Part shown: piece by piece, positions 1 through 64,000 of the stretch
How the letters are laid out: each line of letters begins with the position of its first letter
Numbering within the stretch: the stretch's first letter is position 1
NCBI GenBank assembly: GCA_019897865.1
Contig: GCA_019897865.1_4532.1
Length of the DNA stretch: 64,000 nucleotides
DNA from: a phage
Reading direction: 5' to 3' (one strand)
Notes under the pieces: model-generated
The model's database searches: none
Told to the model about the DNA's origin: nothing
The model's input: the letters and a program-made list of their open reading frames with translations, nothing else
Program-made: the position numbers and the translations under genes

Positions 1-156
1 GAGAATAAAGCAGAATGGCATTACGAAATTGTTAAACTTCTTCGCAATCCGAACTATCGGGAAGATCGTGGCTTGTTCTTAGCGGAACATGTTCGAACAC
101 ATTATAATCTGGCAGATGCAAACGAATTGCGACGCCAGGTTATTGAAAGTTTGTAG
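1..156 (+). CDS. Partial CDS (3' end), paralog of the downstream glycosyltransferase-like protein
   Basis: Open frame to TAG at 154-156; C-terminus ...HVRTHYNLADANELRRQVIESL parallels the C-terminus of the next ORF (...YVRTHYHIDVLNERRRLLFEEL). Truncated by window edge. Confidence 0.35.
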   Translation, partial: ENKAEWHYEIVKLLRNPNYREDRGLFLAEHVRTHYNLADANELRRQVIESL

Positions 157-163
157 GTGAAGT

Positions 164-1108
164 ATGGGACAAATAATTCTTGACAATCGTAACGGAATCA
201 ATTATAGTGTCTGCGATTTCCATAGGGTAGTGCTGCCTTACTCAAGGCAGTTCTCTTCACAACCTAAACACAACGTTTTCGTTTTTAACGGAGTGCCAAC
301 AAAAGGTAAAGAGGGCTTTTTAGCCCTTAAAAACCTAGGCTTTAAAATGGTTATGGATTTGGATGACTCTTTAGTTATTCCAAAAGGACACATGTTAGAA
401 GGTATTTTTGAATCAGGTATTCGTGAACATTTAAAATGGTTTTTAGAGCACAGTGATCTTGTTACAACTACGACACCTGCCTTGCAAGTTGAACTTTCAC
501 AATACAATGATAATGTGCACATAATCCCTAATGGACTTCCTTACGATGAAGGTCAATTTGTGTTGACCCGTGACCGCTACTCCAAAACTCCATTAGTCTG
601 GGCTGGAAGTGAAACACATAAACAAGATTTGGCTATCTTGCCCGATTTTGGTAAAGATCTTACAATATGTGGTTTTCGTAGGGATTCTGAAGTTTTAAGT
701 AGTCGTGAATGGTCTGTAATTAGAGAAAATGTAGCACCAACTTGTGTTTATGAAGGTGTAAGACCATATGCCAACTACATGGAATCTTACGATGGTCATC
801 AAATCAGTCTTGCACCATTGATCGATAACGTGTTTAATAATGCAAAAAGCAATCTTAAAATTCTTGAGGCAGGTGCTAAGGGTTTACCTTTAATCTGCTC
901 TCCTCGTGAGAATTATCATACACAAGAGTTTAAAGATTTGTTATTCTTTGCTGAAACACCTTCCGAGTGGAAAGATATTACGGAATACTTATTAAGTGCT
1001 CCCGATGTTTGCATGGAGAAAGGATTAGCATTAGCTAAGTATGTCAGGACTCATTATCACATTGATGTGTTGAATGAGCGTCGTAGACTTTTATTTGAGG
1101 AGCTATAA
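164..1108 (+). CDS. Glycosyltransferase-like protein (GT-B fold, GT1/GT4-type C-terminal motif)
   Basis: 314 aa; C-terminal region ...SLAPLIDNVFNNAKSNLKILEAGAKGLPLICSP matches the classic GT-B motif (E-x7-E region, LEAxAxGxP). Recognised by eye, not by search. Confidence 0.5.
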   Translation: MGQIILDNRNGINYSVCDFHRVVLPYSRQFSSQPKHNVFVFNGVPTKGKEGFLALKNLGFKMVMDLDDSLVIPKGHMLEGIFESGIREHLKWFLEHSDLVTTTTPALQVELSQYNDNVHIIPNGLPYDEGQFVLTRDRYSKTPLVWAGSETHKQDLAILPDFGKDLTICGFRRDSEVLSSREWSVIRENVAPTCVYEGVRPYANYMESYDGHQISLAPLIDNVFNNAKSNLKILEAGAKGLPLICSPRENYHTQEFKDLLFFAETPSEWKDITEYLLSAPDVCMEKGLALAKYVRTHYHIDVLNERRRLLFEEL

Positions 1109-1386
1109 TGATTAACACTTTTGATTTTGAATACACCACTCGTAACGGGAAAGCCTTGGTCGTGGAGGTGGATTACTATTATGAAGAACCTAATCCACTT
1201 TCTCGTGAAAGCGATTGGGATTACCACGGAGGGCTTTTAATTGACGGTATTCGTTTTTATGAAGGATCTACAGAAGTTTTTGAAAAAGATTTAAATGTAA
1301 CTGTAGCAGAAATTGCTTTCCAATTTAGAAAGCACATGGAAGAACTAGAAGCAGAATATATGATGGAGACTAACGAACCATTTTAA
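1108..1386 (+). CDS. Hypothetical protein
   Basis: 92-aa ORF, start overlaps upstream stop (coupled). Confidence 0.45.
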   Translation: MINTFDFEYTTRNGKALVVEVDYYYEEPNPLSRESDWDYHGGLLIDGIRFYEGSTEVFEKDLNVTVAEIAFQFRKHMEELEAEYMMETNEPF

Positions 1387-1398
1387 CAGGAGAACAAA

Positions 1399-3177
1399 GT
1401 GTCGCACATTATAACTAAATATGGATTTGATGTTGATCTTAGCAAGGAAGGGCATACAGGTTGTCCGCGCTGCATGAAAAATGGCAAGGATCGCTCTCGT
1501 AATAACCTGATGGTTTATGGATTAGATTCTAATGGAGAGCATAAAGGTGCTAAGTGCTTTGCGTGTGAATACACTATTCCTAGCGTAGAATGGTTACGAG
1601 AAAATGGTGAAGTTTTAGAAGAAGAGGAGGAGATTGTGGGTTCGGAATTTAATAAACAGATTCATCGTAAAATTGTTCAAGAAACATCAACCAACCCACG
1701 TGGTTATCGAGGCATTAAAGAAAAAGTTTCATCTTTCTATGGTGTTCGTTATGAATACCGTCAGGAAGGGGATCAGATGGTAGTAGAAAGTTGTTTATAT
1801 CCGACTACCATCGGTAAAGAATTGGTTGGTTTTAAGCGTCGTATTCATCCTAAAGATTTCAGTAAACCTATTGGTCAAGTAGGTAAAGATGTAGATCTTT
1901 TTGGACAAATTCGTTTTGCAGACCGTTCTCATACTGTTGTAATTACAGGTGGTGAACACGATGCTCTGGCAGCTTATCAAATGCTATCTGAAAACTTGGA
2001 CAGTAAATATGAGCTTCCAGCCGTAGTAAGTGGCACAACTGGTGAAACCAGTATGTATAAACAAGTTCAGGCACAATATCCTTTCTTTGAAAAATTTAAG
2101 AAGATTATTGTTTGCATGGATAACGACAAAGCAGGTAATGAGGCATTTGAAAATATTGTTAAGGTGTTACCTCGTAACAAAGTCTACCGTATGCAGATGG
2201 ATCTTAAGGATGCCAATCAGTATCTGGAAGAAGGTCGTGCAAAAGATTTCGTAAAAGCTTTTTGGAGTGCTCGTCTATACACCCCAGCAGGTGTTTATGC
2301 TTCTAATGTCTTGTATGAAGCTGCATTGGAATGCTTGGAATCCAAGATGATTACCTTGCCTCCTTTTATGCGTGTTGCTGCAAATATGTTGGGGGGTGGT
2401 TTAGTAGAGGAAGAGATTACAGTCATCCTGGCAAAGACCAGTATCGGTAAAACTTTGATGGTGAACGAGATCACCAAACATATTATTGTTGCGCACCCAG
2501 AACATACCCTAGGTATTCTGTCCTTGGAAGCAACTTATAAGAAATATTCTCGTAACCTGTTGTCCTCGTTCCTGCATATTCCTCTACACAGGAAAACACC
2601 GGAAGAGAAATTTCAAATCTTGGAAGAGAATAAAGAAAAAATCCTAGATTTTTACGAAAGAGAAGATGGATCACCACGTTTTTATGTGTGTGATGATCGT
2701 GGAGCAGATGTGGAGTCTATCAAAGAAAAAGTTTTGGAGATGATCATCTATTTTGGAGTAACAATTCTTGTTATCGACCCTTATTCTGATTTGCTTTCTG
2801 GTATGGATGTTCAAGCCCAGGAAGAGTTAGCAACATGGTTGAAGCGCATCATGAAAGAGTATGCTATAACCATTATCGTCATCTCACACGTTAAGAAGTC
2901 GGCTAATGGTGGCAATGAACACTTAACAGAGGACGATGCAATGGGTAGTAGTTTCTTGGCTAAAGGTGCTGGTATTACCTTGGCTTTGGAACGAGATAAA
3001 GCCGCTGAAGACCCTGTAGAACGCAATACGACTCATTGCTTTATCCTAAAAAACCGTGAGTTCTCGGAAACTGGTCCGGCAGGGCAGTTTTACTATGACA
3101 TTAGAACTGCAACTCTGCATGACAAAGAGCAGTATTTCAACAATCCTGCTAATTTGCCTACGGATAGCAACTATTAA
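1399..3177 (+). CDS. Bifunctional DNA primase/helicase (T7 gp4-like)
   Basis: 592 aa, GTG start after AGGAG; N-terminal Cys4 zinc ribbon (CPRC...CFAC), TOPRIM-like acidic motifs (GGEHD, CMDNDKAGNEA), C-terminal DnaB/RecA-like P-loop (AKTSIGKT). Confidence 0.85.
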   Translation: MSHIITKYGFDVDLSKEGHTGCPRCMKNGKDRSRNNLMVYGLDSNGEHKGAKCFACEYTIPSVEWLRENGEVLEEEEEIVGSEFNKQIHRKIVQETSTNPRGYRGIKEKVSSFYGVRYEYRQEGDQMVVESCLYPTTIGKELVGFKRRIHPKDFSKPIGQVGKDVDLFGQIRFADRSHTVVITGGEHDALAAYQMLSENLDSKYELPAVVSGTTGETSMYKQVQAQYPFFEKFKKIIVCMDNDKAGNEAFENIVKVLPRNKVYRMQMDLKDANQYLEEGRAKDFVKAFWSARLYTPAGVYASNVLYEAALECLESKMITLPPFMRVAANMLGGGLVEEEITVILAKTSIGKTLMVNEITKHIIVAHPEHTLGILSLEATYKKYSRNLLSSFLHIPLHRKTPEEKFQILEENKEKILDFYEREDGSPRFYVCDDRGADVESIKEKVLEMIIYFGVTILVIDPYSDLLSGMDVQAQEELATWLKRIMKEYAITIIVISHVKKSANGGNEHLTEDDAMGSSFLAKGAGITLALERDKAAEDPVERNTTHCFILKNREFSETGPAGQFYYDIRTATLHDKEQYFNNPANLPTDSNY

Positions 3178-3196
3178 GGGCTTCGGCCCTTTTATT
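3177..3196 (+). terminator. Rho-independent terminator after primase-helicase
   Basis: AGGGC-TTCG-GCCCT hairpin followed by TTTTATT. Confidence 0.6.
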
Positions 3197-3207
3197 AAAA
3201 ATACCTG

Positions 3208-3236
3208 TTGACAACTTTACGGAAGGGACTTATACT
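3208..3236 (+). promoter_or_regulatory. Sigma70-like promoter
   Basis: TTGACA (3208-3213), 17-bp spacer, TATACT (3231-3236); AAGAGGAG RBS and ATG at 3270 downstream. Confidence 0.6.
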
Positions 3237-3269
3237 TGTCTCATCAACCAAACAAGAGGAGAAGTAAAA

Positions 3270-3701
3270 ATGCGTATGACAATCGATCTGAATGCAAAAG
3301 TTAAAGCTGCTGGTGCTCTGGGCGCTGGTGTTATTAAACACAAACAAGCGTTGGCATTTGCCATCCCACATATGATTGTTGAGGATCATCCTGAAGAGTT
3401 TGCTGTAAAAGTTGTTGAGAACAATGTCTCTGTTATTGAACATCTTCCAACTGGACGTTCTTACCGTGTTGTTTCTTCTAGAGGTTTCCGTTTCGATGTA
3501 AGCCCTTCTTTCACAAAAGGTGCTGGTCGTAGTAAAGTGGGTATTCTTTCTTACAAATATTATATCGATAAAGTTGCAGATGGTGTCGCATTCTGTCGTG
3601 TAAGTGAAGGTAAAGTAGATATCATCTTTAAAAATACCAAAAACATGGTTATTTCTGACGATGGGAAAGTTGACCTCACTATTGAGTTCGCTAACAACTA
3701 A
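3270..3701 (+). CDS. Hypothetical protein
   Basis: 143-aa ORF with strong promoter and RBS; no recognisable motif. Confidence 0.6.
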   Translation: MRMTIDLNAKVKAAGALGAGVIKHKQALAFAIPHMIVEDHPEEFAVKVVENNVSVIEHLPTGRSYRVVSSRGFRFDVSPSFTKGAGRSKVGILSYKYYIDKVADGVAFCRVSEGKVDIIFKNTKNMVISDDGKVDLTIEFANN

Positions 3702-3710
3702 GGAGGACTA

Positions 3711-4505
3711 TTGAGCAAGTTGAATACACTTGATCAATATTACACTAACCCCGCTTATGCGGGGTTCTTATGTGATAAGATCAAAGAAATTTTTGGAGAG
3801 GAAGCTAACTACGTAGAACCATCTGCGGGAGAAGGAGCTTTCTCTTCTTGTTTTAAAAACATAACTTCTTTTGATATTGACCCTAAGTTTGAAGATTGTA
3901 TTGAGGCAGATTTTTTAGCTCAATCTGTTGAGTCTGTTGGCAGTGTAACTGCTTTTGTCGGTAATCCTCCGTTTGGAAAAAATGCTAGTCTTGCCATTAA
4001 GTTCTTTAACCATTGTGCTGAAATGTTGGATAACGAAGGTGGTATTTGTTTTATCTTGCCTCGCACATTTCAAAAAATCTTTTTTGCACACAAACTAAAT
4101 CCCCACATGCATCTTCTTTACGAAGAAGAATGTCCAAAAGGATCTTTTATTCTTCATGGAGAACCTTGGGATGTTCCTTGTGTATTCCAGATATGGATTA
4201 AACGCAACGAGAAGCGTTCTCCCGTTGTTTTAGGAGAGAATCGACTGTTCGTATTAGGTAACAGTAAAGACTACGATATAGCCGTTAGGAGAGCGGGAGC
4301 AAGTGCAGGTAAAGTGTTATCAGAAGAAGATTCTTTATCTGAAGCATCTACCTATTTTTTAAAAGCCTTGACTTCTGATCTTAAAACGCGTATCATTGAG
4401 GCTTACCCGTTACTTAAAGCTGAAGCTAGTAAAACTGCGGGAGTAAGAAGTTTAAGTTTAAAAGAACTTCAGTGGGTTCTGGAGAACATTAGAAAGGAGG
4501 AATAG
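3711..4505 (+). CDS. DNA methyltransferase (N6-adenine/N4-cytosine class, orphan)
   Basis: 264 aa, TTG start; DQYYTNP near N-terminus, SAM-binding EPSAGEGAF (motif I), catalytic NPPF (motif IV). No adjacent restriction endonuclease seen. Confidence 0.7.
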   Translation: MSKLNTLDQYYTNPAYAGFLCDKIKEIFGEEANYVEPSAGEGAFSSCFKNITSFDIDPKFEDCIEADFLAQSVESVGSVTAFVGNPPFGKNASLAIKFFNHCAEMLDNEGGICFILPRTFQKIFFAHKLNPHMHLLYEEECPKGSFILHGEPWDVPCVFQIWIKRNEKRSPVVLGENRLFVLGNSKDYDIAVRRAGASAGKVLSEEDSLSEASTYFLKALTSDLKTRIIEAYPLLKAEASKTAGVRSLSLKELQWVLENIRKEE

Positions 4506-7102
4506 TGAGTAAGTTTACATGGGATATTGAAGCAAACGGATTGTTGAATAATGACACTATTGATTATTTAGCTAGTCCTTATCGTCTCAAAGACACATTT
4601 CAAATGCACTGTATTGTCTTAGAGAACCATGAAACAGGAGAAATAGTAGCTTTCCACGATGGCCCTAAATACATCTTTGATGGGCGTCCTTATGAAGAGT
4701 CAGATGGTAAATACACATATGTTCTTAAAGAGTATGTGGCGCAAGATTACACGCATTTTCAACTAAAAGATTTCCCAGACTTTATTAATCATGAAGGTTA
4801 TTTTAAAGACAAGCCTGAATATCTGGTTGAAATGGCTGTGGCTCACAACGGTATCAACTACGACTGGTTGGCTACAAAACTGTTTTATGGATTAGATTAC
4901 AGTGTTAAATATAATACGTGGGGCAAAAATAAGGTAAAACTTATTGACTCCTTGATTTTGAGTAAAGTGTTAAACCCAGATCGAAAGATTGAGGGCAAAT
5001 CAGGACATAGCTTGGCAGCACTTTCTCGAAAAGCAGGTGGTGATGTAAAAATAGATTTCCGTAAAGAGATTCCAGAAGAAGATCGATTTAAGACTTTTGC
5101 TGCGGATATGCTTTATTACTGTATCTATGACAACAAAGCCAATACGAGCGTATATAACTACCTTATGGAAGAATGGGGCGATTATGATAAATGGGAAGGT
5201 CCATTTGAACTTGAACAACGTGTAGCAGACATTATCACACGCCAAGAACACCGTGGGTTTGCTTTTAACATGAAGCAAGCAGAAGAGAACCTTGCTTTTT
5301 TGGATGCAGAAATGGAGCGTCTTCGTTTACTCGTTGAGCCTATTTTGCCACCTAAACCAGCAACAAAAGGCTATCTTAAGGCTTTTATTCCACCTAAGTT
5401 GCAAATTAAAAAGAACTTAGAGCCAACTAACCATATGATCAATTTTGCTAAGAAACATGATGGTCATTTGGAAGAGAGGGATGGCGATTGGTGGTTAGTT
5501 ATGTTGGGGAAAGAGTGGAAACTGCCAGTTGCAGCAGATGAACCTCTATGTGATCCTAACATCCCTGCAACATTGAACGATACAACCCATATTAAAAACT
5601 GGCTTGTAGGATTAGGTTGGGTACCGTCTGAATATAAAGATAAAGACTTGACCCTTAAATCTGGAACCAAGATTAAAAAGAGCGAGGAAGAACTTCAGAA
5701 AGGTATTCGAGCTTACGTTGAGCAAACTCTATCTTCTAATTTTTGTCAGGATCGTTGTGATCATCTGGAGTGCACACCGGAAACCTTGGAAAGGAAGATT
5801 CAAGAGCGTATAGCAAAAGGTAAAGGTCGCGGTCTTAAAGTATTGACTAACCCATGTTTTACCAAAGGTCAGGAAAAAGAAATTTGTCCTAACCTGCAAG
5901 CTTTGGGTGAGAAATTTCCTTATGCTACACAGATTGTAGAATACTTAACGTATAAACACCGTAGGAACTCTATTTTAGGTGGTGGTGCCGATTGGGAAGA
6001 AGACGAAGAAGATCAAGAATACGATAAAGGTTTCTTAGCCGCAGTAAGGGCGGATGGTCGTATTCCTACCCCAGCCGCTACATGTGATGCTGCAACCTCT
6101 CGTATGAAGCATAGATCTGTAGCTAATATTCCTCGTGTCACATCTTTGTTTGGATGGGAGATGCGTAACTTGTTTGGTGTGGAGGTTCCTAAATACTTCC
6201 AGATTGGTTATGACTTCGACTCTTTGGAAGCAAAGATTGAGTCACATTATTGTTGGCGCTACGAACCGGAGCCTCATGAATACTGTAACGCTCTCTTGTT
6301 AGAGAAGCCTAACGATGTTCATACCATGATGGCAAAACGTATTACAGACACTATTGGACGTAAGTTTGAACGTAGTCCAGCGAAATCTGTTAAATACGGG
6401 ATCACTTATGGTGCACAAGCAGACAAGGTTGCTAAAACAATTGGTAGCGATAAGTTTACAGGTCAGTTAGTGTTCGATGCTTTCTGGGAAGCTGCATTCC
6501 CACTGGCACGTCTTAAAGAACGTTTAAACGATTTCTGGGTTAAGACTGGTAAACAGTATGTTTTGGGTATTGACGGTCGTAAGGTTCCTACTCGTTCTGC
6601 TCACGCGATTCTTAACTCTCTGTTCCAAAGTGGTGGGGTTATCTGTGCTAAACGTGCAATGGTTATTTATGACGATATGATCGAAGAAGAAGGACTAAGT
6701 GTTGACTTCTTTAAAGATGACTGGAAGAATAAAGACTTCGTGCAACAAATGATTGCATACCACGATGAAGCCCAGCTTGAAGTTTCTCGTAACCTTGTAG
6801 AATTCAAATGGTTTTCACCTGAATCGTTAGGTTGGAAGAAAGTAGACGATCCTGAAGAACAAAAGAAAATTGATAAAGAATGCCTTGCTAAAGTTGAAGA
6901 ATGGAAGCATAATAAGGAAAAAGAGACGGGACAAATTTGGGCTAATATTCATGAATCTCCCAAAGGTGGATGGTTTACAGCCTATAGTCGGGCAGGTGAA
7001 CTTGCTGCCTTAGCTGTTACTAAGGCTGGAGAATTTTACAATCTTAATGTTCAGCTTACTGCCGGATATGACGTGGGTAATTCCTGGGCATCCTGTCATT
7101 GA
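4505..7102 (+). CDS. DNA polymerase, family A (T7 Pol-like) with 3'-5' exonuclease domain
   Basis: 865 aa; Exo I DIEANGL; polymerase motif A DFDSLEAKIESHY, motif B RSPAKSVKYGITYGAQ, motif C HDEAQLEV. Confidence 0.85.
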   Translation: MSKFTWDIEANGLLNNDTIDYLASPYRLKDTFQMHCIVLENHETGEIVAFHDGPKYIFDGRPYEESDGKYTYVLKEYVAQDYTHFQLKDFPDFINHEGYFKDKPEYLVEMAVAHNGINYDWLATKLFYGLDYSVKYNTWGKNKVKLIDSLILSKVLNPDRKIEGKSGHSLAALSRKAGGDVKIDFRKEIPEEDRFKTFAADMLYYCIYDNKANTSVYNYLMEEWGDYDKWEGPFELEQRVADIITRQEHRGFAFNMKQAEENLAFLDAEMERLRLLVEPILPPKPATKGYLKAFIPPKLQIKKNLEPTNHMINFAKKHDGHLEERDGDWWLVMLGKEWKLPVAADEPLCDPNIPATLNDTTHIKNWLVGLGWVPSEYKDKDLTLKSGTKIKKSEEELQKGIRAYVEQTLSSNFCQDRCDHLECTPETLERKIQERIAKGKGRGLKVLTNPCFTKGQEKEICPNLQALGEKFPYATQIVEYLTYKHRRNSILGGGADWEEDEEDQEYDKGFLAAVRADGRIPTPAATCDAATSRMKHRSVANIPRVTSLFGWEMRNLFGVEVPKYFQIGYDFDSLEAKIESHYCWRYEPEPHEYCNALLLEKPNDVHTMMAKRITDTIGRKFERSPAKSVKYGITYGAQADKVAKTIGSDKFTGQLVFDAFWEAAFPLARLKERLNDFWVKTGKQYVLGIDGRKVPTRSAHAILNSLFQSGGVICAKRAMVIYDDMIEEEGLSVDFFKDDWKNKDFVQQMIAYHDEAQLEVSRNLVEFKWFSPESLGWKKVDDPEEQKKIDKECLAKVEEWKHNKEKETGQIWANIHESPKGGWFTAYSRAGELAALAVTKAGEFYNLNVQLTAGYDVGNSWASCH

Positions 7103-7120
7103 TCTAACATGTTGTTTTAT

Positions 7121-7140
7121 AAGGGGCTTCTGCCCCTTTA
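7121..7140 (+). terminator. Terminator-like hairpin after DNA polymerase
   Basis: AAGGGGC-TTCT-GCCCCTT hairpin then T-rich TTTAT. Confidence 0.5.
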
Positions 7141-7151
7141 TAGGAGAAGAT

Positions 7152-7343
7152 ATGAGTTACGATTTAGATTATTTTGGTATGCCTTACCTACCAGATGAAT
7201 TTGAAGGTGAAGAAGAATGTGAATGGGACGATGGAGATATCCGTTGTTGGTCTTGTGGTAAAGATATGTCCTATGAACAACATATGCACAATGATGGTTT
7301 CTGCATACATTGTTATAATGAAATTGATCTGGAGGAAGATTAA
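7152..7343 (+). CDS. Small acidic zinc-ribbon protein
   Basis: In-frame ATG at 7152 preceded by GGAG; 63 aa with CWSC...CIHC. The track ORF from 7047 is probably an over-extension across the terminator. Confidence 0.5.
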   Translation: MSYDLDYFGMPYLPDEFEGEEECEWDDGDIRCWSCGKDMSYEQHMHNDGFCIHCYNEIDLEED

Positions 7344-7510
7344 TGGGAAATGGTATCATGATTTGCTATAAAATTGTGCGTATTGTCGGAGACGAAATTA
7401 CCACTCGGTATTTTATGATAGAGTCTCAAGCCGATGAGGTTTACAATGACTGGCTTGAAAAAGGTGGATACGATTTTGTATCTAAAGAAACTTTCCGTTT
7501 AGAGGTATAA
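7343..7510 (+). CDS. Small hypothetical protein (55 aa)
   Basis: ATG overlaps upstream stop (TAATG), GGAGG 7 nt upstream; below the ORF-track size cutoff. Confidence 0.4.
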   Translation: MGNGIMICYKIVRIVGDEITTRYFMIESQADEVYNDWLEKGGYDFVSKETFRLEV

Positions 7511-7520
7511 GGAGAAAACA

Positions 7521-7739
7521 ATGCGTAAACTAGTGAGCTTTAATGTTTCAATTCTTATTGATGAACAAAATGAAGATGTTATTAAAGGTCTTGCAAATAA
7601 GATTGCAGGTGGAATGACGGAAGCTGAAGTGTGGGAAGAATGTGCTCGACTTTATGAGGAAGGTGTTATTGAGGTCTTGGGGGATGAGATTAATATGGAC
7701 GATGTTGTAAAAGTAACTGTGGAGCGTATCAATGACTAA
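7521..7739 (+). CDS. Hypothetical protein
   Basis: 72-aa ORF with AAGGAGAA RBS. Confidence 0.5.
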   Translation: MRKLVSFNVSILIDEQNEDVIKGLANKIAGGMTEAEVWEECARLYEEGVIEVLGDEINMDDVVKVTVERIND

Positions 7740-8328
7740 ATCAAAACAAATCAATATTGCCAAAGAAATTCTTACCGTATTAAAGATCGCTGATCCTAAT
7801 TCTGTCTTGGCTGGCGGTGCTGTTCGTGATTGGCGTATTCTTGATATTGCTGGACGTGATCTGGATTTTTACACGTCTCTTCCTGCACATCGATCAGAAG
7901 AGCAAATACAAGACTTGATTGCATCTGCTTTGATGGGAACTAATATTCGTAAACTAGGAAACAAAGAGGCTTCTGATAACTACGAGGGTGTTACTGGTCT
8001 TAAACACGTTTTTGAATTTGAACGTGATGGTCAGCTTTGCAACCTTATGATTATGGACCCAAATGTAATGACAACCTTTCTGAATGAGTTTGATCTGTCC
8101 ATCTGCCAGGCTGCATTTGATGGAAAGGATTGTTATTACTCTAAAGATTTTGAAACAACTTTGGAAACAGGGATCTGCTTCTTGCACAAAGATGTTAGAG
8201 AAGATGCCAAACATGTTATTAAAATCGCTACGCGTTTCCCATATCTTCGCTTTGTTAAAGAGGTTAAGGTTCCACGTCCACCTCAAGTAGATACCAAATC
8301 GGAAGAAGAAGATGATATTCCTTGGTAA
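7732..8328 (+). CDS. Nucleotidyltransferase, CCA-adding/poly(A) polymerase head-domain type, with SSB-like acidic C-terminal tail
   Basis: 198 aa; LAGGAVRDWRILDIAGRDLDFY matches the GGxVRD...DxD signature of class II tRNA nucleotidyltransferases; C-terminus ...SEEEDDIPW resembles the SSB C-terminal tip. Confidence 0.5.
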   Translation: MTKSKQINIAKEILTVLKIADPNSVLAGGAVRDWRILDIAGRDLDFYTSLPAHRSEEQIQDLIASALMGTNIRKLGNKEASDNYEGVTGLKHVFEFERDGQLCNLMIMDPNVMTTFLNEFDLSICQAAFDGKDCYYSKDFETTLETGICFLHKDVREDAKHVIKIATRFPYLRFVKEVKVPRPPQVDTKSEEEDDIPW

Positions 8329-8335
8329 TTAAAGC

Positions 8336-8365
8336 TTGACAATATTAAACATTTTATGATAGGAT
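8336..8365 (+). promoter_or_regulatory. Promoter-like element (cTTGACAA family), possibly giving a near-leaderless transcript
   Basis: TTGACA 8336-8341, about 18-bp spacer, TAGGAT; ATG at 8374 has no SD. Spacer shares ...AAACATTTTATG... with tRNA promoter 2. Confidence 0.4.
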
Positions 8366-8373
8366 AGCATTCA

Positions 8374-8766
8374 ATGACTGAACGTTCTAAGATAGCTGTT
8401 GAAACTGTTTATGGAAACTATACCAGTTTGACACTAGTTGAGAAAAATGTTGTAGGTCTTGACAACTCTTTTTATTTTCAAATTTTGGTTATTCAAGGTG
8501 GAAACAAGAAGCTAACTGCTCGTGTTGAAACATCTGAAATAATTGAAACCACTGTTACAAACAAAGAATTCATTTCACTGCAAGATACAATCCGAAACGT
8601 TATAGACGAAGAAGGCAAAGCTGCCACAATTAAACTCGGAGGTTTCCCAGTGCAAATAGTTCATTTTCCTAATGGTGAAATTGGAGTTGGAATAGGTAAA
8701 GGTAAATACCTGTTAGAGCAAGATGATATGGAAAGACTCCGCTCTTTCTGTGCAAAATTAATGTAA
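8374..8766 (+). CDS. Hypothetical protein
   Basis: 130-aa ORF. Confidence 0.5.
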   Translation: MTERSKIAVETVYGNYTSLTLVEKNVVGLDNSFYFQILVIQGGNKKLTARVETSEIIETTVTNKEFISLQDTIRNVIDEEGKAATIKLGGFPVQIVHFPNGEIGVGIGKGKYLLEQDDMERLRSFCAKLM

Positions 8767-8782
8767 TGTAGAGGAGATAATA

Positions 8783-9670
8783 ATGTCCGTAATTAATACT
8801 GAAACTGATCGTAAAGGCAAAACCGTAACTTATGCAACTGGTATCGTAGACTACGTTAAACTGGATAAATTCGCTGAACCTAAAACTTTTCATTGGGAAG
8901 GAAAAACGATTGTTTCAACTCACCGAGCCTCTCTTGTTCTGAAAGAGAAAGGTGCTAAACCAGATGAGAAAGGTGTTTGGATTTCTCTTGGTGACATTGA
9001 ACTGAAAGAAGGTTATGAAAACCTGCAAGTCAAAGAAGGTGATAATTGGATCACTATTGAAAAAGGTGTAGAAGTAAGTATTGATATTGATCGCGTTGAT
9101 AATAAAGGCGGTAAAACTTACTACAATACTAAAAAATCTCGTATTACAGTATTGTCTACCGATGGTGTTCAGAAGTCTAACAAATCTTCTGGCAATAAAG
9201 GTTCCAACGATGCTGCTCCTAAGCAGTCCTATAAAAAACGTGATACTGTAGGTCTGGAAACTGGTCACGCAGTAAATGGTGCACTGGAACTGATTCGTAA
9301 TGGTGTTAAAGGCGATGCTTTCGATATCGCTGGGGTTGTTCAATCTGCAACTGTCACGCTGAAATCTGAAATTGCTGAATCTCGTGGCGTTGATATTAAT
9401 GATTATGATCTTGGGGCATCTGTTGGTCACGCTATTCTCAATGCTTGTAAAGACCATACCATTAAGACTGTCTCTGTAGAAGATCTGATTGAGTCTGCTC
9501 GTAAAGTTCTGGCTCTGTCTGATAAAGTTGCTGCTGCCATTCGTGGTTCCGCAGAACAGCCTAAGAAAGAAGAGAAGAAAGAAGTTAAGAAACCTGAACC
9601 ACAACCAGAACCAACTCCAAGTAATCAAGAAGAACCTCCAATGGACTTCGACGATGATATTCCATTCTGA
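8783..9670 (+). CDS. ssb: Single-stranded DNA-binding protein
   Basis: 295 aa ending ...MDFDDDIPF, identical in form to the bacterial SSB C-terminal protein-interaction tip, preceded by a Pro/Glu-rich linker. Confidence 0.7.
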   Translation: MSVINTETDRKGKTVTYATGIVDYVKLDKFAEPKTFHWEGKTIVSTHRASLVLKEKGAKPDEKGVWISLGDIELKEGYENLQVKEGDNWITIEKGVEVSIDIDRVDNKGGKTYYNTKKSRITVLSTDGVQKSNKSSGNKGSNDAAPKQSYKKRDTVGLETGHAVNGALELIRNGVKGDAFDIAGVVQSATVTLKSEIAESRGVDINDYDLGASVGHAILNACKDHTIKTVSVEDLIESARKVLALSDKVAAAIRGSAEQPKKEEKKEVKKPEPQPEPTPSNQEEPPMDFDDDIPF

Positions 9671-9700
9671 TCTTATTGATTTATAAAGAGTTTTTTATAA

Positions 9701-9736
9701 AAGAAAAGGGAACCTTTGCGGGTTCCCTTTTTTATT
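9701..9736. terminator. Bidirectional rho-independent terminator between convergent operons
   Basis: GGGAACC-TTTGCG-GGTTCCC hairpin flanked by A-run upstream and TTTTTTATT downstream; separates + strand SSB from the - strand tail-fiber operon. Confidence 0.65.
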
Positions 9737-12410
9737 AGTCGTAATATTTCAAACCTGTAATGAACTTCGATCCCCAATCCGCACTTGCGGCGGTGAACGT
9801 CAACATCCAAGTTGTAGCTGTACCAGTGAAGACCTCTCGTTGCACAGTACCATCAGTGTGGTAAATGTCCACGCCAGTATGTCCATTCTTAGGAATAGTG
9901 AAGGTAACAGCACTGGTAGTGTCTCGTGCATAAGAACAAACAAATGGTGTCCCCGCCCAAACTGGATTTGTCATATCACCCATCTCAAGCTGTGGAACCC
10001 AAGCAATAAGACCTGCCGTACCATCTCCTGCGAAAGTGTCTGATCCACTTGCATTCAAAGCTATAATCTCATAGGTTATAGATGCTTGTTTGGCAACTGT
10101 CACTTTGTGTAGAATTACACGATACCAACCATTCCCCATATCGATTATGTTTGCATCTGCACCTGTAAATGTTCCAGCTACAAGATCATAAGTCCCTTCG
10201 TTAATCTCATCTCCTGAAGTCAATTTGAGTTTCACTTTAGTGATCCCGTCTGGCTTCAAGAATACGGATGCCGCCCAGTGCTTACCTGCTGTAATATCAG
10301 AAGCTGTATTCACTGCTGATAAAATATGTTGTCCTGAAGTTGTAGAAGGTGTTAACTTGTAAGTGTTAGCCGTAGTTCCAACCGGAGAGTTGATTGTTGA
10401 TGCTGTGACTGTCAAGTTCGTCTTCAACCACGGGGAAGCTGTTGTCAAGTTATTGTTGATAAAGATATGTGTACGGTTGGCTGCTACAACACGTCTACCT
10501 TGTGGAGTTGTACCAACATATTCTAAAGGTGCTACGGGAGCAGAACTCTCTGTAGGTACAAGGATATCTCCAGAAGCCCTGGCATAACGGTTACTCCTAT
10601 TGACCTTTACATCCGTTGGAATAGTTTCTTGCGTCAAATCATAGTCCATCACAATCACCACAGCATTCACTGCGAGATAAGAACTATCTTCGGCAGTTAC
10701 CACACCTTGATAAGTTGCTCTACAACCGATACGACAATCCCCATCAGCAACCGCTGTAATAACGCCTGTAACGGGGTCAACTGTTGCTACCGTAGGGTCA
10801 TTAGAGAAATACTCAACAACCATACCAGGTAAGCTTGCTGCTCCTGTTGGTGTTATTTCTGCTACCATTGTTTGTGTTGTTCCTACATCCATCGCAGATA
10901 AGCTAGGGGTGTAAACGCTCAATGTTGAAGCATATCCTCCAGAGGTATCTGATAAAGTTGTTCCTTCAGCGTTTAAGGCTGTCATACCTGCATCAAAACC
11001 ACCTTCTGCATGGAAAGTCATTAAACCAGTAGATGATATTGTCATGTTTGCAGGGGCAGAAGAAGTGTATTTAATATTGAAAAGTTTACCTCCTTCTGGT
11101 CTAACAGAATGTGTCAACTGTTTAGTTCCACCTACAATACAAATTCCTAAAGAATCTGTAGTTAAGCCAGTTGCCAGAATATCGCCCGTAATCACGGAGC
11201 TTGCTATTGGTGTGAATTTATTATAGTTTAGACCACTATTGAACAGATACGAGGCTTTCCCATCTTTCCAAATACCGGAATAATACATATCTCCATTATA
11301 AACGAAAAAGGTTCCTTGATAACCTAATTGGTTAGTAACATCCATATTCAGCGTATGAACGCTTGTGAGCTTGTTTATATCCCAAGAACCCACTCCTTCA
11401 GGTTTAACTGGTTTTCCCACTTGGAGTGGATCTCCGCTCGCAGAATCATACCCCAAACCTAAGTTTGCAGTGTAGTTCTTACCAATAGCCCACAAGGAAT
11501 TATTGATCCCAACGAAAAAAGAGTGGCGGCTTGGTGGAAACTTCCATGTTGAGAAACCTGCTGCAAAGGTATCCAGTTTAGTGTAGGTTGTTTCTGTATT
11601 AGATCTAACATATAAGTAGTTTACTGTACCCGTGCCACCGGAGGTATCTCCTACAACTATTGTCTGGGAAACTGTATTGATGTAATCTTTGACATACACT
11701 GTTTCAGTAGCGGATATCTTGGCATTGACAAAAGCTGTTGTTGTGTTATTATTACCTGCTAAACCTTTACTAGCTCCACAAACACGCAAGGTTCCCACAT
11801 TGTTGACATAAGAACATTGGTTGTAACCTGCATCAAAAGCAACTGCTGCACTTGTTATCTGACGAGGAGTAGAAACTTCGTTAGTAGTACTTGCACCTAA
11901 ACTACCTACTGTGTTTTGACCTGATCCATAAAGAACACCACTATTCATTAACCAGAGAGTATTGTTATATCCTCCCTTAACCTCTTTAAGATTAGCTAAA
12001 GAGATAGTCCCTGTTATTACAGATGGAAAGCTGGTCCAAGTAGTTACACATGCGTCCGTACCACCTGCTGCTATAGATCCTACCAATCCTGCTGTCAATC
12101 CTGAATATTGCCATCCTCCACTGTTAGTTTTAATAACAAAACAACGATCTGCGGTAAACACATCCGCTACTACAGTAGAAGCTAAGTGGAAATTATTGAA
12201 TCGTGCACTACGAGTTCCATCTGCAATCTCACCAAAAAGGTTTGCGCCTTGAGTAAACAATCTACCATCATTAAGCAAAATTGCTAAACTGCTATTAGAA
12301 TTACCAGCATTATCTGGGTAATCTAAAGTGATTACTTTTTTAACAATACCTGCTGGCAGAGGAACGACACCAGTGCTGGTCATAATAGTAAATATTGGAA
12401 TTGGAAACAT
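9735..12410 (-). CDS. Tail fiber protein with bacterial Ig-like (Big_2-type) domain
   Basis: 891 aa, Gly/Thr/Ser/Asn-rich; segment DPTVATVDPVTGVITAVADGDCRIG... resembles Big_2; last gene of the - strand structural operon. Confidence 0.65.
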   Translation of the reverse strand: MFPIPIFTIMTSTGVVPLPAGIVKKVITLDYPDNAGNSNSSLAILLNDGRLFTQGANLFGEIADGTRSARFNNFHLASTVVADVFTADRCFVIKTNSGGWQYSGLTAGLVGSIAAGGTDACVTTWTSFPSVITGTISLANLKEVKGGYNNTLWLMNSGVLYGSGQNTVGSLGASTTNEVSTPRQITSAAVAFDAGYNQCSYVNNVGTLRVCGASKGLAGNNNTTTAFVNAKISATETVYVKDYINTVSQTIVVGDTSGGTGTVNYLYVRSNTETTYTKLDTFAAGFSTWKFPPSRHSFFVGINNSLWAIGKNYTANLGLGYDSASGDPLQVGKPVKPEGVGSWDINKLTSVHTLNMDVTNQLGYQGTFFVYNGDMYYSGIWKDGKASYLFNSGLNYNKFTPIASSVITGDILATGLTTDSLGICIVGGTKQLTHSVRPEGGKLFNIKYTSSAPANMTISSTGLMTFHAEGGFDAGMTALNAEGTTLSDTSGGYASTLSVYTPSLSAMDVGTTQTMVAEITPTGAASLPGMVVEYFSNDPTVATVDPVTGVITAVADGDCRIGCRATYQGVVTAEDSSYLAVNAVVIVMDYDLTQETIPTDVKVNRSNRYARASGDILVPTESSAPVAPLEYVGTTPQGRRVVAANRTHIFINNNLTTASPWLKTNLTVTASTINSPVGTTANTYKLTPSTTSGQHILSAVNTASDITAGKHWAASVFLKPDGITKVKLKLTSGDEINEGTYDLVAGTFTGADANIIDMGNGWYRVILHKVTVAKQASITYEIIALNASGSDTFAGDGTAGLIAWVPQLEMGDMTNPVWAGTPFVCSYARDTTSAVTFTIPKNGHTGVDIYHTDGTVQREVFTGTATTWMLTFTAASADWGSKFITGLKYYD

Positions 12411-12423
12411 TTAAACCCTCCAT

Positions 12424-12447
12424 AAAAAGAAAGCCCCTTTCGGGGCT
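12424..12447 (-). terminator. Terminator-like hairpin downstream of collagen-like fiber gene
   Basis: AGCCCC-TTTC-GGGGCT; on the - strand followed by TTCTTTTTT. Confidence 0.5.
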
Positions 12448-12451
12448 TCTG

Positions 12452-14476
12452 TTATCGTGTTACAACAACCATGTCCACGATATCACCCACACCAGGATAC
12501 GTTAATTGCAAAATTGTTACTGCGTTAGCAGTAGTTGCTATTTCTGTATCATTTAGTGCTCCATAAGACGCATCTAGTGTAACCGTGTGTCCCGTTGTAT
12601 CTTGAATCAAATAAATCATTGCTGAAAACGCTTTAGGTTTTGTAGAGCCAGTGACACCAGGCCATGCTCCAACTGTCAGAGCGTCAGTTACTGTAACAAC
12701 ATACATATTGGAAGTTCCAGAAGGAGTCCAAGATGCTCCAGAGTTGGCAGTAGTTGTTTCAAGTTCCATGAAACCTGCTGTAACTCTAGTTGGTGTTATA
12801 GCTTCCGTAGGATCTGATCCGGATATTTCGATCCAATTTCCATCAGACCTACCATACGTCAAGCCGTCTTGAGGGGCTTCTGGTATACTAGGAAGAGTGC
12901 CTATAAGCGTCCACGTAGAAGAATCTGTTTTCTTAAACACTGCTCCAGTGGTAGTATTGAAGGCGTAATCATTGATAACACCGTCTCCTGCGACTGGATT
13001 AGTTGTTGCTACAAACCACTGTGCGCCGTCCTTACCGTTGGTCCCATCAGTACCGTTGGTTCCGTTTGTTCCAGGATCACCCTTATCTCCTTTATCCCCT
13101 TTTTCACCTTTGTCGCCTTTAATACTTCCCATGTCAACAAAAGATGCGGAATTGGTGTCTTGATCGTAGGTATAGATGTAAAGATTACTAGTGTCTTCAG
13201 TTAAATAGGCATCACCGTAGTTATTATAAACAGGGAGAGCTTCACTGTTCGGAACATGACCTTTAGCTGTAATTGATGTTCCTCCAAGACTGCCAACATT
13301 CATCCATTCCGTAGCATCTTGAACCCAAACATACAAATCATTATTAATTTTATATGCATCACCTACTTCTCCAGTAGGAGGAAGTTCAGCTTCGCTGTTC
13401 AGAACCCCGATAATCTCTAAACCTGATCCTGTTGCACCCACTGGTCCTTGTGGACCTAGTTCACCTTGTGGACCTCGCTCTCCTTGATCACCCTTGTCTC
13501 CTTTTGGACCTTTAAGTGAGGCAATAAAATCTACTTCTGTCCCTTCATTACCAGCATCCAGCCAACTTTGATATGCAGATTTCCCTTCATCTCCATCTGT
13601 TCCATCTAGACCGTCTTTTCCTGCCTCGCCTTGTGGACCTTGAGGACCAACAATATTACCCATGTTGACCCAAGCTGTCCCATTAGAGACATAAAGATTA
13701 CCATTGATAGAATAAGCTTGGCTTACGTTTTCAGAGTTAGGTTGTGGTAAGTTACTTGTAGAAGGCAAATCTCCACGATAATCAAAACCGTTGGCGTTAA
13801 CACCAGGTGCTCCCTGTGGCCCTGTAGGACCAACATCGCCTTTATCACCTTTTATAGAGGTAAGGAAATCATAAACAGATCCTGTATTACCATCTGCCAA
13901 CCATACCTCGTAAGCTGATTTACCTTCTGGCCCAAGAGAAGAAATAAGTTTCCAAACAGAACCATCCCAAGCGTAGATTACATCACCTACGATATAACCA
14001 TCCCCTGCAACGTTACCTGTGGATGGTAGTTCACTAGTGCTTGCTAATGATCCTTTAATATTAAGTTGAGCACCAGTATCCCCTTTCAAAGAGGCAAGCC
14101 ACTGTGCTTCTGTTCCAACAAAACCATTATCAAGTGCGATCTGATAAGCCGATTTACCAGCTTCAGGTATTGTTTCCGACAGATCATCAATCTGTTGCTG
14201 CATTGCCGTAAACTTGGCATTGATAATTGCTATATCATCAGCGGTCCCAACACTTTGCCATGCAAGGGAAGAAATACCACCTGTGGTGGCTGGCGTAGAG
14301 TTTGCTGGAACCACTTTAGGAAAAGTTCCTTTCCATTGGTAATAATTCCCTTCTGCTGCTAACAGCAAAACTTCACGGGAATTACGTAATGTAAAACCTG
14401 CCTCAAAGCTGCGACGTTTTCGATAAGTAGCTTCTACCAGATCGGCTATCGCACTATTAGGTCTTGTTAAATTCAT
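12452..14476 (-). CDS. Tail fiber protein with collagen-like G-X-Y triple-helix repeats
   Basis: 674 aa with several G-X-Y runs (GPQGPQGEAGKDGLDGTDG; KGPKGDKGDQGERGPQGELGPQGPVG; KGDKGEKGDKGDKGDPGTNGTNGTDG); N-terminal motif W.G.FPK...STP..TGG shared with two tailspikes. Confidence 0.75.
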   Translation of the reverse strand: MNLTRPNSAIADLVEATYRKRRSFEAGFTLRNSREVLLLAAEGNYYQWKGTFPKVVPANSTPATTGGISSLAWQSVGTADDIAIINAKFTAMQQQIDDLSETIPEAGKSAYQIALDNGFVGTEAQWLASLKGDTGAQLNIKGSLASTSELPSTGNVAGDGYIVGDVIYAWDGSVWKLISSLGPEGKSAYEVWLADGNTGSVYDFLTSIKGDKGDVGPTGPQGAPGVNANGFDYRGDLPSTSNLPQPNSENVSQAYSINGNLYVSNGTAWVNMGNIVGPQGPQGEAGKDGLDGTDGDEGKSAYQSWLDAGNEGTEVDFIASLKGPKGDKGDQGERGPQGELGPQGPVGATGSGLEIIGVLNSEAELPPTGEVGDAYKINNDLYVWVQDATEWMNVGSLGGTSITAKGHVPNSEALPVYNNYGDAYLTEDTSNLYIYTYDQDTNSASFVDMGSIKGDKGEKGDKGDKGDPGTNGTNGTDGTNGKDGAQWFVATTNPVAGDGVINDYAFNTTTGAVFKKTDSSTWTLIGTLPSIPEAPQDGLTYGRSDGNWIEISGSDPTEAITPTRVTAGFMELETTTANSGASWTPSGTSNMYVVTVTDALTVGAWPGVTGSTKPKAFSAMIYLIQDTTGHTVTLDASYGALNDTEIATTANAVTILQLTYPGVGDIVDMVVVTR

Positions 14477-14538
14477 TTATCTCTCCTATCATTAGACCAT
14501 TCTATTGGAAGAAGAGGGGGAATCCCCCCTCTATTCCA

Positions 14539-17500
14539 TTAGGTTGTTGGCACATCTACTACTGGCGTTGGGCGAATAACCGCAGTATTACCTACAGAAA
14601 CATTACTGGAATCATTAGGTATGGTTTTAATTCTAACTCCAGCACTTGTAGGCGTTACAATTGGATCTGCAATGTCTATTTTAACTGGGTTAGTCCACGT
14701 ATCATTATCTTGATAAGGTGCACGAGTAATAACTGTGTCCAAATCTGCTCCACCTACGCCAGCACCAGGAATACGGATACGTGTCCCTGCTGACAGAGGG
14801 TAATGATACAACCAAGAAGCATTTGTTGCTGTCCCGTTAGGAGTCAAGTTCTGTGTCAGGAAGGTATCTCCTGCCTGTGTAGCTCGAATACCGAAAGCTG
14901 GGATATCTGGAATATATGCCCCACTTGTTGTTACAAGGAAGAACGTATTATCCGCTTTGACTATCATATCACCTTTGTCAAACTCTTTCCCTGTTGGGAA
15001 ATGCATTCCATCAATGTTTCGACTAGGATTAGGCTCTAAGTAATAAACTTTGCCCGTTGTCCCTACAATAGCTCCAATACCACCTGCGATATTGGTATAC
15101 ATATTAGCTTCAACATTACAGTTGACACGATGAATATCCGAGTAACGGCAACGGCTCCACTGTGGACGACCAGTAACCATCGTCTTGCCATCTGGGTAAC
15201 AGTTTACGTTAACCATTTCAAGAACAGATTTTTCTCTACGGAAGAATCCATCATAAAATGTTCCTGGACCAGATTCAGGTTGACCAACACAATCGAAGAT
15301 ATTACAGGTGATGTTAGACATTGAAAGCCAAGAAGCTATACCGAACAACTGCAATGCAGCGCAACGAATATTTTCAAAGCTAACTCTGTTTTCATAACCT
15401 GGCCCAGCGGAAACTCCCGCAAAAACACGCCCAGTTTTGGTGTGAATGTTACGAACAGAATAGTTAAAACATGGGTTTGAAGGTCTACCCTGTGCCGGAA
15501 CTACCGGATTACCCTCTTCGTCCAGAACTGCGTTAGTTCCCCACTCCAAATAAATCATACGGATATTACTTGCAAGTGTGCTACCGTCTGTTTTAGGCTC
15601 TCCATAAACACCGTCAATCGTAAAATCTTTACTTCCATACATTACAACTGCGCCAGTTGCCAAACCTGTCCCAACAGATACGGTTTGATCTGGATCGCCA
15701 TGAATGTTTTCGATAGAAATATTACGACCAACTTCTACGTGGACAATCTGACGGCAACGTTTTGCAAAAACGTTACGAATTGTAATATTCTTGCAATATT
15801 GATCATCAGGGATTCCGTAACCATATGGTCCTTTACCAGCTACACCGATACCGATACCCCAGTTGGACAGAGGAATAGGAGCGTTAGTCCCATCGATATT
15901 AGACAGGTAAATATTCTCAATCACACAACCATCATCATAATGTTTATTGATGACATTCAGTTCTATCGCATCACCTTGCATGTCCATGAAGGTAAGGTTA
16001 CGGAAGACACCGCGTGTTACTGGTTCTCCTGTCCCTTGTTGAAGGATGCCATATAACCCGTTTTTAAAAGTACAATTATCAATTTCAAAAGTACCTGATA
16101 TTGGGTTGCCTTGGAATACCAAGCTACCAACTTGACCTGCGCGAGGAGCACCGTCCCACAAACAATCGAACATGCGCACAGCACCACCCCAATACATAAC
16201 ACGAGAGTTACGGAAAGTTGTGCCTTCTACTGTAGCATTCTGCACACGATAGTCGCGTTGACCACGGAACACACCACCACGCAAAGTGATACCTTGAATA
16301 TCAAAAGAGCTTGTCGTGAAAGTCATATCGCAACCGTAAGCATCGAGAATCTTACTTTTCGAAGCTTTTGCTGCTAACAGTGCCGCCTGGAAAGCTGCTT
16401 CTGGTGTGGTATAGGTAGTTGTATTGTTAGCAAATTCTGACAAGTAGACAACATCGAATAAATCGTTGTATGTTCCACCACGAGGGGTTAACAGTCCTTC
16501 CGTATTAGTTAGAACCCATGCGTTTGGACCTAATCCACCGCTTGTCTCTAACGTGTCAGAGGCCAAAATACTTTTTGGTAAACTTCCAGCCCAACGATAA
16601 CGACCAGCACCACGTCCAATCGTCTGATTTTTAGCTGTCAGAGTTACATTATTACCAAAGCTTGTAGGCAAATGAACAAACTGTCCACGTTCAACAGCTA
16701 ATGCAGAAAGATCTACAGATCCGCCAGAATAAGTCATTACTCCAGAAACAGACAAAGATGTTAAAGTCCCTGTGATGTTAGGAGGCAATGTGTAGGAAGA
16801 TTGTGCTACTGGATCATACAGAGCTTTAATCCCTGTTAATGATTGACCCGCTGTTGCGTAAGCTACTTCATCATCCAACAAACCGTATTTACGAGCAATA
16901 GTTTGTAAAGGTACTTTATCCATGCTTTCTGTCAGTTCTTCAGTTTTTGTTTCTAAACTGACAAGACGGTTCTCTAGATTAGGATCTGTATCTGCTGAAG
17001 CTACGATTTTACCAATATAAGCGAAAAGCTTGTTTGGCAGTCCTGTTGCAGGATCGTGTCCCAAAGGTTCAGATAAGATGATCTTACTATCTTCTATACG
17101 GAAAGCTTCCCCCAGAACCTGAATAACACCATTGATCGTAACAATAGCACTATCAAAGATGTAAGGAGGACTGATTACTGTTTCATAACCAGTTGCACCA
17201 GAATATACCCAAGGTGTGACTTCTGTTGCCAATTGTTCTGTCTTCAATCCCCACAATACCCAGTTGTTATCTCCTACTGGAGTACCTTGCATAGGGATTG
17301 GGTTTACCAATGTAGCATTAGGAGCATAATAATAACCGCTCAATACCCCATTCTGAAAATAACGTAGTTGGTTAAAAACTGTTTCGTTTGTGCCTTGCGC
17401 CCAATCCAATGGGCTTTTAAAGAAAAAGTTGTCAACAAGGGCTTTTCTCAGGGTTGGTATCAACCCTGATTCTGTTTCAATACTCTCTGTAGCACTTCCA

Positions 17501-17592
17501 TTAATAACATCATGGAGTTGGTTAGATGAGAAAATAACCAGGTCTACGCCCTGTTCGAGAGACGTTGCTGGATATGTTGGGAATGTTGCCAT
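14539..17592 (-). CDS. Tailspike protein (right-handed parallel beta-helix, putative polysaccharide depolymerase)
   Basis: 1017 aa; repetitive beta-helix-like segments (NCTFKNGLYGIL..., NLTFMDMQGDAIEL...); shares YRWAGSLPK...GG...NAWV motif with 22273..24543 and 12452..14476. Confidence 0.7.
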   Translation of the reverse strand: MATFPTYPATSLEQGVDLVIFSSNQLHDVINGSATESIETESGLIPTLRKALVDNFFFKSPLDWAQGTNETVFNQLRYFQNGVLSGYYYAPNATLVNPIPMQGTPVGDNNWVLWGLKTEQLATEVTPWVYSGATGYETVISPPYIFDSAIVTINGVIQVLGEAFRIEDSKIILSEPLGHDPATGLPNKLFAYIGKIVASADTDPNLENRLVSLETKTEELTESMDKVPLQTIARKYGLLDDEVAYATAGQSLTGIKALYDPVAQSSYTLPPNITGTLTSLSVSGVMTYSGGSVDLSALAVERGQFVHLPTSFGNNVTLTAKNQTIGRGAGRYRWAGSLPKSILASDTLETSGGLGPNAWVLTNTEGLLTPRGGTYNDLFDVVYLSEFANNTTTYTTPEAAFQAALLAAKASKSKILDAYGCDMTFTTSSFDIQGITLRGGVFRGQRDYRVQNATVEGTTFRNSRVMYWGGAVRMFDCLWDGAPRAGQVGSLVFQGNPISGTFEIDNCTFKNGLYGILQQGTGEPVTRGVFRNLTFMDMQGDAIELNVINKHYDDGCVIENIYLSNIDGTNAPIPLSNWGIGIGVAGKGPYGYGIPDDQYCKNITIRNVFAKRCRQIVHVEVGRNISIENIHGDPDQTVSVGTGLATGAVVMYGSKDFTIDGVYGEPKTDGSTLASNIRMIYLEWGTNAVLDEEGNPVVPAQGRPSNPCFNYSVRNIHTKTGRVFAGVSAGPGYENRVSFENIRCAALQLFGIASWLSMSNITCNIFDCVGQPESGPGTFYDGFFRREKSVLEMVNVNCYPDGKTMVTGRPQWSRCRYSDIHRVNCNVEANMYTNIAGGIGAIVGTTGKVYYLEPNPSRNIDGMHFPTGKEFDKGDMIVKADNTFFLVTTSGAYIPDIPAFGIRATQAGDTFLTQNLTPNGTATNASWLYHYPLSAGTRIRIPGAGVGGADLDTVITRAPYQDNDTWTNPVKIDIADPIVTPTSAGVRIKTIPNDSSNVSVGNTAVIRPTPVVDVPTT

Positions 17593-17595
17593 TAA

Positions 17596-17931
17596 TTACC
17601 CCTTATTCTGTGTACGTTTAACTATGTCATCTAGCATCATTTGGATAGTCGCATTCTTGAGGTCCATAATCTTTTCAATTTTTTGCTCAAGGGTGTTATT
17701 ATTTGCCATTAATGTAGAGTTAATTTGATTTAGCATCTGGGTAAGTTCGGCTTTAGTTGCATAAGTTGATTCAACAAAGACCAACTTCTTCTCTAGCTCT
17801 CGACTTTTCTCCTCCATTTCCTCAAGATCAGAGCCGAATTTATCCATTTTTTGTTTGAAAAAGAACCAGATGACTCCGATTAAAGGGATTATTGCATCCT
17901 TTGCAAGTCCCCATGCTTCTTGAAATTCCAT
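17596..17931 (-). CDS. Small membrane/coiled-coil protein (function unknown)
   Basis: 111 aa, N-terminal hydrophobic helix (IIPLIGVIWFFF) then charged coiled-coil. Confidence 0.4.
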   Translation of the reverse strand: MEFQEAWGLAKDAIIPLIGVIWFFFKQKMDKFGSDLEEMEEKSRELEKKLVFVESTYATKAELTQMLNQINSTLMANNNTLEQKIEKIMDLKNATIQMMLDDIVKRTQNKG

Positions 17932-17940
17932 AGTGATCCC

Positions 17941-18486
17941 TTATTCTGTCGGTAATGTAGGCCAATCTATAGCGTAAGGATAGTCTTTTTGAAGCGGAAC
18001 ACGATTTAGTTTAACTACATAAACTTGAAGATTTTTAAGATAAGCTAATTCGTCTTCAGTAGCCATTTCTAAATCTTTAGCATACTGTAAAGGTGTTATA
18101 AGTGCTACCGCTGTTTCTTGTAAAGAGCGAATTTTTGCACTAGCTTGTGTCATCAACTCTTCACGGGAATACTCTTTATTCTTAAGAGTTAAGGTTTCTA
18201 AATCCAGAACCTTGTTCCTAATATCCTCAAAAGTATCTATGTTAAAGTCTACTTGTGCTATAGAAAGATCTTCAGGGCAAAGTAGTGTAGGATCAGTATT
18301 CCAAAACACAATACGATTTTGATCATCAAAAACGACTTTCATTTTATCGTTATTGAATTCTGTGCTACGTAAATCATACCAATCGTAACCTTGATCGCAA
18401 CGAAGAAAAAGAATGTTCTCTGCTTCTACCAATTCTTTTAGTTCAGGGTCTTCAGGAATATATTTTTTAAAGTTTGTAAATATCAT
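17941..18486 (-). CDS. Putative tail fiber assembly protein (Tfa/P2 gpG-like, positional)
   Basis: 181 aa immediately downstream of a tail fiber gene; size and position match the P2 H-G arrangement. Confidence 0.4.
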   Translation of the reverse strand: MIFTNFKKYIPEDPELKELVEAENILFLRCDQGYDWYDLRSTEFNNDKMKVVFDDQNRIVFWNTDPTLLCPEDLSIAQVDFNIDTFEDIRNKVLDLETLTLKNKEYSREELMTQASAKIRSLQETAVALITPLQYAKDLEMATEDELAYLKNLQVYVVKLNRVPLQKDYPYAIDWPTLPTE

Positions 18487-19548
18487 TTAGCCTCCAATAT
18501 CGTACCAGTTTCCGTTAACGTTGCGCTGGAGGCGTTTGAAGTAAACCCCACCGATGTTATCCGCAGAGCTACGTCCTGTTTCCTGTACGATAATACCAGA
18601 AAGAACATAACCAGAAGAACAGATATAAGTCCAAGAAACCTCGTTCCCTGGTGGATAATACACACCTTGGCTAGTATAACGAATATCTCTTACAAAGGTT
18701 CCGTTAGCATAGTTGTAGTTATTTGTAATCTGACTTTGATGATTACTTTCTACATTGTTTATACGAGAAGAGAGGTTGTTGTTAACATTATTCAAGTTGT
18801 TTTGAACAGTGTTAATATTCGTCTGCAATGTGTTCTGAAGGGAAGTCAAACGAGAGTTCAGATAATCTAAACGAACTAAAGCATTTCCGTTAGAAGTGTC
18901 TTGTCCACTGTTTGATCTTGGATTATCTATTAGAACATAACCTGCATCATATAAACGAACACCTGCCGATACACTACCTGTGCTAGGATTTCTACGATAG
19001 ATGTAAAGCTGACCTCCGCTTTGATACTCGGCAGAAATCTCACCATTCGTTTGTCCTGCAAAGTTTTTGAAGAACAGTGTTGCAGGATCTGTTGTGGAAG
19101 TACCGTTAACATAAACATCACCACCATAAATAGCACCACCCGCATCACGTTTTACCAACACGTTTGGTGTTACTGTTGAACTAGTGGCATCCGTAATGTT
19201 TGCCGACAAGTGATTATGACTGTTATCTTGAACCTGGATAGATAAAGTAACTTCTTTGTTACCGTTCCAAGTAGCCTCACCAGTAGCATCACCTGCCATT
19301 GTAATCTTAGTTCCCACTAAAGGCAAGTAGGTATTAGGTAAAGTTGGAAGAAAGTCATCCACCAAATAGCGAATCCATAAACCGATATTATTAAGAATCC
19401 AGTTCATTTCTTCGCAAGTCATGATTTGACCATAATCCATACCAACTGTGCGGATGGTTTCTTTAGGTCTAATTTTGTTTGTGTTTAAAGTTCCTGGGAG
19501 CGTTACAGTTTGTGTAGCCCAGTCAGGATAATATATTGGCTTCGCCAT
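18487..19548 (-). CDS. Tail fiber protein (P2 gpH-like position)
   Basis: 353 aa, Asn/Thr/Ser/Gly-rich; follows baseplate J/I-like genes. Confidence 0.5.
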   Translation of the reverse strand: MAKPIYYPDWATQTVTLPGTLNTNKIRPKETIRTVGMDYGQIMTCEEMNWILNNIGLWIRYLVDDFLPTLPNTYLPLVGTKITMAGDATGEATWNGNKEVTLSIQVQDNSHNHLSANITDATSSTVTPNVLVKRDAGGAIYGGDVYVNGTSTTDPATLFFKNFAGQTNGEISAEYQSGGQLYIYRRNPSTGSVSAGVRLYDAGYVLIDNPRSNSGQDTSNGNALVRLDYLNSRLTSLQNTLQTNINTVQNNLNNVNNNLSSRINNVESNHQSQITNNYNYANGTFVRDIRYTSQGVYYPPGNEVSWTYICSSGYVLSGIIVQETGRSSADNIGGVYFKRLQRNVNGNWYDIGG

Positions 19549-19557
19549 TTAAACTCC

Positions 19558-20187
19558 TTAATCTATTTGCTTGAGAAGCGTACACATGCGTCCTGTTTCA
19601 TCCCCAGTAGATTCCATGTACAGGGAACCTAAACCACCAATACCATGAGGCGGTTTGGTAGCATAATAAGAACTAAAACCAAAAGCTGATCCTGCTTTTG
19701 CTCCAAGACGGTAGCTACTAATAATAGGGAAAACACTTAGCAACTGCTCTAAAGCTTGATCAGATTGAAGACACAGGTTGTAGAAAAACACATCAAAGGT
19801 TTTATTCAAACCTACGTAAGTATTAAGCGTTTCACGCTCTGTTCCTGTGAAACGGGCGAAGATATCAATTATGTCACCACGAGTCCCCGATGAGGCTACG
19901 CGGTAAGCCCTGATTTTTAATATTGTTCTATACTCTTCATCATCAGAGCCATTACGTTCGATCCCCATTTCTTCTCCTAAGATATCTAGGTATTTGCCTG
20001 TGGCTGTGGAGATCAAGCGGTGTTTAGCAAGATAGATCATTGCCTGATCTATCTTTTGCTTTTCACTGGATACGATGTAGAGGAGCTTGACAATGTTAGG
20101 AGAAGATTTAAAATCTTCAATCAGAAGGTTTTTAACGTCTTCATTGATACTGGCCCAAGTTGTTACATGGTCAACACTCACTGCCAT
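19558..20187 (-). CDS. Baseplate protein (P2 gpI-like position)
   Basis: 209 aa directly downstream of the J-like gene. Confidence 0.4.
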   Translation of the reverse strand: MAVSVDHVTTWASINEDVKNLLIEDFKSSPNIVKLLYIVSSEKQKIDQAMIYLAKHRLISTATGKYLDILGEEMGIERNGSDDEEYRTILKIRAYRVASSGTRGDIIDIFARFTGTERETLNTYVGLNKTFDVFFYNLCLQSDQALEQLLSVFPIISSYRLGAKAGSAFGFSSYYATKPPHGIGGLGSLYMESTGDETGRMCTLLKQID

Positions 20188-20189
20188 TT

Positions 20190-21677
20190 TTACACTCCAT
20201 ACTCGTAAGAAATGTTATCAAGGTCAAAAGAAGGGACAACATTATAAGCAGGAACTATATTATTCTCTGTATATTTACTGTCATCCTCAGTATTAAGTTT
20301 AACATAAACACGAAGAGAAGTCAAGCGTCCAAAAGCAAGTGCTGCATAAATAACACCTTTGATTTGATCGTTCGTTACTGAAGAACCTAACTCAAAGTAA
20401 GCTTGCAGGTTTTGTAAAGCTTCTACGATGTTTTGTTTTTCTGTTCCACTTAAAGTTGTTCCGTTGACAGTTTGATAAACAAGTTTTACGGAATACATAG
20501 CAGAAGCACCAGGAGAGAAGCGAATAATTTCTTGTCCTCCATCTTCTGTTGTAACTGTTATGTTTGTTGTTCCGTGTGTCAAAGTGTTGATTGGTTTGGT
20601 TTTATAGATAACATTTGCAATTTCTTCTGCACTGCCACCATAAACTATAGTCTGGAAAGTCATAGCTGGAGCATGTTCTTGATCATGTAATGTAGGGTTA
20701 TCATAAATCTTCACCTTAGTAACACCATCTGTAAGTAGCAGAGCTTTCACAATAGCTGCTCGTGTCCCTGCGTTAGCTTCGTCAACGTTGTCATTGAAAC
20801 GAGAGCGGAATTCTGCGTCTGTCTCAACATCTCGACCAGGGGAAAATGAATAGAAGTTACCACTATCAAGATAACCTGTAAAGGTAGAAGATATCCCTGT
20901 AATAGACTCCACACCCACCGGATTGTATCCTTTCTCTGCTGCAACTACCGGAATTTCACTCCATTTGGTTCCAACTGGAACACTAGCATAAAATTTGATA
21001 GGAGTTACTAGTCCCACTGGAGTATCACTGGTTAAAGAAGTAAAACCAATTGACAAGTTACCAGAATCAGAAAATACAAGACTACGATCAGCCTCTGTTA
21101 AGTTTGCCTTGATAAAAGTTTCAAGATCGGCTATAAATGTAGAAGAACCAGGTGCAAGTGTTTTACTGTTTAGTCCTCCATCTATCGCACTTTGTGCATA
21201 AAAAGTAATATTTGGAACACCTGTAGCAGTTGCATTAGCACGAGAAATTTGATAAGCTGCAATCTTAGCATTCAACATAGTTGGTGTGCTAACATAGTAG
21301 TTCATATCGCTATCAGAGTTGAAATAAATATCTGTGCCTAACTCGTAAGTCCAAGCTGCTTTGTTATTACTTTTAACATATGCATATCCTGTACTTGCTG
21401 CCGCCCCTGCTCGATAGAAACCACGTTTAGAAAAGATTTCATCAAGATAAATACCTTCTGCACCATCCAGTGTTTGAGTATTATAAACCCCTTGCATACC
21501 TTCCCACAATGTGTAATCTGTGTATGCAATTATTCTAAACAGTTGTCCGATCACAGTATCTTCCGAAGTGGCTGCATCTGCACCAAATGTGTTTTTTACT
21601 GCTGTCATGTAGTTGTTTAAAACATCGTCAAAAGTCGGGATTACAAATCCCGCATCTGTCAAACCATATTCGTCCAT
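20190..21677 (-). CDS. Baseplate J-like (wedge) protein
   Basis: 495 aa; N-terminal region has baseplate J-like character; gene order J-I-H-G as in P2-like baseplates. Confidence 0.5.
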   Translation of the reverse strand: MDEYGLTDAGFVIPTFDDVLNNYMTAVKNTFGADAATSEDTVIGQLFRIIAYTDYTLWEGMQGVYNTQTLDGAEGIYLDEIFSKRGFYRAGAAASTGYAYVKSNNKAAWTYELGTDIYFNSDSDMNYYVSTPTMLNAKIAAYQISRANATATGVPNITFYAQSAIDGGLNSKTLAPGSSTFIADLETFIKANLTEADRSLVFSDSGNLSIGFTSLTSDTPVGLVTPIKFYASVPVGTKWSEIPVVAAEKGYNPVGVESITGISSTFTGYLDSGNFYSFSPGRDVETDAEFRSRFNDNVDEANAGTRAAIVKALLLTDGVTKVKIYDNPTLHDQEHAPAMTFQTIVYGGSAEEIANVIYKTKPINTLTHGTTNITVTTEDGGQEIIRFSPGASAMYSVKLVYQTVNGTTLSGTEKQNIVEALQNLQAYFELGSSVTNDQIKGVIYAALAFGRLTSLRVYVKLNTEDDSKYTENNIVPAYNVVPSFDLDNISYEYGV

Positions 21678-21919
21678 TAGTCATCCTCTTTGGTAGATTG
21701 TGATCTGCCCCAGCGTAAATCAATAAGATTTTTCATGAGGCGAGAAGGAGTTATCATGAAAACAAAAGCCCAACCCATCCATTCAGGAATTTCTTTTTCT
21801 ATTCCTAAAAAGATAAACATGCCTGTCATGGTTAGCATTCCCAGTGCGTTCCACACTTTAGTAGAACTGATTTTGTTGTTTGGATAAGTACAAAACATTC
21901 CGATTAAAAACTTTCTCAT
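21677..21919 (-). CDS. Small membrane protein (2 predicted TM helices)
   Basis: 80 aa with two hydrophobic stretches; holin-like topology but located in the tail module. Confidence 0.35.
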   Translation of the reverse strand: MRKFLIGMFCTYPNNKISSTKVWNALGMLTMTGMFIFLGIEKEIPEWMGWAFVFMITPSRLMKNLIDLRWGRSQSTKEDD

Positions 21920-22227
21920 GGTGCGTTCTCATTACTTTTTAAATCACGATATACAGCTAATTCCCCAAGGTCTACAGAACCCGCTGAATGCACAAGTACA
22001 GCAGCAGTACTAAGGCTTATAGCAGTAACCCCAGAACCAAGGTTAGCTGGTAAGGAGTAAGCACGCTGTGACACTTTGTCATAAATGACTTTGTAACCAC
22101 CTAAGTCTACACCTACAGCAAAGTAGACTACTTCATTCTGTTTAACACCAAACTTACGAGCAATGGCTTGTTTATTGGTAAGAATACCAGTGGAGCCTTT
22201 ACCACCTTGACTAAACATTTCGTTCAT
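21916..22227 (-). CDS. Small protein homologous to an internal module of the 1017-aa tailspike
   Basis: 103 aa; ARKFGVKQNEVVYFAVGV...SLPANLGSGVTAIS...SAGSVDLGELAVYRD aligns with ARKYGLLDDEVAYATAGQ...TLPPNITGTLTSLS...SGGSVDLSALAVERG of 14539..17592. Confidence 0.45.
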   Translation of the reverse strand: MNEMFSQGGKGSTGILTNKQAIARKFGVKQNEVVYFAVGVDLGGYKVIYDKVSQRAYSLPANLGSGVTAISLSTAAVLVHSAGSVDLGELAVYRDLKSNENAP

Positions 22228-22272
22228 ATGTACCTCAAATTATTTTACCCCCCTCCTTCGGGGGGTTTTTCA

Positions 22273-24543
22273 TTATCTGACTACGAATTTACCAAGGCTA
22301 ATATCGTTTATCAGAGTTGCAACGATGTTTGCCAGTTGGGTGGTTGTTAACGTGTTCACATCACCACCACGCAACTGTCCAGCGTTGGTGAACGGGAATT
22401 GTTGCGGGGTTGCGCTATTGGCAAACTGGTTGTTAGCCTCATAACGTTTTGTTGGTACAGGGTTGTACCCAATACTGCCTGTGGTTGTGTCAGGAGCCAC
22501 GCAGTTCGTAATATTCACTATAGCGGCAGAACCACTACCATTTGTATATATTGGCCTGTTAACCGTTCCGAATGGTTGCACAGCTACCAGTCTGTTAACA
22601 ATAACACTCTGTGAGGCTAGCGCCTGTAAATAAGATTCTGCGCTCCCGTTGCACCCCCTCAAGTTCACATTATCAACATCTATGTGGCGGCAGTTAATGA
22701 TGACGATATAATGCCCATTTTCTGTGTTAGGGTAAGCGCCTACTATGCGAACATTTTTTAATGTTAAATCCGTGGTTGGAACCGCAGCAGGCCCACCGTT
22801 GAAAACAAACCCTTTTGCACCATTTGCAAGTGCGTGTATCGTAATGCCGTCAAACTCGATGTCGGCAAGATTAGTCGTGGTATTGGCTGAGTTTGCCAAA
22901 AAATAAACAGCCTCAGCAGAGCAACCTGATATCAAGAAGTTAGAAAAACGCATCCTTGTGTTTTCTACCGGATAGAAGCGGCATAACAAACCCTGCGAGC
23001 AGTTACGAATAACAACGTTATCGTAGGATACGTCACTAGCTCCTTCAATTGCGACACCTGCGTTCGAACTTTCTACATATAGTCCAGTAACTACTCCATT
23101 ACGGAAATTCCCTCGAAGACCGTGGCTTTCACAGTTTTTGATTGTAACGGCGTTTATGTTAACTCTTGTGATAGCAGTGCCATCACCATAACCGTTCACA
23201 AGGTCGTCTGACTGAATACGCAAACCGTTACCACCAGAGGTATTAATGCTCACATCGTTAATCATAAGATTAAGCGTACGGTTTGGGCGACGTGATGAGA
23301 AGAACAAGGATGAGGCCCAAGTGTTTCTGCAACGGATATGATGGACGTGCGCCTCTGTGGGGTCGTTAACAATAATTGCCATGCCTTGACGATTGCTGCC
23401 GTCCGGCTGTTGGATTTTCCCACGTCCACAATCGTGTGAATACAGACTGTCAGCCAACGCCCAGCGACCATAATCCATTGTTACGTTACTGTTCCACGCA
23501 CCTTGTAATTCACACCCTGAAAGCTCAAGCGTGCCAGTGGATTGCATAGCTAGCCCAACCCCAGGGTCAAATGACGCATCCTGTCGGTAGAAATCGAACA
23601 GGAAGTTGCCAACAATGCGGATGTCATATGGCGTATAGTCATATTCCTGGTTTGTTTCGTTCCAGGTTCGTGGTGATCTCAACCAGAACTGACGTGAATC
23701 AACGGTTACTTTTGGCAGCAATGGCTTGAGTCGGATGTCTCCCTGAATAATGAAGATTCCTTCAACATTCACAGGAGAATAACCAATGTAGATATTACCA
23801 GCCTTTGGCAACAAACGAGTAAGCTGTGCATCATTCTGGGCAATCTTCCATCCAGTAACTACTTCGTTAAAAAATGATGCCGGGAATAGCTCGTATGTCT
23901 CATTAATTACAGTTTGATCAAAACTGGTCACAGTCACCGATGAAGTAAGTGCAGAATCTAGCATCATCAGTTTGCCATTCACCCTAATAAACATTACTCC
24001 GGACGGGATAACATCACCGACAGACAACGAACGATTGTTCTCTGTTGGGAAGCAGGAACCACCGTAAAAACCTGATGATACGTTGGTAGAAAAATCACTG
24101 TATTTCACCCAGGCATTTGACGATACTCCGCCAGTACTATCCGGAGTAGAATTATCAGAAATAGTTTTTGGGAAAGAGCCTGCCCAGGTGTAACACTGAC
24201 CCGCTGCGATATGCCAAACCGCATCCTCTTTACTGTTTACTGTAGCGCCTTCTTCAAAGCTACCATTGACAAGGGTTAACCCTGCCTCAGCAAGACTACG
24301 ACGCCACTGTTCACGATCATTAAGAAGATTGTTATTCAACTCTTCCTGAACAGTATTACCATTTGAGGATTGTATTAAATCTGCTCCATCTGTATCTTTC
24401 AACTGGGTGGCTAAAACCACCCCAATGTCAGTAAGAAAGTTGGAAACTGTGCTTTTAACAGTTTTATCAGGTTGATCTAAAACCAGGTAATCTGAACCAT
24501 TAACTTTTGATGTTTCGGGTAAATTAGTAATTGTAGTTGACAT
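22273..24543 (-). CDS. Tailspike protein (parallel beta-helix, pectate-lyase-like depolymerase)
   Basis: 756 aa; beta-helix repeats (NCESHGLRGNFRNGVVTGLYVESSNAGVAIEG..., NVVIRNCSQGL...); conserved anchor motif CYTWAGSFPKTISDNSTPDSTGG. Confidence 0.7.
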   Translation of the reverse strand: MSTTITNLPETSKVNGSDYLVLDQPDKTVKSTVSNFLTDIGVVLATQLKDTDGADLIQSSNGNTVQEELNNNLLNDREQWRRSLAEAGLTLVNGSFEEGATVNSKEDAVWHIAAGQCYTWAGSFPKTISDNSTPDSTGGVSSNAWVKYSDFSTNVSSGFYGGSCFPTENNRSLSVGDVIPSGVMFIRVNGKLMMLDSALTSSVTVTSFDQTVINETYELFPASFFNEVVTGWKIAQNDAQLTRLLPKAGNIYIGYSPVNVEGIFIIQGDIRLKPLLPKVTVDSRQFWLRSPRTWNETNQEYDYTPYDIRIVGNFLFDFYRQDASFDPGVGLAMQSTGTLELSGCELQGAWNSNVTMDYGRWALADSLYSHDCGRGKIQQPDGSNRQGMAIIVNDPTEAHVHHIRCRNTWASSLFFSSRRPNRTLNLMINDVSINTSGGNGLRIQSDDLVNGYGDGTAITRVNINAVTIKNCESHGLRGNFRNGVVTGLYVESSNAGVAIEGASDVSYDNVVIRNCSQGLLCRFYPVENTRMRFSNFLISGCSAEAVYFLANSANTTTNLADIEFDGITIHALANGAKGFVFNGGPAAVPTTDLTLKNVRIVGAYPNTENGHYIVIINCRHIDVDNVNLRGCNGSAESYLQALASQSVIVNRLVAVQPFGTVNRPIYTNGSGSAAIVNITNCVAPDTTTGSIGYNPVPTKRYEANNQFANSATPQQFPFTNAGQLRGGDVNTLTTTQLANIVATLINDISLGKFVVR

Positions 24544-24551
24544 TTTTACTC

Positions 24552-26705
24552 CTATATATAAAATTTTTGTGTTGTTACTAAATCTTCTCCAGATTTAGTG
24601 GCTAATGTAATTCCACTTATGGTGGCAATCTCAACATTTACCTGTTTAAGAGTGATATCCTGTAAATAAACGTTCAAAGGCACGTTACCCATATAGAAAA
24701 CTTGGGATTGAGAATTAACTACCGTGATAGAATCGTGCATTATTTGAGGATAGGCCCATATATATTGTGTAAGTCCGTCAAACTTATTGGCGTTCAACAC
24801 TATGTTACCTATAATCATTTTCCAAAGATACGTGCGGTAGTTTGATTCAGGATCAAAGCCATACAAAGGTGCAAGAGTAGCATCTGGAACAAAACCTGCA
24901 AGATAATGTATCTTATCATAACTAAAACCTAATTGTTCATTAGGTATTGTGATAGCGTCAAAAGATTTTTCCATCTTACCTTCCAACAACCAGTCATAAC
25001 ATTCTGAACAATAAAAGTCGAAGTTTTCTGGGATATAATAATCTTTAGGGAAGTTAACAAACTCCATCATACCGTTACCTAAAATGGATGGCACAAATGG
25101 TAATAATGTAACTTTAGCTCCAGGATAGGCTAATCTAGTATCTGTTGCAAACTTTGCAACTCTTAATCCTAGTTTACGAGACAAAAATGCATAGTATTCG
25201 TCAAACGGTGTTCCTGTTTTATAATTATCTATTGTTCCTACATCTTGTGCAAATAAACCTGTTTCTGTGTTGAATGCTAGTTTAGTAGTGTAATCGTATA
25301 TACAAGGCATTTTACTCGCTGTATTATACCACCACCAAGGCTCACCAATTTGAATGACAACTGGAATATTATTAGCTTGCGAAATAGATGCTATTTTATT
25401 AATAACATTTTGCAAATATTTCATACCTTCGTCAATAGTTGGAGACAACACGTAACTAGGAGGCTTATACCCTGTTGCTGCAAGAGCATCGTTCCAATCA
25501 TGCTGGACCCATTCAACAGGACAAACTGTGCTCATCAACTCAAAACTTAAAGAGTTCATTATTGTGTAACCCTTCTCGTTCGCTATAGAATGGAAACTAT
25601 TTAGCCAAGCTTCTGTAGCTGGATTCAGGAAGACAGATCTATTTAAAGCCCAAGATGTTCCGTTCCATGAGAACTCATAATAGTGAGACATTCCATTGTA
25701 ATGGTTAATCATTCCACGATAACCTAGCGCATATGTATTATAAATAACTCTCTCTGGAGTCAGATTATACATATCGTCATAAGATGTGCACATGCGAATA
25801 TCATGTTCAGGCTGGACAAGGTTACTGACTTTCATCATACTATAACCAGAAGTAGGTTCAAGAAGAGTGAAAGTAAACCAAGCCTCTTGACTATCAATAG
25901 GCACAATCTCTTCTATTTCTTCATACCTTGCTGTAATCAAAGAGAAGAAAATATTATCTACAGCACTCATGTCCAAAGGAATATCATTATTAGGACCAGA
26001 GAAGATATTACCAAAATCTAATTTGATTGTAGCTGTTTTACCATCTTCTGAAATATCTGAAGCATAAAATCCTAAACTAACATAGTGGACACTTTTATCC
26101 AAGAGAGTTACAGTCAAAGTTGGCACCAAAGGTTCTTCTTTAAAACCTGGCATGTTTTGACTAATTTCCATTTTAAACCAAAGTTTCTCTGAACTTAAAT
26201 CTGTGTGGGGTAAATACCCAACACCTTTATGGTCATATTTGTCAACTGTGCTCCAGATAACCCCTGCCAAACCTGCTGTTGTTCTGTTTACAAATCTTGC
26301 AGTAAAAGAGTCTCCATGAGATACAATAGAACAACTTTCCGTTGCTTGAGAATCTATTGTCCAATACATAGGAGAGAACATTTTAACGTCTTTTGTAGTC
26401 CAAGTTATTGGAGTAGTATTTTCTTGGATCGTAGTTATAATACAGTTGATGGTCGTTTCAACCATCATGTTATTTTGACTAATCCCTGAAACTTGGAGGG
26501 AGAAGTTAAGATCTATTGAGTTCTTTGGTCGTTCAAATACTTCAACCACAATGGTAGCAGAATCAGCATCATCAGGGAACACAAGTGTTCCCGATTTTGC
26601 AATATAATCTCTACCAGCGACTGCTGTTCCGTCAACAGTCGTGTAGTTAAATGAACTCGCATTTACTCTTTTGTCTCGCGTGACAGTAAATATAGCTTGT
26701 TTCAT
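24552..26705 (-). CDS. Tailspike/tail fiber protein with N-terminal Calx-beta-like domain
   Basis: 717 aa; N-terminus TVTRDKRVNASSFNYTTVDGTAVAGRDYIAKSGTLVFPDDADSATIVVEV fits the Calx-beta pattern. Confidence 0.6.
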   Translation of the reverse strand: MKQAIFTVTRDKRVNASSFNYTTVDGTAVAGRDYIAKSGTLVFPDDADSATIVVEVFERPKNSIDLNFSLQVSGISQNNMMVETTINCIITTIQENTTPITWTTKDVKMFSPMYWTIDSQATESCSIVSHGDSFTARFVNRTTAGLAGVIWSTVDKYDHKGVGYLPHTDLSSEKLWFKMEISQNMPGFKEEPLVPTLTVTLLDKSVHYVSLGFYASDISEDGKTATIKLDFGNIFSGPNNDIPLDMSAVDNIFFSLITARYEEIEEIVPIDSQEAWFTFTLLEPTSGYSMMKVSNLVQPEHDIRMCTSYDDMYNLTPERVIYNTYALGYRGMINHYNGMSHYYEFSWNGTSWALNRSVFLNPATEAWLNSFHSIANEKGYTIMNSLSFELMSTVCPVEWVQHDWNDALAATGYKPPSYVLSPTIDEGMKYLQNVINKIASISQANNIPVVIQIGEPWWWYNTASKMPCIYDYTTKLAFNTETGLFAQDVGTIDNYKTGTPFDEYYAFLSRKLGLRVAKFATDTRLAYPGAKVTLLPFVPSILGNGMMEFVNFPKDYYIPENFDFYCSECYDWLLEGKMEKSFDAITIPNEQLGFSYDKIHYLAGFVPDATLAPLYGFDPESNYRTYLWKMIIGNIVLNANKFDGLTQYIWAYPQIMHDSITVVNSQSQVFYMGNVPLNVYLQDITLKQVNVEIATISGITLATKSGEDLVTTQKFYI

Positions 26706-26713
26706 TTTACCCC

Positions 26714-29590
26714 TTACTCGGTAACGTCCACACTAATGTTTGCCATTGTCAAAACAGTAAGTGCAGGAATATTGCTCGAATCCAAAACAGGTAATGCATT
26801 TTGGGGATTAAGTTTTTTGTATAAAGCATACAACCCAAAACCACGTAACAACTCTCCAGCGTGGAAGCCAAAGAAGACTCCGTTATCACTATCTGGTCTA
26901 GGAGCGGCACTCCAACAACCATTCATGACGTGATTAGGACCAAGAACAATATAGTTTTCCTGAATAAGTTCAAAACAGCGGTCTGCTACTATTTTAATGT
27001 TAGGAATTTCTGAATCATATCCAGCCATCCCCATTATAGCACATCCCGCCATAAAGAGCGCAGACATGTGACTTGTAAAGTCATCTACAGGCGCAGCCAC
27101 TTCTCCATTGGGATAAAATATTGTTGGTGTTCTTCCTTCGTTGTTATCTTGGAACCATTTCAGATAGTTGATCCAGTTTTTACAAACTGTTAAAAGTTTT
27201 TCAGGAACTTCTGCTCCTCGTTGTTTCAGTTCGTATACTGTATGACACGCACAGAAGAATGCTCGTGCTTCATAACCATCCCAAGCTTTATCGTTCCAAT
27301 GATACATTGTGAACTCATTCTTGTTTCCGTATTTATGAGCATCCCAACGATCCCAAACATAAGCTTGTGCCATTGGTCCAGGCATCACAGGGGCAAACTT
27401 ATTATAAAACCACATTTGTGAATCATATAAAAAGTCTATACTGTTGTTCATACGAACCCAATCAATATCTCTCCCTTTAAAACAATATAAGGATGGGTAT
27501 TGATAACCTGGGTAAGGAATACCACGCCAACCGTCATATAAGGCTGTGTTAGGATCACTGATATTGGAAAATGGAATGATTCCTGGAGTATAATTCAAAC
27601 TGTTAAGTTTGTAGTCCAGTATTGTACAATCTCCAAGTTTTGCTGTATAAGGATTTTCAGATGAAACTGTAACCCTGAAATACATTGTGTAATCATCACC
27701 AGTGGCTGAAGAATACAAAGATGGGATATCGTTAACGCAATAAAAATCGATTGCCCCTGTCAAGCCATTTGCAGGTTCAGAATCCAATGCAATATTGATC
27801 TGATCAACAGCAGTCAGGTTTATTGACGAAGGTTTTGCCTCTGTGTCTTCGTGATTAGGTTGCCAAGTACTTAATTTGAAATCGGCAGGACTTAAAGCTT
27901 TAGTAACCCATGCAGAATTTGTTTTTTCTAACATGGCCCACCATCTCCAACCTGCAGAATCCGTAATAGTGATGTTAAAATCATCTGCGTATGAACGATA
28001 CGTAATAGATTTTAAATTGGCTGTTTTAGTTGGTGTTAACCAAAACCCAACAGTAAAACCACCATCTGAATCCATATTAGCAGAAACTATCTGATCACTA
28101 TTTGTCCCAGCAATACCAGTTGCATATTTATATTGTATCACAGTATTGCTTCCCCAGTCAACAATGATTCTAGGTTCAGCAATAATATATACACCACCTC
28201 CAGGAGGTTCGGTGCGCATAAAACTGGATAAAGGTATATCCATCTTAGTCATATTAGCTGCACCAAGAGGTAAGCCACAACGATATGTCACTGTGTCTGT
28301 TTCACTCTTAGTCTTGCTTAATTCTAACTCTGGACGGAAAAGAACACCTTCCCCTGCATCATCTACACCTTGAAACTCAATACGCAGTTTTGAATTCTGA
28401 TCCACTCTGAACCAAACTGCCTGTTGTTCTAGAGTTGTTTGTGCTGCAACATCTTGGCGAATTACTGTGTATCCTAATTCATCACGAGAATATTTAGGTA
28501 TTGCTGTAGATGGGTATGAGTAATCATACGAGATACCATCTGTAAAAGGAATTATTGCTGTCGTAGATCTACGGAAGAATTTATCAAACATATCGATGTT
28601 TGAGTAGTCTTGACACAACAATAAAGAAGATTGCCAGCAAAGCCAGTATTTTCTCTCTCCTGTGATCTGATACATCAAGTAGTTTGCATCACACCACCAC
28701 GTTTCAGCATCGGAAGCATTATCTTGATAACCTAACTCTACCGGAACGTTTACAGGACGGTTATGCCACATCTCATTACGCTTAAGCAGATATCCACCGT
28801 GTTCTACAGGGTTGCATGTAGCGTAGTTGAATTTATAATCACCGTTCACAGAAGCATTTTTAAGTTGCACTGTTCCATATTCTGCGAAGCTGTGACCTGT
28901 AGATAAAATGTTACCATCCCAATCAACTTTACGTCCTAGACGGTCTATAATCCATTCAACGTCCCACTGATCTCCATATTCTTTCCAGTTGGTTGAACCA
29001 TCTGGGTTAGTTGCATACACTGTTGCGTTAACAGAGTTCCAACCAAGATTACCATTGAAAGCAAACCAAGCTTTATCTAAGTATTCTCCCCAGTGTGGCG
29101 CACCTTTAGGAATAACAGTCCTTCCGTTAATCCAAGTCATCATGCTACCTTTGAACCCGCCGTGCGTAGGATATCCATCATCTGTGAGAGGGTAGTGTGC
29201 TAAACGTGGTTCTTTACCATTGATGATCCAGTTGGGACGATATTTAGCCGGAGGATCAGGAATAGGTTGGCCCCCGAAGAAGTGATCTATATAGGCTTGC
29301 CAATACTTCTCGGCAGATTCAAGATATTTTTTATCCCCTGTAGCCAAATATGCATAAGCAAAACCAGTGATAAGCACAGATTGACCTTCGGTAGTAGCGT
29401 CACCGTTTGGTTGCCCTTCCTGCGCTGTCCAGTTAATAAAGTGTCTGTTGTTCGCCAATACGTTTTGTGGGTTGATAATGTAGTGCTGAACCGTAGGATC
29501 TATAGTAAGCCCAGTATTTCTTTCCAGAAACTGAACCAACCCTTCAATCAACTGAAACGTGTTGTCAATATTGTGCTTAACTCTTGACAT
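26714..29590 (-). CDS. Large tailspike / receptor-binding protein (putative glycanase)
   Basis: 958 aa, aromatic-rich, positioned with the other tailspikes after the baseplate genes. Confidence 0.55.
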   Translation of the reverse strand: MSRVKHNIDNTFQLIEGLVQFLERNTGLTIDPTVQHYIINPQNVLANNRHFINWTAQEGQPNGDATTEGQSVLITGFAYAYLATGDKKYLESAEKYWQAYIDHFFGGQPIPDPPAKYRPNWIINGKEPRLAHYPLTDDGYPTHGGFKGSMMTWINGRTVIPKGAPHWGEYLDKAWFAFNGNLGWNSVNATVYATNPDGSTNWKEYGDQWDVEWIIDRLGRKVDWDGNILSTGHSFAEYGTVQLKNASVNGDYKFNYATCNPVEHGGYLLKRNEMWHNRPVNVPVELGYQDNASDAETWWCDANYLMYQITGERKYWLCWQSSLLLCQDYSNIDMFDKFFRRSTTAIIPFTDGISYDYSYPSTAIPKYSRDELGYTVIRQDVAAQTTLEQQAVWFRVDQNSKLRIEFQGVDDAGEGVLFRPELELSKTKSETDTVTYRCGLPLGAANMTKMDIPLSSFMRTEPPGGGVYIIAEPRIIVDWGSNTVIQYKYATGIAGTNSDQIVSANMDSDGGFTVGFWLTPTKTANLKSITYRSYADDFNITITDSAGWRWWAMLEKTNSAWVTKALSPADFKLSTWQPNHEDTEAKPSSINLTAVDQINIALDSEPANGLTGAIDFYCVNDIPSLYSSATGDDYTMYFRVTVSSENPYTAKLGDCTILDYKLNSLNYTPGIIPFSNISDPNTALYDGWRGIPYPGYQYPSLYCFKGRDIDWVRMNNSIDFLYDSQMWFYNKFAPVMPGPMAQAYVWDRWDAHKYGNKNEFTMYHWNDKAWDGYEARAFFCACHTVYELKQRGAEVPEKLLTVCKNWINYLKWFQDNNEGRTPTIFYPNGEVAAPVDDFTSHMSALFMAGCAIMGMAGYDSEIPNIKIVADRCFELIQENYIVLGPNHVMNGCWSAAPRPDSDNGVFFGFHAGELLRGFGLYALYKKLNPQNALPVLDSSNIPALTVLTMANISVDVTE

Positions 29591-30063
29591 TAAATAACTC
29601 CTGCTAAAACTAAGCTACCTGTCCAAGTTGCTCCATTATCATAACTGATAAACTCAAAAGTGTCTGTTGCACCTTGACGATAACTCAAAACTGGGGAACG
29701 ACCAAAACTCCATTTTACAGAAGAAGGCCATACGACTTTATTTGCACCACTTCCTTGACGCAAAGCTAAAGTAAAGTTTAAAACTGCATTTGTTGCTACT
29801 GGAATATTAGTAAAACTAATTGTGCACGTTGCAGAAGATAAAGTTGCTGAAAAATATTCTGCCGAACTAATATCTAATGCCAAGGTGCTAGTTACTGTTC
29901 CCCGTGCATTCAGACGGTTTCTAGTTACCCCTGCACCACTCAACAGCACTTTCAAAGAAGTTTTCTTTGTTATTCCAGCCTGATCTGTTACAAAGAAATC
30001 TGTATCAGACACAGAGGTTGTTTGTGTAAGATCAGAAATTTTGATCGTAGTTAAATCTGCCAT
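29590..30063 (-). CDS. Baseplate protein
   Basis: 157 aa, coupled within the baseplate cluster. Confidence 0.4.
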   Translation of the reverse strand: MADLTTIKISDLTQTTSVSDTDFFVTDQAGITKKTSLKVLLSGAGVTRNRLNARGTVTSTLALDISSAEYFSATLSSATCTISFTNIPVATNAVLNFTLALRQGSGANKVVWPSSVKWSFGRSPVLSYRQGATDTFEFISYDNGATWTGSLVLAGVI

Positions 30064-30689
30064 TACTCTTCTACTCCTGTCATAGCTGTTATACCGAAGT
30101 CATTGTTTGTAGCTAATGCATCACCTTTTTCGTTAACCATGATTCTTTCCACTGCTGACTCTGTAGACCATTCATTCCACCAAGTAGAGTAGGTATCACG
30201 TGGCAAACCAACAAAGTTGATAAAGCGATAAAGTCTATTCGAATTCTCAACAATACTGTAAGCTTCACAAATGATCGCTGCATTGTCTTCACCAGCTTCA
30301 GGGTAAATAAACTCTTCAGAAGGTTGAGTATTGAATATAGATGTTACTGTATCTGCTCCAACTGTGACCATAACTGTCATTGAGTAATAACGTTGATCCA
30401 TATCATAAGCAGATTTATAACTGTTTATTGTATCTATGTAAACGTTTTTGGCAATCTCTGCTAAAAATATTCTGTCTACAATATCTTTCTTTCTAGCAAC
30501 ACCAATAATCTCTTGTAAGTAAGGAACACCGAAGTTAGTATTTAAAAACCACTCCCCACGATACGTGTTCAGAGTTATCCCAAGAGTTTGTGCTGCAATT
30601 TCTGTTCTGGTTGTAGTGAGGACCAAATCCCCATCATCCATGATGAGGTCGTTGTTTGGCCCAAGTTTTAAGTCAAAAGGGATTCCCAT
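30063..30689 (-). CDS. Baseplate protein
   Basis: 208 aa, coupled within the baseplate cluster. Confidence 0.4.
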   Translation of the reverse strand: MGIPFDLKLGPNNDLIMDDGDLVLTTTRTEIAAQTLGITLNTYRGEWFLNTNFGVPYLQEIIGVARKKDIVDRIFLAEIAKNVYIDTINSYKSAYDMDQRYYSMTVMVTVGADTVTSIFNTQPSEEFIYPEAGEDNAAIICEAYSIVENSNRLYRFINFVGLPRDTYSTWWNEWSTESAVERIMVNEKGDALATNNDFGITAMTGVEE

Positions 30690-30690
30690 G

Positions 30691-31425
30691 TTAGGCTCCT
30701 GTTGGTTTTAAGGACTCGGCACTTGAGTTACCGCTCTGAATGTTACGAACCGTGTGCGTGTGAGTATGGAATCCGATGCCATTACCATCTGTCATCAAAC
30801 CGTTCTGGTCTATTTTAAGACCATTGATATCTGCCACGCCGCCTTTGAAAGTTAAATTACCACCTTTTAGATCCAAAGTCCCTGTGCCATCTGTAATAGT
30901 AATACCGGAGGTAGTAATATCTATTTTCATCCCTTGACTATTCCATATTGAAATATTACCTGTAGGGTCGAAAGAAGCGTACGTGTTTTTGTTATTAGAA
31001 ATAACTACCTTTTCAGAATCTACAGCTTCTGTTGAATCTGTTCCTGTAGCTATTTTGGGAATAAAACAAATAGGGTATAATCCACAAGGCTGCATAAAAG
31101 TGGATGATGAAGAGGTTTCTCCACTAGTTTGCAGTGCATTAGAAGGATCTCTTTCAGAAAATATAACAGTTCCTAAATCGCCAGCTTTAATAGGAAATGA
31201 GATTCTTCCTGTCCCACCCCCATTAACCATAAAAGGAACATCTTCAAAAGTAGGATAATCTATTTCATCTTCACTAGATCGTGTGTTTTTAACAATAGAT
31301 TCTAAAGTGACAGTTTTAGCACCATAATTAACGCCAGTCACACGGACTGGCAAGGCTGTATGGACTTCTGCTAATTGTTCTGTCATTAAGCCACGCATTG
31401 CTGTGACAAAATTCAATGCATCCAT
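30691..31425 (-). CDS. Baseplate central spike / assembly protein V-like
   Basis: 244 aa; Gly/Thr-rich C-terminal repeats (TTSGITITDGTGTLDLKGGNLTFKGGVADINGL) and HTHTHT near the C-terminus, typical of spike beta-helix tips. Confidence 0.5.
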   Translation of the reverse strand: MDALNFVTAMRGLMTEQLAEVHTALPVRVTGVNYGAKTVTLESIVKNTRSSEDEIDYPTFEDVPFMVNGGGTGRISFPIKAGDLGTVIFSERDPSNALQTSGETSSSSTFMQPCGLYPICFIPKIATGTDSTEAVDSEKVVISNNKNTYASFDPTGNISIWNSQGMKIDITTSGITITDGTGTLDLKGGNLTFKGGVADINGLKIDQNGLMTDGNGIGFHTHTHTVRNIQSGNSSAESLKPTGA

Positions 31426-32435
31426 TATTTCTCCTTAGTCATTATTTCAGACACGGATACACACTCCACCTCAGTAACCCACTCTTTACCCTCTTTATCA
31501 CCATTGTGAGAAACAGAAACAACCTTAAATGGACCATCATAATCTCGGCTTTTTAACCAGATTGTTTTTTCTGGTAATATTGCACCATTCATTTGGCATT
31601 TGAATTTAACACCGTCTGTAGGTTTCTTTGCCTTCTTAGAGGACTTGGTAACTTTTTTAGTAGGTTTTATATCGTTGTGGAATGGTTCTGGACTTCCTAT
31701 CAAACCAGTTTCAGGACTAATATAGGCGCTACGTGCACTAGACATTTGTGAACGAGGAGTGACATAAACAGATCCATCTTGTATTGACACATTGTGATCA
31801 ATACTTTTACAAATATGTTCTAGGTAATGTGAAGTGTTTCCACACATAGCTGTTGCTGAAGATAAGGTTTGATCATTATCTACGTGTATATTACCTTCTG
31901 TAGTTCCTAAATCCTTTACCAAATCTGTAACAACACGTTTGATTTTAGTTCCTTTTGGATAACTGCGGCTTGTTCTTGCTTCTGCAATGTTAATACCGCC
32001 ATCCAAACAGTGTAAAGTGGTTTTCCTGTCTACCGAGTCAAAAGTATCACTAACCCACTGGATAGTTCCTTTGAAGACCATAACCAACTCTTCACCTTCG
32101 TATCCTACCGCTAAAGCAACAGCCAAGTTATTTCGGATACCACGGTTTATATAGTTAACAGTATCATCCGAAAGGTTATAAACTACAATCTCTGCTTGGT
32201 TAGGATCTTTGTTATTATCTTTCTTAATGCTGAAGGTTATTTGATGGTCTTGCAACAAATACAAATTAGAAGAGGATTTTTCTGTTGTCCCTAACTTGGT
32301 ATCCAAATCTACCGTAGATTTAAATGCCGAGTTCTTAGTTCTCTTCTGTATTGTGTTTGTGGCAGAACCAATTAATAATTTGTATGCCCTGTTTAAATTA
32401 GGGGCAGGAGCTTTTGTATACTCTCTTTCTGCCAT
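31425..32435 (-). CDS. Baseplate hub / late tail protein (gpD-like position)
   Basis: 336 aa, immediately upstream of the spike gene. Confidence 0.45.
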   Translation of the reverse strand: MAEREYTKAPAPNLNRAYKLLIGSATNTIQKRTKNSAFKSTVDLDTKLGTTEKSSSNLYLLQDHQITFSIKKDNNKDPNQAEIVVYNLSDDTVNYINRGIRNNLAVALAVGYEGEELVMVFKGTIQWVSDTFDSVDRKTTLHCLDGGINIAEARTSRSYPKGTKIKRVVTDLVKDLGTTEGNIHVDNDQTLSSATAMCGNTSHYLEHICKSIDHNVSIQDGSVYVTPRSQMSSARSAYISPETGLIGSPEPFHNDIKPTKKVTKSSKKAKKPTDGVKFKCQMNGAILPEKTIWLKSRDYDGPFKVVSVSHNGDKEGKEWVTEVECVSVSEIMTKEK

Positions 32436-32444
32436 ATTATCTCC

Positions 32445-32858
32445 TTACGCCTGATTAGGTTTGTTATCAATATAAACCAATACAAAACGTTTATCTCGAC
32501 CCGTAGTTGTATACCCAGGACGACCATTAATCTTAACTGTATCTACTATATATAATTGACCATCTGGCACACTTTCAAGATATTTATAAGGTTTAAGAAG
32601 ATCTAAACCATTTGTAACTTTGAAACTTATACTTGGATCATCTCCAGATAATCCAATCTGACATTGCCAAGACTCGTCCCTAGTGTTCCACCTTAAACGA
32701 ATGTCATAATCAACTCCATCCAATGTAACTGTATATGTTTGATCAGGGTACTCTTCAGTTTTCAGGTACCATGCAAAATAAGTAGAATGGTCCTCTAGAT
32801 AAACTGCACTGTAGCCTGTATTACTTGTAGACCTTGTTGTTTTAGAATAAGTTGTCAC
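32445..32858 (-). CDS. Tail/baseplate assembly protein
   Basis: 137 aa, between tape measure and hub. Confidence 0.4.
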   Translation of the reverse strand: MTTYSKTTRSTSNTGYSAVYLEDHSTYFAWYLKTEEYPDQTYTVTLDGVDYDIRLRWNTRDESWQCQIGLSGDDPSISFKVTNGLDLLKPYKYLESVPDGQLYIVDTVKINGRPGYTTTGRDKRFVLVYIDNKPNQA

Positions 32859-32860
32859 TA

Positions 32861-33562
32861 TTAACCTCCGTTGTTTGTTGGGGTATTAGTAGCTTCAGCA
32901 GTTCTTACTGTAATATCTGACTTAGGACCATTAGAAGCGACTTGACCTTTCACATCACCACCAGTTGACTTATTTGGTGCTGTTTTTACAGCAATAGCAT
33001 TAGTAGTGGCCTTAGAGACTAGACGAATTTGTTCGAACTCTAAATCAAATTGCATAGCAAATTCAGATTTATAATCATAAGAGTAGCCTTTCAGAATAAC
33101 ATTTTCAAAAGTCCTGTGTTCTGTCAAAAGAACTATTGGTTGTCTTGACTCAAATATTTGGTCTAGATATTCTATTGCTTGAGAAATCCTTGCACCATTT
33201 ACACCTGCACTGTATAATTGATCTCGCATAAGCCGAATTGGTGTTTCGGTAATTATACCTGAAAGTTTAAATCTGTTGTTTTTTATTTGAACGTGGTCAC
33301 TTACATCCGATCCTGATTCTACTGGAAAACTTGTAACATCTGCCTCACGAGTTACACCTACTTCAGGGACCGAATCGAAAGTAATTGCTTTAAAGTTTTG
33401 AATGTATTGATCACTTGAACTATTATAAACACTTGCTAAAATGCAGAAACCATTATCACCCTTTACAGTAGATGCCGAGGTATTTTTATTCTCGGTAGAG
33501 TTGATTTCCTGTTCTGCCTTATAGACGGCTCTCACCGACTGTTGTGGAGTCATTGCTGCCAT
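32861..33562 (-). CDS. Tail/baseplate assembly protein
   Basis: 233 aa, follows the tape measure gene. Confidence 0.4.
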   Translation of the reverse strand: MAAMTPQQSVRAVYKAEQEINSTENKNTSASTVKGDNGFCILASVYNSSSDQYIQNFKAITFDSVPEVGVTREADVTSFPVESGSDVSDHVQIKNNRFKLSGIITETPIRLMRDQLYSAGVNGARISQAIEYLDQIFESRQPIVLLTEHRTFENVILKGYSYDYKSEFAMQFDLEFEQIRLVSKATTNAIAVKTAPNKSTGGDVKGQVASNGPKSDITVRTAEATNTPTNNGG

Positions 33563-33688
33563 GATAACCTCGTAGTAATGATAATGCCAAAAGGAAGATG
33601 CAAGATCTTCCCATATTGATTATTGTAACACATATAGAAACTTCGTGTCAAGGGAAACGAAAAAACCCCGCCGAAGCGAGGTATTTTA

Positions 33689-35677
33689 TTAACCACCAGT
33701 GTTAGATTGTCCACTTAGAGTTGAAAGAGATAAACGTTGGAAAATGCTATTTCCGCTATTTTGAATTCTTGCATCAAGAATATTTCCAAACTCTGAAGAA
33801 GGGCTGATCGTAACTTTGATAAGATCACTTGGTATTGCTACCGTATTCTCAACAACAGGTTGATTACGAGCCAAACTTACGTTAGGTGTATAGGCTGATT
33901 CACGTAAATCTTCAAGAGGATTACCAAATCCAAAAGCACGTGTCCTTGTTTGTTCTCCTCTCCACATGCGACCAATATCTTGTGTATCAATACCTGTTAA
34001 ATTGTACAACCAATCTGCTACAGGATTGCTGTCTCCACTTTGCGTTGCCTCGTATGCTTTTTGTGCCATAGATTTATTAGGATCTGTGTTGTCTCCGAAT
34101 GTATCTGGGAATGTTTCTTTAAGCCAATTGGTAAAAGATCCGAAACCATCTCCCAATTCTTTAGCAAAACCTCCTAATTGAACTGTTGTCTTACCGAGTT
34201 CTTCACCTAAATCTTTGGCAAACTGATCTAGCACTTTAACGTTATCCAACCAAGAATCATCTTTAGGTAAGGCTTTCACAAAACCCTCTAAGAAGTGGTT
34301 CTGCATACCTTGACCTACAAGCTGAACTGTTGCAGCAAAACGAGTAAACTCTTTAGAAGCATCTATTTGTTCTTGAGTTAATGTTGCACCTGTTCTTTGA
34401 AGCATTTTCAATACTTCATTATACCCTTCGCCGTTTTTACTAAACATACGTTGGTAGTGCATAAGGTCATCACCAAGGTTTTCAAGAAGTCGCCCGATTT
34501 GAGCAGAGTTCATACCTCGACGCTCACCTTCATTAACAGTAGCCTGAATAAAAGCTAAAGGATCGTTCTGTAAAGGTTTAAGCTGTTCTGGATTCCATCC
34601 AAACAAGTTCATAATGTCAGTTATGCCATTATCACCGCCTTTCCACTTCCCTTCTTTCTCATTCCACTTTGCAGCTAAAACGGTATTACCAAGACGTTCA
34701 CGAACGTCTTTAATATTATCTATTGATTTAATAATATTTGCAGAGTCTACACCGTTCTGTTCACCCCAAGCTGTCATTGCCAAAATAGCGTTGGCGTTTG
34801 TCTGAACGTTTTCAGCACCACGACTTACAAGTTTAATTCTTTCGTTAGTATTCATCAACGTGTTACCAACTACAGAACCACCTGCAAACAGCCCAGCACC
34901 TATCAAAGAGGATGCAATCATGCGTGGATTAAGACCTGCTGCACCTTCTTTTAATTGTCCGTATCTACGATCACGATCACGTTTTTGTTGAGCTAATTCA
35001 CGCTTACGGTTGCGTTCTATATCTCTAAGTTCACGATTTCGCATACGTATACGCATTTTAGCTTCTGCTTCTAGCTCTCTACGAATACGGCGACGACCGC
35101 GAACCTCGTCTTCTATTTCAGCATTCTTTTCACGATGAGATCTGCGTAAAGCATCCAACTGGTGAGCAAGAGCTTGGTTCATACGTTGAAGAGTTATTTC
35201 ACCCTTTTTGTATTGCTCTACAGCTTTACCCATAACGTCTCTAGCTTCTTGCATAGCACCAGGACTTGCTTTACTAAATGCTCTTGCTCGGTAGTTAAAG
35301 TTCTGTAAACGAAGATTACCTAAGTCTTCCCTACGTGCTGCTGCTTTAGCTTCTCGTTCAGCCGCTTTACGAGCTTTTTCTTCTTCTCTACCTTGTGGGG
35401 TTTTAGGAGTTCTAGGTCTACCAGAACCACCTACAGGAGCACCCGCTCCAGCGGGAGTAGGTGCTCGCATAGGTTTTTGGCTTTGAGTTTGAGCTTTCTT
35501 AAGTTCACGCTCAATCTCTTTCATTTGTTGTCTAAACTTGGTCATGTTCATAGTGGGTTGCATTTTATTTGCAAACTTCTGAACACTCAACACGGCATCT
35601 TTTGCTTCCTTGAGACTGTTCTTGTCCACCTTAAACGTAACCACGTTACTAATTCTGGAGGCGTTAATTTCTAACAA
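33689..35677 (-). CDS. Tail tape measure protein
   Basis: 662 aa, long charged coiled-coil region (RREDLGNLRLQNFNYRARAF..., Arg/Glu/Lys repeats), located after the chaperone pair. Confidence 0.7.
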   Translation of the reverse strand: MLEINASRISNVVTFKVDKNSLKEAKDAVLSVQKFANKMQPTMNMTKFRQQMKEIERELKKAQTQSQKPMRAPTPAGAGAPVGGSGRPRTPKTPQGREEEKARKAAEREAKAAARREDLGNLRLQNFNYRARAFSKASPGAMQEARDVMGKAVEQYKKGEITLQRMNQALAHQLDALRRSHREKNAEIEDEVRGRRRIRRELEAEAKMRIRMRNRELRDIERNRKRELAQQKRDRDRRYGQLKEGAAGLNPRMIASSLIGAGLFAGGSVVGNTLMNTNERIKLVSRGAENVQTNANAILAMTAWGEQNGVDSANIIKSIDNIKDVRERLGNTVLAAKWNEKEGKWKGGDNGITDIMNLFGWNPEQLKPLQNDPLAFIQATVNEGERRGMNSAQIGRLLENLGDDLMHYQRMFSKNGEGYNEVLKMLQRTGATLTQEQIDASKEFTRFAATVQLVGQGMQNHFLEGFVKALPKDDSWLDNVKVLDQFAKDLGEELGKTTVQLGGFAKELGDGFGSFTNWLKETFPDTFGDNTDPNKSMAQKAYEATQSGDSNPVADWLYNLTGIDTQDIGRMWRGEQTRTRAFGFGNPLEDLRESAYTPNVSLARNQPVVENTVAIPSDLIKVTISPSSEFGNILDARIQNSGNSIFQRLSLSTLSGQSNTGG

Positions 35678-35697
35678 AGTATGTTCCTCGTGTTGGA

Positions 35698-35916
35698 TTA
35701 AACAAGTTTCTTAAACAAATCTGACATTTTATTTGTCTGGTTTTGATGTTTTCTCTTTATTGAAGTGTCTTTAACATACATGGCTTCAACATACTCTTCG
35801 TATGTTAAATACTCATATAGTTTTAAAAGATAATCTACACCGTAGTTATCTAATGTTTTCAGTGTTTCCGAGGTATCTTTAACGACTTTGCAAAGAATAA
35901 CCTCATACCACTTCAA
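35698..35916 (-). CDS. Tail assembly chaperone -1 frameshift extension (gpGT-like)
   Basis: -1 frame is open from the slippery site T_TTT_TTC (+ strand 36027-36033) to the stop at 35698; the frameshifted read reaches ...TLKWYEVILCKVVKDTSE... of this ORF without stops. Confidence 0.5.
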   Translation of the reverse strand: MKWYEVILCKVVKDTSETLKTLDNYGVDYLLKLYEYLTYEEYVEAMYVKDTSIKRKHQNQTNKMSDLFKKLV

Positions 35917-35963
35917 AGTAAGGGTTTTCGTTGCTGTGTCGATAGCATGTTCAATCGCAGGTG

Positions 35964-36446
35964 TTAATTTGCTGCTAAACTCGTCATCGCCTGAAGCTGT
36001 GTGAACAGTTTTCCGAAACCTCGTTTGAAAAAAGGGCCGTAGTTTACCTCCAGAACTTTAGCAGTAAGATCTAACACTAGTTCTGGGTGAGCCATAAATA
36101 ATTCATCAAAATTTTCTGCAACGTTATAACCGTCTTGGGTATAAACCTCATCTAAAATTTTACGCAAAAAGACAGTTAAATTCTTTTCTTCCAAACCTGC
36201 AAAAAGTTGGATCAGTGCCATAGCAATACGTGACTCAAGGTCTTCGTCTGCGGACATTGTTGCTGTGCTATACATAGTCATAGGAACAACCAGAACACTA
36301 CCTAATTCTGGAATCCTGTCAAACACTTTAGATGGACTCCACTTCATAATACGGAAAGTAACAGATCTGTTTCCATCTAACGGAATCTCAACTACTTCTT
36401 CTGGTCGAGCATATTTTTGAATTGTGTTATCTTGTTCTTGTGACAT
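35964..36446 (-). CDS. Tail assembly chaperone (gpG-like), upstream frame
   Basis: 160 aa between tail tube and tape measure; ends just after the slippery site. Confidence 0.6.
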   Translation of the reverse strand: MSQEQDNTIQKYARPEEVVEIPLDGNRSVTFRIMKWSPSKVFDRIPELGSVLVVPMTMYSTATMSADEDLESRIAMALIQLFAGLEEKNLTVFLRKILDEVYTQDGYNVAENFDELFMAHPELVLDLTAKVLEVNYGPFFKRGFGKLFTQLQAMTSLAAN

Positions 36447-36456
36447 ATTTTCCTCT

Positions 36457-36481
36457 CTAATGATAAAAAGGGCATTTCTGC
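36457..36481 (-). terminator. Rho-independent terminator after tail tube gene
   Basis: AGGGCA/TGCCCT hairpin; on the - strand followed by TTTTTATC. Confidence 0.55.
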
Positions 36482-36491
36482 CCTTTATTTA

Positions 36492-36971
36492 TTATTGAAT
36501 TGTCAGAGCAGAGATTGAGTTAAGGGTGCTCAAACCTACACCAACTTCATTACGCAGAAGGCTTGCATCTTTAAGACCAATAACCCATTGGTTCTCTGTA
36601 ATCATTTCGCCAATAGTATCTTCAGGCTGACTTTGAATCCATCCAATCGTGCTAATGTAATAGCCACGTGGGTCTTCCAAGTAAACACTGAATGCTACTT
36701 GACGAGTAGAATACATTGTTTGTGCATATGTTGCAAGTACTTCGTTAGCTGGAGATGTGCGTTGCAAAGACATTGTGAGTGTTCCCAAACGGTTACGACT
36801 CAAAGCTAATGAAACGTCCCCATCAGTCCCTGAATAAGGGTTGATAATATCGTTAGATTTAGCAATAACGATTTTAGTATCAGCCGCAAAACCCCACGGT
36901 TCCCAACCACCTAATGAAAGGATAACTTGAGATGGGTCGTAGGCCATTACGCCAGTAAGCATTTTATCCAT
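36492..36971 (-). CDS. Tail tube protein
   Basis: 159 aa directly downstream of the sheath gene, then terminator and chaperone pair. Confidence 0.65.
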   Translation of the reverse strand: MDKMLTGVMAYDPSQVILSLGGWEPWGFAADTKIVIAKSNDIINPYSGTDGDVSLALSRNRLGTLTMSLQRTSPANEVLATYAQTMYSTRQVAFSVYLEDPRGYYISTIGWIQSQPEDTIGEMITENQWVIGLKDASLLRNEVGVGLSTLNSISALTIQ

Positions 36972-37017
36972 TATAGATCCTCTTTATTTTGATAACGGGG
37001 GCTTAACCCCCGCCGTA

Positions 37018-38391
37018 TTAGTTTGCAGTACGGTTAGTCAGGACGTTGACCTGAACTTTAACGTAATGGAAGAAGCCAGCGTAAACATATTCAATCTTCA
37101 TCCCATCAACCAGACGAGCATTGATTTGCGCATCGGTCATATCGGCACGAGAAGGAATATAAACTATAGGTTTCAGATCGACACGCAAACCAGTCTCTTC
37201 AGAAGTAACAACTTCATTAGCGATGGAACCGTTGAGGATACCTACTTGGATCGGGTTAGCCAGAACAGCTTGTCGAATCAAAGCCAGACCGTTTGAAGTA
37301 GCACGAACACCACCACCCAGCATAGACTGTTGTTTAAACAGTGTAAACAGTGATTCTTCTGTGCGAGCTTTAAACCACAAAGCATGAACAACATAGTCAA
37401 CAAAGAAACCGCTAACCATCAATCCGTCACGATAGAACAGAGTTCCATGCTCTTTACGATAGATGTTACCGTTCTGTTGAACAATATTGTTTTCCGAAGT
37501 CTGATCCAGTTTCTCGATCTCTACACCTACCAGTGTTTTACCGTGAAGAGTAGTCAAACCAGGTTGACGAGAACAGATTGCACCAACAACTGCTGCTTCT
37601 GGGAATACAGAATCTGCATCGGTCATCCACAAAGCAAAGCAAGTGTTATTATAACCGAGGTCATTCAGTCGTTCCAGAACGTTGTCTTCTGCTTTCGTTT
37701 TAATTCCAGGTTCAGAGCTAGAGAAGAAGTAAACTTTATCATTCTCTTCTACCCATGCAGCCAAAGCTAGAACATCTTCTGTTTCATGGGAATCTGAAAG
37801 GGTCCAGAACCAGCTACTATCAATATCATGCAGAGCAGCAATATCTTCCGTAATAGCATTAGCATAGACAGTTTCTTGAGTGAAACCTGTGCTGTCAATA
37901 GAACCAAACTTACCTTCTACTGGAGTGAAAGTCATTGCAGCGCCGTTGTTAGCTACTGTAAACAGTGGGCCATAAACAAGATCTGCATTGATCATTTCAG
38001 TCAGACCAACTACAATCTCTTGTGCAGTTGCAGTGTCATCAGCAATGAATTTAAATTCTTTTTTCTTGGTACCATTTTTGATGGTAATTGTGTAAGTTGC
38101 ACTATCTTCTACGATTGGAGTTAGAGTAAAGTTTGTAACTTCACGCTTACCAACCATGACTTGATCTGGTGGGAACAAACCATTAAACAGTTTGACTGCC
38201 ATAATATACGCTGGATCATTTAATCCATAACCTGCTTCCAAAAGTGCATCGGAAGAAGAGTAATATTGAATCGCTTCGCCAGTTACGTTCTGACCTGTAA
38301 GGATCAGGGGAATATCGAACTGGGTTTCACGAATTGATGTAGCACCATACAGTAAAGTTACGGTTGCTACCTTTTCACGAAAAGTTGCCAT
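37018..38391 (-). CDS. Tail sheath protein
   Basis: 457 aa; sheath-tube-chaperone-tape measure order diagnostic of contractile tails. Confidence 0.75.
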   Translation of the reverse strand: MATFREKVATVTLLYGATSIRETQFDIPLILTGQNVTGEAIQYYSSSDALLEAGYGLNDPAYIMAVKLFNGLFPPDQVMVGKREVTNFTLTPIVEDSATYTITIKNGTKKKEFKFIADDTATAQEIVVGLTEMINADLVYGPLFTVANNGAAMTFTPVEGKFGSIDSTGFTQETVYANAITEDIAALHDIDSSWFWTLSDSHETEDVLALAAWVEENDKVYFFSSSEPGIKTKAEDNVLERLNDLGYNNTCFALWMTDADSVFPEAAVVGAICSRQPGLTTLHGKTLVGVEIEKLDQTSENNIVQQNGNIYRKEHGTLFYRDGLMVSGFFVDYVVHALWFKARTEESLFTLFKQQSMLGGGVRATSNGLALIRQAVLANPIQVGILNGSIANEVVTSEETGLRVDLKPIVYIPSRADMTDAQINARLVDGMKIEYVYAGFFHYVKVQVNVLTNRTAN

Positions 38392-38425
38392 TTATGCTCC
38401 TGTTAGAAACTTAATTCCAATGAGT

Positions 38426-39085
38426 TTATTCGGTAGGGTTGTTAAATAATGATCCATTTTGATTGACTGACGAGTATTCGCCTGGAACCAAAGTAATTGC
38501 ATAAACCCTGTTTAGAATTAAATCTAAAGGGATAGGATCATTGTAACTATCTCTGAATGAACGGATGTGCATGTTGATTGCTTCTATTGGTGTAGTAGCA
38601 ATATCTTCAATACTCATACGAGTGTTGAACGTCATAACCATACGCGCTCTTAATTCAGTCTTATCTCCGTCTACAATTGTATTGGCTTGAGCTATATTAG
38701 AGGCTCCTAAAAAACCAAGACCTTTAGAATAGAGATGTTTGTATTTTAATTCCTCTGCACCACGGAGAGCAGCCAGAACATAGCTCATCAAAGTGGTAGG
38801 TCTTCCACGATAGGCTACAAGTTCAATCTCGTAGGTATTATCCATCTCGTAGGAATACATATCATTTTGAATAGAACTTCGGTAAGACCAACCTCCAGAA
38901 TCGCTGGAAGTGATAATACGTAGTGCTAGGTAAGGAGTATCCGGTTTAATGAATGGCTTATCCATAACATAGACTGGCAACCCCACTAATTCTTGAAGGA
39001 AGCCACCTATATTTAAGTAGATGGCATTTTCGTATGCTTCTATTTGTTGGTAAATATTAGCCAAAGTTTCCTCCTTCTGTTCCAT
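38426..39085 (-). CDS. Head-tail joining / tail completion protein
   Basis: 219 aa between capsid and sheath genes. Confidence 0.4.
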   Translation of the reverse strand: MEQKEETLANIYQQIEAYENAIYLNIGGFLQELVGLPVYVMDKPFIKPDTPYLALRIITSSDSGGWSYRSSIQNDMYSYEMDNTYEIELVAYRGRPTTLMSYVLAALRGAEELKYKHLYSKGLGFLGASNIAQANTIVDGDKTELRARMVMTFNTRMSIEDIATTPIEAINMHIRSFRDSYNDPIPLDLILNRVYAITLVPGEYSSVNQNGSLFNNPTE

Positions 39086-39506
39086 AAGACCAGGAGTTGT
39101 TTTGATCGTCTAATATTGCAACACAGTGATGATGGACTAAGAAAGATGTTCTGGTCCAATCTTTAAGGGAATAAACAGAATACCATTTACCATCTATCAA
39201 TATCTGATCTGATAACTGTTCTGTTCCTTGTTGTAACCCCTTCATTTCTGTTTTAGTCCAGAAACTATATTGAGCCTTAGATCTGTAACCTTCAGGTAGT
39301 GCATTTAGTGTTTTACCAGATATCGGTTGTAAGCTTGCAGCTTCAATAGTAAATGGTTCATATTCTACACTACTTTCTAAGTTAGCAATAACTGAACCAA
39401 CGGCCTCTTTGTAGACTCGTCTACGACCTTGGTATTCAGTTAGATCAAGGAGAGTAAATTGATCTAGTAACACTTGTATCTCCTTTTTAGTATACATCAA
39501 AAACAA
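39057..39506 (-). CDS. Head-tail joining protein
   Basis: 149 aa, overlaps neighbour. Confidence 0.4.
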   Translation of the reverse strand: MFLMYTKKEIQVLLDQFTLLDLTEYQGRRRVYKEAVGSVIANLESSVEYEPFTIEAASLQPISGKTLNALPEGYRSKAQYSFWTKTEMKGLQQGTEQLSDQILIDGKWYSVYSLKDWTRTSFLVHHHCVAILDDQNNSWSYGTEGGNFG

Positions 39507-39518
39507 AGTTTATGCAAG

Positions 39519-40007
39519 TTATTTTTTAGACCTGCTTTTTGTGATTTTTGTTTCGATTGCATTTATCATATATGCCGTATCTATTAAGATATGATTAGAA
39601 TAGTTGCCTTTATCTTGTCGTATCTTAATTGTCACAGGAGATAAAGGACGATAACGTTGCATTGCAATCGCTTGAGCTATTCCTTCTCTAGAGGCTCTCG
39701 CTATAGGCTCAAAAACAGCCAACCCAACATTGTTCATTAGGTAATTTGCAAAAACCTGCTTCATCTTTTTAGCGATATTGTTCTGTGAGATAACAGCACC
39801 ATCTGTTATAAAAGGGCGAGCAGGTATGTTGTTTGTTTCATTACCATATTGTTGAATAGCTGCTATTGCAGGAATAGTGAGATCTGATTCAGGATGCCTT
39901 TTGTTTGTTAAAAAACCAGCTTCGATTTGAACTTGTTCAAGGTCCATCATCTTTTTGATAATGGTTTCCCAATCTGTATCGTCACCTGGTAAGATCTCAC
40001 TTTCCAT
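39519..40007 (-). CDS. Head-tail joining protein
   Basis: 162 aa. Confidence 0.4.
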   Translation of the reverse strand: MESEILPGDDTDWETIIKKMMDLEQVQIEAGFLTNKRHPESDLTIPAIAAIQQYGNETNNIPARPFITDGAVISQNNIAKKMKQVFANYLMNNVGLAVFEPIARASREGIAQAIAMQRYRPLSPVTIKIRQDKGNYSNHILIDTAYMINAIETKITKSRSKK

Positions 40008-40555
40008 TATTTGTCCCTACGATAAAAAGAAACAGGTCCGTAATTTCGCAAATAATTAACGTTGCGGGTATTACGATCAACACTTGCAACATTACCAAGA
40101 CCATTTACAGAGTTAGGATCACTGTTTACTCGATCAATCTCACGAGCATCAACACCACCAATAAGAACTTTACTGGTTGCTCCCCGTCCTGCCGTGCACC
40201 CAGGAATGACCATAAGACCATTTAAATAGTTATGATAGATATCTTCCCACGGAGACTTATAAGTTACTTGACCGTTGTTAAATTTAACTTCAACTTCGAC
40301 TTCACCCATCTTTTCTCTGCGGGACATAGCTCCTCCTGTTTGAGTATTGTTATTAAGAACATCGTTGTTCCATAAATACTCTAAAACAGAAATCAAGCTG
40401 TTCCACAATACTGCACACTTATCCTTATCTTCATTCCCTATAATATCAATCCAAGTTTGGATGATCTGAATCAGCATTGCATCTGGCAATACTTCTTGAG
40501 AAGGGTTATAAACAAGAATTCGGATCAGTGGTGCCAACTCTACCGCATTCAGCAT
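40007..40555 (-). CDS. Head-tail connector/adaptor protein
   Basis: 182 aa, coupled. Confidence 0.4.
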   Translation of the reverse strand: MLNAVELAPLIRILVYNPSQEVLPDAMLIQIIQTWIDIIGNEDKDKCAVLWNSLISVLEYLWNNDVLNNNTQTGGAMSRREKMGEVEVEVKFNNGQVTYKSPWEDIYHNYLNGLMVIPGCTAGRGATSKVLIGGVDAREIDRVNSDPNSVNGLGNVASVDRNTRNVNYLRNYGPVSFYRRDK

Positions 40556-40962
40556 AAGCCCACCTTATTTTTACGAAGGGAACGTTTTTTAGCTGGAGTG
40601 TCTACCGCTTCTACTTTTAAAACTTCTTCTTTGATTTTTACAGGTGCATAGTCTTCGTAACTTACAAGATAGTAACCCATGTGTTCTTCACTTGCAAAAG
40701 GATGCACAAGAATACCTGTTTCTTCTCTCAAACGCGTGAGGAAGTGAATGAAGTTTCCACCTAATGCAATACGACCATCTTTCAGATAGAAAGACATTGG
40801 TGGCGCAGATACTAATGTTTTATCAGCATCAATCAGTGGTGAAAGCGATTCGAAATCACGAATCATTTCGTGATAACTAAAGTAACGTTTCAATTCTGGG
40901 TTTGACATATCAATCTCCTCGTTGTAAACTCTTATTGTAAACAGAAAAGGCTCGCCCATCAC
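40549..40962 (-). CDS. Head completion protein
   Basis: 137 aa, first gene after the capsid terminator. Confidence 0.4.
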   Translation of the reverse strand: MMGEPFLFTIRVYNEEIDMSNPELKRYFSYHEMIRDFESLSPLIDADKTLVSAPPMSFYLKDGRIALGGNFIHFLTRLREETGILVHPFASEEHMGYYLVSYEDYAPVKIKEEVLKVEAVDTPAKKRSLRKNKVGLC

Positions 40963-40972
40963 GGACGAGCCT
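40941..40972 (-). terminator. Rho-independent terminator after major capsid gene
   Basis: AGGCTCG/CGAGCCT 7-bp stem with 11-nt loop; on the - strand followed by TTTTCTGTTT. Confidence 0.55.
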
Positions 40973-40992
40973 CTAATCTTAACAGAGTTCTA

Positions 40993-41994
40993 TTAAGCCG
41001 TAGTCAGTTTAACTACCAGTTCTGGACGGGTGTTAACTGCGAGCAGCGAGAATTCAGACTGAAGCTGAATAGTGCGGTGCTGGCTGATCATGAAGGTATA
41101 CAGTTCACGAGCCTGGGTGTTAGCCAGTTCTGGAGTATCCGCAGGAGCGTAGTGCGCCTGGAACATACCTTCGATACCCATAGGCAGAACATATGCTTCA
41201 CCAGCAGGGATGTTACCGTGGATATCTTCAATGTAAGTTACACCGTTCCATTCGAACACCTGAACATCCATGTTACCGCTAAGGCGGTCACGCAGAAGGT
41301 TAGGAGTTCCCTGGAAATACTGATACGCCTGGCGAACAAATGGAGAGTTAACCAGAGATGCGAAAAATTCACGAGAACACAGAGCTACGATACGGGTAGC
41401 GGTAGAGCCATCTTGTTTAGTATCGATGATGTAAGCACGAGCTTCTTGTTCGATAGTGGCTGCTGGAGAAACAGTGGTAGAAGCAAAGTCTACAGCAACA
41501 GATTTCTGGGTAGCACCCCATTCGGTATACCAGTTGTATGCAGAGTTAGCTGCACCACCTACGCCGTTATAGGCACGACCCATAACTGCTTCTGCAAAGA
41601 TTTTCTCTTTGGTTTTTGCTACGTCACGCAGAATCTGGGACATATAACGGTTAACAACTTCAGCGTCTGTGCGCAGAGAGTCATTGATTCCTGCCATTGC
41701 AAAGCTACGGAAAGATTGAATATCTTGAGCTTTGATGTTTTTATCCAGAGGGAAGAACGGAATGCGGAACGCTTTCAGTTCTGGATTTTTCATGGTCAGG
41801 AAGTTACGCTCACCACCACGCTCACGAGCGGAGATCAGAGCATCTTCAGCTTTTTCTTTACCGATTTCAATAGCGGTAGTTGAATGATAGTCAACGCTGA
41901 ACAGATTCAGGCTGGCAATCAGTGTATCAGGGGAATCCTGAAGTTCGATCATAGGGCTGAAATCTACAACCTGATCTAAAATTACTGCTGGCAT
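40993..41994 (-). CDS. Major capsid protein (lambda gpE-like)
   Basis: 333 aa; C-terminal ...NTQARELYTFMISQHRTIQLQSEF... parallels lambda E ...NTQARGLRTYGCIQDADAQ...; follows the decoration gene as in lambda D-E. Confidence 0.75.
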   Translation of the reverse strand: MPAVILDQVVDFSPMIELQDSPDTLIASLNLFSVDYHSTTAIEIGKEKAEDALISARERGGERNFLTMKNPELKAFRIPFFPLDKNIKAQDIQSFRSFAMAGINDSLRTDAEVVNRYMSQILRDVAKTKEKIFAEAVMGRAYNGVGGAANSAYNWYTEWGATQKSVAVDFASTTVSPAATIEQEARAYIIDTKQDGSTATRIVALCSREFFASLVNSPFVRQAYQYFQGTPNLLRDRLSGNMDVQVFEWNGVTYIEDIHGNIPAGEAYVLPMGIEGMFQAHYAPADTPELANTQARELYTFMISQHRTIQLQSEFSLLAVNTRPELVVKLTTA

Positions 41995-42015
41995 TATATT
42001 AATCTCCTATTAAAA

Positions 42016-42414
42016 TTAAGAAGTGAAAACGACTTTTTCGGTCAGTTTCAGATCATGTGTTTCCAGTGCTGCTACGCCAGCGTCATCTACCAGGGAGCCA
42101 TCTTTGTAGTATACTGCAAAGCGGTTCAGAGTAAGATCACGTACGCCAACAACTGCGGTGAAAGTGTCACCTACTGCTACATCATCAATACCGAACAGAG
42201 CATCAGTCCAAATCAGAACTTTAGCAGCATCGGCAGCTTCAGCTTTAGCAGCTTCAGTGTTGTCAGCTTTCAGGATAGAACCAATTTTCATGGTTGCTGT
42301 TTTAACCAGGTTAACTTCACGTACACAGTGTCCAAGGTCAGAGCTAAACACTCCACCCAGAACCAGGTGTCCGAATTCCTGGCGAGAGTTAGATAAAGTA
42401 ATTCCTTTAGCCAT
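42016..42414 (-). CDS. Head decoration protein (lambda gpD-like)
   Basis: 132 aa immediately upstream of the capsid gene. Confidence 0.5.
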   Translation of the reverse strand: MAKGITLSNSRQEFGHLVLGGVFSSDLGHCVREVNLVKTATMKIGSILKADNTEAAKAEAADAAKVLIWTDALFGIDDVAVGDTFTAVVGVRDLTLNRFAVYYKDGSLVDDAGVAALETHDLKLTEKVVFTS

Positions 42415-42433
42415 TTAATTTAATCTCCTAAGA

Positions 42434-43549
42434 TTATTGTTTCTGGGCTTTTTTAAGTTCAGCAGCTTTCTGACTAATCAGTTCAGAAGAAGATTTAGCT
42501 ACAGGTTGAGTATTGATCACATCAACACCACGTTCTGTTCCAAATTCTTTCTTAACTGCGTCCACTTCTGCACGTGCTTTTTCGAATGCTTTGACGATAG
42601 TTTCAGCGATATCTTTATTGTCTACCAGATATTTAACGAGAGCTTCAACTTTGTCTTCTTCTACGAAAGAATAGGATTTAACAACAGTTGTATATTCTTC
42701 TTCGATACGAGCTTGTTCAGCTTTACGAAGTTCTTCTGCTTCCTGTTCTGCCTTAGCGATTTTTTCCTGTGCTTCAAGTTCTGCGGCTGCACGTGCATCT
42801 GCGGCTGCTTTTTCTACAGCTTCAGCGATCTGTGCTTTCATCAGTTCTTGGAATTCAGCAGATTTCAGGAATTCTTCTTTGTTGATATTTTCCAAAGGGG
42901 TTTCTCCTTTATTGATTCCAGTTGTGTTTGCAGATTTATCACCTGCGGGGTTAGCCTCTGCATCCACAGAGTTTGTATTAGCTTTAGCGTGAGCTTTCAC
43001 TAAATAATCTTTAACTTGACTTTGTTTCAAGGAACTCTTAACGAGATTACTCAAAGCATCGTCTAAAACGTCCTCAAAGAAATCAATGGAGATCATTACA
43101 TCACCATCAACAACTTGATAATCAGTAACACGAACAACAGGTTTAGCAACCTCTTCAACTTCAACATTCAGTCCGTCAACTTTAAAGCCAACAGAGAACA
43201 TACCGTTATCTGAACAGAAAATTGCAACGTTCGCATCGAAGTCAGCATCAATAACGTAAACCCAATCCCAACCAGCTTCAAATTTTTCACGCACTTTTTC
43301 AGAAATGCGATCCATCACTTGTTGAATATAGCTTTTACGTAACTCTGTAACATCTTCTCCCATTTTAGTGAGAGCTTCTAACTTTTCAAAAGTTATGTCT
43401 GGAGATCCGTCTGACTTAAATAAAAGGGGGGTATTATAACCAGATGCCGCTCCACCTTGAAAATCAAAAGTGTAAGCAATATGAGCACCTAGTGACTCTT
43501 CCGTAGCTTTTCCTGAAAAGTCTACGTTAGTTAAATACGTATTTGCCAC
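42434..43549 (-). CDS. Head scaffolding protein
   Basis: 371 aa; C-terminal half is Ala/Glu/Lys-rich coiled-coil (AAADARAAAELEAQEKIAKAEQEAEELRKAEQ); between portal and capsid. Confidence 0.55.
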   Translation of the reverse strand: MANTYLTNVDFSGKATEESLGAHIAYTFDFQGGAASGYNTPLLFKSDGSPDITFEKLEALTKMGEDVTELRKSYIQQVMDRISEKVREKFEAGWDWVYVIDADFDANVAIFCSDNGMFSVGFKVDGLNVEVEEVAKPVVRVTDYQVVDGDVMISIDFFEDVLDDALSNLVKSSLKQSQVKDYLVKAHAKANTNSVDAEANPAGDKSANTTGINKGETPLENINKEEFLKSAEFQELMKAQIAEAVEKAAADARAAAELEAQEKIAKAEQEAEELRKAEQARIEEEYTTVVKSYSFVEEDKVEALVKYLVDNKDIAETIVKAFEKARAEVDAVKKEFGTERGVDVINTQPVAKSSSELISQKAAELKKAQKQ

Positions 43550-43551
43550 GA

Positions 43552-44031
43552 TTAGTCCTTCTTGACTTTAACGCCCATTGCGCCTATACTCAAACCTTTA
43601 AGAACGCCGTCTTTACGAGCTTGATATAATTCAGGGTCGTTGAATTGGATTTTAACGAGGGGAGTTCCTTCCACAACGAGTTCGTCACCAATGTAACAAT
43701 CGACTTCATTTACCCAAGCTTTAATTGGAGAAAACTTATCGGTGTTCTTCATGTGACCAAGATTACCACTAATGTTGGTAATATTCTCATTGAAGTTGTC
43801 AACCATCTTCCTGATTTCCAAATCAGACATGCGCTCTCCGTGGAGATCGTCTTCTTCAGGTGGACAATACAAGACCTCAATAACCTGCATCTTTTCTTCA
43901 TCAAATTTATTTTGTTTGACTAGAGTTTCAGGTTTTTGAGATGGTATAGAATCTTGTTGGGATTCAGAATTCTCTTTAAAACCAGCGAAGGTTTTGAAGA
44001 GTTCCCACAGTGTATCTTTATTGAGTTCCAT
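43552..44031 (-). CDS. Head morphogenesis protein (possible prohead protease/accessory)
   Basis: 159 aa directly after the portal gene, AAGAGG RBS. Confidence 0.4.
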   Translation of the reverse strand: MELNKDTLWELFKTFAGFKENSESQQDSIPSQKPETLVKQNKFDEEKMQVIEVLYCPPEEDDLHGERMSDLEIRKMVDNFNENITNISGNLGHMKNTDKFSPIKAWVNEVDCYIGDELVVEGTPLVKIQFNDPELYQARKDGVLKGLSIGAMGVKVKKD

Positions 44032-44067
44032 TTGAAACCTCTTAAAAACAGATATCCCATAAATCTT

Positions 44068-44096
44068 AGTCTACAGGATATTTGTTGTTTTGTCAA
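44068..44096 (-). promoter_or_regulatory. Promoter (CTATTGACAA family) upstream of head genes
   Basis: - strand CTATTGACAA with TTGACA at 44096..44091, 17-bp spacer, TAGACT. Confidence 0.45.
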
Positions 44097-44124
44097 TAGA
44101 AAAATTAAAAAATATTAAATATTT

Positions 44125-45690
44125 TTAATTCGACAGGTTTTGTGCTGAAGGATCTAAAGCAGAAACAGTATCAGACGTTCCAGTTCCCGCTGTAGCTAAA
44201 CCATCTCCTGATCGTGAAGTTTTGTCAGGCATATAGTTATCCATGAATTCAAAGAATTTCTCTTTATTGGCAACAATATCGTCAGGGATACGATATTCAA
44301 AACCAATTTTTTCAAGGAACTCGTTAATAACTTCTGGGGTTAAAGGTATTGCACCAGAGGCTACCAACTGCTGAATAGCTTTAGCATTTACTTCAATATC
44401 AGGATCACCCATTTCACCACTGACAAACTTAGGCATATCTTCATCAGAAAGGAAGATATTGTTTAGTCGTAGTGTTTGAGGGATCAGTTGAGAGTTTATA
44501 GCTTCTACAACAATATCTACATCTCGCTCAATAAAATGAGACAATAGTGTTTGTTTGTTGTCAGAAAGCGCAAAACTTCCTGCATCACCATCACCCATAA
44601 TCAACACACCCGCACCAAAGCGGTTATAAATATCTAGCTTGCGTTGTTTGATTAGTGCTTGAGTGTCAAACTGTTTACCCGTGCCATCAACACCTTGGAA
44701 TACAAGATCGTATTGACGCATCACTGTGCCTTCATAAACGTCCGAAGGCAATACCATGTAGGCTTGCTCACCAGAGTGCAGGTTAGCGATGTTGGCTTGG
44801 AGAACTCGAAGAGATTGTGCTTCATCCCCAGCAGGATCTAAAGATGCCCTGTTTAGAATGTCACTTGGAACCTTAAGAACTGGCATACCGCCTAAATCTT
44901 TAGATACCCCAATAACCTCAAATTCCTGAATAAGAGATTTTTCACGCCAGCTACGATATACAGCTAAAAGCGGACTAACTCCTAGTGGGTTATTCTCTGT
45001 AATGTTACTACCAACAAATAAAACTTTACTGAAAGGAATTTCTTTAATACCAGTTTCTAAAGTTGTATTACCTGGAGCTAACATTGTATTGGTGATATTC
45101 TGGTTAACAGATAGAATAGAACGTCCGTCTGCCGAATATGTAAAAGGTTGAGCCATGTGAAGAGTGTCTTGTGGTCTAAAAGCCAGTTTGGTCAATCGCC
45201 AATACCCAAAGTAAGGACTTTTAGGATCTTCATCCAACTCATAAACTTTCTCTGCGAATGCAAAACCATATTGCTTATATGTCAAAAGTGATCTAACATA
45301 TTGACGTAGAGGGGCTTGCATATTGCGTAACATGTAATCAATAAACTTAGCAGCTTTTCTTGACTTTGCCGAGTTTACATTGTATTTTATCTTGAAATCA
45401 AAGAATGCTCTATCTACAAAGATATATGTAGCGTCAAGAGCAGTAGCTACATCAGGGTCTTCACCCATCTCTTTAAAAGTGCGAATACATTCTGGGAAAC
45501 GAGTCTCATAAGGTTGCATGAAATTCGTAAATGCTTTGATTGAGTTTAATCCGATCGTTCCTATTTCAGGTGACAGGAGTAACGTTTTCTCTTTCTCTGC
45601 CTCTTTTGTTGGAGAGAGAGCAGCTTTATTTGCAGCACCTTTGTCCCAGTATTCTGACTTTTTAGTGTACGTTCTTTTTCCTGTTGACAC
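44125..45690 (-). CDS. Portal protein
   Basis: 521 aa directly downstream of terminase large subunit; GTG start with GGAGG RBS. Confidence 0.65.
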   Translation of the reverse strand: MSTGKRTYTKKSEYWDKGAANKAALSPTKEAEKEKTLLLSPEIGTIGLNSIKAFTNFMQPYETRFPECIRTFKEMGEDPDVATALDATYIFVDRAFFDFKIKYNVNSAKSRKAAKFIDYMLRNMQAPLRQYVRSLLTYKQYGFAFAEKVYELDEDPKSPYFGYWRLTKLAFRPQDTLHMAQPFTYSADGRSILSVNQNITNTMLAPGNTTLETGIKEIPFSKVLFVGSNITENNPLGVSPLLAVYRSWREKSLIQEFEVIGVSKDLGGMPVLKVPSDILNRASLDPAGDEAQSLRVLQANIANLHSGEQAYMVLPSDVYEGTVMRQYDLVFQGVDGTGKQFDTQALIKQRKLDIYNRFGAGVLIMGDGDAGSFALSDNKQTLLSHFIERDVDIVVEAINSQLIPQTLRLNNIFLSDEDMPKFVSGEMGDPDIEVNAKAIQQLVASGAIPLTPEVINEFLEKIGFEYRIPDDIVANKEKFFEFMDNYMPDKTSRSGDGLATAGTGTSDTVSALDPSAQNLSN

Positions 45691-45759
45691 TTGTTCCTCC
45701 AGTCAGGTATAAAATCGTTAAGGCAAGGCTGTATTATATACAACCTCACCTATCTAGTT

Positions 45760-45788
45760 ATAATACACTTTAAAGTGACTTTTGTCAA
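45760..45788 (-). promoter_or_regulatory. Sigma70-like promoter upstream of portal gene
   Basis: - strand TTGACA (45788..45783), 17-bp spacer, TATTAT (45765..45760). Confidence 0.5.
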
Positions 45789-45791
45789 CAA

Positions 45792-47867
45792 TTATCTTTT
45801 ACGGACACTATACGGTTGGTGAAATCCGCTGTTCATTCTACTGTATCCTGTAGGAGCATTTGTTGTTGCAGGGATAGCTACTGCTTTGAAAGTATTCTCT
45901 TTTGACAGAGTATTGAAACAAGAAGCAGCAGCATCGGGAATGTCATCTTTAATAGTGGCTGTAGATCTTTCACCATTGAAAGATTCCAATTCTTTATAAA
46001 AGTGGGTTAAAGTTTCCACATTAGGGAAAGAATCTTCAACAATATAAACAAAACCGTTTTGACACGCACTACTAAAAGGCATAAAACGCTGAAGCTTTTT
46101 CTTGTTGCCTGGCATAGCATCTGGTTTAACAACAAAACCCTCTAGAATAAGTTTCTTTGCAGACTCTGTATATTCTATTGTCCCAGCACCAGATGGGTCT
46201 TTAGGAAGAACTACTGTAACTTCTGGTCCATCAATCTTACATTGATTTAGAATCAGGTTATCCCTTTCCCCAGGTAATCTTCGAAACCTTCCGAAAATTT
46301 TACTTTTCTCATCCACAGCATCATAATCATAGTCACCAAAGATGTAGATATTACCATCTTGGTCTTTACCCATTTTGACAGATGTTGTATAGTCTGGATA
46401 ACGATAAGTTTCTGTAGGAACTGAAACAGCTTTATCCCATGCTCGCATTAGTTTAAGATTATTAGGAACATCTTTATAAGATATCTTATGCAACCATTCA
46501 CGTTGGAAGAAAGACTCTTTCTGTATACGTGCAAACCAACAGCCGTCCAAGAGTTGTGCTCTTTTGATTGCTGTTTGTGATTTAAGCTGTGCTAAATAAT
46601 TAGGGTTAAGCCTAATCAATTCTGGGTTATCAAATATTGTCCCACCGATAAATACGAAAGTTTGTGGTTCAATAACAACTGTCTCCCCTGTATTAGGGTT
46701 TTCCATGAAACAGTTTTCTGGATATTTTTCTTTCAGTTCTTCAGGTGTGTCAGCAAAAACAGGTTCATCGTTAACAATGATGAAATATTTTTGTTTACCA
46801 CACATATCTTCTCTAGGATAACCGCCCTCATCGAGATAAGGTAATACCCAATTCAAAACCCAACTATCTGCATCGGGGTTACATGTGCACAACATGAAGC
46901 TTGTTTCTGACTCTGAACGCATACGTCCCAGAAGATAGAGCATTTCATATTGCGTGAAGTGGGTTAACTCATCAAAACCTACCATTGAATACTGTGTACC
47001 CTGATGGTTTGTTTCTGCTGTTACGTTATCATTTTCCAAATGGTCAAATTTGAGGGTTCCGCCACCAGTGGCTTCAAAAATGATATCCATTGTACTTTCT
47101 TTTACGTGCGGTTGTAAAGGAAGATACAAACGTTTTGCTTCTGTAAACAGACCACCTGGTTTACGGTGAGCAGTGGTGTTCTTACGGAAAAGTATTCCAC
47201 CAAACAAAGGGTCTTTGTAGGCGTATTTTAAAGCTTTCAGCAATAGCAGACGAGACTTGCCGCTATTCCCAGTAACGAAGCAGTGATCGCCACGTCTAAA
47301 GACAATATAGCTGCTTGGAGTCTCAAAACAATATTTCTTATCATCTGTTGAAATAACCTCGTGTATTTTTAAGTAAGTGCTCTTTTTACCAGGTATGTTA
47401 AAAGGAACACGTTTACCGAATGGATTTTCTACATAACCTTGCAGGGGTTTTCCTATTTGCTGTAATGCAATAAGATCTCCTACAAGAATCTCGAAATGTT
47501 TCTTTGATTTCTTTTTCTTATAGAATACAAAACGGTGTTCCATACTAAGTTCTTGGAACAATCCTACACCATTTGTTATTCTGTATAGATTATCTCCATT
47601 TAAATCGTATTCTACAAAGTAAGGTGTTACCAATTCTAAACGCTTATTCTTAGGGTTGTATTGGTAAATATCCTCTCCCGAATATTCACTAATCTGTTTC
47701 CAACCATCTTTTGTAAGATATTCCGTTTCAGCAGAAACACATCCAGCGGCACCACCATAAATCATAACTTCTGGCATTAAATCCATTGCAAGAGTCTGTT
47801 TACCTGGTTGAGCCTTTACTTCAATATCTACTCCAGCTAAACTACCTGCTGCCTTTTTCTTTGCCAC
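45792..47867 (-). CDS. Terminase large subunit, interrupted by a mini-intein in the Walker A P-loop
   Basis: 691 aa; N-terminal ...IYGGAAG|C...N|SGKSRLLLL gives the P-loop GGAAGSGKS only after removing 159 residues; remaining length and position fit TerL. Confidence 0.8.
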   Translation of the reverse strand: MAKKKAAGSLAGVDIEVKAQPGKQTLAMDLMPEVMIYGGAAGCVSAETEYLTKDGWKQISEYSGEDIYQYNPKNKRLELVTPYFVEYDLNGDNLYRITNGVGLFQELSMEHRFVFYKKKKSKKHFEILVGDLIALQQIGKPLQGYVENPFGKRVPFNIPGKKSTYLKIHEVISTDDKKYCFETPSSYIVFRRGDHCFVTGNSGKSRLLLLKALKYAYKDPLFGGILFRKNTTAHRKPGGLFTEAKRLYLPLQPHVKESTMDIIFEATGGGTLKFDHLENDNVTAETNHQGTQYSMVGFDELTHFTQYEMLYLLGRMRSESETSFMLCTCNPDADSWVLNWVLPYLDEGGYPREDMCGKQKYFIIVNDEPVFADTPEELKEKYPENCFMENPNTGETVVIEPQTFVFIGGTIFDNPELIRLNPNYLAQLKSQTAIKRAQLLDGCWFARIQKESFFQREWLHKISYKDVPNNLKLMRAWDKAVSVPTETYRYPDYTTSVKMGKDQDGNIYIFGDYDYDAVDEKSKIFGRFRRLPGERDNLILNQCKIDGPEVTVVLPKDPSGAGTIEYTESAKKLILEGFVVKPDAMPGNKKKLQRFMPFSSACQNGFVYIVEDSFPNVETLTHFYKELESFNGERSTATIKDDIPDAAASCFNTLSKENTFKAVAIPATTNAPTGYSRMNSGFHQPYSVRKR
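47265..47741 (-). other. Mini-intein (159 aa, no homing endonuclease domain) within TerL
   Basis: Starts CVSAETEYLT (block A-like, Cys1), internal SMEHRFVF (block B TxxH), ends ...RRGDHCFVTGN (block F/G-like, terminal Asn), +1 residue Ser. Confidence 0.65.
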
Positions 47868-47876
47868 ATTCCCTCC

Positions 47877-48221
47877 TTATTCAGCAATAATACCTTTTTC
47901 TTGCAGTGTTTTAATATATGTTTGTAAACCTAAAACCTTTCGTCTATCTCGCTCCCAAAGAGCGTTGTTTTGAGTTTGGTTGTTAACAACTTCAGATCTA
48001 CTAACCCCTTTTGCAATTTGATTTTTAGTGTATGGCACAGGTGTCGATACTTTATCCATCAAATCCGAATCTGGACCTTTAACCTTTTCTATGGCTACAG
48101 CCTTACACTCATCAATAAGAACTGGGGAAGCTTTTGTTGATGATGAACAACCCGTCATCATTAGGGGCAAAGCAAGACATACTGCCAGAATTAGTTTTTG
48201 CATAATTCGTTGTATCCTCAT
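47877..48221 (-). CDS. Outer-membrane spanin (Rz1-like lipoprotein)
   Basis: Signal peptide with lipobox (LPLMMTG-C); begins in a different frame inside the 3' part of the i-spanin gene. Confidence 0.55.
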   Translation of the reverse strand: MRIQRIMQKLILAVCLALPLMMTGCSSSTKASPVLIDECKAVAIEKVKGPDSDLMDKVSTPVPYTKNQIAKGVSRSEVVNNQTQNNALWERDRRKVLGLQTYIKTLQEKGIIAE

Positions 48222-48504
48222 TGATCGTTTGTTTCTTCTTCTCTAAATCTGCTTTTAATTGTGCATTGTTTTTAGACAAGTTGTTTATTTGGGTATTTAA
48301 TAATGCTCTTTCTTCATCTGCTCTTTTTTGAAGAACATCAAAATCCTGTTTTGCTTTTGCTTGGGCTGCTTGATATAATTGCGTTTGATAGGCAACACCA
48401 TCTTTGTAGCCAGACTCATGTATCTTGTTATAAGCAAACATTCCGACAAGAATAAGAACAACAATTAAAACAAAACCTAATACAGTTTTAGTCTTTAGAT
48501 TCAT
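48112..48504 (-). CDS. Inner-membrane spanin (Rz-like)
   Basis: 130 aa; N-terminal TM helix (VLGFVLIVVLILVGMFAY) then coiled-coil periplasmic domain; overlaps Rz1-like gene by about 110 nt. Confidence 0.6.
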   Translation of the reverse strand: MNLKTKTVLGFVLIVVLILVGMFAYNKIHESGYKDGVAYQTQLYQAAQAKAKQDFDVLQKRADEERALLNTQINNLSKNNAQLKADLEKKKQTINEDTTNYAKTNSGSMSCFAPNDDGLFIINKSFPSSY

Positions 48505-48625
48505 TATCTTCTACTTCCTCGTAAAATTTTATTTTAGGAAGAGAAGGGGCATTATTAACTATCTTCTTCACTTCCATCGGTTGAGCCTCCGCTAGGATCT
48601 CTTCCCACGTCTTCTCTGTCATCAT
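48488..48625 (-). CDS. Small hypothetical protein (45 aa)
   Basis: ATG at 48625 with GGAGG 9 nt upstream; stop overlaps i-spanin start. Alternative overlapping 56-aa frame exists (48555..48725). Confidence 0.3.
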   Translation of the reverse strand: MMTEKTWEEILAEAQPMEVKKIVNNAPSLPKIKFYEEVEDNESKD

Positions 48626-48783
48626 AAAGTTCTTCCTCCAAGTTCCAAGCCCGTGTGTAATCATTCTTTTTATCTTTATGATAAGAAGAACGGTTAAAAT
48701 CATTTTTAACTACAAAATTGCGCATATTTTATCCTCCTCATATCTGATCTTATCACAAAAGTATATACAATTGCAAGTATTAA

Positions 48784-48817
48784 AAATAAAAAAGCCCCTA
48801 ACCTTTCGGAGAGGGGT
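48784..48817 (-). terminator. Rho-independent terminator
   Basis: On the - strand: CCCCTCTCC-GAAA-GGTTAGGGG hairpin followed by CTTTTTTATTTTT. Confidence 0.6.
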
Positions 48818-48865
48818 GTTAAAAATAACAAGGAGGAGGGGCAAAGCCCCAAGAGAGGAGAGGGA

Positions 48866-49162
48866 TTAGATTACGATCTTTTTAGGAACGTCATCTGTAT
48901 TCTGCACGGCAGGGGTTTCTTCTTCCATAGCTTCATAATGTTCTTCTAACCATTCTTCTACTTGCTCTTTAATAGCTTTAGCTGCTTGGAAGCGGAGAGG
49001 TTTTGCTGCATCCTTATCATTAACAAGTTCAACAATATACCGCATAGCTTCTAAATAATGCTCTGCAAATAATTCTTTTACACTTGCTTGCGCCGCATCC
49101 ATTGCGTAAATCTGTTGCATTTCGGCTGTTGGTCTTCCACGACCACGTTTTAGTTTAGGCAT
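48866..49162 (-). CDS. Small DNA-binding-like protein with AT-hook-like motif (monocistronic unit)
   Basis: 98 aa; N-terminal KRGRGRP motif; own promoter (TTGACT-17-TAAGAT at 49212..49184), strong AGGAGG RBS, own terminator. Confidence 0.45.
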   Translation of the reverse strand: MPKLKRGRGRPTAEMQQIYAMDAAQASVKELFAEHYLEAMRYIVELVNDKDAAKPLRFQAAKAIKEQVEEWLEEHYEAMEEETPAVQNTDDVPKKIVI

Positions 49163-49234
49163 AATAAAATCCTCCTAAACTTTATCTTAACATATAAAAA
49201 ATAATAAGTCAAGTTTTATTCAATAGATAGCAAA

Positions 49235-49260
49235 AAGCCTCCAATAAGGAGGCCAATAAA
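49235..49260 (-). terminator. Rho-independent terminator at the end of the tRNA array
   Basis: GCCTCC-TTATT-GGAGGC hairpin followed on the - strand by TTTTTGC. Confidence 0.55.
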
Positions 49261-49369
49261 TACTGTTAATTTGAAATGCTTTATTATGATTGTGCGTTAA
49301 GGAGTCGCACCCCTCCATCTTAGAAGGAACCAGGCAAGGTCTTCAAAGATACCACTGGCAAGCGATATT

Positions 49370-49448
49370 TGGAGGCGGGAATTGGATTTGAACCAATGAT
49401 CTCCAGCATATGAAACTGGCGAGGACGACCAAACTCCTCTATCCCGCT
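49370..49448 (-). tRNA. tRNA-Met (anticodon CAT); initiator/elongator/Ile-lysidine not resolved
   Basis: Hand-folded cloverleaf: T-arm ATTGG-TTCAAAT-CCAAT, anticodon loop TTCATAT, encoded CCA; A1-C72 mismatch at acceptor top. Confidence 0.6.
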
Positions 49449-49454
49449 ATTATG

Positions 49455-49526
49455 TATCCCGTGCTGGATTCGAACCAGCGTCACAAGAAATTGTGGATCT
49501 CTTATCCTGTAAGTCTAACGGGAAAC
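49455..49526 (-). ncRNA. tRNA-like element (canonical T-arm and acceptor, no canonical anticodon arm)
   Basis: T-arm GCTGG-TTCGAAT-CCAGC and near-complementary acceptor strands, but the central region forms CACAA-TTTC-TTGTG instead of a 5-bp/7-nt anticodon arm. Confidence 0.3.
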
Positions 49527-49600
49527 TGGTTGTTTCGACAAGAATCGAACTTGTGTCTCACGATTATCAGTCGTGGGTTCTACCATTGAACTACGAAACA
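49527..49600 (-). tRNA. tRNA-Ile (anticodon GAT)
   Basis: Perfect cloverleaf: acceptor TGTTTCG/CGAAACA, D GTTC/GAAC, anticodon stem CACGA/TCGTG with loop CTGATAA, T-arm ACAAG-TTCGATT-CTTGT, encoded CCA. Confidence 0.75.
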
Positions 49601-49606
49601 TTTAAT

Positions 49607-49683
49607 TGGTCGGAATTGCAGGATTCGAACCTGCGACCCTACGCTCCCAAAGCGTATGCTCTACCAAACTGAGCTAAATTCCG
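49607..49683 (-). tRNA. tRNA-Pro (anticodon TGG)
   Basis: Acceptor CGGAATT/AATTCCG, D GCTC/GAGC, anticodon stem TACGC/GCGTA with loop TTTGGGA, T-arm GCAGG-TTCGAAT-CCTGC, CCA. Confidence 0.75.
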
Positions 49684-49688
49684 TTATA

Positions 49689-49764
49689 TGGCTGGTCTGT
49701 CTGGATTTGAACCAAACCTACGACAGTCAAAGTGTCGTGTGCTACCGGACTACACTACAAACCA
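49689..49764 (-). tRNA. tRNA-Gln (anticodon TTG)
   Basis: Acceptor TGGTTTG/CAGACCA (U1-A72, G73), anticodon stem CGACA/TGTCG with loop CTTTGAC, T-arm TTTGG-TTCAAAT-CCAGA, CCA. Confidence 0.7.
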
Positions 49765-49862
49765 ATAAATCATTTAATGAAGGGCAACCAGAAGAGGTGT
49801 GAGAGAAGGAGAAAACCATGAGTAAAAGAGAAAGTTTTCTGGCAACCCTTTATTAAATAATT

Positions 49863-49936
49863 TGGAGCGTTCTACGAGGATCGAACTCGTGCCGCCGACT
49901 TGGAAGGACGGAATGCTACCGCTACACCAAGAACGC
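49863..49936 (-). tRNA. tRNA-Gly (anticodon TCC)
   Basis: Acceptor GCGTTCT/AGAACGC, anticodon loop CTTCCAA, T-arm ACGAG-TTCGATC-CTCGT, discriminator U, CCA; one mismatch in anticodon stem. Confidence 0.65.
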
Positions 49937-49947
49937 CCTACATCTTT

Positions 49948-49977
49948 ACTATACTACATTTTACTATTGATTGTCAA
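49948..49977 (-). promoter_or_regulatory. Promoter (CTATTGACAA family) for downstream tRNA block
   Basis: - strand CTATTGACAA with TTGACA at 49977..49972, about 18-bp spacer, TATAGT; ends about 12 nt before tRNA-Gly. Confidence 0.5.
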
Positions 49978-50250
49978 TAGTTTTATTGAGTGGGACAGTG
50001 ACGAGTATCCCATTGGGTGACTAGCCCTACGTTCGGTAAGCTAACTTAAAATAATACAAAACCAAAGTCAAATATTATTCTTCGTTGCTGTCGATGGGAG
50101 AGCCGCTTCTTCTTTTGCCCCATCCAACCCTACTCCGGTCAAGTTTCAGGTAACTCTTTTTGTGATCAACACAATACTAAGAACACTGTCTTTCGAACAG
50201 ACCTTGTGCACAGGATACGACGATCAATCACAGTGCCCTTAATGTTGTGT

Positions 50251-50325
50251 TGGTGCTCCCACTCTGAATCGAACAGAGATCCACGGATTACAAAACCGTT
50301 GTAATAGCCATTATACTATAGGAGC
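50251..50325 (-). tRNA. tRNA-Thr (anticodon TGT)
   Basis: Acceptor GCTCCTA/TGGGAGC, anticodon loop TTTGTAA, T-arm CTCTG-TTCGATT-CAGAG, A73, CCA; loop-closing pair mismatched. Confidence 0.6.
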
Positions 50326-50331
50326 AAAGCT

Positions 50332-50408
50332 GGGACTCGGCAGGATTCGATACCTGCAATTCCAGAAGCCTCTTGGCGACTGGGGGTTTACCTTAACTCT
50401 ACAAGTCC
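50332..50408 (-). ncRNA. tRNA-like element with extended central hairpin in place of the anticodon arm
   Basis: Good acceptor (GGACTTG/CGAGTCC) and T-arm-like GCAGG...CCTGC (8-nt loop), but middle forms CCAGTCGCC-AAGA-GGCTTCTGG; no CCA. Confidence 0.3.
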
Positions 50409-50415
50409 ATAATTC

Positions 50416-50501
50416 TGGCGATGAGTATAGGATTTGAACCTATATCGTTCTTTCGAACACGGATTAACAGTCCGCCGCTTAAACCATTCAGCCAACTCAT
50501 C
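50416..50501 (-). tRNA. Class II (long variable arm) tRNA with anticodon GTT (Asn codons)
   Basis: 86 nt: acceptor GATGAGT/ACTCATC, 3-bp D stem, anticodon stem GCGGA/TCCGT with loop CTGTTAA, variable arm GTTC-GAAA-GAAC, T-arm ATAGG-TTCAAAT-CCTAT, G73, CCA. Confidence 0.55.
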
Positions 50502-50507
50502 TTAATT

Positions 50508-50595
50508 TGGTGGTGAGTGATGGAGTCGAACCACCCGAATCGCAATGATAACAGATTTACAGTCTGCCCCGCTACCCCTACGGAATTAACTCACC
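50508..50595 (-). tRNA. tRNA-Tyr (anticodon GTA), class II
   Basis: 88 nt: acceptor GGTGAGT/ACTCACC, anticodon stem GCAGA/TCTGT with loop CTGTAAA, long variable region, T-arm GGTGG-TTCGACT-CCATC, A73, CCA. Confidence 0.65.
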
Positions 50596-50725
50596 TAAAT
50601 ACTAATATTTAAATTCTTTTTAAAATAGCCAGTGTTCACACCACTAACTATGATTTATCGGTAAGATGGTGGGGGCCATCTGCCGAAAGTTTACTCTATT
50701 AAAGTAAGCCATATTAAAAAGAACT

Positions 50726-50811
50726 TGGCGGTAGATGTAGGACTCGAACCTACACGCCGTTTCCGACTACAGTTTAGCAAACTGTCGTGGCTACCATTTC
50801 ACCAATCTACC
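50726..50811 (-). tRNA. tRNA-Ser (anticodon GCT), class II
   Basis: 86 nt: acceptor GGTAGAT/ATCTACC, anticodon stem ACAGT/ACTGT with loop TTGCTAA, variable arm GTCG-GAAA-CGGC, T-arm GTAGG-TTCGAGT-CCTAC, G73, CCA. Confidence 0.7.
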
Positions 50812-50816
50812 TAATC

Positions 50817-50907
50817 TGGCGGAAGGAGGGAGAGTCGAACTCCCAAGGCTCTTTCAAGCTCGGCGGTTTTCAAGACCGTTTTCGTCGCCACGTCGATTTG
50901 CCCTTCC
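50817..50907 (-). tRNA. tRNA-Ser (anticodon TGA), class II
   Basis: About 91 nt: acceptor GGAAGGG/TCCTTCC, anticodon loop CTTGAAA, variable arm GCTT-GAAA-GAGC, T-arm GGGAG-TTCGACT-CTCCC, G73, CCA. Confidence 0.65.
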
Positions 50908-50911
50908 ATAC

Positions 50912-50945
50912 TTATAATCTAACATAAAATAATGTTTGTTGTCAA
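50912..50945 (-). promoter_or_regulatory. Promoter (CTATTGACAA family) for the tRNA-Ser block
   Basis: - strand CTATTGACAA (TTGACA 50945..50940), 18-bp spacer ...AAACATTATTTTATGT, TAGATT, then tRNA-Ser about 9 nt downstream. Confidence 0.5.
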
Positions 50946-51141
50946 TAGTTTTTTAAAACATTTTACCATGAATGGTGACTCCACCAACCCCCGTTCTCCA
51001 CGAACGGTGCTCTTCGAGCATTTATGTCTTCTAATATAACCGTGGCCTTTGTTTATAATGTCTGACATATTTGCCTCATTCTCTGCCACCATGATCAGTA
51101 GTGGGTTCAAATCACTTGAGCTAATTCATGTTAAAATGTTC

Positions 51142-51216
51142 TGGTGTCTTTACAAGGAATCGAACCTTGACTAAGAGTTTAGAAGACTCCTGTGCTATCC
51201 ATTACACCATAAAGAC
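51142..51216 (-). tRNA. tRNA-Arg (anticodon TCT)
   Basis: Acceptor GTCTTTA/TAAAGAC, D GTGT/GCAC, anticodon stem GGAGT/ACTCT with loop CTTCTAA, T-arm CAAGG-TTCGATT-CCTTG, CCA. Confidence 0.7.
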
Positions 51217-51218
51217 TT

Positions 51219-51293
51219 TGGTGGCCCTGGCTGGTTTCGATCCAGCTACCTATCGGTTATGAGCCGACAGCTCTCCCATTGAGCTACAGGGCC
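51219..51293 (-). tRNA. tRNA-Met (anticodon CAT), elongator-type; unusual T-loop ATCGAAA
   Basis: Acceptor GGCCCTG/CAGGGCC, D GCTC/GAGC, anticodon stem GTCGG/CCGAT with loop CTCATAA, T-arm GCTGG-ATCGAAA-CCAGC, A73, CCA. Confidence 0.65.
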
Positions 51294-51497
51294 ATAAATG
51301 TGGTAACAGAGACGCTGACGATTGTAGAGAACCGCTACATTCTCTAAGACCAAGCCCAACTTTCAGCGTAAAAGTTCTTGAGCCGAGACTATTCCTTTTC
51401 CTCTTTGGTAGCTAACCTCTGAAGAAGTAGTCTCTAACACTACCGCAGTGCAAGCCCCTCTTAACAAAAGTCAACGACCCTGTTACCACACTTGATG

Positions 51498-51532
51498 AAC
51501 GTATCCTAACATATGAAGGATACGTTTGTCAA
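51498..51532 (-). repeat. 29-bp near-perfect palindrome abutting a third CTATTGACAA motif
   Basis: AACGTATCCT-aaCATATGa-AGGATACGTT (10-bp arms, 51498-51526) directly next to tgtcaa (51527-51532); about 200 nt upstream of tRNA-Met. Confidence 0.5.
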
Positions 51533-51539
51533 TAGTTAT

Positions 51540-51788
51540 TTAAGCATATTCTGCTACTTCTTCACTATCTTTCTTTTCCAGAAGAGCAACAACCAAAGCT
51601 TCTGCGTTAAAAGTGTTAATTTCAAGATCCATCTCTCGCATCAGAGCCAAGAAATCAATAACTTTAACATCTTTAGTTATTACAATAGAAGTTGTACCAT
51701 TGTTTTCAGATGTGTATTTTTCTGGATGGAAAAGAAAAACTGCATTGCCGTTACCATCTTCAAACACGTGTTTTTCTAATAGAGACAT
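51540..51788 (-). CDS. Hypothetical protein (82 aa)
   Basis: ATG at 51788 preceded by AGGAGG (5-nt spacer); the track ORF 51540..51854 is probably an N-terminal over-extension. Confidence 0.5.
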   Translation of the reverse strand: MSLLEKHVFEDGNGNAVFLFHPEKYTSENNGTTSIVITKDVKVIDFLALMREMDLEINTFNAEALVVALLEKKDSEEVAEYA

Positions 51789-51796
51789 TGTTCCTC

Positions 51797-52048
51797 CTAA
51801 TCTGTTAGTTGTTCGTCCTCTACCAAGTTTGACACGAGAACGTCTGTTATACATTGATGCTGATAAACCCTTTCGGGACTATCATCAAAAGCCAAACCTG
51901 TGCAAATAGAACAGAGGTCTGATTCCTTGATGACTCCATTTTTATCACGTCTGGAGTGGTTTGTCAAATGCCTATTACAAGCACGGCACCTAAAATAAAA
52001 GCTATTTTGCATATATCCTTCGAACCCCAAATGGGGAGTGATCGGCAT
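51797..52048 (-). CDS. Small zinc-ribbon protein
   Basis: 83 aa with CRAC...CSIC; stop adjacent to RBS of the next gene. Confidence 0.45.
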   Translation of the reverse strand: MPITPHLGFEGYMQNSFYFRCRACNRHLTNHSRRDKNGVIKESDLCSICTGLAFDDSPERVYQHQCITDVLVSNLVEDEQLTD

Positions 52049-52085
52049 CTCCTCACTTCTAGTTTAGCACGAAGGATATCTTAAG

Positions 52086-60843: not shown

Positions 60844-61722
60844 ATGTTTGTAAAATCTTTTAAATCCGCTCTGCCTATGGTTGTTGGTGACAATGCTTCT
60901 GTAGCATCCCTTAACAGCATTACAGATATTCCTCTGGAATTTGTAACAGCAGAAGGCTCCCAGTCACACACTATCGGTCTTGTTCGTTTCGAAGATGACT
61001 CTAAATTTGTAAAAGAGTTTTCAGATCTTGAACTGCTTAATGTAGGTCAATCTGTGAAGAAGGTAGATAAAAAGAAAGTTAAACGTATTCTGAATGAACG
61101 TCTAGAAGAAATGCGTCAGGACATGGAGAGCGAAGGTAAAGAGTTTTATGTCGATAAAGAAGTAGTCAAAGCAATGAAAGAAGATATTGAATTTGCACTA
61201 TTGCCTGAAACAGAACCTGAAGATTTCTTTAACTATGTTGTCTTGGATAAAACTACGAATCTTCTTTATGTTCTTAATGGAAGTAAAAAGGTTGCAGAAG
61301 AGATTACTTCTTTCCTCCGTTCCGTCCTGGGGACTTTCCCTTCGGTAGGTTTTAGTGTGCACGAAGAAGCTATTGTAAAAGGTTTTGGTGAATTGCTGGA
61401 GAATCACGAAGCAGATCGTATTACTCTCGGAAATTATATCAAAATGGAGGATAGCGAGGGCGTTGTTGTTTGGAGTAAAGAATCTCTATACGAGTCTAAA
61501 GCTGTCGAACTAAAAGAAGATGGTAAAGATGTTGTTGCAATCGGTCTTGAATATGACGGTGTTGTAGATTTTGTAGTGGATAAAGAGTTTAAACTTTCTA
61601 AACTACGTTTTCCGAAATATTTTGCAGACGAAGAAGGTAGTATTGAAGCTTCAGTCCTTCTGTGCTTCAATGAGATTCGAGGTCTGATGGAAGATTTAAC
61701 CAAAGCAACAATCCTTAAATAA
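60844..61722 (+). CDS. RdgC-like recombination-associated protein
   Basis: 292 aa; ...NLLYVLNGSKKVAEEITSFLRSVLGTFPSVGFS... parallels E. coli RdgC ...[34 protein letters not shown]... Confidence 0.6.
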   Translation: MFVKSFKSALPMVVGDNASVASLNSITDIPLEFVTAEGSQSHTIGLVRFEDDSKFVKEFSDLELLNVGQSVKKVDKKKVKRILNERLEEMRQDMESEGKEFYVDKEVVKAMKEDIEFALLPETEPEDFFNYVVLDKTTNLLYVLNGSKKVAEEITSFLRSVLGTFPSVGFSVHEEAIVKGFGELLENHEADRITLGNYIKMEDSEGVVVWSKESLYESKAVELKEDGKDVVAIGLEYDGVVDFVVDKEFKLSKLRFPKYFADEEGSIEASVLLCFNEIRGLMEDLTKATILK

Positions 61723-61726
61723 GTTC

Positions 61727-61755
61727 TTGACTTGCGGGATTAGTTATGATATTAT
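61727..61755 (+). promoter_or_regulatory. Strong sigma70-like promoter
   Basis: TTGACT (61727-61732), 17-bp spacer, TATTAT (61750-61755). Confidence 0.6.
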
Positions 61756-61784
61756 GCCTACCTACTTAATGAGGTAGGCTTTTT
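61756..61784 (+). terminator. Rho-independent terminator overlapping the promoter discriminator/+1 region
   Basis: GCCTACCT-ACTTAATG-AGGTAGGC (8-bp stem) followed by TTTTT, immediately before the AGGAGG RBS of the next gene. Confidence 0.6.
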
Positions 61785-61794
61785 AGGAGGCGTT

Positions 61795-62004
61795 ATGAAA
61801 AAGATTCTGACAGTCGTTCTTTTAGCTTTTAGTTTCACAGTAGCAGCAGGTCAAATTACTTTAATCTTGTCTGATTCTGAAGTTAATGGCAACACAAAAT
61901 ATTGCTACTATTCTAACGCTAACCAAGATGAAGTTATAGCAATCCCGAAAAGTCGTCAATGTCCGTATACTAAAACATTCTCAACAGAGGATGACGATGA
62001 ATAA
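61795..62004 (+). CDS. Small secreted protein (signal peptide)
   Basis: 69 aa; N-terminal MKKILTVVLLAFSFTVAA signal-peptide-like; acidic C-terminus; AGGAGG RBS. Confidence 0.55.
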   Translation: MKKILTVVLLAFSFTVAAGQITLILSDSEVNGNTKYCYYSNANQDEVIAIPKSRQCPYTKTFSTEDDDE

Positions 62005-62445
62005 TTAGGGGGAAATATTAGCGGTTATATTTTAATTAAACCTGAAGATCTTCATTTATATGTCAACGAAGAAACAATAGCTGCAATTGATTATGATCAG
62101 ATCGCTTTCCAAGCAGCGTCTGCATTAGAGAAAAGAACAATCATTGCGAAGCACATCCCTTCAGGTGCTCAAAAGGAATTTAAAAATAAGACAGAGTTTT
62201 GGGGTAAAAGCAAGACTAAAATTGGAGGTTGGCTAGGAGATACAAATGCAGAAAGAGCCTCCAAAAACAAACGTCCCTTCACAAAGGAAGAGTTCGAAAT
62301 CATTGATAAGCAATATCCGCCAGAAGATATCGGACACACCTTCCAAGCAGCTAAAACAAAAGTCTTAGGTATTCTAAAACATCTACGTTTAGAAAAATAT
62401 TGCGGAGTTATTGGCGTAGGAAAAACTTTCAGACACGCCTTCAAA

Positions 62446-63135
62446 ATGCCTGTAGAATATAAATCTGAACGATTAGATATCAAACCACTCCAGCTTTCAG
62501 AAACCAAAGATTATCTTGTGGAGTTCCACAATGGTGATGTTGTTACTGTAATAGAAGCTGATGATGAGTTAGAGAAGTATGGTTTCCAAGGTTATAAAGA
62601 TTATAAAAGGACGGGTAAATTTTCTTATATCGTTGTATCTATAGATAAAGATAGTTTACATACTCCTAGTATCCTTTTTAATTTCTACAAAGAGGATGGA
62701 GTATTTAAAAATCCAGATATAATTCTTATTGACGAGTCTATTGGCGACATATGGATCGTAGATAAAGGTAAAAAGAAAGAAGTTAAAGGTTGGGGCAGTT
62801 ACTGGTTAGCATATCAGATGCTAATGGGAGATAAAACAGATAGTATCCGACCTTATCAAGATTTTGATATTAAGTTCGGAGATATTACTTGTTTTAATCT
62901 TCTTTCAGCTTGTAAAACTCAAGCAGAACTTTTCCAAACAGTTAAAGATACTTACTACTCATGGTTCCCAGATGGTGTTAATTTTACTTCTTGGGATGGA
63001 GAAGAAGTCCATATGACAACAGATGAATGGATAGAAACAATTTTCCAGTTGGTATACATGAAACGCTGGGATAATGACGATACAACATTTGAGAGTATGC
63101 TTCAGTCATACATCTCGCAACAGGAGGCAGAGTGA
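62446..63135 (+). CDS. Hypothetical protein; frame stays open upstream to 62005 with no canonical start
   Basis: First in-frame ATG at 62446 has no RBS; the same frame is open from 62005, directly after the TAA of the secreted-protein gene, with a GGGGGA SD-like element at 62007-62013. Confidence 0.4.
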   Translation: MPVEYKSERLDIKPLQLSETKDYLVEFHNGDVVTVIEADDELEKYGFQGYKDYKRTGKFSYIVVSIDKDSLHTPSILFNFYKEDGVFKNPDIILIDESIGDIWIVDKGKKKEVKGWGSYWLAYQMLMGDKTDSIRPYQDFDIKFGDITCFNLLSACKTQAELFQTVKDTYYSWFPDGVNFTSWDGEEVHMTTDEWIETIFQLVYMKRWDNDDTTFESMLQSYISQQEAE

Positions 63136-64000
63136 GCAGATTAACAGAAGAGCAGAAAGCAGATATCCTTAGTATGAGTGCAGAGGGTATGTCTTCTCGC
63201 AATATTGCAGCAATTGTTTTAGGTAGTCCAACAAGAAAAAGCACAGTGAACGATTTCCTTGCACGATTCGGAGCAAGTAAACAAGAGCCAGTTAAAAAGA
63301 AACAACCAGTTATTAAAATTATTGATGTTGAAACTGCACCAGAGATTGCATATACTTTCCGTCGATTCAAAGCCTTCATTTCTCCAGATCAAGTAATTCG
63401 TAGGGGTTATTTGTTATCTTACTCTTCTGCCGACCTGTATACTGGTGAAGTGGAAGGTAAGAACTTGTCTTCTTATCCTCTTTTTGATATTGATCATACA
63501 GATGATTGGGAGCTTTGCCAAGATCTTTGGAACCTTCTGAATGAGGCAGATGTAGTTGTGGCACACAACGGATATAAGTTTGACCGTGCATACATTAACC
63601 AACGATTTGCATATCACGATATGGCTCCTCCTTCTAATTATGTAGTTGTTGATACATTGAAGGCAGCTAAGAAACAATTTGCACTTCCTTCCAACTCCCT
63701 TAAAGAAATGGGAGCATATTTCGAAACAGAAAGTGAAAAACTGGATAACGAGGGGTTCCCTTTATGGAAAGCATGTTGTGAAGGTGATCGTGATGCTTTT
63801 GAACGTATGCAGATTTACAATGATGGTGATGTTGTTTCGCTCCGTGATTTGTATATGAAAATCCTTCCGTGGATTCCACAGCATCCTAACTTATCCGCTT
63901 ATTACACAGATGAGAAGGTCCGTTGTTCTCGTTGTGGCAGTGATCACGTTCACGTTGTTACTGGTAAACAATACCACACTGCGGTAAGTTCTTTCGATAT
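63132..64000 (+). CDS. DnaQ-like DEDD 3'-5' exonuclease with N-terminal HTH-like region (partial, 3' end beyond window)
   Basis: Exo I VIKIIDVETAP, Exo II VVVAHNGYKFDRAYI, Exo III YNDGDVVSLRDLY; putative GTG start at 63132 after AGGAGG; runs off the window. Confidence 0.55.
   Translation, partial: MSRLTEEQKADILSMSAEGMSSRNIAAIVLGSPTRKSTVNDFLARFGASKQEPVKKKQPVIKIIDVETAPEIAYTFRRFKAFISPDQVIRRGYLLSYSSADLYTGEVEGKNLSSYPLFDIDHTDDWELCQDLWNLLNEADVVVAHNGYKFDRAYINQRFAYHDMAPPSNYVVVDTLKAAKKQFALPSNSLKEMGAYFETESEKLDNEGFPLWKACCEGDRDAFERMQIYNDGDVVSLRDLYMKILPWIPQHPNLSAYYTDEKVRCSRCGSDHVHVVTGKQYHTAVSSFD

Follow-up and report, generated by a model that had tools for sequence, protein, structure and literature searches.

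A conserved slippery heptamer and a probable programmed −1 ribosomal frameshift in the tail assembly chaperone gene pair of a phAPEC8-like phage

The tail module and the chaperone genes

The locus lies on the minus strand of the window (the whole 64,000-nucleotide stretch of phage DNA that was analysed), in a gene set that forms the tail module of a phage with a contractile tail. The minus-strand gene order is sheath, tube, G, T and tape measure. The sheath gene (37018–38391, 457 aa) matches phrog_205 'tail sheath' (E = 3e-100) and PF11863 (E = 7e-20), and the tube gene, the upstream neighbour of G (36492–36971, 159 aa), matches phrog_280 (E = 3e-35). The tube gene also matches PF11681 (KPP10_Orf10; E = 3e-5, slightly under the family cut-off), and its homologue in Klebsiella phage 05F01 is annotated as 'potential tail tube'. 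The downstream neighbour is the tape measure gene (33689–35677; 662 aa, TTG start), which matches phrog_16051 'tail length tape measure protein' with 1246 bits and is also annotated as such in the ESCO13 and phi92 records. On its 3′ side are baseplate-type genes (Dit-like, Pam3 gp18-like plug and E217 gp41-like hub).

A region of about 1 kb around the site is 100% identical to Escherichia phage vB_EcoM_ESCO25 over the 1,001 bases compared, and at least 99.3% identical to the other phAPEC8-like records listed, with 65 records at 99% or above. The phi92-like phages (Justusliebigvirus) show about 75% identity to the same region, and about 130 records match the G-T locus at the nucleotide level. 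Judged by nucleotide identity, the source is an E. coli phage of the phAPEC8/phi92 group, genus Phapecoctavirus, subfamily Stephanstirmvirinae.

The tube gene and G are separated by a terminator-like hairpin with a U-tail (36467–36486, minus strand), which is listed as a putative terminator in the phAPEC8 record and may leave G/GT and the tape measure gene less transcribed than the tube gene. Gene G occupies 35964–36446 on the minus strand (defined here as the 0 frame), with an ATG at 36446, a Shine-Dalgarno sequence (GAGGA) at 36455–36451 and a TAA stop at 35966–35964. Its 160-aa product (18.2 kDa, including ...VLEVNYGPFFKRGFGK...) matches PF21822 'Phage_TAC_15' (E = 1.3e-23) and phrog_3840 'tail assembly chaperone' (E = 2.8e-55), and these profile matches place G in a curated family of tail assembly chaperones. 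The AF2 model of G has a pLDDT of 77 and a pTM of 0.73; a Foldseek search of the PDB with this model returned no match, and a sequence search of the PDB gave a marginal match to 5ir0 alone (E = 0.089).

In the −1 frame of G, a TAA at 36060–36058 is followed by an open frame that runs from 36057 to a TAA at 35700–35698. It is shut 8 codons upstream of a slippery heptamer in G and open for 109 codons downstream of it, and it contains a 72-aa ORF (35698–35916, minus strand, TTG start at 35916) that falls in phrog_16039, a group with unknown function. The T segment (35698–36027, minus strand) is the −1 frame counted from the C of the heptamer, with base 36027 read twice, and consists of the 109 codons and the TAA. 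Joined to 36446–36027, it gives a GT fusion of 249 aa and 28.8 kDa, with the junction ...VLEVNYGPFF|QTRFRK..., of which residues 178–249 match phrog_16039 (E = 5e-44). The AF2 model of T is weak and all-helical (pLDDT 72.8, pTM 0.41, the other four models at 51–57).

An initial annotation, made from the sequence, had described a 160-aa chaperone ORF set between tail tube and tape measure genes, and a −1 frame open from the slippery site through the 72-aa ORF to 35698. Both descriptions hold: the ORF is present at 36446–35964 and matches chaperone families, the flanking genes match tube and tape measure families, and the −1 frame carries no stop between the slippery site and the downstream ORF.

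The slippery site and its conservation

The heptamer, T_TTT_TTC (U_UUU_UUC in the mRNA), is located at 36027–36033 on the minus strand, within the 0-frame codons CCT TTT TTC (...GPFFK...) and 20 codons ahead of the G stop. Its first base has index 413 in the G ORF (413 mod 3 = 2), which is the correct phase for X_XXY_YYZ, confirming the position and the codon context that the initial annotation had given. A second in-phase heptamer, C_CCT_TTT (36030–36036, minus strand), was absent from that annotation; it overlaps the first, and together they form CCCTTTTTTC. A slip at either would lead to the same protein, ...GPFFQTR.... A double slip (−2) on this decamer was considered and rejected, as reading would stop after about 16 codons.

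In-phase X_XXY_YYZ heptamers occur 78 times in the approximately 18,000 codon positions of 57 window ORFs. In 54 of these Y is A or T (0.003 per codon), a frequency that predicts about 0.09 such heptamers in the 30-codon overlap of G with the open −1 frame, and T_TTT_TTC itself occurs in phase just twice in the window. The −1 frame extends for 109 codons after 36033–36027, compared with a maximum of 27 after any other in-phase heptamer of the window, making the site in G a 4-fold outlier. Chance is not a credible explanation for the heptamer together with its open frame.

Homologous loci were compared from 16 annotated GenBank genomes (Stephanstirmvirinae, five genera of Vequintavirinae and one Vibrio phage), 44 IMG/VR sequences, Aeromonas phage 4L372D and Rheinheimera phage Barba30A, with G identities to the window down to about 28%. 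One of the two peptide patterns used for IMG/VR retrieval contains FF, which biases that set towards Phe-Phe and not towards specific codons; the GenBank set is free of this pattern bias. T_TTT_TTC is found in phase at the homologous N-Y-G-[C/P/S]-F-F position in all loci except those of Vibrio phage S4-7 and Rheinheimera phage Barba30A, and so in three lineages, Stephanstirmvirinae, Vequintavirinae and Plateaulakevirus (Aeromonas phage 4L372D). Beyond the G stop the −1 frame continues for 82–98 codons wherever a complete locus has T_TTT_TTC, for 82–92 codons in each complete locus among 37 unique aligned relatives, and for 72–98 codons across all 61 complete loci. In full-length relatives the GT isoform would be 244–258 aa.

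The sequence NNT TTT TTC is present in 37/37 unique relatives from two subfamilies, with zero synonymous variation: the first Phe is always TTT, the second always TTC (37/37 each), and the preceding codon is either TGT (23/23) or CCT (14/14). Conserved codons nearby do vary, the invariant Phe117 being TTT in 11 and TTC in 26 relatives, Tyr136 TAC in 27 and TAT in 10, and Leu127 being specified by six codons. The overlapping C_CCT_TTT occurs in the 14 unique sequences whose codon 138 specifies Pro, CCT being used without exception, in contrast to the 11 sampled window genes, in which CCT and CCA are equally frequent. C_CCT_TTT may raise slip efficiency, but it is not essential, since it is absent from the Vequintavirinae, which have TGT at this codon.

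The product of the −1 frame is also conserved, down to about 30% identity and with a coding substitution pattern, and can be aligned in all relatives from the junction (FFQTRFRK or FFHERRFRR) to a conserved C-terminal domain. The point at which the frame changes is narrowly bounded. In rV5-like phages a TAA closes the −1 frame four codons ahead of the heptamer, in Aeromonas phage 4L372D the frame is closed one codon ahead, and a −1-frame R-F-R motif that begins 2–3 codons after the heptamer is conserved in the two main subfamilies. These upstream stops and the R-F-R just downstream leave few codons for the shift, and these codons hold no slippery site but the heptamer, so that the shift must occur there. 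An invariant GGTTTCG just downstream was considered as an RNA motif and rejected, because its invariance can be explained by dual coding, for G-F in the 0 frame and for R-F-R in the −1 frame.

The two exceptional loci carry other heptamers. In Vibrio phage S4-7 the site homologous to the F-F position is A_AAT_TTT, and Rheinheimera phage Barba30A has a lambda-type G_GGA_AAG a few codons away; judging by its sequence, this relative has converged on the lambda heptamer. An invariant UUUUUUC that has turned over to G_GGA_AAG or A_AAU_UUU in distant relatives is a clear-cut natural case of a recoding signal under selection.

Probable ribosomal slippage and the alternatives

Searches for a 3′ stimulatory RNA structure were negative. 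The 87 nt downstream of the heptamer fold no better than shuffled sequences (MFE z = −0.05), and MFE folding of the downstream region phage by phage gave no stimulatory structure. Alifold analysis of two clades found no covarying helix, one clade giving −1.2 kcal/mol with 0 covarying pairs and the other no structure; the sole helix seen in the 3′ folding pairs the U-run with GGAAAA (−1.2 kcal/mol, without covariation). No hairpin or pseudoknot of the dnaX/IS911 type is placed 5–9 nt downstream. The lambda G/GT shift is said, from work of Levin et al. in 1993, to need no strong 3′ stimulator.

On the 5′ side, an internal Shine-Dalgarno-like GGAGG (36047–36051, minus strand) lies 13 nt ahead of T_TTT_TTC and 10 nt ahead of C_CCT_TTT, and may stimulate slippage. 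GGAGG, GAGG or GGAG occurs 13–14 nt upstream in 27 of the 37 unique relatives, and such an element is absent in 9, which shows that it is not required. The GGAGG also encodes part of a conserved Leu-Glu-Val, of which the Glu (Glu133) is GAG in 26/31, compared with a ratio of 221 GAA to 84 GAG in the 11 sampled window genes.

It is highly likely that the locus holds the two tail assembly chaperone genes of a phAPEC8-like myovirus and that they are expressed through programmed −1 ribosomal frameshifting. The gpG/gpGT-like frameshift put forward in the initial annotation thus receives computational support from the gene order, the family of G, the conserved in-phase heptamer, the conserved −1-frame product and the lack of a credible start for T. 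We infer that the slippage is ribosomal and affects a minority of ribosomes. The majority would translate G (160 aa, 18 kDa) and terminate at 35966–35964, while the minority would slip on U_UUU_UUC (36033–36027) with tRNA-Phe in the P site (UUU) as well as in the A site (UUC). After moving back by one base and re-pairing with UUU UUU, the slipped ribosomes would read 109 further codons in the −1 frame to produce GT. The roles of both products are suggested by analogy with lambda gpG/gpGT and P2 E/E+E′: the tape measure protein would be coated by G together with the G portion of GT, and the T domain would bring in the tube protein. On the same analogy, the G:GT ratio would be fixed by the slip frequency and needed for correct tail assembly, and both proteins would be absent from the virion. 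The phage very probably makes a short and a long chaperone by a slip at a conserved UUUUUUC; this is the classic trick of long-tailed phages, and adds no new principle.

The same GT protein could be made if RNA polymerase, rather than the ribosome, stuttered on the T6 run (A in the template) and added one extra U to some of the mRNAs. The fully conserved element is indeed a run of a single base (T6 in 37/37 unique sequences), the searches for a 3′ RNA stimulator were negative, and insertion of one U gives an identical ...PFFQTR..., which leaves the protein sequence unable to tell the two processes apart. Useful slippage by bacterial RNA polymerase typically involves runs of about 8–9 or more, however, and T6 is short of such a long homopolymer. 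The 7th base is C in 37/37, even though a UUU codon would make the run longer and the −1-frame residue begun at this base varies (Q/H/R). The heptamers of the Rheinheimera and Vibrio relatives, G_GGA_AAG and A_AAT_TTT, are ribosomal slippery sequences and not homopolymers, and this turnover favours slippage by the ribosome over slippage by RNA polymerase, which is improbable here. In E. coli, all-pyrimidine heptamers of the form X_XXU_UUY belong to the classes prone to frameshifting (PMC4066793).

An arrangement of two independent genes, with the 72-aa ORF (35916–35698) translated on its own from its TTG and the heptamer incidental, is how the public records annotate the locus. An ORF with a TTG start does exist, and phrog_16039 groups such stand-alone ORFs. 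Nevertheless, this TTG is preceded by no Shine-Dalgarno-like sequence, the window −1 frame has no ATG, GTG or TTG before it, and neither the position nor the codon of the start is conserved in relatives; in KpS8 the first possible start would leave a T of just 43 aa. In the ESCO13 and phi92 records, ribosome binding sites are annotated for neighbouring genes and none for T. The apparently intergenic stretch that separates the G stop from the first possible −1 start (35917–35963, minus strand) would be translated only by ribosomes already in the −1 frame. This stretch, like the overlap with G, is constrained as −1-frame coding sequence. Substitutions at −1-frame codon positions 1/2/3 number 65/41/110 in 35917–35963 and 311/195/457 in the rest of T, which is the same signature, and conservation across relatives extends to the residues encoded before 35916 (LTPAIEHAIDTA...). 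The zero synonymous variation in the heptamer and the outlying length of the −1 extension in the window likewise speak against separate translation. By these sequence comparisons T is not an independent gene, and its translation from the TTG alone is very improbable.

A still weaker proposal, that the downstream frame is a decaying and non-functional remnant and G alone is made, is effectively refuted by the comparative data: in all 61 complete loci the −1 frame stays open beyond the G stop, and what it encodes is conserved down to about 30% identity and shows the substitution pattern of a coding sequence.

Related systems and annotation

A programmed −1 ribosomal frameshift at this site would follow the G/GT arrangement of Xu, Hendrix and Duda (2004), as outlined in the review PMC5009743. 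The closest experimentally studied analogue is E/E+E′ of phage P2, where the −1 frameshift takes place at T_TTT_TTG and is described as operating without a hairpin, as far as the work of Christie et al. (2002) is represented in PMC3091744. The P2 pair resembles the present one in belonging to a phage with a contractile tail, in lying between tube and tape measure genes, in having U6 and one further base close to where the short ORF ends, in the lack of a downstream hairpin, and in producing a −1 extension. The last base of the heptamer is G in P2 but C here, E has 91 aa compared with 160 aa for G, and the overlapping C_CCU_UUU and upstream GGAGG are extra features of the present phage.

Lambda gpG/gpGT, as the review PMC5009743 presents it (Levin 1993; Xu, Hendrix and Duda 2004, 2013, 2014), is similar in gene position, in the −1 logic and in having a short and a long product. 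The roles would be similar as well, if binding of the tape measure protein falls to the G part and recruitment of the tube protein to the T part, as in lambda. Lambda differs in being a siphovirus, in its heptamer (G_GGA_AAG) and in having another family of G.

A frameshift at a conserved GTTTTT has been proposed for Felix O1-like phages (Andersonviridae, e.g., Moogle) and for Pakpunavirus (Vandenendeviridae) (PMC4319497, PMC12846349), clades that have been described as evolutionarily related to the Vequintavirinae (PMC12846349). The 2025 paper (PMC12846349) points out that the downstream ORF in those phages is routinely mis-annotated as a separate gene, and in this respect their downstream 'hypothetical' ORF is like the one here. 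Those papers deal with groups other than the Stephanstirmvirinae, and the likeness is one of description. The two clades were not among the sampled tblastn matches to G or to the G of rV5.

In E. coli dnaX, a −1 frameshift occurs at A_AAA_AAG, with an upstream Shine-Dalgarno sequence and a downstream hairpin. The present site has an internal Shine-Dalgarno-like sequence 10–14 nt upstream of the slippery site as a possible counterpart, and no downstream hairpin; the Shine-Dalgarno-like element is not universal among the relatives, and the shift here would extend the protein, whereas in dnaX it truncates it. A more speculative and rather doubtful suggestion is that the Shine-Dalgarno-like GGAGG, the double slippery decamer C_CCU_UUU_UUC and the lack of a 3′ structure make up a distinct compact cassette. 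In such a cassette the 5′ element and the tandem sites would tune efficiency around a U_UUU_UUC core that is frozen in at least three myovirus lineages (Stephanstirmvirinae, Vequintavirinae and Plateaulakevirus) and swapped in Barbavirus and in a Vibrio phage.

The downstream frame is poorly represented in public annotation. Among 18 annotated GenBank records compared (phAPEC8-, phi92- and rV5-like phages and relatives), T is a separate 'hypothetical protein' with arbitrary starts, or is unannotated (Hena1), and none of the 18 contains a joined G-T CDS. A query with the 249-aa fusion against 5.8 billion protein clusters gave no fusion-length protein among its matches, which were 158–175 aa long and covered the G part only, and a query with T returned only stand-alone ORFs of 64–85 aa from the protein database, with ragged N-termini produced by gene callers. 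A literature search found no statement of a frameshift for Phapecoctavirus, phi92-like or rV5-like phages.

The main value of the result lies in annotation: the locus should be recorded as a ribosomal_slippage join giving a 249-aa chaperone isoform. Phage therapy or biocontrol is a candidate use for several members of this widely isolated group, and phi92 serves as a structural model; a correct set of tail assembly genes is therefore useful. The two isoforms would be distinguished by their predicted tryptic peptides, VLEVNYGPFFQTR at the GT junction and VLEVNYGPFFK as its counterpart in G.

Sequence surroundings of the slip site

Similarity between the chaperone genes of phAPEC8-like and phi92-like phages is at megablast level (86–88%) only within about 50 nt on each side of the slip site (T_TTT_TTC, 36033-36027, minus strand). 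This local peak covers approximately 36004-36098 of the window, with about 75% identity over the surrounding 1 kb, and as a pattern of sequence conservation is consistent with dual coding combined with a recoding signal. An internal Shine-Dalgarno-like GGAGG (36047-36051, minus strand) lies 13 nt 5′ of the slippery site, employs a locally disfavoured GAG codon, and may act as a dnaX-style upstream stimulator; such an element precedes the slip site in 27 of the 37 unique relatives.

A second in-phase slippery heptamer, C_CCT_TTT (36030-36036, minus strand), overlaps T_TTT_TTC in CCCTTTTTTC. It is retained in the 14 unique sequences that have Pro at codon 138, and in these the codon before it has C as its third base in every case, although the amino acid varies (G, A or S). 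Vequintavirinae lack this second heptamer. The sole other in-phase copy of T_TTT_TTC in the window (11514-11520, minus strand, inside the ORF at 9735-12410) is without a long −1 extension and is, therefore, presumably incidental.

The window carries a minus-strand cluster of ten tRNA genes (49370-51293), called by ARAGORN as Met (two), Ile, Pro, Gln, Gly, Thr, Asn, Ser and Arg, and Rfam gave an eleventh tRNA-like match (50511-50595, 39 bits) that was uncalled by ARAGORN. No tRNA-Phe was found among the ARAGORN tRNAs of this cluster, and so slippage would depend on the host tRNA-Phe.

Hairpin between the tube and chaperone genes

The 45 nt gap between the tail tube and chaperone genes contains a terminator-like hairpin, AAAGGGCAGAAATGCCCTTT (36467-36486, minus strand), followed by a T-rich tail. 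The same hairpin is annotated as a putative terminator in the phAPEC8 record. Attenuation of transcription at this point could make the chaperones and the tape measure protein less abundant than the tube protein.

Chaperone loci of relatives and their public records

In the RefSeq record of Erwinia phage Hena1, the T region (the −1-frame extension) is wholly unannotated, leaving a 325 nt 'intergenic' gap from the chaperone gene to the tape measure gene (1354-1678 of the retrieved locus), even though this stretch holds a conserved, open −1 frame. A distant relative, Rheinheimera phage Barba30A, has the lambda-type heptamer G_GGA_AAG in place of T_TTT_TTC (1230-1236 of its locus). The gene past its T ORF, a 'putative DNA binding protein' (1532-2170), lies on the opposite strand, which means that the T ORF does not have the tape measure gene as its neighbour.

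Many GenBank records labelled 'Campylobacter phage' (MG0656xx; A145, A110a, C11, C7, C2, A13b and others) hold a chaperone locus matching that of phi92-like or rV5-like phages of E. coli. They match the rV5 chaperone protein at 98–100%, and with the window query they score the same as phi92-like phages. Their Campylobacter host label looks doubtful. The phi92 RefSeq record (NC_023693) has a 'Hypothetical tRNA' feature at 66790-66882 (2113-2205 of the retrieved locus), within the tail sheath coding sequence, which is probably a false prediction.

Follow-up and report, generated by a model that had tools for sequence, protein, structure and literature searches.

Putative anticodon-less tRNA mimics in the tRNA array of a phAPEC8-like coliphage, one of them related to the RNA3 of phage T5

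To our knowledge, no function has been assigned to species 1 and 2 of phage T4 or to the small stable RNAs of phage T5, although all have been known for decades. Non-decoding tRNA mimics occur elsewhere too, among them the Bacillus cereus pseudo-tRNA 'tRNA-Other', the tRNA-like RNAs of murine gammaherpesvirus 68 and the bacterial YrlA RNAs, all of which are tRNA-shaped and processed like tRNAs but do not decode. In T4, rnaC (species 1, 139 nt) and rnaD (species 2, 119 nt) are non-tRNA small RNAs that lie in the tRNA cluster and are cotranscribed with tRNAs. In T5 (AY734508), the misc_RNA rna3 lies directly 3' of tRNA-Asn, and rna3 is also annotated in BF23 (AJ604530); among the records with annotation listed, only these two carry it. 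A viable T5 mutant, st0, whose genome has been sequenced, lacks the 8.2-kb segment in which the T5 gene falls.

The stretch of DNA analyzed here (the window, 64,000 nucleotides) comes from a phAPEC8-like coliphage (Phapecoctavirus), and its tRNA array is 99% identical to those of phages nieznany and tuntematon. The array (49370-51293, minus strand) comprises 12 tRNAs with three sigma-70-type promoters and one terminator. An upstream motif, AAAACTATTGACA, marks all three array promoters (0-1 mismatches) and occurs nowhere else in the window. The flanking signals and transcribed ends are as follows.

51503..51532, minus strand: promoter P1, ATAACTATTGACA ... TAGGAT, with 10 of 12 consensus matches and a TG extension in a consensus scan; it opens the first transcription unit of the array
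51294..51500, minus strand: 5' leader RNA of ~200 nt, from P1 to the first tRNA, by sequence reading
50916..50945, minus strand: promoter P2, AAAACTATTGACA ... TAGATT, from the consensus scan and the upstream motif
49948..49977, minus strand: promoter P3, AAAACTATTGACA ... TATAGT, with 11 of 12 consensus matches and the upstream motif
49255..49369, minus strand: 3' trailer, 87-98% conserved, phi92-like phages included
49236..49254, minus strand: intrinsic terminator at the array end, GGCCTCCTTATTGGAGGCT followed by TTTTG

The leader reads as having complementary ends, GTGGTAACAG...CTGTTACCAC, and is 100% identical in three close relatives. A terminator is annotated in MZ726793 at the place homologous to the array terminator. 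ARAGORN found no tmRNA (a tRNA-like domain combined with a tag reading frame) in the window. Transcription from the three promoters would yield polycistronic transcripts in which 12 decoding tRNAs are interleaved with several conserved, structured non-tRNA RNAs.

At default settings ARAGORN called 10 minus-strand tRNAs, with the anticodons and coordinates given in a preliminary description of this DNA, and all 12 tRNAs of that description were called when thresholds were lowered to 90% of default. The same 12 are annotated in GenBank MZ726793 by tRNAscan-SE. An encoded CCA, which the description had attributed to almost all of them, is present in 12 of 12. The close packing that it reported (3-7 nt) holds within sub-clusters, where gaps are 2-7 nt, but not across the array, which contains four larger spacers of 98-314 nt, two of them with promoters. 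In transcription order, the tRNAs are as follows.

51219..51293, minus strand: tRNA(CAT), the first tRNA, with encoded CCA and, as previously noted, the atypical T loop ATCGAAA; ARAGORN, Rfam 64.5 bits; named Ile-CAT in MZ726793 by tRNAscan-SE
51142..51216, minus strand: tRNA-Arg(TCT); ARAGORN, Rfam 66.3 bits
50817..50906, minus strand: tRNA-Ser(TGA), class II, with an irregular D arm; ARAGORN only at 90% thresholds, tRNAscan-SE in MZ726793; 37.4 bits in Rfam, against the tRNA-Sec model only and below its gathering score
50726..50811, minus strand: tRNA-Ser(GCT); ARAGORN, Rfam
50508..50595, minus strand: tRNA-Tyr(GTA), class II; Rfam 39 bits (50511-50595), GenBank annotation; placed at 50508-50591 by ARAGORN at 90% thresholds
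50416..50501, minus strand: tRNA-Asn(GTT), with a 14-nt variable arm and discriminator G73; ARAGORN, Rfam 62 bits
50251..50325, minus strand: tRNA-Thr(TGT); ARAGORN, Rfam
49863..49936, minus strand: tRNA-Gly(TCC); ARAGORN, Rfam
49689..49764, minus strand: tRNA-Gln(TTG); ARAGORN, Rfam
49607..49683, minus strand: tRNA-Pro(TGG); ARAGORN, Rfam
49527..49600, minus strand: tRNA-Ile(GAT); ARAGORN, Rfam
49370..49448, minus strand: tRNA-Met(CAT), with an A1.C72 mismatch and a 5-bp D stem; ARAGORN, Rfam 50.1 bits; flagged as a pseudo-tRNA in MT496970

Two irregular elements are embedded among these tRNAs at the places where they had been described, each with a 7-bp acceptor stem, a T arm and a middle hairpin that has no anticodon loop.

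50332..50408, minus strand: EL2, putative anticodon-less tRNA mimic of the T5 RNA3 family, from alignment with T5 rna3 and a covariance model (R1)
49455..49524, minus strand: EL1, putative anticodon-less tRNA mimic, from homologs and a pair count

EL2 has the acceptor stem GGACTTG/CGAGTCC, the D arm UA-G(A)GUU-AAGGUA-AACC, the central hairpin CCAG..GCC-AAGA-GGC..CUGG, the variable loop AUU and the T arm GCAGG-UAUCGAAU-CCUGC, whose loop is 8 nt long. EL1 has the acceptor stem UUCCCGU/ACGGGAU with a U1.U72 mismatch, an extended D arm around a conserved CUUACAGGAUAAGA, the central hairpin CACAA-UUUC-UUGUG and the T arm GCUGG-UUCGAAU-CCAGC. CCA is encoded in neither element in this phage.

Default predictors gave neither element a standard tRNA call. 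The Rfam tRNA model RF00005 gives 28.1 bits to EL1 and 20.3 bits to EL2, short of its gathering score of 29, and both elements are absent from whole-window Rfam scans. ARAGORN called neither at default, accepting EL2 only at 80% of default, as 'Leu caa', and EL1 only at 70%, as 'tRNA-??? tt', with a 2-nt anticodon. Such calls could be taken to mean that the elements are decoding tRNAs with odd anticodon loops, EL2 a Leu(CAA) tRNA and EL1 a Val-type or frameshifting tRNA with a 6-nt loop. Consistent with this, the window's EL1 variant can also be drawn with an anticodon arm of canonical size (28.1 bits in that drawing), the Rfam alignment uses an AGAGA/UUUCU stem and a UCCACAA loop, and ARAGORN reads one EL1 homolog, L006, as tRNA-Val(AAC). 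We nevertheless give a decoding role next to no chance of being correct. The loops in the EL2 family are not conserved (CAACCA, AATTTT, AAGA on an extended arm, a 23-nt insert), and those in the EL1 family are 3 to 5 nt long and include indels (TTTC, CTTA, TTTA, CTA, TAT, TCT, AAC). In Phapecoctavirus L001, L002 and L005 and in Vequintavirinae A7_1, sequence reading shows that this alternative anticodon stem of EL1 is disrupted. U33 is lacking, and the 8-nt T loop and 1:72 mismatches are atypical of elongator tRNAs. Canonical tRNA identity was rejected for both elements: a 7-nt anticodon loop, U33, a position-37 purine and a conserved anticodon are missing, and the loops differ from lineage to lineage. 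These comparisons argue only against an anticodon-dependent role, and they favor a constrained acceptor/T/D half.

The closest concrete relative of EL2 is the RNA3 of T5 and BF23 rather than any T4 RNA. RNA3 and EL2 share a cloverleaf with the D arm UAGAGUUAAG..AAACC, an AUU variable loop, an 8-nt T loop (YAUCRAAU) and a site immediately 3' of tRNA-Asn(GUU). The T5 RNA and EL2 have wholly different sequences in the acceptor stem, the T stem and the central hairpin, all of which are still complementary. The two differ at the ends, T5 RNA3 having an encoded ACCA and a U1.U72 mismatch, whereas EL2 has a G1-C72 pair and no CCA, and in the central arm, which is 24 nt in EL2 and 18 nt in T5 RNA3. 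The neighboring tRNA also differs, T5 carrying an ordinary class I tRNA-Asn, unlike that of the window, whose variable-arm stem covaries between phage groups. On the sequence evidence, we regard EL2 as a homolog and unannotated counterpart of RNA3, and thus as a further case, in another phage lineage, of a kind of RNA previously seen in T5. T5 and BF23 RNA3 is a discrete RNA according to the GenBank misc_RNA annotation.

Model R1 scored EL2 at 89 bits and the T5 RNA at 82.3 bits; all family members scored 66-90, and the best non-member 28. The family spans ~480 GenBank phage genomes in three unrelated groups, together with environmental lineages, and so is not confined to T5. Among 88 phAPEC8-type GenBank records with a match, the 60 that were listed leave EL2 unannotated. 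One of those 60 records has an overlapping hypothetical protein annotated over the element. Across five lineages, 94.8% of cells were paired and 13 of 21 pairs changed on both sides, as counted on a core alignment built with motif anchors and a base-pairing filter and therefore biased toward the structure; slid-partner controls gave 26-45%. Strong covariation was seen in three helices (acceptor, T and central), while the four D-stem pairs never vary and the D-arm sequence is 100% invariant in all five lineages. The central hairpin ranges from 16 to 35 nt and is different in every lineage.

EL1 has homologs in the Vequintavirinae (A7_1 and UPEC06, rV5-like) and in IMG/VR contig 2700988963, a 47-kb viral contig. 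In 3-4 independent lineages, 95.7% of cells were paired, compared with 37-45% for slid-partner controls; six pairs changed on both sides, and compensatory changes were found in the acceptor, D, T and central helices. Membership of EL1 in the RNA3 family was rejected because its R1 score is only 23 bits, equal to that of ordinary tRNAs. EL1 instead represents an independent second family, of which no annotation or description was found in the databases and literature searched. In both families, covariation supports a 7-bp acceptor stem and a 5-bp T stem, as in canonical tRNAs, along with the central helix.

We also considered whether the elements are decaying tRNA pseudogenes without selected function, their conservation reflecting only the close kinship of the phages. 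Both fall just under tRNA thresholds, the EL1 homolog read as tRNA-Val(AAC) ends in an encoded ACCA, and EL1 is less conserved in relatives (93-97%) than its neighbors. Set against this, compensatory double changes keep every helix paired between T5-like siphoviruses, phAPEC8-, phi92- and rV5-like myoviruses and metagenomic lineages. EL2 is more conserved than the true tRNAs that flank it, being 99-100% identical in relatives where the adjacent tRNA-Thr is 73-81% identical, and the variation in EL1 sits in the hairpin loop and spares the stems. Decay therefore seems very improbable, and we are highly confident both of the homology of EL2 to RNA3 and of the status of the two elements as conserved tRNA mimics that do not decode.

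The surroundings of the elements bear on how they might act. EL2 or its homolog lies directly 3' of tRNA-Asn in the window (with a 7-nt gap), PATM, NBSal005 and T5, and the pair of tRNA-Asn and RNA3 is common to T5-like, phi92-like and phAPEC8-like phages. The metagenomic members L109 and L115 are not 3' of tRNA-Asn; there the RNA3-like element is solitary and precedes, by ~30 nt, an open reading frame with a ribosome-binding site, and T5 RNA3 likewise precedes a ribosome-binding site and ATG by ~30 nt. Both arrangements could be explained if EL1 and EL2 were only cis-acting processing punctuation, that is, tRNA-shaped cleavage modules for RNase P and RNases E/Z whose cuts free neighboring tRNAs or fix where a downstream mRNA begins, the excised RNA being a functionless by-product. 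The elements always lie 1-7 nt past the CCA of a tRNA (Ile, Tyr or Arg for EL1, Asn for EL2), and a cis role fits the position before the ribosome-binding site and ATG in L109, L115 and T5-like phages equally well. The acceptor, T arm and elbow are, moreover, the parts that RNase P uses. However, the two tRNAs that flank EL2, in the window as in phi92-like phages, would be processed anyway, and the open reading frames downstream of RNA3-like elements are unrelated to one another. A D arm that is invariant while other helices are rewritten is more than a shape signal needs, and RNA3 is entered in the T5 annotation as an RNA product in its own right. We consider a purely cis-acting role unlikely, albeit with a real chance of being right.

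Taken together, the best overall explanation, to which we assign a probability of roughly 0.6, is that the elements are excised like tRNAs and then play an accessory part as shape mimics that do not decode. Because the acceptor, T-arm and elbow shape is kept and the elements lie 2-7 nt from neighboring tRNAs, EL1 and EL2 are probably excised from the transcript by host tRNA-processing enzymes. RNase P would act at the 5' end, and endo- or exonucleases at the 3' end, possibly followed by the CCA-adding enzyme. The products would accumulate as small stable RNAs of ~70-77 nt; we think such tRNA-like maturation into stable RNAs likely. The mature RNAs may then engage a tRNA-recognizing factor as shape mimics, through the acceptor/T/D half, with the D arm and 8-nt T loop of EL2 read sequence-specifically. 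More tentatively, at somewhat less than even odds, we propose that this shape mimicry operates in trans and that the elements are not limited to effects in cis. Since the T5 st0 mutant is viable without RNA3, these RNAs would be accessory, not essential.

A more specific and rather doubtful version of the trans-acting proposal is that RNA3/EL2 and EL1 are anti-defense or takeover RNAs, acting as anticodon-less tRNA decoys. The invariant D-arm/T-loop face would bind and neutralize a host immune nuclease directed at tRNA, or a host factor that senses tRNA, or, alternatively, the mimics would fail to trigger it, and the module with the unusual tRNA-Asn would travel across unrelated phage families. 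If true, this would provide a function for a class of phage small stable RNAs. The family in any case follows recognizable design rules: the D arm and the 8-nt T loop are invariant, the acceptor and T stems covary, and the central arm is free. These rules indicate which face of the molecule is being read and therefore offer a guide to mutation sites and pull-down targets. Annotation pipelines for phages could flag such mimics in place of gaps, spurious open reading frames or pseudo-tRNA calls.

The likeness to the RNAs of the T4 cluster, proposed in the preliminary description, holds for the kind of RNA, non-tRNA small RNAs within a phage tRNA cluster, but does not extend to homology. T4 rnaC has a canonical T arm and paired termini, as do the mimics of the window, and both T4 RNAs are much longer than EL1 and EL2. 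The T4 tRNA region contained no R1 match, and BLAST against the array returned only words of 9-11 nt, the longest being a T-arm word; rnaC and rnaD are thus best regarded, on sequence, as analogs. The tRNA-Other, gammaherpesvirus 68 and YrlA RNAs have other architectures and hosts than EL1 and EL2, and we do not claim homology to them. The Rfam YrlA model RF02553 reached 22.8 bits against a gathering score of 69, in a match that spans two adjacent true tRNAs.

Besides the mimics, three spacer segments have the character of conserved structured RNAs.

50596..50725, minus strand: spacer B, a three-hairpin RNA with a long A/U-rich closing stem; fold z-score -4.2
50168..50250, minus strand: C1, a structured RNA, from conservation and compensatory changes
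49765..49862, minus strand: spacer D, a hairpin RNA with an invariant pyrimidine-rich loop; fold z-score -5.7

Other RNAs of the T5 tRNA region (RNAI, RNAIII, RNAIV, RNA1, rna2, RNA2H and RNAX) occupy the same genomic setting, several of them ending in CCA or containing T arms, and they parallel spacers B, C1 and D and the leader as structured non-tRNA RNAs between tRNAs. BLAST found no similarity between them and the array apart from T-arm words. C1 had been described as a third structured segment with a T-loop-like hairpin. The segment is a real conserved structured RNA, but that hairpin is not supported, because its ACAG pairs in a conserved long outer stem, which encloses the core GATTGATCGTCGT.TCYTG..CAARGTCTGYTYGAAR. 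C1 is 98-100% conserved, compared with 75-77% for the adjoining spacer, and its homologs in Klebsiella phage ST16-OXA48phi5.2, Bas79 and Bas81 show compensatory changes in the outer stem. These comparisons point to C1 as a separate conserved RNA that is not tRNA-like. Spacer B has homologs in Phapecoctavirus, in phi92-like phages and in Vequintavirinae; GATGG/CCATC versus AGTGG/CCACT is one example of the compensatory changes among them. Spacer D is 99-100% conserved in diverged relatives, and its closing stem in phi92-like phages has another sequence with complementarity kept.

The preliminary description had reported two tRNA-shaped elements in the minus-strand tRNA array in which a hairpin replaces the anticodon arm, and this finding proved real and well described. 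The elements are located as follows:

49455-49524, minus strand: EL1
50332-50408, minus strand: EL2

EL2 adds a new member, so far unannotated, to the T5 RNA3 family. In the T5 record AY734508, exactly the stretch equivalent to EL2 is a misc_RNA, "RNA3" (gene rna3), which lies directly 3' of tRNA-Asn and is 73 nt long (TTCTGTG...CACAGAT-A-CCA); RNA3 is likewise annotated in the BF23 record AJ604530. BLAST with a 90-nt EL2 stretch matched 88 phage records at an identity of at least 95%, and among the 60 of these that were listed, none annotates EL2 as an RNA. A diverged copy fills the 79-nt gap between the long-arm tRNA-Asn and tRNA-Thr in the phi92-like phage PATM, another comes next after tRNA-Asn in the T5-like phage NBSal005, and a metagenome scan added two further lineages (L109 and L115). 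Altogether, GenBank phages with copies comprise 352 records of T5 type, 39 of phi92 type, and 88 of phAPEC8 type. A covariance model of the family, R1, was built from 13 sequences; it scores all family members at 66 to 90 bits, and the best nonmember, the tRNA(CAT) at 51219-51293, at 28 bits. The elements had initially been likened to the small stable RNAs of the T4 tRNA cluster, which was right in kind, but the actual homolog is T5 RNA3: T4 rnaC (139 nt) and rnaD (119 nt) have only a T-arm word in common with the array, and R1 found no match in either. The T5 tRNA region holds seven further annotated small RNAs besides RNA3, and in a BLAST comparison of all of its RNAs with the array, only T-arm words were matched apart from RNA3.

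The acceptor stems of the EL2 family differ wholly in sequence among five lineages, yet pairing is always kept (GGACTTG/CGAGTCC, TTCTGTG/CACAGAT, GTGCTTG/CAAGCAA, GGTCTAG/CTAGATC, and GTGGAGG/CCTCCGC). The T stems are also rewritten but paired (GCAGG/CCTGC, GCTGA/TCAGC, GTAGG/CCTAC, GCGGG/CCCGC, and ACTGA/TCAGT), and the central hairpin, of 16 to 35 nt, is distinct in each lineage. The gap-free core alignment was obtained via motif anchors and a pairing filter, a caveat on the pair count. In it, paired cells amount to 94.8%, and both partners have changed in 13 of the 21 pairs; no shuffle reached this covariation score, and slid controls were only 26 to 45% paired. The D arm (UA-G(A)GUU-loop-AACC) is identical in all members, with its four pairs invariant, and the 3-nt variable loop AUU and the 8-nt T loop YAUCRAAU are the same in every member. 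EL2 is 99 to 100% identical in three diverged relatives (L005, L116, and L098), versus only 73 to 81% for tRNA-Thr; in L098, tRNA-Asn is 76% identical.

EL1 represents a second family of such RNAs. It matched 76 records by BLAST and, at 93 to 99% identity, is noticeably more variable than the rest of the array. Among these records are four Vequintavirinae (A7_1, A73, UPEC06, and LTH01), which carry it at 79 to 83% identity, directly after tRNA-Tyr in both of the genomes examined for context, and an IMG/VR scan found a copy (L006) on a 47-kb contig, after tRNA-Arg(CCT) and ending in ACCA. Compensatory changes occur in the acceptor stem (C-G to U-A, and also a wholly different GGCCCGU/GCGGGCC), the 2-bp outer D helix (A-U to G-C), and the T stem (G-C to A-U), as well as in the central hairpin, which is two C-G pairs longer in Vequintavirinae and for which L006 has GUACUU/AAGUAU instead. 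In the whole count, paired cells amount to 95.7%, versus 37 to 45% for slid partners, with 6 pairs changed on both sides. Differences among near-identical Phapecoctavirus genomes concentrate in the hairpin loop (TTTC, CTTA, TTTA, CTA, and GCTTA with a G.U pair), and the loop therefore contains no anticodon.

EL1 is probably descended from a real tRNA. As an isolated 96-nt stretch, it scores 28.1 bits against the Rfam tRNA model, versus a gathering score of 29, in an alignment that pairs AGAGA with UUUCU around a UCCACAA loop. This is not the conserved fold of EL1, because the pairing is broken in three Phapecoctavirus variants (L001, L002, and L005) and in A7_1. The L006 copy is called tRNA-Val(AAC) by ARAGORN and scores 24.6 bits in Rfam. 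We rejected tRNA-Val as an identity for EL1 (CAC via the Rfam alignment or AAC in L006), the fold being lost in homologs. The D regions of the two elements look alike by eye (TAGAC-TTA-C-AGG-A-TAA in EL1 and TAGAG-TTA-AGG-TAA in EL2), but we do not claim kinship, because R1 gives EL1 20 to 23 bits, no higher than ordinary tRNAs. A relaxed D-loop/T-arm pattern run over IMG/VR returned ordinary tRNAs for the most part, and a pattern scan of genome contigs gave a single further copy, on a Phapecoctavirus contig. An unrelated 77-kb IMG/VR contig (L008, equal to L035) holds, at 3638-3711, a stand-alone tRNA-like element that may be distantly related to EL1. This element has a 7-bp acceptor stem, ACAGGATAAGA within the D loop, and a normal T arm, and its anticodon arm is replaced by a 7-bp hairpin capped by a tetraloop.

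The 2.3-kb region of the array is 99% identical in Escherichia phages nieznany, tuntematon, and anhysbys and at least 98% identical in many further Phapecoctavirus genomes (phAPEC8-like, Stephanstirmvirinae). It is flanked by small open reading frames (ORFs) upstream and, downstream, by small ORFs followed by the large terminase and portal genes. A consensus scan found the promoters and the terminator in this list of array features:

51532-51503, minus strand: strong sigma-70-type promoter
50945-50916, minus strand: strong sigma-70-type promoter
49977-49948, minus strand: strong sigma-70-type promoter
49254-49236, minus strand: single intrinsic terminator
50416-50501, minus strand: tRNA-Asn(GTT), with discriminator G73 and a 14-nt variable arm formed by a 3-bp stem and a GAAA loop
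49370-49448, minus strand: last tRNA-Met(CAT), with an A1.C72 mismatch and a 5-bp D stem

An upstream motif, AAAACTATTGACA, is common to all three promoters and, at 0 to 1 mismatches, occurs nowhere else in the 64-kb window. With default settings, ARAGORN called 10 tRNAs; Rfam added Tyr(GTA) at 39 bits and gave Ser(TGA) a sub-threshold tRNA-Sec match only (37.4 bits). With thresholds at 90% of default, ARAGORN called exactly the 12 tRNAs of the preliminary description, all 12 with the encoded CCA that had been claimed for almost all, and the same 12 are annotated, by tRNAscan-SE, in GenBank record MZ726793. These calls thus confirm the set of 12, and the measured gaps correct its packing, which is dense within subclusters (2 to 7 nt) but not array-wide, where four spacers of 98 to 314 nt intervene. 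The variable arm of tRNA-Asn covaries between phage groups (TTC/GAA in the window, AAC/GTT in PATM, and GTC/GAC in NBSal005). In T5 proper, tRNA-Asn is an ordinary class I tRNA, and RNA3 nonetheless comes directly after it. The atypical T loop noted earlier, ATCGAAA, lies in the tRNA(CAT) at 51219-51293 (minus strand), with A at position 54. This tRNA is typed Ile-CAT by tRNAscan-SE in MZ726793 and has ~94 to 96% identical copies in some 163- to 171-kb coliphages, such as mobillu, ESCO10, and F27. The last tRNA-Met is marked as a pseudo-tRNA in MT496970, and its phi92-like copy is also mismatched at position 1:72.

Both EL1 and EL2 are cloverleaf mimics with no anticodon, in which the acceptor, T, and D parts are under selection. 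In the window, both lack an encoded CCA, whereas every true tRNA there has one. Position 1:72 is mismatched in T5 RNA3 (U.U), PATM (G.A), and EL1 (U.U or U.C). By established tRNA biology, an 8-nt T loop and frequent 1:72 mismatches are not elongator-like. We propose that the three promoters drive transcripts in which both elements are joined to the tRNAs; RNase P would then free their 5' ends and nucleases their 3' ends, perhaps followed by CCA addition, and they would accumulate as small stable RNAs. Across five lineages, the central arm of EL2 changes freely, but the sequences of its D arm and its T loop do not, so that whatever reads it would read the elbow/acceptor half, sequence specifically. 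This pattern argues against decoys for enzymes that recognize the anticodon loop and, to a lesser degree, against a signal for cleavage alone. The chief alternative, which we consider rather unlikely, is a role as punctuation in cis only. It is supported by stand-alone RNA3-like copies located ~30 nt upstream of an ORF in L109, in L115, and in T5-like phages, but the ORFs that follow are mutually unrelated. The role would be accessory, because rna3 lies within the 8.2-kb segment missing from the viable T5 st0 mutant. Antisense targets of the invariant EL2/EL1 motifs in the 64-kb window were limited to the elements themselves, at chance level, and a search of the literature on T5 RNA3 function or on tRNA-like elements in rV5/phAPEC8 phages gave nothing usable. 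The comparative constraints render the function of EL1 and EL2 testable by experiment.

Besides EL1 and EL2, the array holds several other conserved structured RNAs, listed here together with the conserved trailer:

50168-50250, minus strand: C1
49765-49862, minus strand: spacer D
50596-50725, minus strand: spacer B
49255-49369, minus strand: trailer, from the last tRNA to the terminator

C1 corresponds to a segment originally described as having a T-loop-like hairpin. It is a genuine RNA motif and is conserved, but it is not tRNA-like. In the minimum free energy fold, the ACAG of that hairpin belongs to the 3' strand of a long stem. C1 is conserved at 98 to 100%, versus 75 to 77% in the adjoining spacer, and had no match in Rfam. 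Diverged copies occur near the tRNA genes of Klebsiella phage ST16-OXA48phi5.2 and also in coliphages Bas79 and Bas81, and copies were placed at these positions:

L123, ~1195-1275: C1 copy
L127, ~690-770: C1 copy
L128, ~690-770: C1 copy

The copies have a common core, GATTGATCGTCGT.TCYTG..CAARGTCTGYTYGAAR, and an outer stem that is rewritten between them with complementarity kept. The Klebsiella phage also carries antiterminator Q along with its tRNA genes, and in Bas79 and Bas81, the strand opposite C1 has hypothetical ORFs annotated across it.

Spacer D has a closing stem that differs in sequence in phi92-like phages yet stays complementary, and its loop, TTTCTCTTTT.CTCATGGTTTTCTCCTTC, is invariant. 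The transcribed strand of this loop exposes an anti-Shine-Dalgarno-like CUCCUU; the opposite strand reads GAAGGAG-N7-ATG followed by a micro-ORF of 8 to 12 codons. Spacer B is a three-hairpin RNA with a long closing stem. Phapecoctavirus, phi92-like phages, and Vequintavirinae all conserve it, with compensatory changes, and tRNA-Tyr usually lies downstream. The trailer is 87 to 90% conserved in phi92-like phages, with the invariant block TTCCTTCT.AGATGGAGGGGTGCGACTCCTTAACGCACAA. In some relatives (L002 2414-2506, L005, and L121), tRNA-Gln and tRNA-Pro are separated by a 93-nt insertion that is missing from the window; considered as a candidate tRNA-like element, it proved not to be one. By eye, long-range complementary ends are also present in the leader after the first promoter (51294-51500, minus strand; GTGGTAACAG...CTGTTACCAC) and in the spacer after tRNA-Arg (50962-51139, minus strand; AACATTTTAACATGAAT...ATTCATGGTAAAATGTT), which suggests that both may be structured RNAs that are likewise excised. 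At 55909-57394 (plus strand), some 5 kb away from the array, lies a metallophosphoesterase gene (PF00149 above the cutoff and PF12850 just below), directly followed by an Rnl1-family RNA ligase gene (PF09511, 56 bits); the two are a possible tRNA repair pair.

Follow-up and report, generated by a model that had tools for sequence, protein, structure and literature searches.

The tRNA array and its structured RNAs

The window, by which we mean the whole 64,000-nucleotide stretch of phage DNA that was analyzed, belongs to Phapecoctavirus (phAPEC8-like myoviruses of E. coli) and is 99% identical to phage tuntematon. Its minus strand carries a tRNA array (49370..51293), in which ARAGORN recognized 10 tRNAs. 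Rfam and tRNAscan added two, a tRNA-Tyr (50511-50595) and a tRNA-Ser(TGA)/Sec-like gene (50821-50907), on the same strand. The operon is closed by an intrinsic terminator (49236..49254, minus strand), consisting of GGCCTCC...GGAGGCT followed by TTTTT. Three predicted promoters, P1, P2 and P3, stand in tandem along the array, and no intrinsic terminator was found between them.

Two structured RNAs accompany the tRNAs. RNA-A (51294..51497, minus strand) is predicted to be a structured non-coding leader RNA behind P1, with a closing helix of ~23 bp (MFE z = -5.9); 14 of its 73 predicted pairs show compensatory changes among three lineages. RNA-B (50950..51135, minus strand; ~185 nt) lies between tRNA-Arg and P2, and its ends resemble the acceptor stem and the D arm of a tRNA. 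Its z-score is -4.1, and 16 of its 57 pairs covary, whereas shuffles gave 5.9 and slid controls 3-5. On sequence grounds RNA-B is common to the Stephanstirmvirinae and Seunavirus phages, the homologs in the Seunavirus tRNA clusters having ~70% identity. A pattern scan of IMG/VR for further RNA-B homologs returned five loci, one of them false (two tandem tRNAs) and the rest from the known lineages. The spacers that hold RNA-A and RNA-B gave no match in Rfam at E<=1. Elsewhere, Rfam produced sub-threshold noise, namely a RyhB-like match at the terminator and a YrlA match overlapping tRNAs.

Predicted promoters of the tRNA, head and other genes

The 10-mer CTATTGACAA occurs four times in the window, always on the minus strand (44090-44099, 49971-49980, 50939-50948 and 51526-51535). 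Dinucleotide shuffles of the window gave a mean of 0.21, and none of the 100 shuffles reached four. An earlier note on this DNA had placed the 10-mer upstream of three tRNA blocks and of the head genes, and the four exact copies lie at these places. The full genome of the phAPEC8-like type, as seen in tuntematon, has five copies. All four in the window are intergenic and co-oriented with the downstream genes or RNAs, as is the fifth; both their position and their direction suit promoters of the tRNA array and the head genes. Gene orientation was taken from the orientation of the transcription blocks, the tuntematon and ASO2A annotations and the list of open reading frames. In GenBank, the ASO2A annotation has no promoter in the tRNA region, and that of tuntematon marks one copy only, as a 'repeat_region'.

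P1 (51503..51535, minus strand) is composed of aaataaCTA, TTGACA (51532-51527), an A, N17 that includes TGT (51511-51509), and TAGGAT (51508-51503). It is located upstream of the 204-nt RNA-A, which is followed by tRNA-Met and tRNA-Arg. P2 (50916..50948, minus strand) has aaaatgttttaaaaaaCTA, TTGACA (50945-50940), N18 with TGT, and TAGATT (50921-50916), upstream of the tRNAs Ser(TGA), Ser(GCT), Tyr, Asn and Thr. The predicted leader of P2 would be only ~2 nt, because tRNA-Ser(TGA) begins at 50907. P3 (49948..49980, minus strand), with aataaaaCTA, TTGACA (49977-49972), N18 and TATAGT (49953-49948), lacks TGn and precedes tRNA-Gly (start at 49936), Gln, Pro, Ile and Met. The fourth copy belongs to the head-cluster promoter (44068..44099, minus strand), composed of tttttCTA, TTGACA (44096-44091), N17 and TAGACT (44073-44068), likewise without TGn. 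The portal gene (44125-45690) lies on one side of it, and on the other the prohead-protease gene (43552-44031), which heads the capsid genes. The -10-like hexamers that the earlier note had assigned to these copies were confirmed, with spacers of 18 for TATAGT, TAGATT and TAGGAT, and of 17 for TAGACT. Also present is the plus-strand variant CTTGACAATATT (8335-8346), within a promoter (8335..8365, plus strand) that comprises C, TTGACA (8336-8341), N18 with TGA, and TAGGAT (8360-8365). This -10 ends 8 nt before the ATG at 8374, and there is no Shine-Dalgarno sequence.

The five sites listed in that note are real, but the family to which they belong is wider, with about 10 credible promoters in the window. 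P4 (49184..49212, minus strand; TTGACT-N17 with TGT, then TAAGAT) comes directly after the terminator of the tRNA array and ahead of a 98-aa phrog_3330 gene; positional orthologs of this type of promoter reach as far as Seunavirus. Another site (45760..45788, minus strand; TTGACA-N17-TATTAT) lies in the intergenic region of the large terminase and portal genes. A tail-module promoter (33622..33651, minus strand; TTGACA-N18 with TGT, then TACAAT) stands directly behind a terminator-like GC hairpin with a T-run, with a tail-module gene downstream. The gene at 3270 is preceded by TTGACA-N17-TATACT (3208..3236, plus strand). A perfect TTGACA (6/6) is found in the four sites with the 10-mer and in the promoters at 8336, 33651, 45788 and 3208. 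The extended -10 TGn is seen in P1, P2 and the sites at 8336, 33651, 49212 and 52983, and is missing from P3 and the promoter at 44096. The site at 61727 (plus strand) had a good score, but its -10 runs directly into a terminator hairpin and we regard it as doubtful.

For promoter enrichment only the high-scoring and composite patterns are informative, not the generic low-threshold scan. The composite TTGACA-N15-TGnTAnnnT occurs four times in the window compared to 0.08 expected, and all four occurrences are intergenic and co-oriented. Strong sigma-70-like sites number 37, versus 23.2 +/- 4.5 in shuffles, with 29 of the 37 co-oriented with transcription. That the sites arose by chance or are relics without function is highly improbable. 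A low-threshold scan with the sigma-70 consensus does show no enrichment in the 42-56 kb region (36 versus 36.3 in shuffles), as such a reading would have it. The 10-mer with one mismatch is barely more frequent than expected either (13 versus 7.3, not enriched), so the signal is carried by the exact copies. Yet enrichment is 20- to 50-fold for the exact 10-mer and for the composite patterns, every copy is intergenic and co-oriented, and the functional elements are selectively conserved in the orthologs described next.

Conservation of the elements and the case for host sigma-70 recognition

We compared orthologous promoters of four or five lineages of relatives, which occupy corresponding positions in phage J-01 and in IMG/VR relatives whose TerL is 85-90% identical. 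The -35 had a mean pairwise identity of 0.97, the A that follows 0.87, the -10 0.83 and TGn 0.78, as against 0.62 for the spacer, 0.57 for the upstream sequence, 0.66 for the downstream sequence and 0.64 for the CTA prefix; since the relatives L008-L010 are close to each other, these figures represent roughly 3-5 independent lineages. The CTA prefix is replaced in orthologs by GTA, GTG, TAC or CTC, whereas the trailing A is conserved. The individual sites conform to this pattern. The ortholog of P1 in L007/phiWec179 has another spacer and the prefix GTA, but keeps TTGACAA, TGT and TAAGAT. In L007 and L008-L010, P2 has the identical TTGACAA, TGT and TAGATT but other prefixes (GTG, TAC). Orthologs of P3 (L007, L008-L010 and L012) keep TTGACAA and TA(T/G)AGT. 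The head-cluster promoter is conserved in all related lineages, with GTA there in place of CTA. Judged by these alignments, the conserved core of CTATTGACAA is TTGACA(A), and the comparative data show that the -35, TGn and the -10 are under selection. As the elements are conserved and the spacer, flanks and prefix are not, the promoters are very probably functional and dependent on the host RNA polymerase.

With considerable confidence, we read the four CTATTGACAA sites as canonical promoters for the host E-sigma70. From its sequence the 10-mer is a textbook E. coli -35 element plus a few non-conserved neighboring bases, and no phage-specific recognition unit. CTA and the trailing A would be the commonest local variant of weakly constrained flanks and not a separate recognition element. 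The genome of tuntematon has 50 co-oriented sites of the form TTGACA-N16-18-TAnnnT, and positions 5-10 nt upstream of their -35 are 62-64% A. This A-rich tract, ~5-10 bp upstream of the -35, resembles a proximal UP element, the site of contact for the alpha C-terminal domain. The sequence upstream of P2, AAAATGTTTTAAAAAACTA, is similar to the full UP consensus. Both recognition by E-sigma70 and promoter strength are read from this anatomy; transcription is predicted to begin 6-9 nt beyond the -10, and activity is probable from the onset of infection. The earlier note's 'strongly' in regard to the array and the structural genes is accordingly to be taken as an estimate from closeness to consensus. 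Speaking against the sigma-70 reading are the unusual middle bases of the -10 (TAGATT, TAGGAT, TAGACT), and the lack of TGn in P3 and the head promoter.

The same note had proposed a phage-specific promoter class built on the 10-mer. The part that stands is the class of promoter, of the host sigma-70 type and with its -35, TGn and -10 under selection in orthologs; its phage specificity is not supported, given the variable CTA, which only 7 of the 50 tuntematon promoters carry. We considered in its full form the proposal that the entire CTATTGACAA is a unit of the phage, whose flanks are read by a phage factor or a modified RNA polymerase in a separate temporal class. The column frequencies of the 50 promoters do predict only 1.08 occurrences of CTA with the trailing A where four are observed, a count that becomes five if a site with a CATAAT -10 is included, and the three tRNA promoters have ~15 nt in common (AAnAACTATTGACAA). 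Nonetheless, orthologs retain TTGACAA, TGn and the -10 but not CTA, the identity of the flanks (0.64) is at the level of the spacer, and in the phi92-like phages CTA is shifted by one base (CTAC/CTAG-TTGACAA). We found neither a sigma factor nor an RNA polymerase of the phage, none being annotated among the 280 CDS of the tuntematon genome. Pfam and PDB sequence searches with the 98-aa neighbor gene, annotated as 'RpoS' in phage SKA64, revealed no sigma domain. We judge recognition of the whole 10-mer by a phage factor very unlikely.

Common descent offers another account of the extra shared letters, which would not have been selected separately in each copy but would be historical residues of a functional promoter module, copied by duplication or gene conversion inside the array and also to 8336. 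Three of the five genomic copies do fall within 1.6 kb, with the A-tract and CTA in common. P2 (50945) and the promoter at 8336 both contain the spacer string AAACATT(A)TTTTATG, reported in the earlier note and confirmed here. However, the likeness of P1, P2 and P3 ends at the -35 region, their spacers, -10 hexamers and downstream sequences being different, and orthologs of P2 have other spacers, so that the match to 8336 may be due to chance in AT-rich sequence. An origin by duplication seems unlikely to us. The timing of the head-cluster promoter raises a separate matter. It and the other structural-module sites might fire only late, through changes brought about by the phage (for example an activator, a switch of the anti-sigma or Srd-like kind, or a link with replication), and not run freely from early infection. 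The genes downstream of 44096 encode late products, the prohead protease and the major head protein, the whole intergenic region, with its spacer and downstream bases, is near-invariant across lineages, beyond the needs of a plain promoter, and the authors of the rV5 paper raised an Srd-like switch as well as a separate late motif (PMC3606486). Against this, 44096 is a good sigma-70 promoter as it stands (10/12 hexamer positions and a T/A-rich upstream sequence), and no activator box was identified there. Late-only firing is plausible, if doubtful. A consensus sigma-70 promoter ahead of late head genes leaves the temporal control unexplained, which also weighs against the sigma-70 reading.

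Under host recognition, P1, P2 and P3 would act in tandem inside one tRNA operon. In view of the lack of an intrinsic terminator between them and the strong one at the end, transcription of the downstream tRNAs would come from as many as three promoters. The fourth CTATTGACAA copy would drive the prohead-protease and capsid genes. Promoters of host rRNA and tRNA genes have GC-rich discriminators. Those of the phage sites are AT-rich, unlike the host ones, and stringent control would thus not be expected. On this basis we suggest, tentatively and with somewhat less than even confidence, that P1-P3 form a self-contained operon of 12 tRNAs and at least two previously undescribed conserved RNAs, highly expressed and independent of the stringent response through the AT-rich discriminators.

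Comparison with known phage and host systems

The E. coli sigma-70 promoters of the extended -10/UP-element type include rrn P1 and the strong early promoters of T5, T7 (A1) and lambda. The phage sites share with the textbook form of this type TTGACA, the 17-18 bp spacer, TGn at -15/-14 and TAnnnT. Both also have an A/T-rich tract at ~-40 to -55 and stable-RNA genes downstream. They differ in the middle bases of the phage -10, which in TAGATT, TAGGAT and TAGACT are non-consensus yet conserved. For rV5, 33 sigma-70-like promoters were predicted in the early as well as the late regions; 11 had an extended -10, and the authors' conclusion was that the phage may not reprogram the host polymerase (Kropinski et al. 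2013; PMC3606486). rV5 is from a related phage group, but from another subfamily and genus than the phAPEC8-like phages, whose tRNA-array promoters and CTATTGACAA copies do not figure in that paper (PMC3606486). A search of the literature found no TSS, RNA-seq or reporter data for any Stephanstirmvirinae phage, phAPEC8 and phi92 included. Host-type promoters on both the early and the structural genes are indicated.

Other promoter types were tried and set aside. T4-type middle promoters, with a MotA box centered at -30, do not fit, as all of the sites have TTGACA at the -35. No site carries the T4-type late element TATAAATA at its -10, and the -35 is again TTGACA. The early promoter-hairpin cassette of Phapecoctavirus lies outside the window (6.3-17.2 kb of tuntematon), with ~18 repeats before small ORFs. 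It has the same TTGACA, A-tract and TAnnnT -10, and is distinguished by a fixed 16-bp spacer, a -10 of the form TA(A/T)(G/A)(A/C)T with gTATCACaTAG behind it, and then a covarying GC hairpin with which the mRNA begins. The module of 16-bp spacer, gTATCACaTAG and GC hairpin was seen at no site in the window. It is this early cassette, and not the CTATTGACAA set, that is the distinctive repeat of Phapecoctavirus. The sole TAGGGCG near a promoter of the window (49940) is the 5' end of tRNA-Gly.

The CTATTGACAA sites reveal no new promoter type. Their value is chiefly in annotation and engineering, as a map of transcription units for the tRNA and head region of Phapecoctavirus, a widely isolated genus of therapeutic phages. 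The more useful lead is that the promoters point to the two conserved structured RNAs in the tRNA operon, which are absent from Rfam. The tRNA cluster of T4 contains co-transcribed stable RNAs, species 1 and 2, as well as rnaC and rnaD. By analogy alone, RNA-A and RNA-B would be comparable to these, as small structured RNAs inside a phage tRNA unit.

The 10-mer sites and the tRNA array

The 10-mer CTATTGACAA, which in minus-strand sense comprises CTA, the -35 hexamer TTGACA and a trailing A, is present in exactly four copies in the window, at 44090-44099, 49971-49980, 50939-50948 and 51526-51535, every one of them on the minus strand. In dinucleotide shuffles the mean was 0.21, and none of 100 reached four. 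A search with one mismatch revealed no clear excess in the window (13 vs 7.3). The copies precede three tRNA blocks and the head genes, as the earlier note had described, and each contains TTGACA with a TAnnnT 17-18 bp further on. The -10-like hexamers that the note listed (TAGACT, TATAGT, TAGATT and TAGGAT) were found there, and its shared spacer string AAACATT(A)TTTTATG and the plus-strand variant with TAGGAT (8335-8346) are also present. We consider it very probable that the 10-mer sites are functional sigma-70-type promoters.

Three of the sites serve the tRNA array. P1 (-35 at 51532, minus strand) directly follows the stop codon of a small ORF (51540-51788), and a 204-nt non-coding stretch separates it from tRNA-Met(CAT) and tRNA-Arg. 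The -10 of P2 (-35 at 50945, minus strand) lies 8 nt from tRNA-Ser(TGA), which is followed by Ser(GCT), Tyr, Asn and Thr; that of P3 (-35 at 49977, minus strand) lies 11 nt from tRNA-Gly, followed by Gln, Pro, Ile and Met. The array ends at a strong intrinsic terminator (49254-49236, minus strand). Because no convincing terminator was found between P1, P2 and P3, the three are expected to act in tandem. ARAGORN missed tRNA-Ser(TGA) in the window (50821-50907, minus strand), which is called as such by tRNAscan in phage ASO2A and by ARAGORN in the relative L007, and which is Sec-like in Rfam (37 bits, below threshold). The tRNA-Tyr (50511-50595) was detected by Rfam and tRNAscan only. With these two the array holds 12 tRNAs, not 10, and further tRNA-like remnants are possible near 50330-50415 and 49449-49526.

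The fourth copy is the head promoter (-35 at 44096, minus strand), situated in the 93 bp that separate the portal gene (phrog_113) from the gene of the XkdF-like prohead protease, which heads the decoration and major-head genes. Throughout its length this intergenic region hardly varies between lineages, and it could hide an additional control element.

Conservation by segment and the wider promoter set

The tRNA region (49000-52500) matches Escherichia phage tuntematon at 99.2% identity along its entire length and about 64 further phAPEC8-like phages (Stephanstirmvirinae, Phapecoctavirus) at 98-99%. The more divergent loci used for comparison were anchored on the large terminase, in the IMG/VR relatives L007, L008-L010 and L012 (TerL 85-90% identity) and in J-01 (phi92-like); L008-L010 are mutually close, and the test represents roughly 3-5 independent lineages. 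Promoters were found at orthologous positions for P1, P2, P3, the head promoter, P4 (49212, minus strand, just after the array terminator) and the portal promoter (45788, minus strand, in the terminase/portal gap). Mean pairwise identity was 0.97 in the -35 hexamer, 0.87 at the A that follows it, 0.83 in the -10 hexamer and 0.78 in TGn, falling to 0.64 in the 3-nt prefix (CTA in the window), 0.62 in the spacer, 0.57 in the 22 nt upstream and 0.66 in the 12 nt downstream. In place of CTA the orthologs have GTA, GTG, TAC or CTC, and the phi92-like phages keep CTA but displaced by one base (CTAC/CTAG-TTGACAA). Purifying selection on a sigma-70 promoter would predict this distribution; a 10-bp box bound by a protein would not. 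The earlier note had proposed a phage-specific promoter class, probably dependent on host sigma-70. Of this proposal, host sigma-70 promoters that serve the tRNAs and the head genes are upheld; a phage-specific class built on the 10-mer is not, since the prefix varies in orthologs.

The complete tuntematon genome contains five exact 10-mers, the fifth (at 14982) likewise intergenic and co-oriented. Its co-oriented TTGACA-N16-18-TAnnnT sites (n=50) have 62-64% A at 5-10 nt upstream of the -35, an UP-like tract. CTA is their commonest 3-nt prefix, yet it occurs in only 7 of the 50. Column frequencies of the 50 sites predict 1.08 instances of CTA with the trailing A, and 4 were seen, or 5 if a site with a CATAAT -10 is included. 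The combination is a mild preference and not a defining feature.

Strong sigma-70-like sites, scored on both hexamers and TGn, number 37 in the window (23.2 +/- 4.5 in shuffles), and 29 of them are co-oriented with local transcription. Four instances of the composite TTGACA-N15-TGnTAnnnT were counted where 0.08 would be expected, and all are intergenic and co-oriented. Beyond the 10-mer sites, credible intergenic promoters are those at 3208 (plus), 8336 (plus; the 10-mer variant), 33651 (minus), the portal promoter and P4; one at 52983 (plus) is less certain. At 8360-8376 (plus strand), the ATG (8374) of a 130-aa phrog_16560 gene lies 8 nt past the TAGGAT -10 and lacks a Shine-Dalgarno sequence, and the PHROG profile alignment to the protein begins at residue 1; from this arrangement, the mRNA may be leaderless. 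A high-scoring site at 61727-61790 (plus strand; TTGACT-N17-TGA-TATTAT) runs straight into a terminator hairpin, GCCTACCT...AGGTAGGC, then TTTTT; it may be a promoter, a piece of the terminator or both at once.

Transcription machinery and earlier predictions

By established promoter biology, TTGACA would be read by region 4 of sigma-70, TGn by region 3 and TAnnnT by region 2, with the A-tract contacted by the alpha C-terminal domains. With a perfect -35 and TGn in place, a -10 whose middle bases depart from consensus would be tolerable, so the sites should be strong promoters that unmodified host polymerase could use already in the first minute of infection. Their discriminators are AT-rich (acgttca, ataagta, aaagatg), unlike the GC-rich ones of host rRNA and tRNA promoters; judged from these sequences, stringent control would not be expected. 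The predicted start sites fall about 2 nt (P2) and 3-5 nt (P3) 5' of the mature tRNA ends. This close spacing is probably incidental, because the distance from -10 to tRNA is not conserved in orthologs (8-15 nt for P2, 11-23 nt for P3).

The tuntematon annotation contains neither a phage RNA polymerase nor a phage sigma factor. The gene behind P4 (48866-49162, minus strand) encodes a 98-aa protein (phrog_3330). Its own promoter is deeply conserved, a P4-type sequence, TTGACA-N17-TGA-TAACAT, being kept before the gene as far as Seunavirus (Vequintavirinae). The labels of the protein conflict, being "RNA polymerase sigma factor RpoS" in SKA64 and "small terminase" in phAPEC8_ev052. Pfam gave no sigma domain (best E 0.05, unrelated families) and the PDB sequence search was negative; the terminase label is likewise unsupported by both searches.

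The rV5 genome paper predicted 33 sigma-70-like promoters across the genome, 11 with an extended -10, and proposed that reprogramming of the host polymerase may not occur (PMC3606486). Nine promoters, found by motif transfer, were reported for the Phapecoctavirus ASO2A (PMC10612097). The ASO2A record lists none in the tRNA-array region, and the tuntematon record marks the P3 site only as "repeat_region". Our literature search found no TSS or transcriptome study of the Stephanstirmvirinae. The sites are therefore new examples of a well-known kind, host sigma-70 promoters.

Structured RNAs and other elements

The promoter finding itself is of low interest; the part most worth following up is two structured non-coding RNAs, and the spacers within the array are not junk. 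RNA-A (51294-51497, minus strand) is the 204-nt leader between P1 and tRNA-Met. It folds with z = -5.9 relative to shuffles, has a closing helix of about 23 bp, and shows compensatory changes in 14 of 73 predicted pairs across three lineages. It was found in Phapecoctavirus-like phages only, the phiWec179 type included at 81% identity. RNA-B (50950-51135, minus strand; about 185 nt, between tRNA-Arg and P2) folds with z = -4.1. Homologs of about 70% identity lie within the tRNA clusters of phages of the genus Seunavirus (Vequintavirinae), among them 4MG, GAP31, FENT2 and KE22. In RNA-B, 96% of cells are paired, and both-side changes affect 16 of 57 pairs, compared with 5.9 in shuffles (0/500) and 3-5 in slid controls. 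Its 5' end resembles a tRNA acceptor strand followed by U8-A9 and a GCUC D stem; at its 3' end a short hairpin abuts the acceptor 3' strand. Records mostly leave RNA-B unannotated or call it a tiny hypothetical ORF. Lineages differ by single-base indels in both RNAs, which speaks against a coding role, and no Rfam 15 family matches either at E<=1.

Outside the window, tuntematon (MN850618) carries about 18 copies of an early-gene cassette at 6.3-17.2 kb (minus strand) and 39267 (plus strand). Its order is an A-tract, TTGACA-N16-TA(A/T)(G/A)(A/C)T, gTATCACaTAG, a GC hairpin, an RBS and a small ORF; the hairpin (GGGCGGC-AATGGT-GCCGCC) has a covarying stem and a conserved loop. The cassette appears to be a promoter with a 5'-terminal mRNA hairpin, and it is the truly idiosyncratic repeated module of the phage genus.

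In tuntematon coordinates the window spans about 50.5-113 kb, apart from a few replaced segments. A replication block (1 to about 9700, plus strand) is followed by a long minus-strand block (about 9735-52300) of tail, head, portal, terminase and lysis genes and the tRNA array, an AT-rich divergent region (52300-52750), and a plus-strand block of small genes and DNA-metabolism genes. Within the divergent intergenic region, at 52300-52500, two 56-nt arms (52302-52357 and 52427-52482) form an imperfect inverted repeat. It is rich in GTAC at its outer ends (GTACTGTAC...GTACGGAGTACAGTAC), more copies of GTAC follow up to 52500, and the inner parts are nearly pure A/T. The tuntematon record annotates a repeat_region at the counterpart; a replication origin or a regulatory hub is a possible role for this region.

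Follow-up and report, generated by a model that had tools for sequence, protein, structure and literature searches.

The window analysed here, the whole 64,000-nucleotide stretch of DNA from a phAPEC8-like phage of E. coli, holds a real phage tRNA-Asn gene whose product carries a long variable arm. On balance, this gene probably encodes an AsnRS-charged tRNA-Asn of a widespread, mostly viral lineage, in which a selected hairpin would serve as a shield against nucleases. Textbooks confine the long-arm (class II) tRNAs of bacteria to Leu, Ser, Tyr and Sec. The gene, its parts and the neighbouring tRNA genes are listed below.

50416-50501, minus strand: tRNA-Asn(GUU), complete, 86 nt, class II, CCA encoded (ARAGORN, Rfam RF00005, minimum-free-energy fold)
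50495-50501, minus strand: acceptor 5' strand GAUGAGU (positions 1-7), with G1-C72 and A2-U71, where tRNA-Ser has G2-C71
50477-50492, minus strand: D arm of 3 bp (G10-C25, C11-G24, U12-A23) with G13.A22 and loop AAUGGUUU
50459-50475, minus strand: anticodon arm GCGGA-CUGUUAA-UCCGU, anticodon GUU at 50466-50468
50444-50458, minus strand: long variable arm, a GUUC/GAAC 4-bp stem from position 44 with a GAAA tetraloop, then unpaired GAU
50427-50443, minus strand: T arm AUAGG-UUCAAAU-CCUAU, standard 5-bp stem and 7-nt loop
50416-50426, minus strand: acceptor 3' strand ACUCAUC (50420-50426), discriminator G73 (50419) and CCA (50416-50418)
50508-50595, minus strand: tRNA-Tyr(GUA), 88 nt with CCA and A73, lying 6 nt upstream of the Asn gene (Rfam, 39 bits)
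50251-50325, minus strand: tRNA-Thr(UGU), 75 nt, class I (ARAGORN)
50726-50811, minus strand: tRNA-Ser(GCU), 86 nt, G1-C72/G2-C71/G73 (ARAGORN, Rfam)

The elements that the first-pass annotation had folded by hand (86 nt, a 3-bp D stem, a 15-nt arm with a GAAA loop, G73 and CCA) are all present in the sequence and in the ARAGORN, Rfam and RNAfold results. Its anticodon loop CUGUUAA, with anticodon GUU, is seen in the sequence and agrees with ARAGORN, which it had proposed as a check and which returns the same fold class and anticodon, a tRNA-Asn(gtt) of 86 nt at 50416-50501 on the minus strand. With the whole window searched, Rfam RF00005 scores 62 bits (E=4.8e-11) against a curated gathering threshold of 29 bits; model positions 1-71 are matched full-length, and 12 additional nt are aligned as an insertion in the variable region. 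This region, GUUC-GAAA-GAAC-GAU, forms a 15-nt stem-loop between the anticodon and T arms and lies within the class II range (at least 10 nt). The minimum-free-energy structure given by RNAfold is a cloverleaf with a fourth hairpin; the RNAfold z-score of -1.7 tells nothing, as generally happens with a single tRNA, and carried no weight. In public records of 99%-identical phages, the same gene is labelled tRNA-Asn.

The phage tRNA almost certainly still inserts asparagine and is probably charged by the host AsnRS, because it combines the GUU anticodon, G73 and a host-identical anticodon arm. The published E. coli AsnRS identity set consists of G34-U35-U36 and G73, and it is complete in the window gene. 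Its anticodon arm is identical to that of E. coli tRNA-Asn (asnT/U/V/W) at 17/17 positions, the E. coli sequence having been confirmed, and the two further share G73, CCA, the codons read and the identity set. This comparison was made with the E. coli tRNA-Asn sequence itself as query; the phage gene, when compared by BLAST with E. coli genomes, had a chance match in yobD only. Otherwise the host tRNA is a class I molecule of 76 nt: its variable loop has 5 nt, its D stem 4 bp and its acceptor end U1-A72/C2-G71, whereas the window gene has an arm of 15 nt, 3 bp in the D stem and G1-C72/A2-U71. In addition, rescue from the PARIS defence system supports the view that the homologue from phage T5 behaves as a working tRNA-Asn in vivo. 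Identity set, host-identical anticodon arm and the behaviour of the T5 homologue together bear out the suggestion, made from the sequence at the outset, of an unusual tRNA-Asn.

A likeness to the adjacent tRNA genes had been proposed as well. Overall length and the GAAA loop are indeed shared with tRNA-Ser(GCU), but the arm of the latter, A-GUCG-GAAA-CGGC-GU, has the register 1+4bp+2 as against 0+4bp+3 in the Asn gene, and its pair 2:71 is G-C rather than A-U. The neighbouring tRNA-Tyr(GUA), which ARAGORN finds only with a relaxed threshold and which is annotated as tRNA-Tyr in WPEC4, has the anticodon arm GCAGA-CUGUAAA-UCUGU, just as described; judged by the sequences, however, the 17/17 match to E. 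coli tRNA-Asn is more telling than the match to the phage tRNA-Tyr. Origin from the adjacent tRNA-Ser or tRNA-Tyr was also considered, and comparison of the D and T arms gives no such signal. These arms match best those of other long-arm Asn genes (95% identity in the D arm) and of the T5-like class I tRNA-Cys, and are without special likeness to Ser or Tyr, mean D-arm identity being 0.61 for class I Asn, 0.51 for Ser and 0.42 for Tyr. Between the Tyr and Asn genes of the window, 6/7 positions of the acceptor strand agree, a likeness treated as local or coincidental because it is absent in phage alia and T5.

The first-pass annotation treated the gene as a one-off oddity; in fact it belongs to a large phage lineage. 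Well over 500 sequenced genomes of T5-like, T4-like and rV5/phAPEC8-like phages carry homologous long-arm tRNA-Asn genes, the long form (83-86 nt) being found in Stephanstirmvirinae, in Demerecviridae (including T5) and in T4-like Klebsiella/Enterobacter phages. The family comprises 93 distinct versions, mostly from viral metagenome contigs. Because the pattern used to survey the metagenomes prescribed part of the anticodon arm, the conservation of this arm in the family at large does not count as independent support. The species genomes of bacteria and archaea, 185,579 in number, yielded only about 17 long-arm tRNA-Asn. The same phage clusters carry the long arm on Thr(UGU), Cys, Trp, Glu, Ile and Lys tRNAs also; some phages possess short and long versions of one anticodon side by side, and the Leu tRNAs of T5 have lost the long arm. 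Searches of the accessible full-text literature found no description of long-arm tRNA-Asn or of long-arm class I phage tRNAs, though the T5 tRNA sequencing papers of the 1980s may contain one.

The extra hairpin is a selected structural element, because its stem covaries and is usually GNRA-capped. In the arm stem, 4/4 pairs have compensatory double changes with 100% pairing, and across all helices of the family alignment 99.4% of cells are paired and 17/24 pairs have double changes, against 33-47% pairing in slid controls for both; the acceptor stem (GAUGAGU/ACUCAUC, 7 bp) covaries in 7/7 pairs. As this first alignment had been picked by arm architecture, which favours pairing, a shuffle test without sequence selection was added. 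Among the unselected sequences, a hairpin of at least 3 bp is present in 87% versus 48% when shuffled, and a GNRA loop in 53% versus 0.5%, an enrichment of about 100-fold.

A role in defence evasion is the leading hypothesis for this hairpin, by which the arm may shield the tRNA from nucleases. The model proposes that a functional phage tRNA-Asn, charged with Asn by the host AsnRS, would read AAC/AAU for the Asn-rich phage proteome, while the hairpin would reshape the tRNA body such that nucleases killing host tRNA-Asn, for example AriB of PARIS, would no longer fit, and the anticodon arm would stay untouched, serving charging and modification. As described in the PARIS study, AriB cleaves the anticodon stem of E. 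coli tRNA-Asn(GUU) between positions 40 and 41 (40|41), and it depends on further contacts away from this site, among them U16-U17 of the D loop; co-expressed T5 tRNA-Lys, -Thr and -Asn rescue growth and phage infection from PARIS (PMC12409363). The same study reports that Bas34, a T5 relative with its own tRNA-Asn, still needed that of T5, and that tRNA-Asn is only a secondary AriB target (PMC12409363). The window tRNA thus shares its anticodon with a host tRNA that is cleaved in defence, the first mark of an anti-defence tRNA. Its equivalent of the cut (C40|C41) lies at 50462|50461, and both it and T5 tRNA-Asn keep U36AAUC|C41. T5 tRNA-Thr(UGU) keeps U36AAUC|A41, and like T5 tRNA-Asn it has a GNRA-capped long arm; the class I tRNA-Thr(UGU) of the window reads U36AAUC|C41, with C41 versus A41 in the E. 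coli target.

T5 tRNA-Asn(GUU) is the only family member with functional data, namely the PARIS rescue in combination with T5 tRNA-Lys and -Thr (PMC12409363). It is homologous to the window gene and has the same anticodon, G73 and a GAAA-capped hairpin from position 44 followed by 3 unpaired nt, but it is 83 nt long with a 3-bp arm stem, versus 86 nt and 4 bp. The acceptor strand is GGGUCGU (G2-C71) in T5 versus GAUGAGU (A2-U71), pair 28:42 is U-A versus C-G, and the D loop has C16 versus U16. The consulted text of the PARIS/AriB study leaves the T5 long arm unmentioned, with zero uses of the word "variable", and reports no cleavage resistance for a phage tRNA-Asn (Belukhina et al., 2025; PMC12409363). 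Since pair 28:42 and the D-loop residue C16 also set T5 tRNA-Asn apart from its E. coli counterpart, any escape need not be due to the arm. Further, PARIS is not a sufficient explanation for a lineage that spans phages of very different hosts. AsnRS, like other class II synthetases, approaches the tRNA from the variable-region side, and the arm could therefore lower charging efficiency.

A precedent is the tRNA-Tyr of the T5-like phage SP15, which evades PtuAB of Retron-Eco7 via a longer variable loop; arm deletion or a swap for the host arm abolishes the escape (PMC12673091; PMC11555353). Common to that case and to the proposal made here is an altered variable arm that defeats a tRNA-cutting defence. 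However, tRNA-Tyr is already class II in bacteria and its arm was lengthened, whereas the Asn arm is newly created, and the cut made by PtuAB falls within the variable loop (U47|C48), that of AriB in the anticodon stem; arm-based escape is experimental for SP15 tRNA-Tyr and is here proposed by analogy for tRNA-Asn. Other nucleases were considered as the arm's target and set aside. Colicin E5-type nucleases cut Q34-containing tRNAs, Asn included, and read the anticodon loop only, so that an arm would be of no help. Bacterial Schlafens, whose eukaryotic relative SLFN11 prefers long-arm tRNAs according to the passages available, have targets that include tRNA-Lys(UUU), tRNA-Met(CAU) and T5 tRNA-Ala(UGC), and the arm is unmentioned in those passages.

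An alternate scenario, raised in the first-pass annotation, is missense recoding, in which SerRS, being blind to the anticodon and reading arm and G73, would place partial Ser at AAC/AAU, or TyrRS would place Tyr. A long variable arm, G73, G1-C72 and C11-G24 are indeed present, the phage's own tRNA-Ser(GCU) likewise has just a 4-bp GAAA-capped arm, G1-C72, G2-C71 and G73 are combined in 15/93 family members (the T5 type among them), and mischarged long-arm tRNAs have precedents in the nev-tRNAs and allo-tRNAs. [quoted passage not shown] The geometry is nearer to that of tRNA-Tyr, but of A73 and U35, the TyrRS elements, only U35 is present, and the G found at position 73 is listed (for tRNA-Ser) as an antideterminant against TyrRS. 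Within the family, G73 is found in 84/92 members, the Asn-type U1-A72/C2-G71 acceptor end in 37/93 and C2-G71, listed as an anti-SerRS element, in 41/93. The discriminator of other long-arm phage tRNAs follows the anticodon (Cys U73 in 7/7, Trp G73 in 4/4), unlike that of the nev-tRNAs with their Leu A73, and a host-identical anticodon arm would be pointless in a SerRS substrate. In addition, the over-expressed T5 homologue rescues growth, with no poisoning, in the passages of the PARIS study that describe it (PMC12409363). Low-level misserylation of the window tRNA may occur, but recoding as its function is scarcely credible. The comparison of identity elements that had been called for finds the Asn set complete and both Ser G2-C71 and Tyr A73 missing, and the recoding proposal is not supported, in view of A2-U71, an arm register unlike that usual in phage tRNA-Ser, the anti-TyrRS G73 and the Asn-type bodies of the family. 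The two precedents differ as well. Nematode nev-tRNAs (Gly/Ile anticodons) share with the window gene a long arm and the anticodon of a class I family, but they keep Leu determinants, with A73 in 115/115 genes, and are leucylated, weakly expressed and matched to rare codons (PMC3333845). The phage tRNA, unlike them, has the discriminator and anticodon arm of its own amino acid, Asn, rather than the identity of a class II parent, and serves abundant codons. Allo-tRNAs are likewise non-canonical, with long arms, and occur in bacteria and phage tRNA clusters, some having an anticodon mismatched to their Ser or Ala identity, but their acceptor/T branch is 8/4 or 9/3 and their D arm resembles that of tRNA-Sec (PMC5389517), as against the 7-bp acceptor, 5-bp T stem and ordinary D arm found here.

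The tRNA could also be a plain supply tRNA, its arm a tolerated historical insertion and the hairpin kept because an unstructured insert would misfold. Asn codons number 60 per 1000 in the window ORFs, at a window GC of 39%, and since AsnRS identity comprises the anticodon and G73, the arm may be invisible to AsnRS. E. coli LeuRS ignores the long arm, and this blindness together with the armless T5 Leu tRNAs indicates that arm class can drift when the synthetase does not read the arm. However, the arm has been kept among phages of the T5, T4 and phAPEC8 types and across metagenomic viruses of great diversity, its stem covaries under strongly enriched GNRA caps, cellular genomes almost entirely lack the form, and short and long copies of one anticodon in some phages are hard to square with neutrality; we consider this reading unlikely, if worth keeping in view. 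That the RNA acts mainly as a decoy, a competitive inhibitor of a tRNA nuclease or other host factor rather than a translating tRNA, appears highly improbable. Belukhina et al. do raise, in the passages available, competition of over-expressed viral tRNAs with host tRNAs for AriB (PMC12409363), and the anticodon arm, cut-site sequence included, reproduces the host target exactly; against this, the features of a translating tRNA are all present (7/5 acceptor/T branch, canonical T loop, G73, CCA and Asn identity), the acceptor and T stems covary like those of working tRNAs, and the heavy use of Asn codons provides an obvious decoding job. Quite improbable, too, is a self-marking function, by which the arm would tell phage from host tRNA for machinery other than nucleases, for example in cluster processing, in dodging host variable-loop modification or in sparing from phage-induced host tRNA degradation. 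The virus-associated arm on Thr, Cys, Trp, Glu, Ile and Lys tRNAs of the same clusters, and the spacing of merely a few nt between cluster genes in the window, are consistent with such a mark; but in an annotated relative of 99% identity no tRNA-processing or -modifying gene adjoins the cluster, the arm is missing from most tRNAs of the same clusters, and a search for experimental precedent of self-marking found none.

The shield model, in which the hairpin may keep nucleases from the phage tRNA-Asn, suggests a broader reading, which we advance tentatively: phages may re-class tRNAs for immune evasion, either by adding a GNRA-capped arm or by deleting a canonical one, as in T5 tRNA-Leu. Such re-classing, equally tentative in its limits, would be restricted to tRNAs whose synthetase does not read the variable region, would leave the anticodon arm as in the host so that charging and modification continue, and would evade nucleases that read the tRNA body, AriB of PARIS among them. 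If this holds, the window gene would be one case of a general, so far undescribed counter-defence principle, and side-by-side short and long copies would represent bet-hedging against different nucleases. In practice, long-arm class I tRNA genes can be mishandled by annotation pipelines and in tRNA-seq mapping, and a long arm tolerated by AsnRS would help the engineering of orthogonal or nuclease-resistant tRNAs. Published explanations of escape look mainly to point changes in the loop or stem of the anticodon arm; T5 tRNA-Asn and tRNA-Thr(UGU), which keep the AriB cut-site sequence and add an arm, provide a concrete structural hypothesis. The long-arm tRNA-Asn is the normal form in several major enterobacterial phage groups, T5 included, and in many uncultured viruses, and it bears on why phages carry tRNAs and how such tRNAs escape tRNA-cutting immunity.

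The gene at 50416-50501 is, judged by its sequence and fold, a tRNA of class II shape that its identity elements mark as tRNA-Asn. ARAGORN calls it tRNA-Asn(gtt) of 86 nt, which bears out the GUU (Asn) anticodon read in the first-pass annotation, and the Rfam tRNA model matches it over its full length at 62 bits (gathering threshold 29 bits; E=4.8e-11 over the whole window), the extra nucleotides being placed as an insertion in the variable region. The minimum free energy fold adds a fourth hairpin to the cloverleaf; the 3-bp D stem, the 15-nt variable region with its GAAA tetraloop, G73, the encoded CCA and the CUGUUAA anticodon loop, as described earlier from a hand fold, are all present. 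The window belongs to a phAPEC8-like E. coli myovirus (Phapecoctavirus, Stephanstirmvirinae) whose tRNA cluster is 99% identical to those of phages nieznany, tuntematon and anhysbys, and public records already annotate the gene as tRNA-Asn. The cluster comprises at least 11 tRNA genes on the minus strand, with tRNA-Tyr(GUA) 6 nt upstream of the tRNA-Asn gene and tRNA-Thr(UGU) ~90 nt downstream; no tRNA-related enzyme lies near it, the flanking ORFs encoding small hypothetical proteins. Features in and beside the cluster are:

49229-49283, minus strand: RyhB-like match, Rfam 27.5 bits (threshold 55), E=0.02
49370-49448, minus strand: tRNA-Met(CAU), 79 nt, odd anticodon loop UUCAUAU, discriminator U, enlarged D arm
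50251-50325, minus strand: tRNA-Thr(UGU), class I, anticodon stem U36AAUC/C41 (slash, cut site), U31.U39 mismatch
50332-50408, minus strand: weak tRNA-like sequence, 77 nt, ARAGORN Leu(CAA) at the 85% threshold only
50416-50501, minus strand: tRNA-Asn(GUU), 86 nt, sequence GAUGAGUUGGCUGAAUGGUUUAAGCGGCGGACUGUUAAUCCGUGUUCGAAAGAACGAUAUAGGUUCAAAUCCUAUACUCAUCGCCA
50508-50595, minus strand: tRNA-Tyr(GUA), Rfam only 39 bits, missed by ARAGORN defaults
50817-50906, minus strand: tRNA-Ser(UGA)-like, 90 nt, relaxed ARAGORN settings only

The tRNA-Tyr(GUA) gene carries a 3-nt insertion, AUU, between position 9 and the D stem, and its counterpart is 'tRNA-Pseudo-GTA' in one public record and tRNA-Tyr in others. 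Its acceptor 5' strand (50589-50595, GGUGAGU) differs by one mismatch from that of tRNA-Asn (50495-50501, GAUGAGU; both minus strand); neither in phage alia nor in T5 do the two genes share this likeness, which may therefore be due to local gene conversion or to chance. The tRNA-Ser(UGA)-like sequence gives a sub-threshold match to the Rfam tRNA-Sec model (37.4 bits; threshold 47) and is left without annotation in phage WPEC4, which is 99% identical; at the corresponding place in its cluster, phage alia has a tRNA-Ser(UGA) of 90 nt. The weak tRNA-like sequence, which lies in the 90-nt Asn-Thr spacer, has a good acceptor stem and, in its T arm, an unusual loop, UAUCGAA; it has no Rfam match even at E<1 and may be a decayed tRNA gene. 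The tRNA-Thr(UGU) gene has C41 where the E. coli target of the tRNA-cutting defence nuclease PARIS AriB has A41; the equivalent A41-to-C change in tRNA-Lys strongly reduces AriB cleavage (PMC12409363). The counterpart of tRNA-Met(CAU) is 'tRNA-Pseudo-CAT' in one public record, and phage alia has a near-identical gene. The RyhB-like match, just downstream of the cluster, is most likely due to chance.

The first-pass annotation had offered two readings of the long arm, an unusual tRNA-Asn or a missense tRNA recoding Asn to Ser or Tyr, and it is the former that is supported. Published asparagine identity in E. coli consists of the three anticodon bases and G73; the gene has both, and its anticodon arm, GCGGA-CUGUUAA-UCCGU, is identical throughout to that of E. 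coli tRNA-Asn, a reference sequence confirmed in 5,425 genomes. Serine identity is argued against by pair 2:71, which is A2-U71 and not G2-C71, and by arm geometry: phage tRNA-Ser arms have 4-7 bp, mostly with one unpaired base per side, and start GGA in 60 of 74 cases, whereas arms in the long-arm tRNA-Asn family (93 distinct sequences related in architecture to the window gene) have shorter stems, of 3-4 bp, mostly followed on the 3' side by 3-4 unpaired bases. Tyrosine identity is argued against by G73, despite an arm geometry close to that of phage tRNA-Tyr; G73 figures among the listed antideterminants against TyrRS, and tRNA-Tyr requires A73. The rest of the tRNA, compared without its anticodon and variable arms, bears no particular resemblance to tRNA-Ser or tRNA-Tyr. 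Of the 93 listed long-arm members, 37 have the same U1-A72/C2-G71 end as bacterial tRNA-Asn and 41 have C2-G71, listed as an anti-SerRS element, while only 15 combine G1-C72, G2-C71 and G73. In other long-arm phage tRNAs the discriminator agrees with the anticodon (U73 in 7/7 for Cys, G73 in 4/4 for Trp, A73 in 67/67 for Leu), whereas nematode nev-tRNAs retain that of Leu and are mischarged (PMC3333845). By the test that defines the latter the window gene is not of their type, and it is not an allo-tRNA, having neither the 8/4 nor the 9/3 branch (PMC5389517). Identity rules and comparative data thus point to a genuine tRNA-Asn, which is very probably charged by AsnRS and decodes Asn. A plain supply role is also real: window ORFs with 150 codons or more have 60 Asn codons per 1000, evenly split between AAT and AAC.

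Selection acts on the long variable arm. In an alignment of 20 sequences, 99.4% of cells in the cloverleaf and arm helix are paired, against 33-47% with partners slid, and each of the four arm pairs has double changes that compensate, with 100% pairing. Because this alignment was picked by arm architecture, all 93 listed sequences were tested without selection: an arm hairpin of at least 3 bp is present in 87%, against 48% when the arms are shuffled (no more than 62% in any of 500 shuffles), and a GNRA tetraloop cap in 53%, against 0.5%, with 42 different arm stem strands. Homologous tRNA-Asn(GUU) genes of 83-86 nt occur in Justusliebigvirus (phage alia), T5-like Epseptimavirus and Tequintavirus (T5 itself), Proteus Novosibvirus (M4H10_20) and T4-like Klebsiella/Enterobacter phages (Roth01); that of Kuttervirus is ordinary, at 75 nt. 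By BLAST, the T5-type gene is present in 280 records, a T4-like query is at least 80% covered in 545, T5-like phages among them, and the window gene is covered to that extent in 226. A survey pattern of Asn anticodon arm, long spacer and T arm, designed to match nothing else, found more than 120 stretches in viral contigs, among the matches listed, and 64 in 185,579 bacterial and archaeal species (one genome per species); viruses, then, commonly carry the long-arm form and cells rarely do. ARAGORN on the pattern loci gave at least 93 distinct sequences among the matches listed, ~17 of the 93 from cellular assemblies, some within dense tRNA arrays. One such array, of 21 tRNA genes in a Flavobacteriales MAG (L147, 4061-7611), holds long-arm Lys(UUU) of 90 nt, Ile(UAU) of 93 nt, Glu(UUC) of 89 nt and Asn of 83 nt beside a normal 76-nt Asn, and is likely to be a tRNA array of phage or mobile character; a Saprospiraceae MAG (L130) carries long-arm Asn and Lys.

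The same phage loci also have long arms on tRNAs for Cys(GCA), Thr(UGU), Trp(CCA), Glu(UUC), Ile and Lys. Two viral contigs (L053, 3841-4716 and 12741-13241; L059, 209-1498) contain adjacent short/long pairs with the same anticodon, for example Asn (72/89 nt), Cys (75/89), Pro (76/87), Asp (73/90), Thr(UGU) (74/85) and Ile(GAU) (75/86), which looks like deliberate structural duplication of isoacceptors. In phage T5_ev212 (L191), the relevant genes are:

7120-7196: tRNA-Leu(UAA), 77 nt, 5-nt variable loop, A73
11289-11365: tRNA-Leu(UAG), 77 nt, 5-nt variable loop, A73
13026-13112: tRNA-Thr(UGU), 87 nt, GUAA-capped variable arm A-GGA-GUAA-UCC-CGUU

The long arm canonical for tRNA-Leu is gone from both T5 genes, which fits the fact that E. 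coli LeuRS does not require it, and 61 of 136 ARAGORN tRNA-Leu calls across all fetched loci are below 81 nt. With arms gained (e.g., Asn, Cys, Thr) and lost (T5 Leu), phage tRNAs therefore switch variable-arm class both ways, apparently wherever the synthetase permits.

Cells and phages are rescued from PARIS when T5 tRNA-Lys, tRNA-Thr and tRNA-Asn are expressed together (Belukhina et al., PMC12409363), and the sole tRNA-Asn of T5 is the 83-nt long-arm form; a member of the lineage therefore works in vivo within an anti-defence tRNA set, and that its over-expression helps rather than harms cells argues against large-scale mistranslation. Given the arm of T5 tRNA-Thr(UGU), the two T5 tRNAs that act with tRNA-Lys to neutralise PARIS are both of the long-arm form, each with a short GNRA-capped arm starting 3-4 nucleotides 3' of the cut. 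Belukhina et al. explain escape by substitutions in or near the cut site, and their article text does not mention the variable region (PMC12409363). However, U36AAUC/C41 is kept by both the window gene and T5 tRNA-Asn, and T5 tRNA-Thr(UGU) keeps U36AAUC/A41, the sequence AriB cuts in E. coli tRNA-Thr and tRNA-Lys; these kept sequences suggest an explanation other than cut-site substitution. The cut-site sequence by itself is insufficient for AriB cleavage, and U16-U17 of the D loop are read by the second AriB monomer (PMC12409363), so that AriB spans the face where the long arm would project.

The best explanation is that the arm may be a change of shape that would block tRNA nucleases that read the body, while the anticodon arm would be left intact for AsnRS and the anticodon-loop modification enzymes. 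That evasion of tRNA-targeting defence is the main role of the arm we hold tentatively, at somewhat under an even chance. Retron-Eco7 PtuAB cuts the variable loop of E. coli tRNA-Tyr, and the tRNA-Tyr of T5-like phage SP15 escapes it, an effect abolished when its longer variable loop is deleted or swapped (PMC12673091; PMC11555353); T5 tRNA-Asn and SP15 tRNA-Tyr are the nearest functional analogues of the window gene. Full-text searches and targeted reading of papers found no description of a long-arm tRNA-Asn; the gene is already annotated, and its architecture, spread and the resulting hypothesis appear new. As the lineage occurs in phages of many hosts, the pressure, if the arm is indeed a shield, would come from a class of nucleases and not from PARIS alone.

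Follow-up and report, generated by a model that had tools for sequence, protein, structure and literature searches.

It has been known for 50 years that extra stable RNAs with unexplained roles, such as RNAC and RNAD of T4, are encoded in phage tRNA clusters. The locus described here raises the question of whether the roughly 200 nt between a promoter and the first tRNA gene of such a cluster are a passive 5′ UTR or an RNA gene in their own right. The window (the whole 64-kb stretch of phage DNA that was analysed) contains a tRNA cluster at ~49370–51293 on the minus strand, as identified with ARAGORN and Rfam, and all genes of this locus are on that strand. In the direction of transcription the order is promoter box, palindrome, leader, tRNA-Met and tRNA-Arg, with a gap of 2 nt between the two tRNAs (ARAGORN). 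Three small genes lie upstream of the leader, the final one with its stop codon at 51540–51542, and Pfam and PHROGs comparisons of the three products revealed no function, recognisable DNA-binding domain or candidate repressor. A 1-kb region at the leader has 99–100% identity with phAPEC8, ESCO13 and ~60 more Escherichia coli myoviruses by BLAST and, on sequence similarity, the window is a Phapecoctavirus (phAPEC8-like; Stephanstirmvirinae) tRNA cluster read from the minus strand. We refer to the RNA predicted from the leader as RNA A, and the features of the region are listed in Table 1.

Table 1. Features of the region upstream of and including tRNA-Met, in window coordinates
Feature	Position	Strand	Basis and remarks
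Promoter box CTATTGACAA	51526–51535	-	-35 hexamer TTGACA 51527–51532; 4 exact copies in window; promoter scan
Extended -10, TGnTAGGAT	51503–51511	-	hexamer 51503–51508, TG 51510–51511; promoter scan
Palindrome (perfect 10-bp inverted repeat, 9-nt spacer)	51498–51526	.	arms 51498–51507 and 51517–51526; spans promoter spacer and -10
RNA A, ~203-nt structured non-coding RNA (predicted)	51294–51496	-	predicted start A51496 to base before tRNA-Met; MFE, compensatory changes
P1 5′ strand (51478–51493) and P1b (51471–51476)	51471–51493	-	pairs with 51296–51318; 16 + 6 bp, one-base bulge
P2 (51454–51458 with 51346–51350)	51346–51458	-	encloses P3, P4 and P5; compensatory changes
P3, hairpin	51437–51451	-	two compensatory pairs; three versions in three lineages
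P4, long hairpin	51385–51434	-	compensatory changes in lower and middle stems; apex near-constant
P5, near-invariant hairpin	51353–51384	-	one compensatory U-A to A-U; 100% of cells paired
P6, hairpin with invariant loop GUAGC (51334–51338)	51326–51345	-	five compensatory stem pairs; loop constant
P1 3′ strand (51296–51311) and P1b (51313–51318)	51296–51318	-	ends 2 nt before tRNA-Met 5′ end
tRNA-Met(CAU)	51219–51293	-	ARAGORN; Rfam tRNA 64.5 bits; 5′ end (RNase P site) would fix RNA A 3′ end

A preliminary description of this DNA had remarked on the lack of any sizeable ORF ahead of tRNA-Met, and indeed the largest ORFs touching the ~203-nt interval are just 25–37 aa long. The sole frame that is open in all three lineages compared (see below) is a 34-codon ORF at 51363–51467, and the record of the relative PsgM04F annotates this frame as a CDS; both observations would fit a small protein encoded by the leader, either from this ORF or from another of the 25–37-codon ORFs. 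We nevertheless regard a coding function as extremely improbable. The 34-codon ORF would have to start at a TTG inside the folded core with no Shine-Dalgarno sequence, and we reject it on its substitution pattern, with 13 non-synonymous codon differences and 1 synonymous between the window and phage phiWec179. A comparison of the window with the third lineage gives 11 non-synonymous and 3 synonymous differences. Several database records annotate hypothetical proteins across RNA A, and the finding of an RNA here corrects the annotations of hypothetical proteins at this locus.

The CTATTGACAA box reported upstream of the leader is present, and forms part of a predicted sigma-70-type promoter. 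The window has four exact copies of the box, each of them minus-strand (at 44090, 49971, 50939 and 51526), where 0.21 are expected, and none of 100 shuffled sequences had four copies. In the leader promoter the promoter scan recognises TTGACA, a spacer of 18 nt, TAGGAT and a TG upstream of it, with agreement at 10 of 12 positions. The 18-nt spacing and the architecture are identical at both of the other tRNA-cluster boxes (49980 and 50948), and the predicted starts of these two promoters are ~2–5 nt 5′ of a tRNA. For the leader promoter, allowing the typical 7 nt downstream of the -10 gives a predicted start at A51496. The counterpart of the box in phiWec179-type relatives is TATTGACAA, which is conserved, and their -10 reads TGnTAAGAT. 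Sigma-70-type promoters, many of them with an extended -10, have been reported for the rV5-like phages (PMC3606486).

The palindrome lies directly after the promoter box and overlaps the -10, as had been described. An imperfect extension gives it 16-nt arms with 14 of 16 positions complementary (51492–51507 and 51517–51532), reaching into the -35 hexamer, and the inner CATATG is off-centre and outside that symmetry. By itself the palindrome is near chance and not exceptional, as there are three loci in the window with a perfect inverted repeat of at least 10 bp and a 3–12 nt loop against ~1 expected. The earlier proposal that it should be kept in relatives holds, and it is present in all 71 of the Phapecoctavirus records that match the locus. 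Phages of the phiWec179 type have two symmetric double changes in the arms and a single A-to-G change in one arm that gives a G.U in the sense strand, and the loop has changed freely; the sense-strand hairpin has a free energy of about -18 kcal/mol in both lineages. It does not resemble an intrinsic terminator, the stem being followed by CAUCAAGUGUGG, and the terminator scan made no call.

The preliminary description left it open whether the palindrome is an operator or an RNA hairpin. If a dimeric repressor binds it as an operator to switch off this early promoter, the position of the palindrome over the promoter spacer and -10 would be the classical one for a repressor, and the symmetric changes in both arms could follow an altered repressor specificity. 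Moreover, with a predicted start at ~51496 the whole palindrome is upstream of the promoter's own transcript, so that an RNA hairpin would form only in read-through from the upstream genes. Set against this, the half-site is no more frequent in the 64 kb than chance can account for (7 matches with at most one mismatch, counting the two arms, where 3.2 are expected), the sole asymmetric change yields a G.U in the sense strand, and none of the three small proteins encoded upstream has a recognisable DNA-binding domain. In Citrobacter phage Tr1, the same place before tRNA-Met is occupied by an unrelated 9-bp hairpin with a UUCG loop, which sits inside the promoter of the Tr1 tRNA-Met and looks like an RNA-level feature. 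We regard an operator as a serious but less likely alternative, and the pairing-preserving evolution of the palindrome slightly favours an RNA hairpin. Such a hairpin would be an element separate from RNA A that overlaps the promoter and may mark or stabilise the 3′ ends of read-through messages from the upstream genes.

The minus strand of 51294–51500 has a minimum free energy of -76.8 kcal/mol compared with -53.4 ± 4.0 for shuffled sequences (z = -5.8). We examined the fold in an alignment of nine distinct sequence variants belonging to three sub-lineages, in which the diverged members are six database phages (the phiWec179 group and ‘PsgM04F’) that are ~80% identical here, and an IMG/VR contig (L066) that is a third variant. 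In the refined RNA A model 98.3% of the cells across the nine variants are standard pairs. Between 12 and 13 base pairs are changed on both sides, as opposed to 0–2 when the 3′ partners are slid by 1–3 columns, and with effectively three lineages these compensatory changes represent few independent events. Single-column covariation is uninformative at this depth, with 92 column pairs appearing to ‘covary’, and is not significant alone. P2 provides one example of compensation, where columns 42/156 are G.U, C-G and U-A across the three lineages, and columns 43/155 are G.U, G-C and A-U. An alternative junction hairpin at columns 30–34/40–44 was discarded and replaced by P2 (columns 42–46/152–156) on the strength of the three pair types at one position. 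P3, P4 and P6 each occur in three different paired versions.

Other parts of RNA A hardly vary. The P4 apical motif, GAGGUUAGCUACCAAAGA, is invariant in eight of the nine variants, and L066 has a single change in it (CCAACGA). The P6 loop and the GCUAC of the P4 apex (51408–51412) are complementary, and neither side ever varies; a P4–P6 loop-loop contact is thus possible, and such a tertiary helix would be beyond the reach of covariation because both of its sides are invariant. The terminal helix and the putative P4–P6 contact rest on thermodynamics and invariance and not on covariation, and three isolates have one P1 mismatch each. We conclude from the comparative data that the leader is a structured RNA with a branched core backed by covariation, in which P2 surrounds three hairpins and a fourth lies beside it. 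The suggestion that the leader could be a structured small RNA made together with the tRNAs is thereby upheld at the level of structure, by the z-score, the compensatory evolution in diverged relatives and the lack of a coding signal.

The pattern of constraint differs along the locus. Between the window and phiWec179 the P1 5′ strand is 100% identical and the P1 3′ strand 91%, compared with 75% for the RNA core and 61% for the upstream ORF. Within the core, little or no change is seen in the P4 apex, P5 and the P6 loop, in contrast to their drifting stems. The tRNA genes common to the two phages are mostly 95–100% identical, with tRNA-Thr at 83%, and the tRNA-Tyr/tRNA-Asn stretches are not alike.

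Loss of the leader from homologous phages would have spoken against the original proposal, and it is retained in every one of the Phapecoctavirus records that match the locus (71/71). The leader as a query finds 71 records, the same number as have the locus together with a close (at least 60% identical) homologue of the upstream ORF, and a distant-mode blastn search with the leader returned only Phapecoctavirus sequences, with at least 80% identity. Four motif scans of IMG/VR yielded one true contig (L066), the remainder being chance matches as judged by BLAST and/or the covariance model; a scan of JGI metagenomes gave two near-identical contigs, and two scans of GTDB genomes gave chance matches only. 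There are thus three genuine contigs in the IMG/VR, JGI metagenome and GTDB scans, and all are Phapecoctavirus-like. The corresponding loci of the sister genus (Justusliebigvirus ‘outra’) and of Citrobacter phage Tr1, which we reached through the upstream ORF, lack RNA A according to the covariance model. In outra 8 nt separate the end of the homologous upstream ORF from tRNA-Met, and in Tr1 the gap before tRNA-Met is 92 nt.

An Rfam/Infernal scan had been proposed for the leader, and it places no known family there. With Rfam 15 (4227 covariance models), cmscan of both strands of 48500–53000 gave no match overlapping 51294–51497 at E ≤ 5, and the matches elsewhere in that interval are to tRNAs, together with weak ones that are probably due to chance. 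A tRNA, tmRNA or tRNA-like reading of RNA A was also rejected, as ARAGORN finds nothing there with the default, ps90 or ps80 settings; at ps80 it recovers degenerate tRNAs elsewhere in the cluster. As far as sequence searches can define it, RNA A is specific to the genus Phapecoctavirus and is a new, narrowly distributed RNA family absent from Rfam.

The placement of RNA A resembles that of a gene. The first pair of P1 (51493) is 3 nt after the predicted start and the last (51296) is 2 nt before tRNA-Met, and this spacing between P1 and tRNA-Met equals that between tRNA-Met and tRNA-Arg. From this geometry, of promoter to P1 and of P1 to tRNA-Met, RNA A therefore fills a tRNA-like slot of the array, and would be the first slot in it. 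Where RNA A starts and ends and how stable it is are predictions of this model, and a literature search found no RNA-seq study of a Phapecoctavirus. Transcription by the host RNA polymerase with sigma-70 would start from CTATTGACAA/TGnTAGGAT, ~3 nt before the terminal helix. RNase P, cleaving tRNA-Met at its 5′ end 2 nt past the terminal helix, would then free the 3′ end of RNA A, as expected from standard tRNA processing. The 22-bp terminal helix would close both ends and could shield the RNA against 5′-end-dependent RNase E and 3′ exonucleases. It may also be long enough for an RNase III site, and P1 and P1b (16 + 6 bp with a single bulge) have the helix length of at least ~20 bp seen in RNase III substrates, making them a candidate. 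The near-invariant loops and the possible P4–P6 contact suggest a compact fold suited to a specific trans partner, such as a protein or RNA of the host or the phage. In our view the best explanation, to which we attach moderate confidence, is that the leader is a separate non-coding RNA gene and not a passive 5′ UTR. Our best guess for its product is a stable RNA, sealed at its ends, that would bind a specific partner in trans.

Three other readings need to be weighed against this one. The most serious of them holds that the leader acts only in cis, as a module that processes or insulates the tRNA transcript. P1 would then be the RNase III entry site, the core would keep the leader from disturbing tRNA folding, and the excised RNA would be a functionless by-product. 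Leader cleavage upstream of the T4 tRNA-Gln is a parallel to such cis processing. The helix formed by P1 and P1b abuts the tRNA 5′ end, as this reading would have it, and processing or insulation in cis would also account for both structure and position. Furthermore, other spacers in the cluster are closed by long helices too (50949–51141, z = -4.05; 50596–50725, z = -4.2), as if this were a general principle of spacer design. The spacer at 49981–50250 (270 nt), which contains the second non-coding stretch pointed out previously at 49990–50140, does not fold unusually when taken whole (z = -1.2). However, an insulator has no need for an 18-nt near-invariant P4 apex, an invariant P6 loop and a near-invariant P5 amid drifting stems, the homologous tRNA-Met genes of the sister genus and Tr1 have no such leader in their short gaps, and the two other cluster promoters begin a few nt before a tRNA. 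We consider it unlikely, on balance, that the leader acts purely in cis.

A riboswitch-like sensor or a self-processing ribozyme controlling the downstream tRNAs would similarly be found directly after a promoter, and the multi-helix junction, the conserved junction and loop nucleotides and the possible loop-loop contact are all features that such an RNA could have. Yet there is no Rfam riboswitch or ribozyme match even at E ≤ 5, no expression platform is apparent (there is neither a terminator nor a sequestered ribosome-binding site downstream), and the invariant 22-bp P1 is too stable for a switch helix, and we judge this reading very unlikely. The element might instead function as DNA: it could be a mobile element of the miniature inverted-repeat type, a signal for replication or packaging, or a protein site flanked by 22-bp inverted repeats. 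It does look inserted relative to the sister genus, where the upstream ORF almost adjoins tRNA-Met, and its ends are sequence-invariant inverted repeats. But scans find it in a single copy in the window and none elsewhere, and the internal hairpins evolve by compensatory change. In addition, seven helix positions are G.U, which are pairs only in the minus-strand transcript and mismatches in DNA and in the opposite strand, and the covariance model scores RNA A at 227.5 bits compared with 27.6 bits for the opposite strand. A DNA-level role is thus highly improbable.

Returning to the preferred reading of RNA A as a separate RNA gene, it is conceivable, albeit as a tentative and rather unlikely extension, that RNA A is the founder of a new class of compact, trans-acting phage RNAs directed at the host. 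In such a role it could be a decoy or inhibitor of an RNA-binding defence nuclease, processing enzyme or regulator, and it would be cheaply made, with its ends set by borrowed tRNA-processing machinery. E. coli genomes were searched for complementarity to RNA A with no match, in a search that is insensitive to short pairings. If there is such a trans-acting class, it might explain the T4 stable RNAs and the other structured spacers of this cluster as well.

Whichever way it acts, RNA A adds to the extra RNAs of phage tRNA clusters a family that is unrelated to RNAC and RNAD, supported by covariation and absent from Rfam. Its predicted anatomy is unusually clear, bounded directly by a promoter on the 5′ side and by an RNase P site on the 3′ side. 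Phapecoctavirus members are widely used in phage-therapy collections and the records that match the locus all keep RNA A, which makes it readily accessible to deletion, mutation and probing. Action in trans would make it a new phage tool against the host, and action in cis would reveal how phages arrange for polycistronic tRNA transcripts to mature.

RNA A shares parts of its design with several well-described RNAs. 6S RNA and Y RNA (YrlA) are likewise ~100–200 nt long with their ends paired in a long closing stem. 6S RNA, however, is rod-shaped with a bubble at its centre, whereas RNA A has the covariation-supported branches P3–P6, and we discarded a 6S reading because there is no Rfam 6S match and the branched core has compensatory changes. 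For YrlA, the only match in the region scanned with cmscan is a weak one on the tRNAs at 49543–49662 and not on RNA A. GOLLD and ROOL are large phage RNAs with complex folds that occur near tRNA genes and are of unknown function; they are 3–4 times larger than RNA A, and their Rfam models have no match in 51294–51497 at E ≤ 5.

The terminal helix of RNA A has its own parallel in the RNase III stems that flank 16S and 23S rRNA and occur in T7 early transcripts, with helices of ~20 bp or more. Like P1 and P1b, with 22 bp and one bulge, these stems are formed by sequences on either side of the RNA that is released. They differ in that they flank rRNAs or mRNAs, whereas P1 flanks a folded core of 150 nt, and cleavage there is a prediction. 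A precedent for a functional by-product of tRNA processing is the 3′ETS of glyW-cysT-leuZ, a piece of a tRNA operon that is freed by tRNA processing and is a trans-acting sponge of sRNAs (PMC6191717). Like the RNA A proposed here, it derives from a part of a tRNA transcript that is not itself tRNA. The 3′ETS is short, has a terminator at its end and works through linear base-pairing with sRNAs that depend on Hfq, whereas RNA A is a 5′ piece, almost wholly base-paired and without a terminator.

The closest analogues of RNA A are the T4 stable RNAs RNAC and RNAD (species 1 and species 2), a comparison in which expression of RNA A is a prediction only. RNAC and RNAD, like RNA A, are small non-coding RNAs within a phage tRNA cluster and on the tRNA strand; they are co-transcribed with the tRNAs, and their biological role is still unknown (PMC3014915; PMC9697503). 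Homology is ruled out by a model search and by fold comparison, as the T4 tRNA locus has no match to the RNA A covariance model and the folds differ. The T4 RNAs follow tRNA-Arg at the 3′ end of their cluster, and the end of RNAC is a tRNA-like T-arm. RNA A, in contrast, is at the 5′ head of its cluster, flush with the promoter; its terminal helix spans 22 bp and nothing in it is tRNA-like. By this analogy, and with its stability as predicted, RNA A is of a kind already known in general terms, namely the stable RNAs other than tRNAs that phage tRNA clusters encode.

The tRNA cluster on the minus strand of the window probably holds a second RNA gene besides RNA A, the ~203-nt structured non-coding RNA that precedes tRNA-Met, and this gene is conserved more widely than RNA A itself. 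It lies in the spacer between tRNA-Ser(GCU) and tRNA-Tyr, folds with a z-score of -4.2, and has three compensatory pairs between the window and the phiWec179 type (diverged Phapecoctavirus relatives). Justusliebigvirus outra, of the sister genus, carries a 92%-identical copy (L056 5194-5298) flanked by tRNA-Ser and tRNA-Lys, and in Citrobacter phage Tr1 a partial match (L057 4251-4304) lies upstream of the tRNA-Met promoter; both of these loci are without RNA A. The spacer after tRNA-Arg also folds well (z = -4.05), although the structural evidence is weaker here because there are just two compensatory pairs; small ORFs are annotated across it in some database records. The 270-nt spacer that contains the second non-coding stretch noted in the preliminary description opens with a long hairpin, outside of which folding showed no unusual structure.

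Features of the tRNA cluster and its surroundings, with one from Citrobacter phage Tr1
Feature	Position	Strand	Description
CTATTGACAA promoter box	44090-44099	-	exact copy; further copy in window
RyhB-like Rfam match	49229-49283	-	weak; 27.5 bits vs gathering score 55, E = 0.045
CTATTGACAA promoter box	49971-49980	-	exact copy; inside tRNA cluster
Long hairpin	50170-50250	-	near-perfect; directly 3' of tRNA-Thr, opening the 270-nt spacer
90-nt spacer	50326-50415	-	97.8% identity between lineages otherwise ~80% identical
tRNA-Tyr(GUA)	50508-50595	-	absent from default ARAGORN, recovered at ps90
tRNA-Ser(GCU)/tRNA-Tyr spacer	50596-50725	-	four-way junction fold, 11-bp closing helix
tRNA-Ser(UGA)	50817-50907	-	absent from default ARAGORN, recovered at ps90
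CTATTGACAA promoter box	50939-50948	-	exact copy; inside tRNA cluster
Spacer 3' of tRNA-Arg	50949-51141	-	long closing rod of ~30 bp, centre variable
83-aa ORF	51797-52048	-	two genes upstream of promoter
Hairpin TTGACAGCATTCTTCGGGATGCTGTATATT	L057 4307-4345		9 bp, UUCG loop; Citrobacter phage Tr1 tRNA-Met promoter, between -35 and -10

The 90-nt spacer is a degenerate or unusual tRNA: it has a 7-bp stem resembling an acceptor stem, and its T-arm carries a loop of 8 nt. ARAGORN calls a tRNA-Leu(CAA) within it (50332-50408) at the ps80 setting only. The tRNA-Ser(UGA) scores 37.4 bits in Rfam as tRNA-Sec-like. The RyhB-like match is just 3' of the last tRNA and contains a clean intrinsic terminator (49236-49254), and is probably merely the terminator of the tRNA operon.

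Upstream of the promoter before RNA A, the 83-aa ORF has two CxxC pairs and from its sequence looks like a zinc ribbon; searches of Pfam and PHROGs placed it in no known family, phrog_37033 being without assigned function.

We note that at the RNA A locus, phage records labelled Campylobacter, Acinetobacter and Klebsiella share at least 99% identity with Phapecoctavirus genomes from E. coli, and that PsgM04F, recorded under a Pseudomonas host, corresponds to the E. coli phiWec179 type. Contamination or mislabelling may explain the hosts given in such records.

The promoter box that holds the -35 of the promoter before RNA A recurs in the window as three more exact copies, and the starts predicted from the two copies within the cluster are just ~2-5 nt before tRNA-Ser(UGA) and tRNA-Gly; the copy at 49971-49980 is itself part of a small palindrome, CTATTGA-CAA-TCAATAG. 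The hairpin in the tRNA-Met promoter of Citrobacter phage Tr1 occupies the same position as the window's palindrome, the 10-bp inverted repeat overlapping the spacer and -10 of the promoter before RNA A, but the two are unrelated in sequence.
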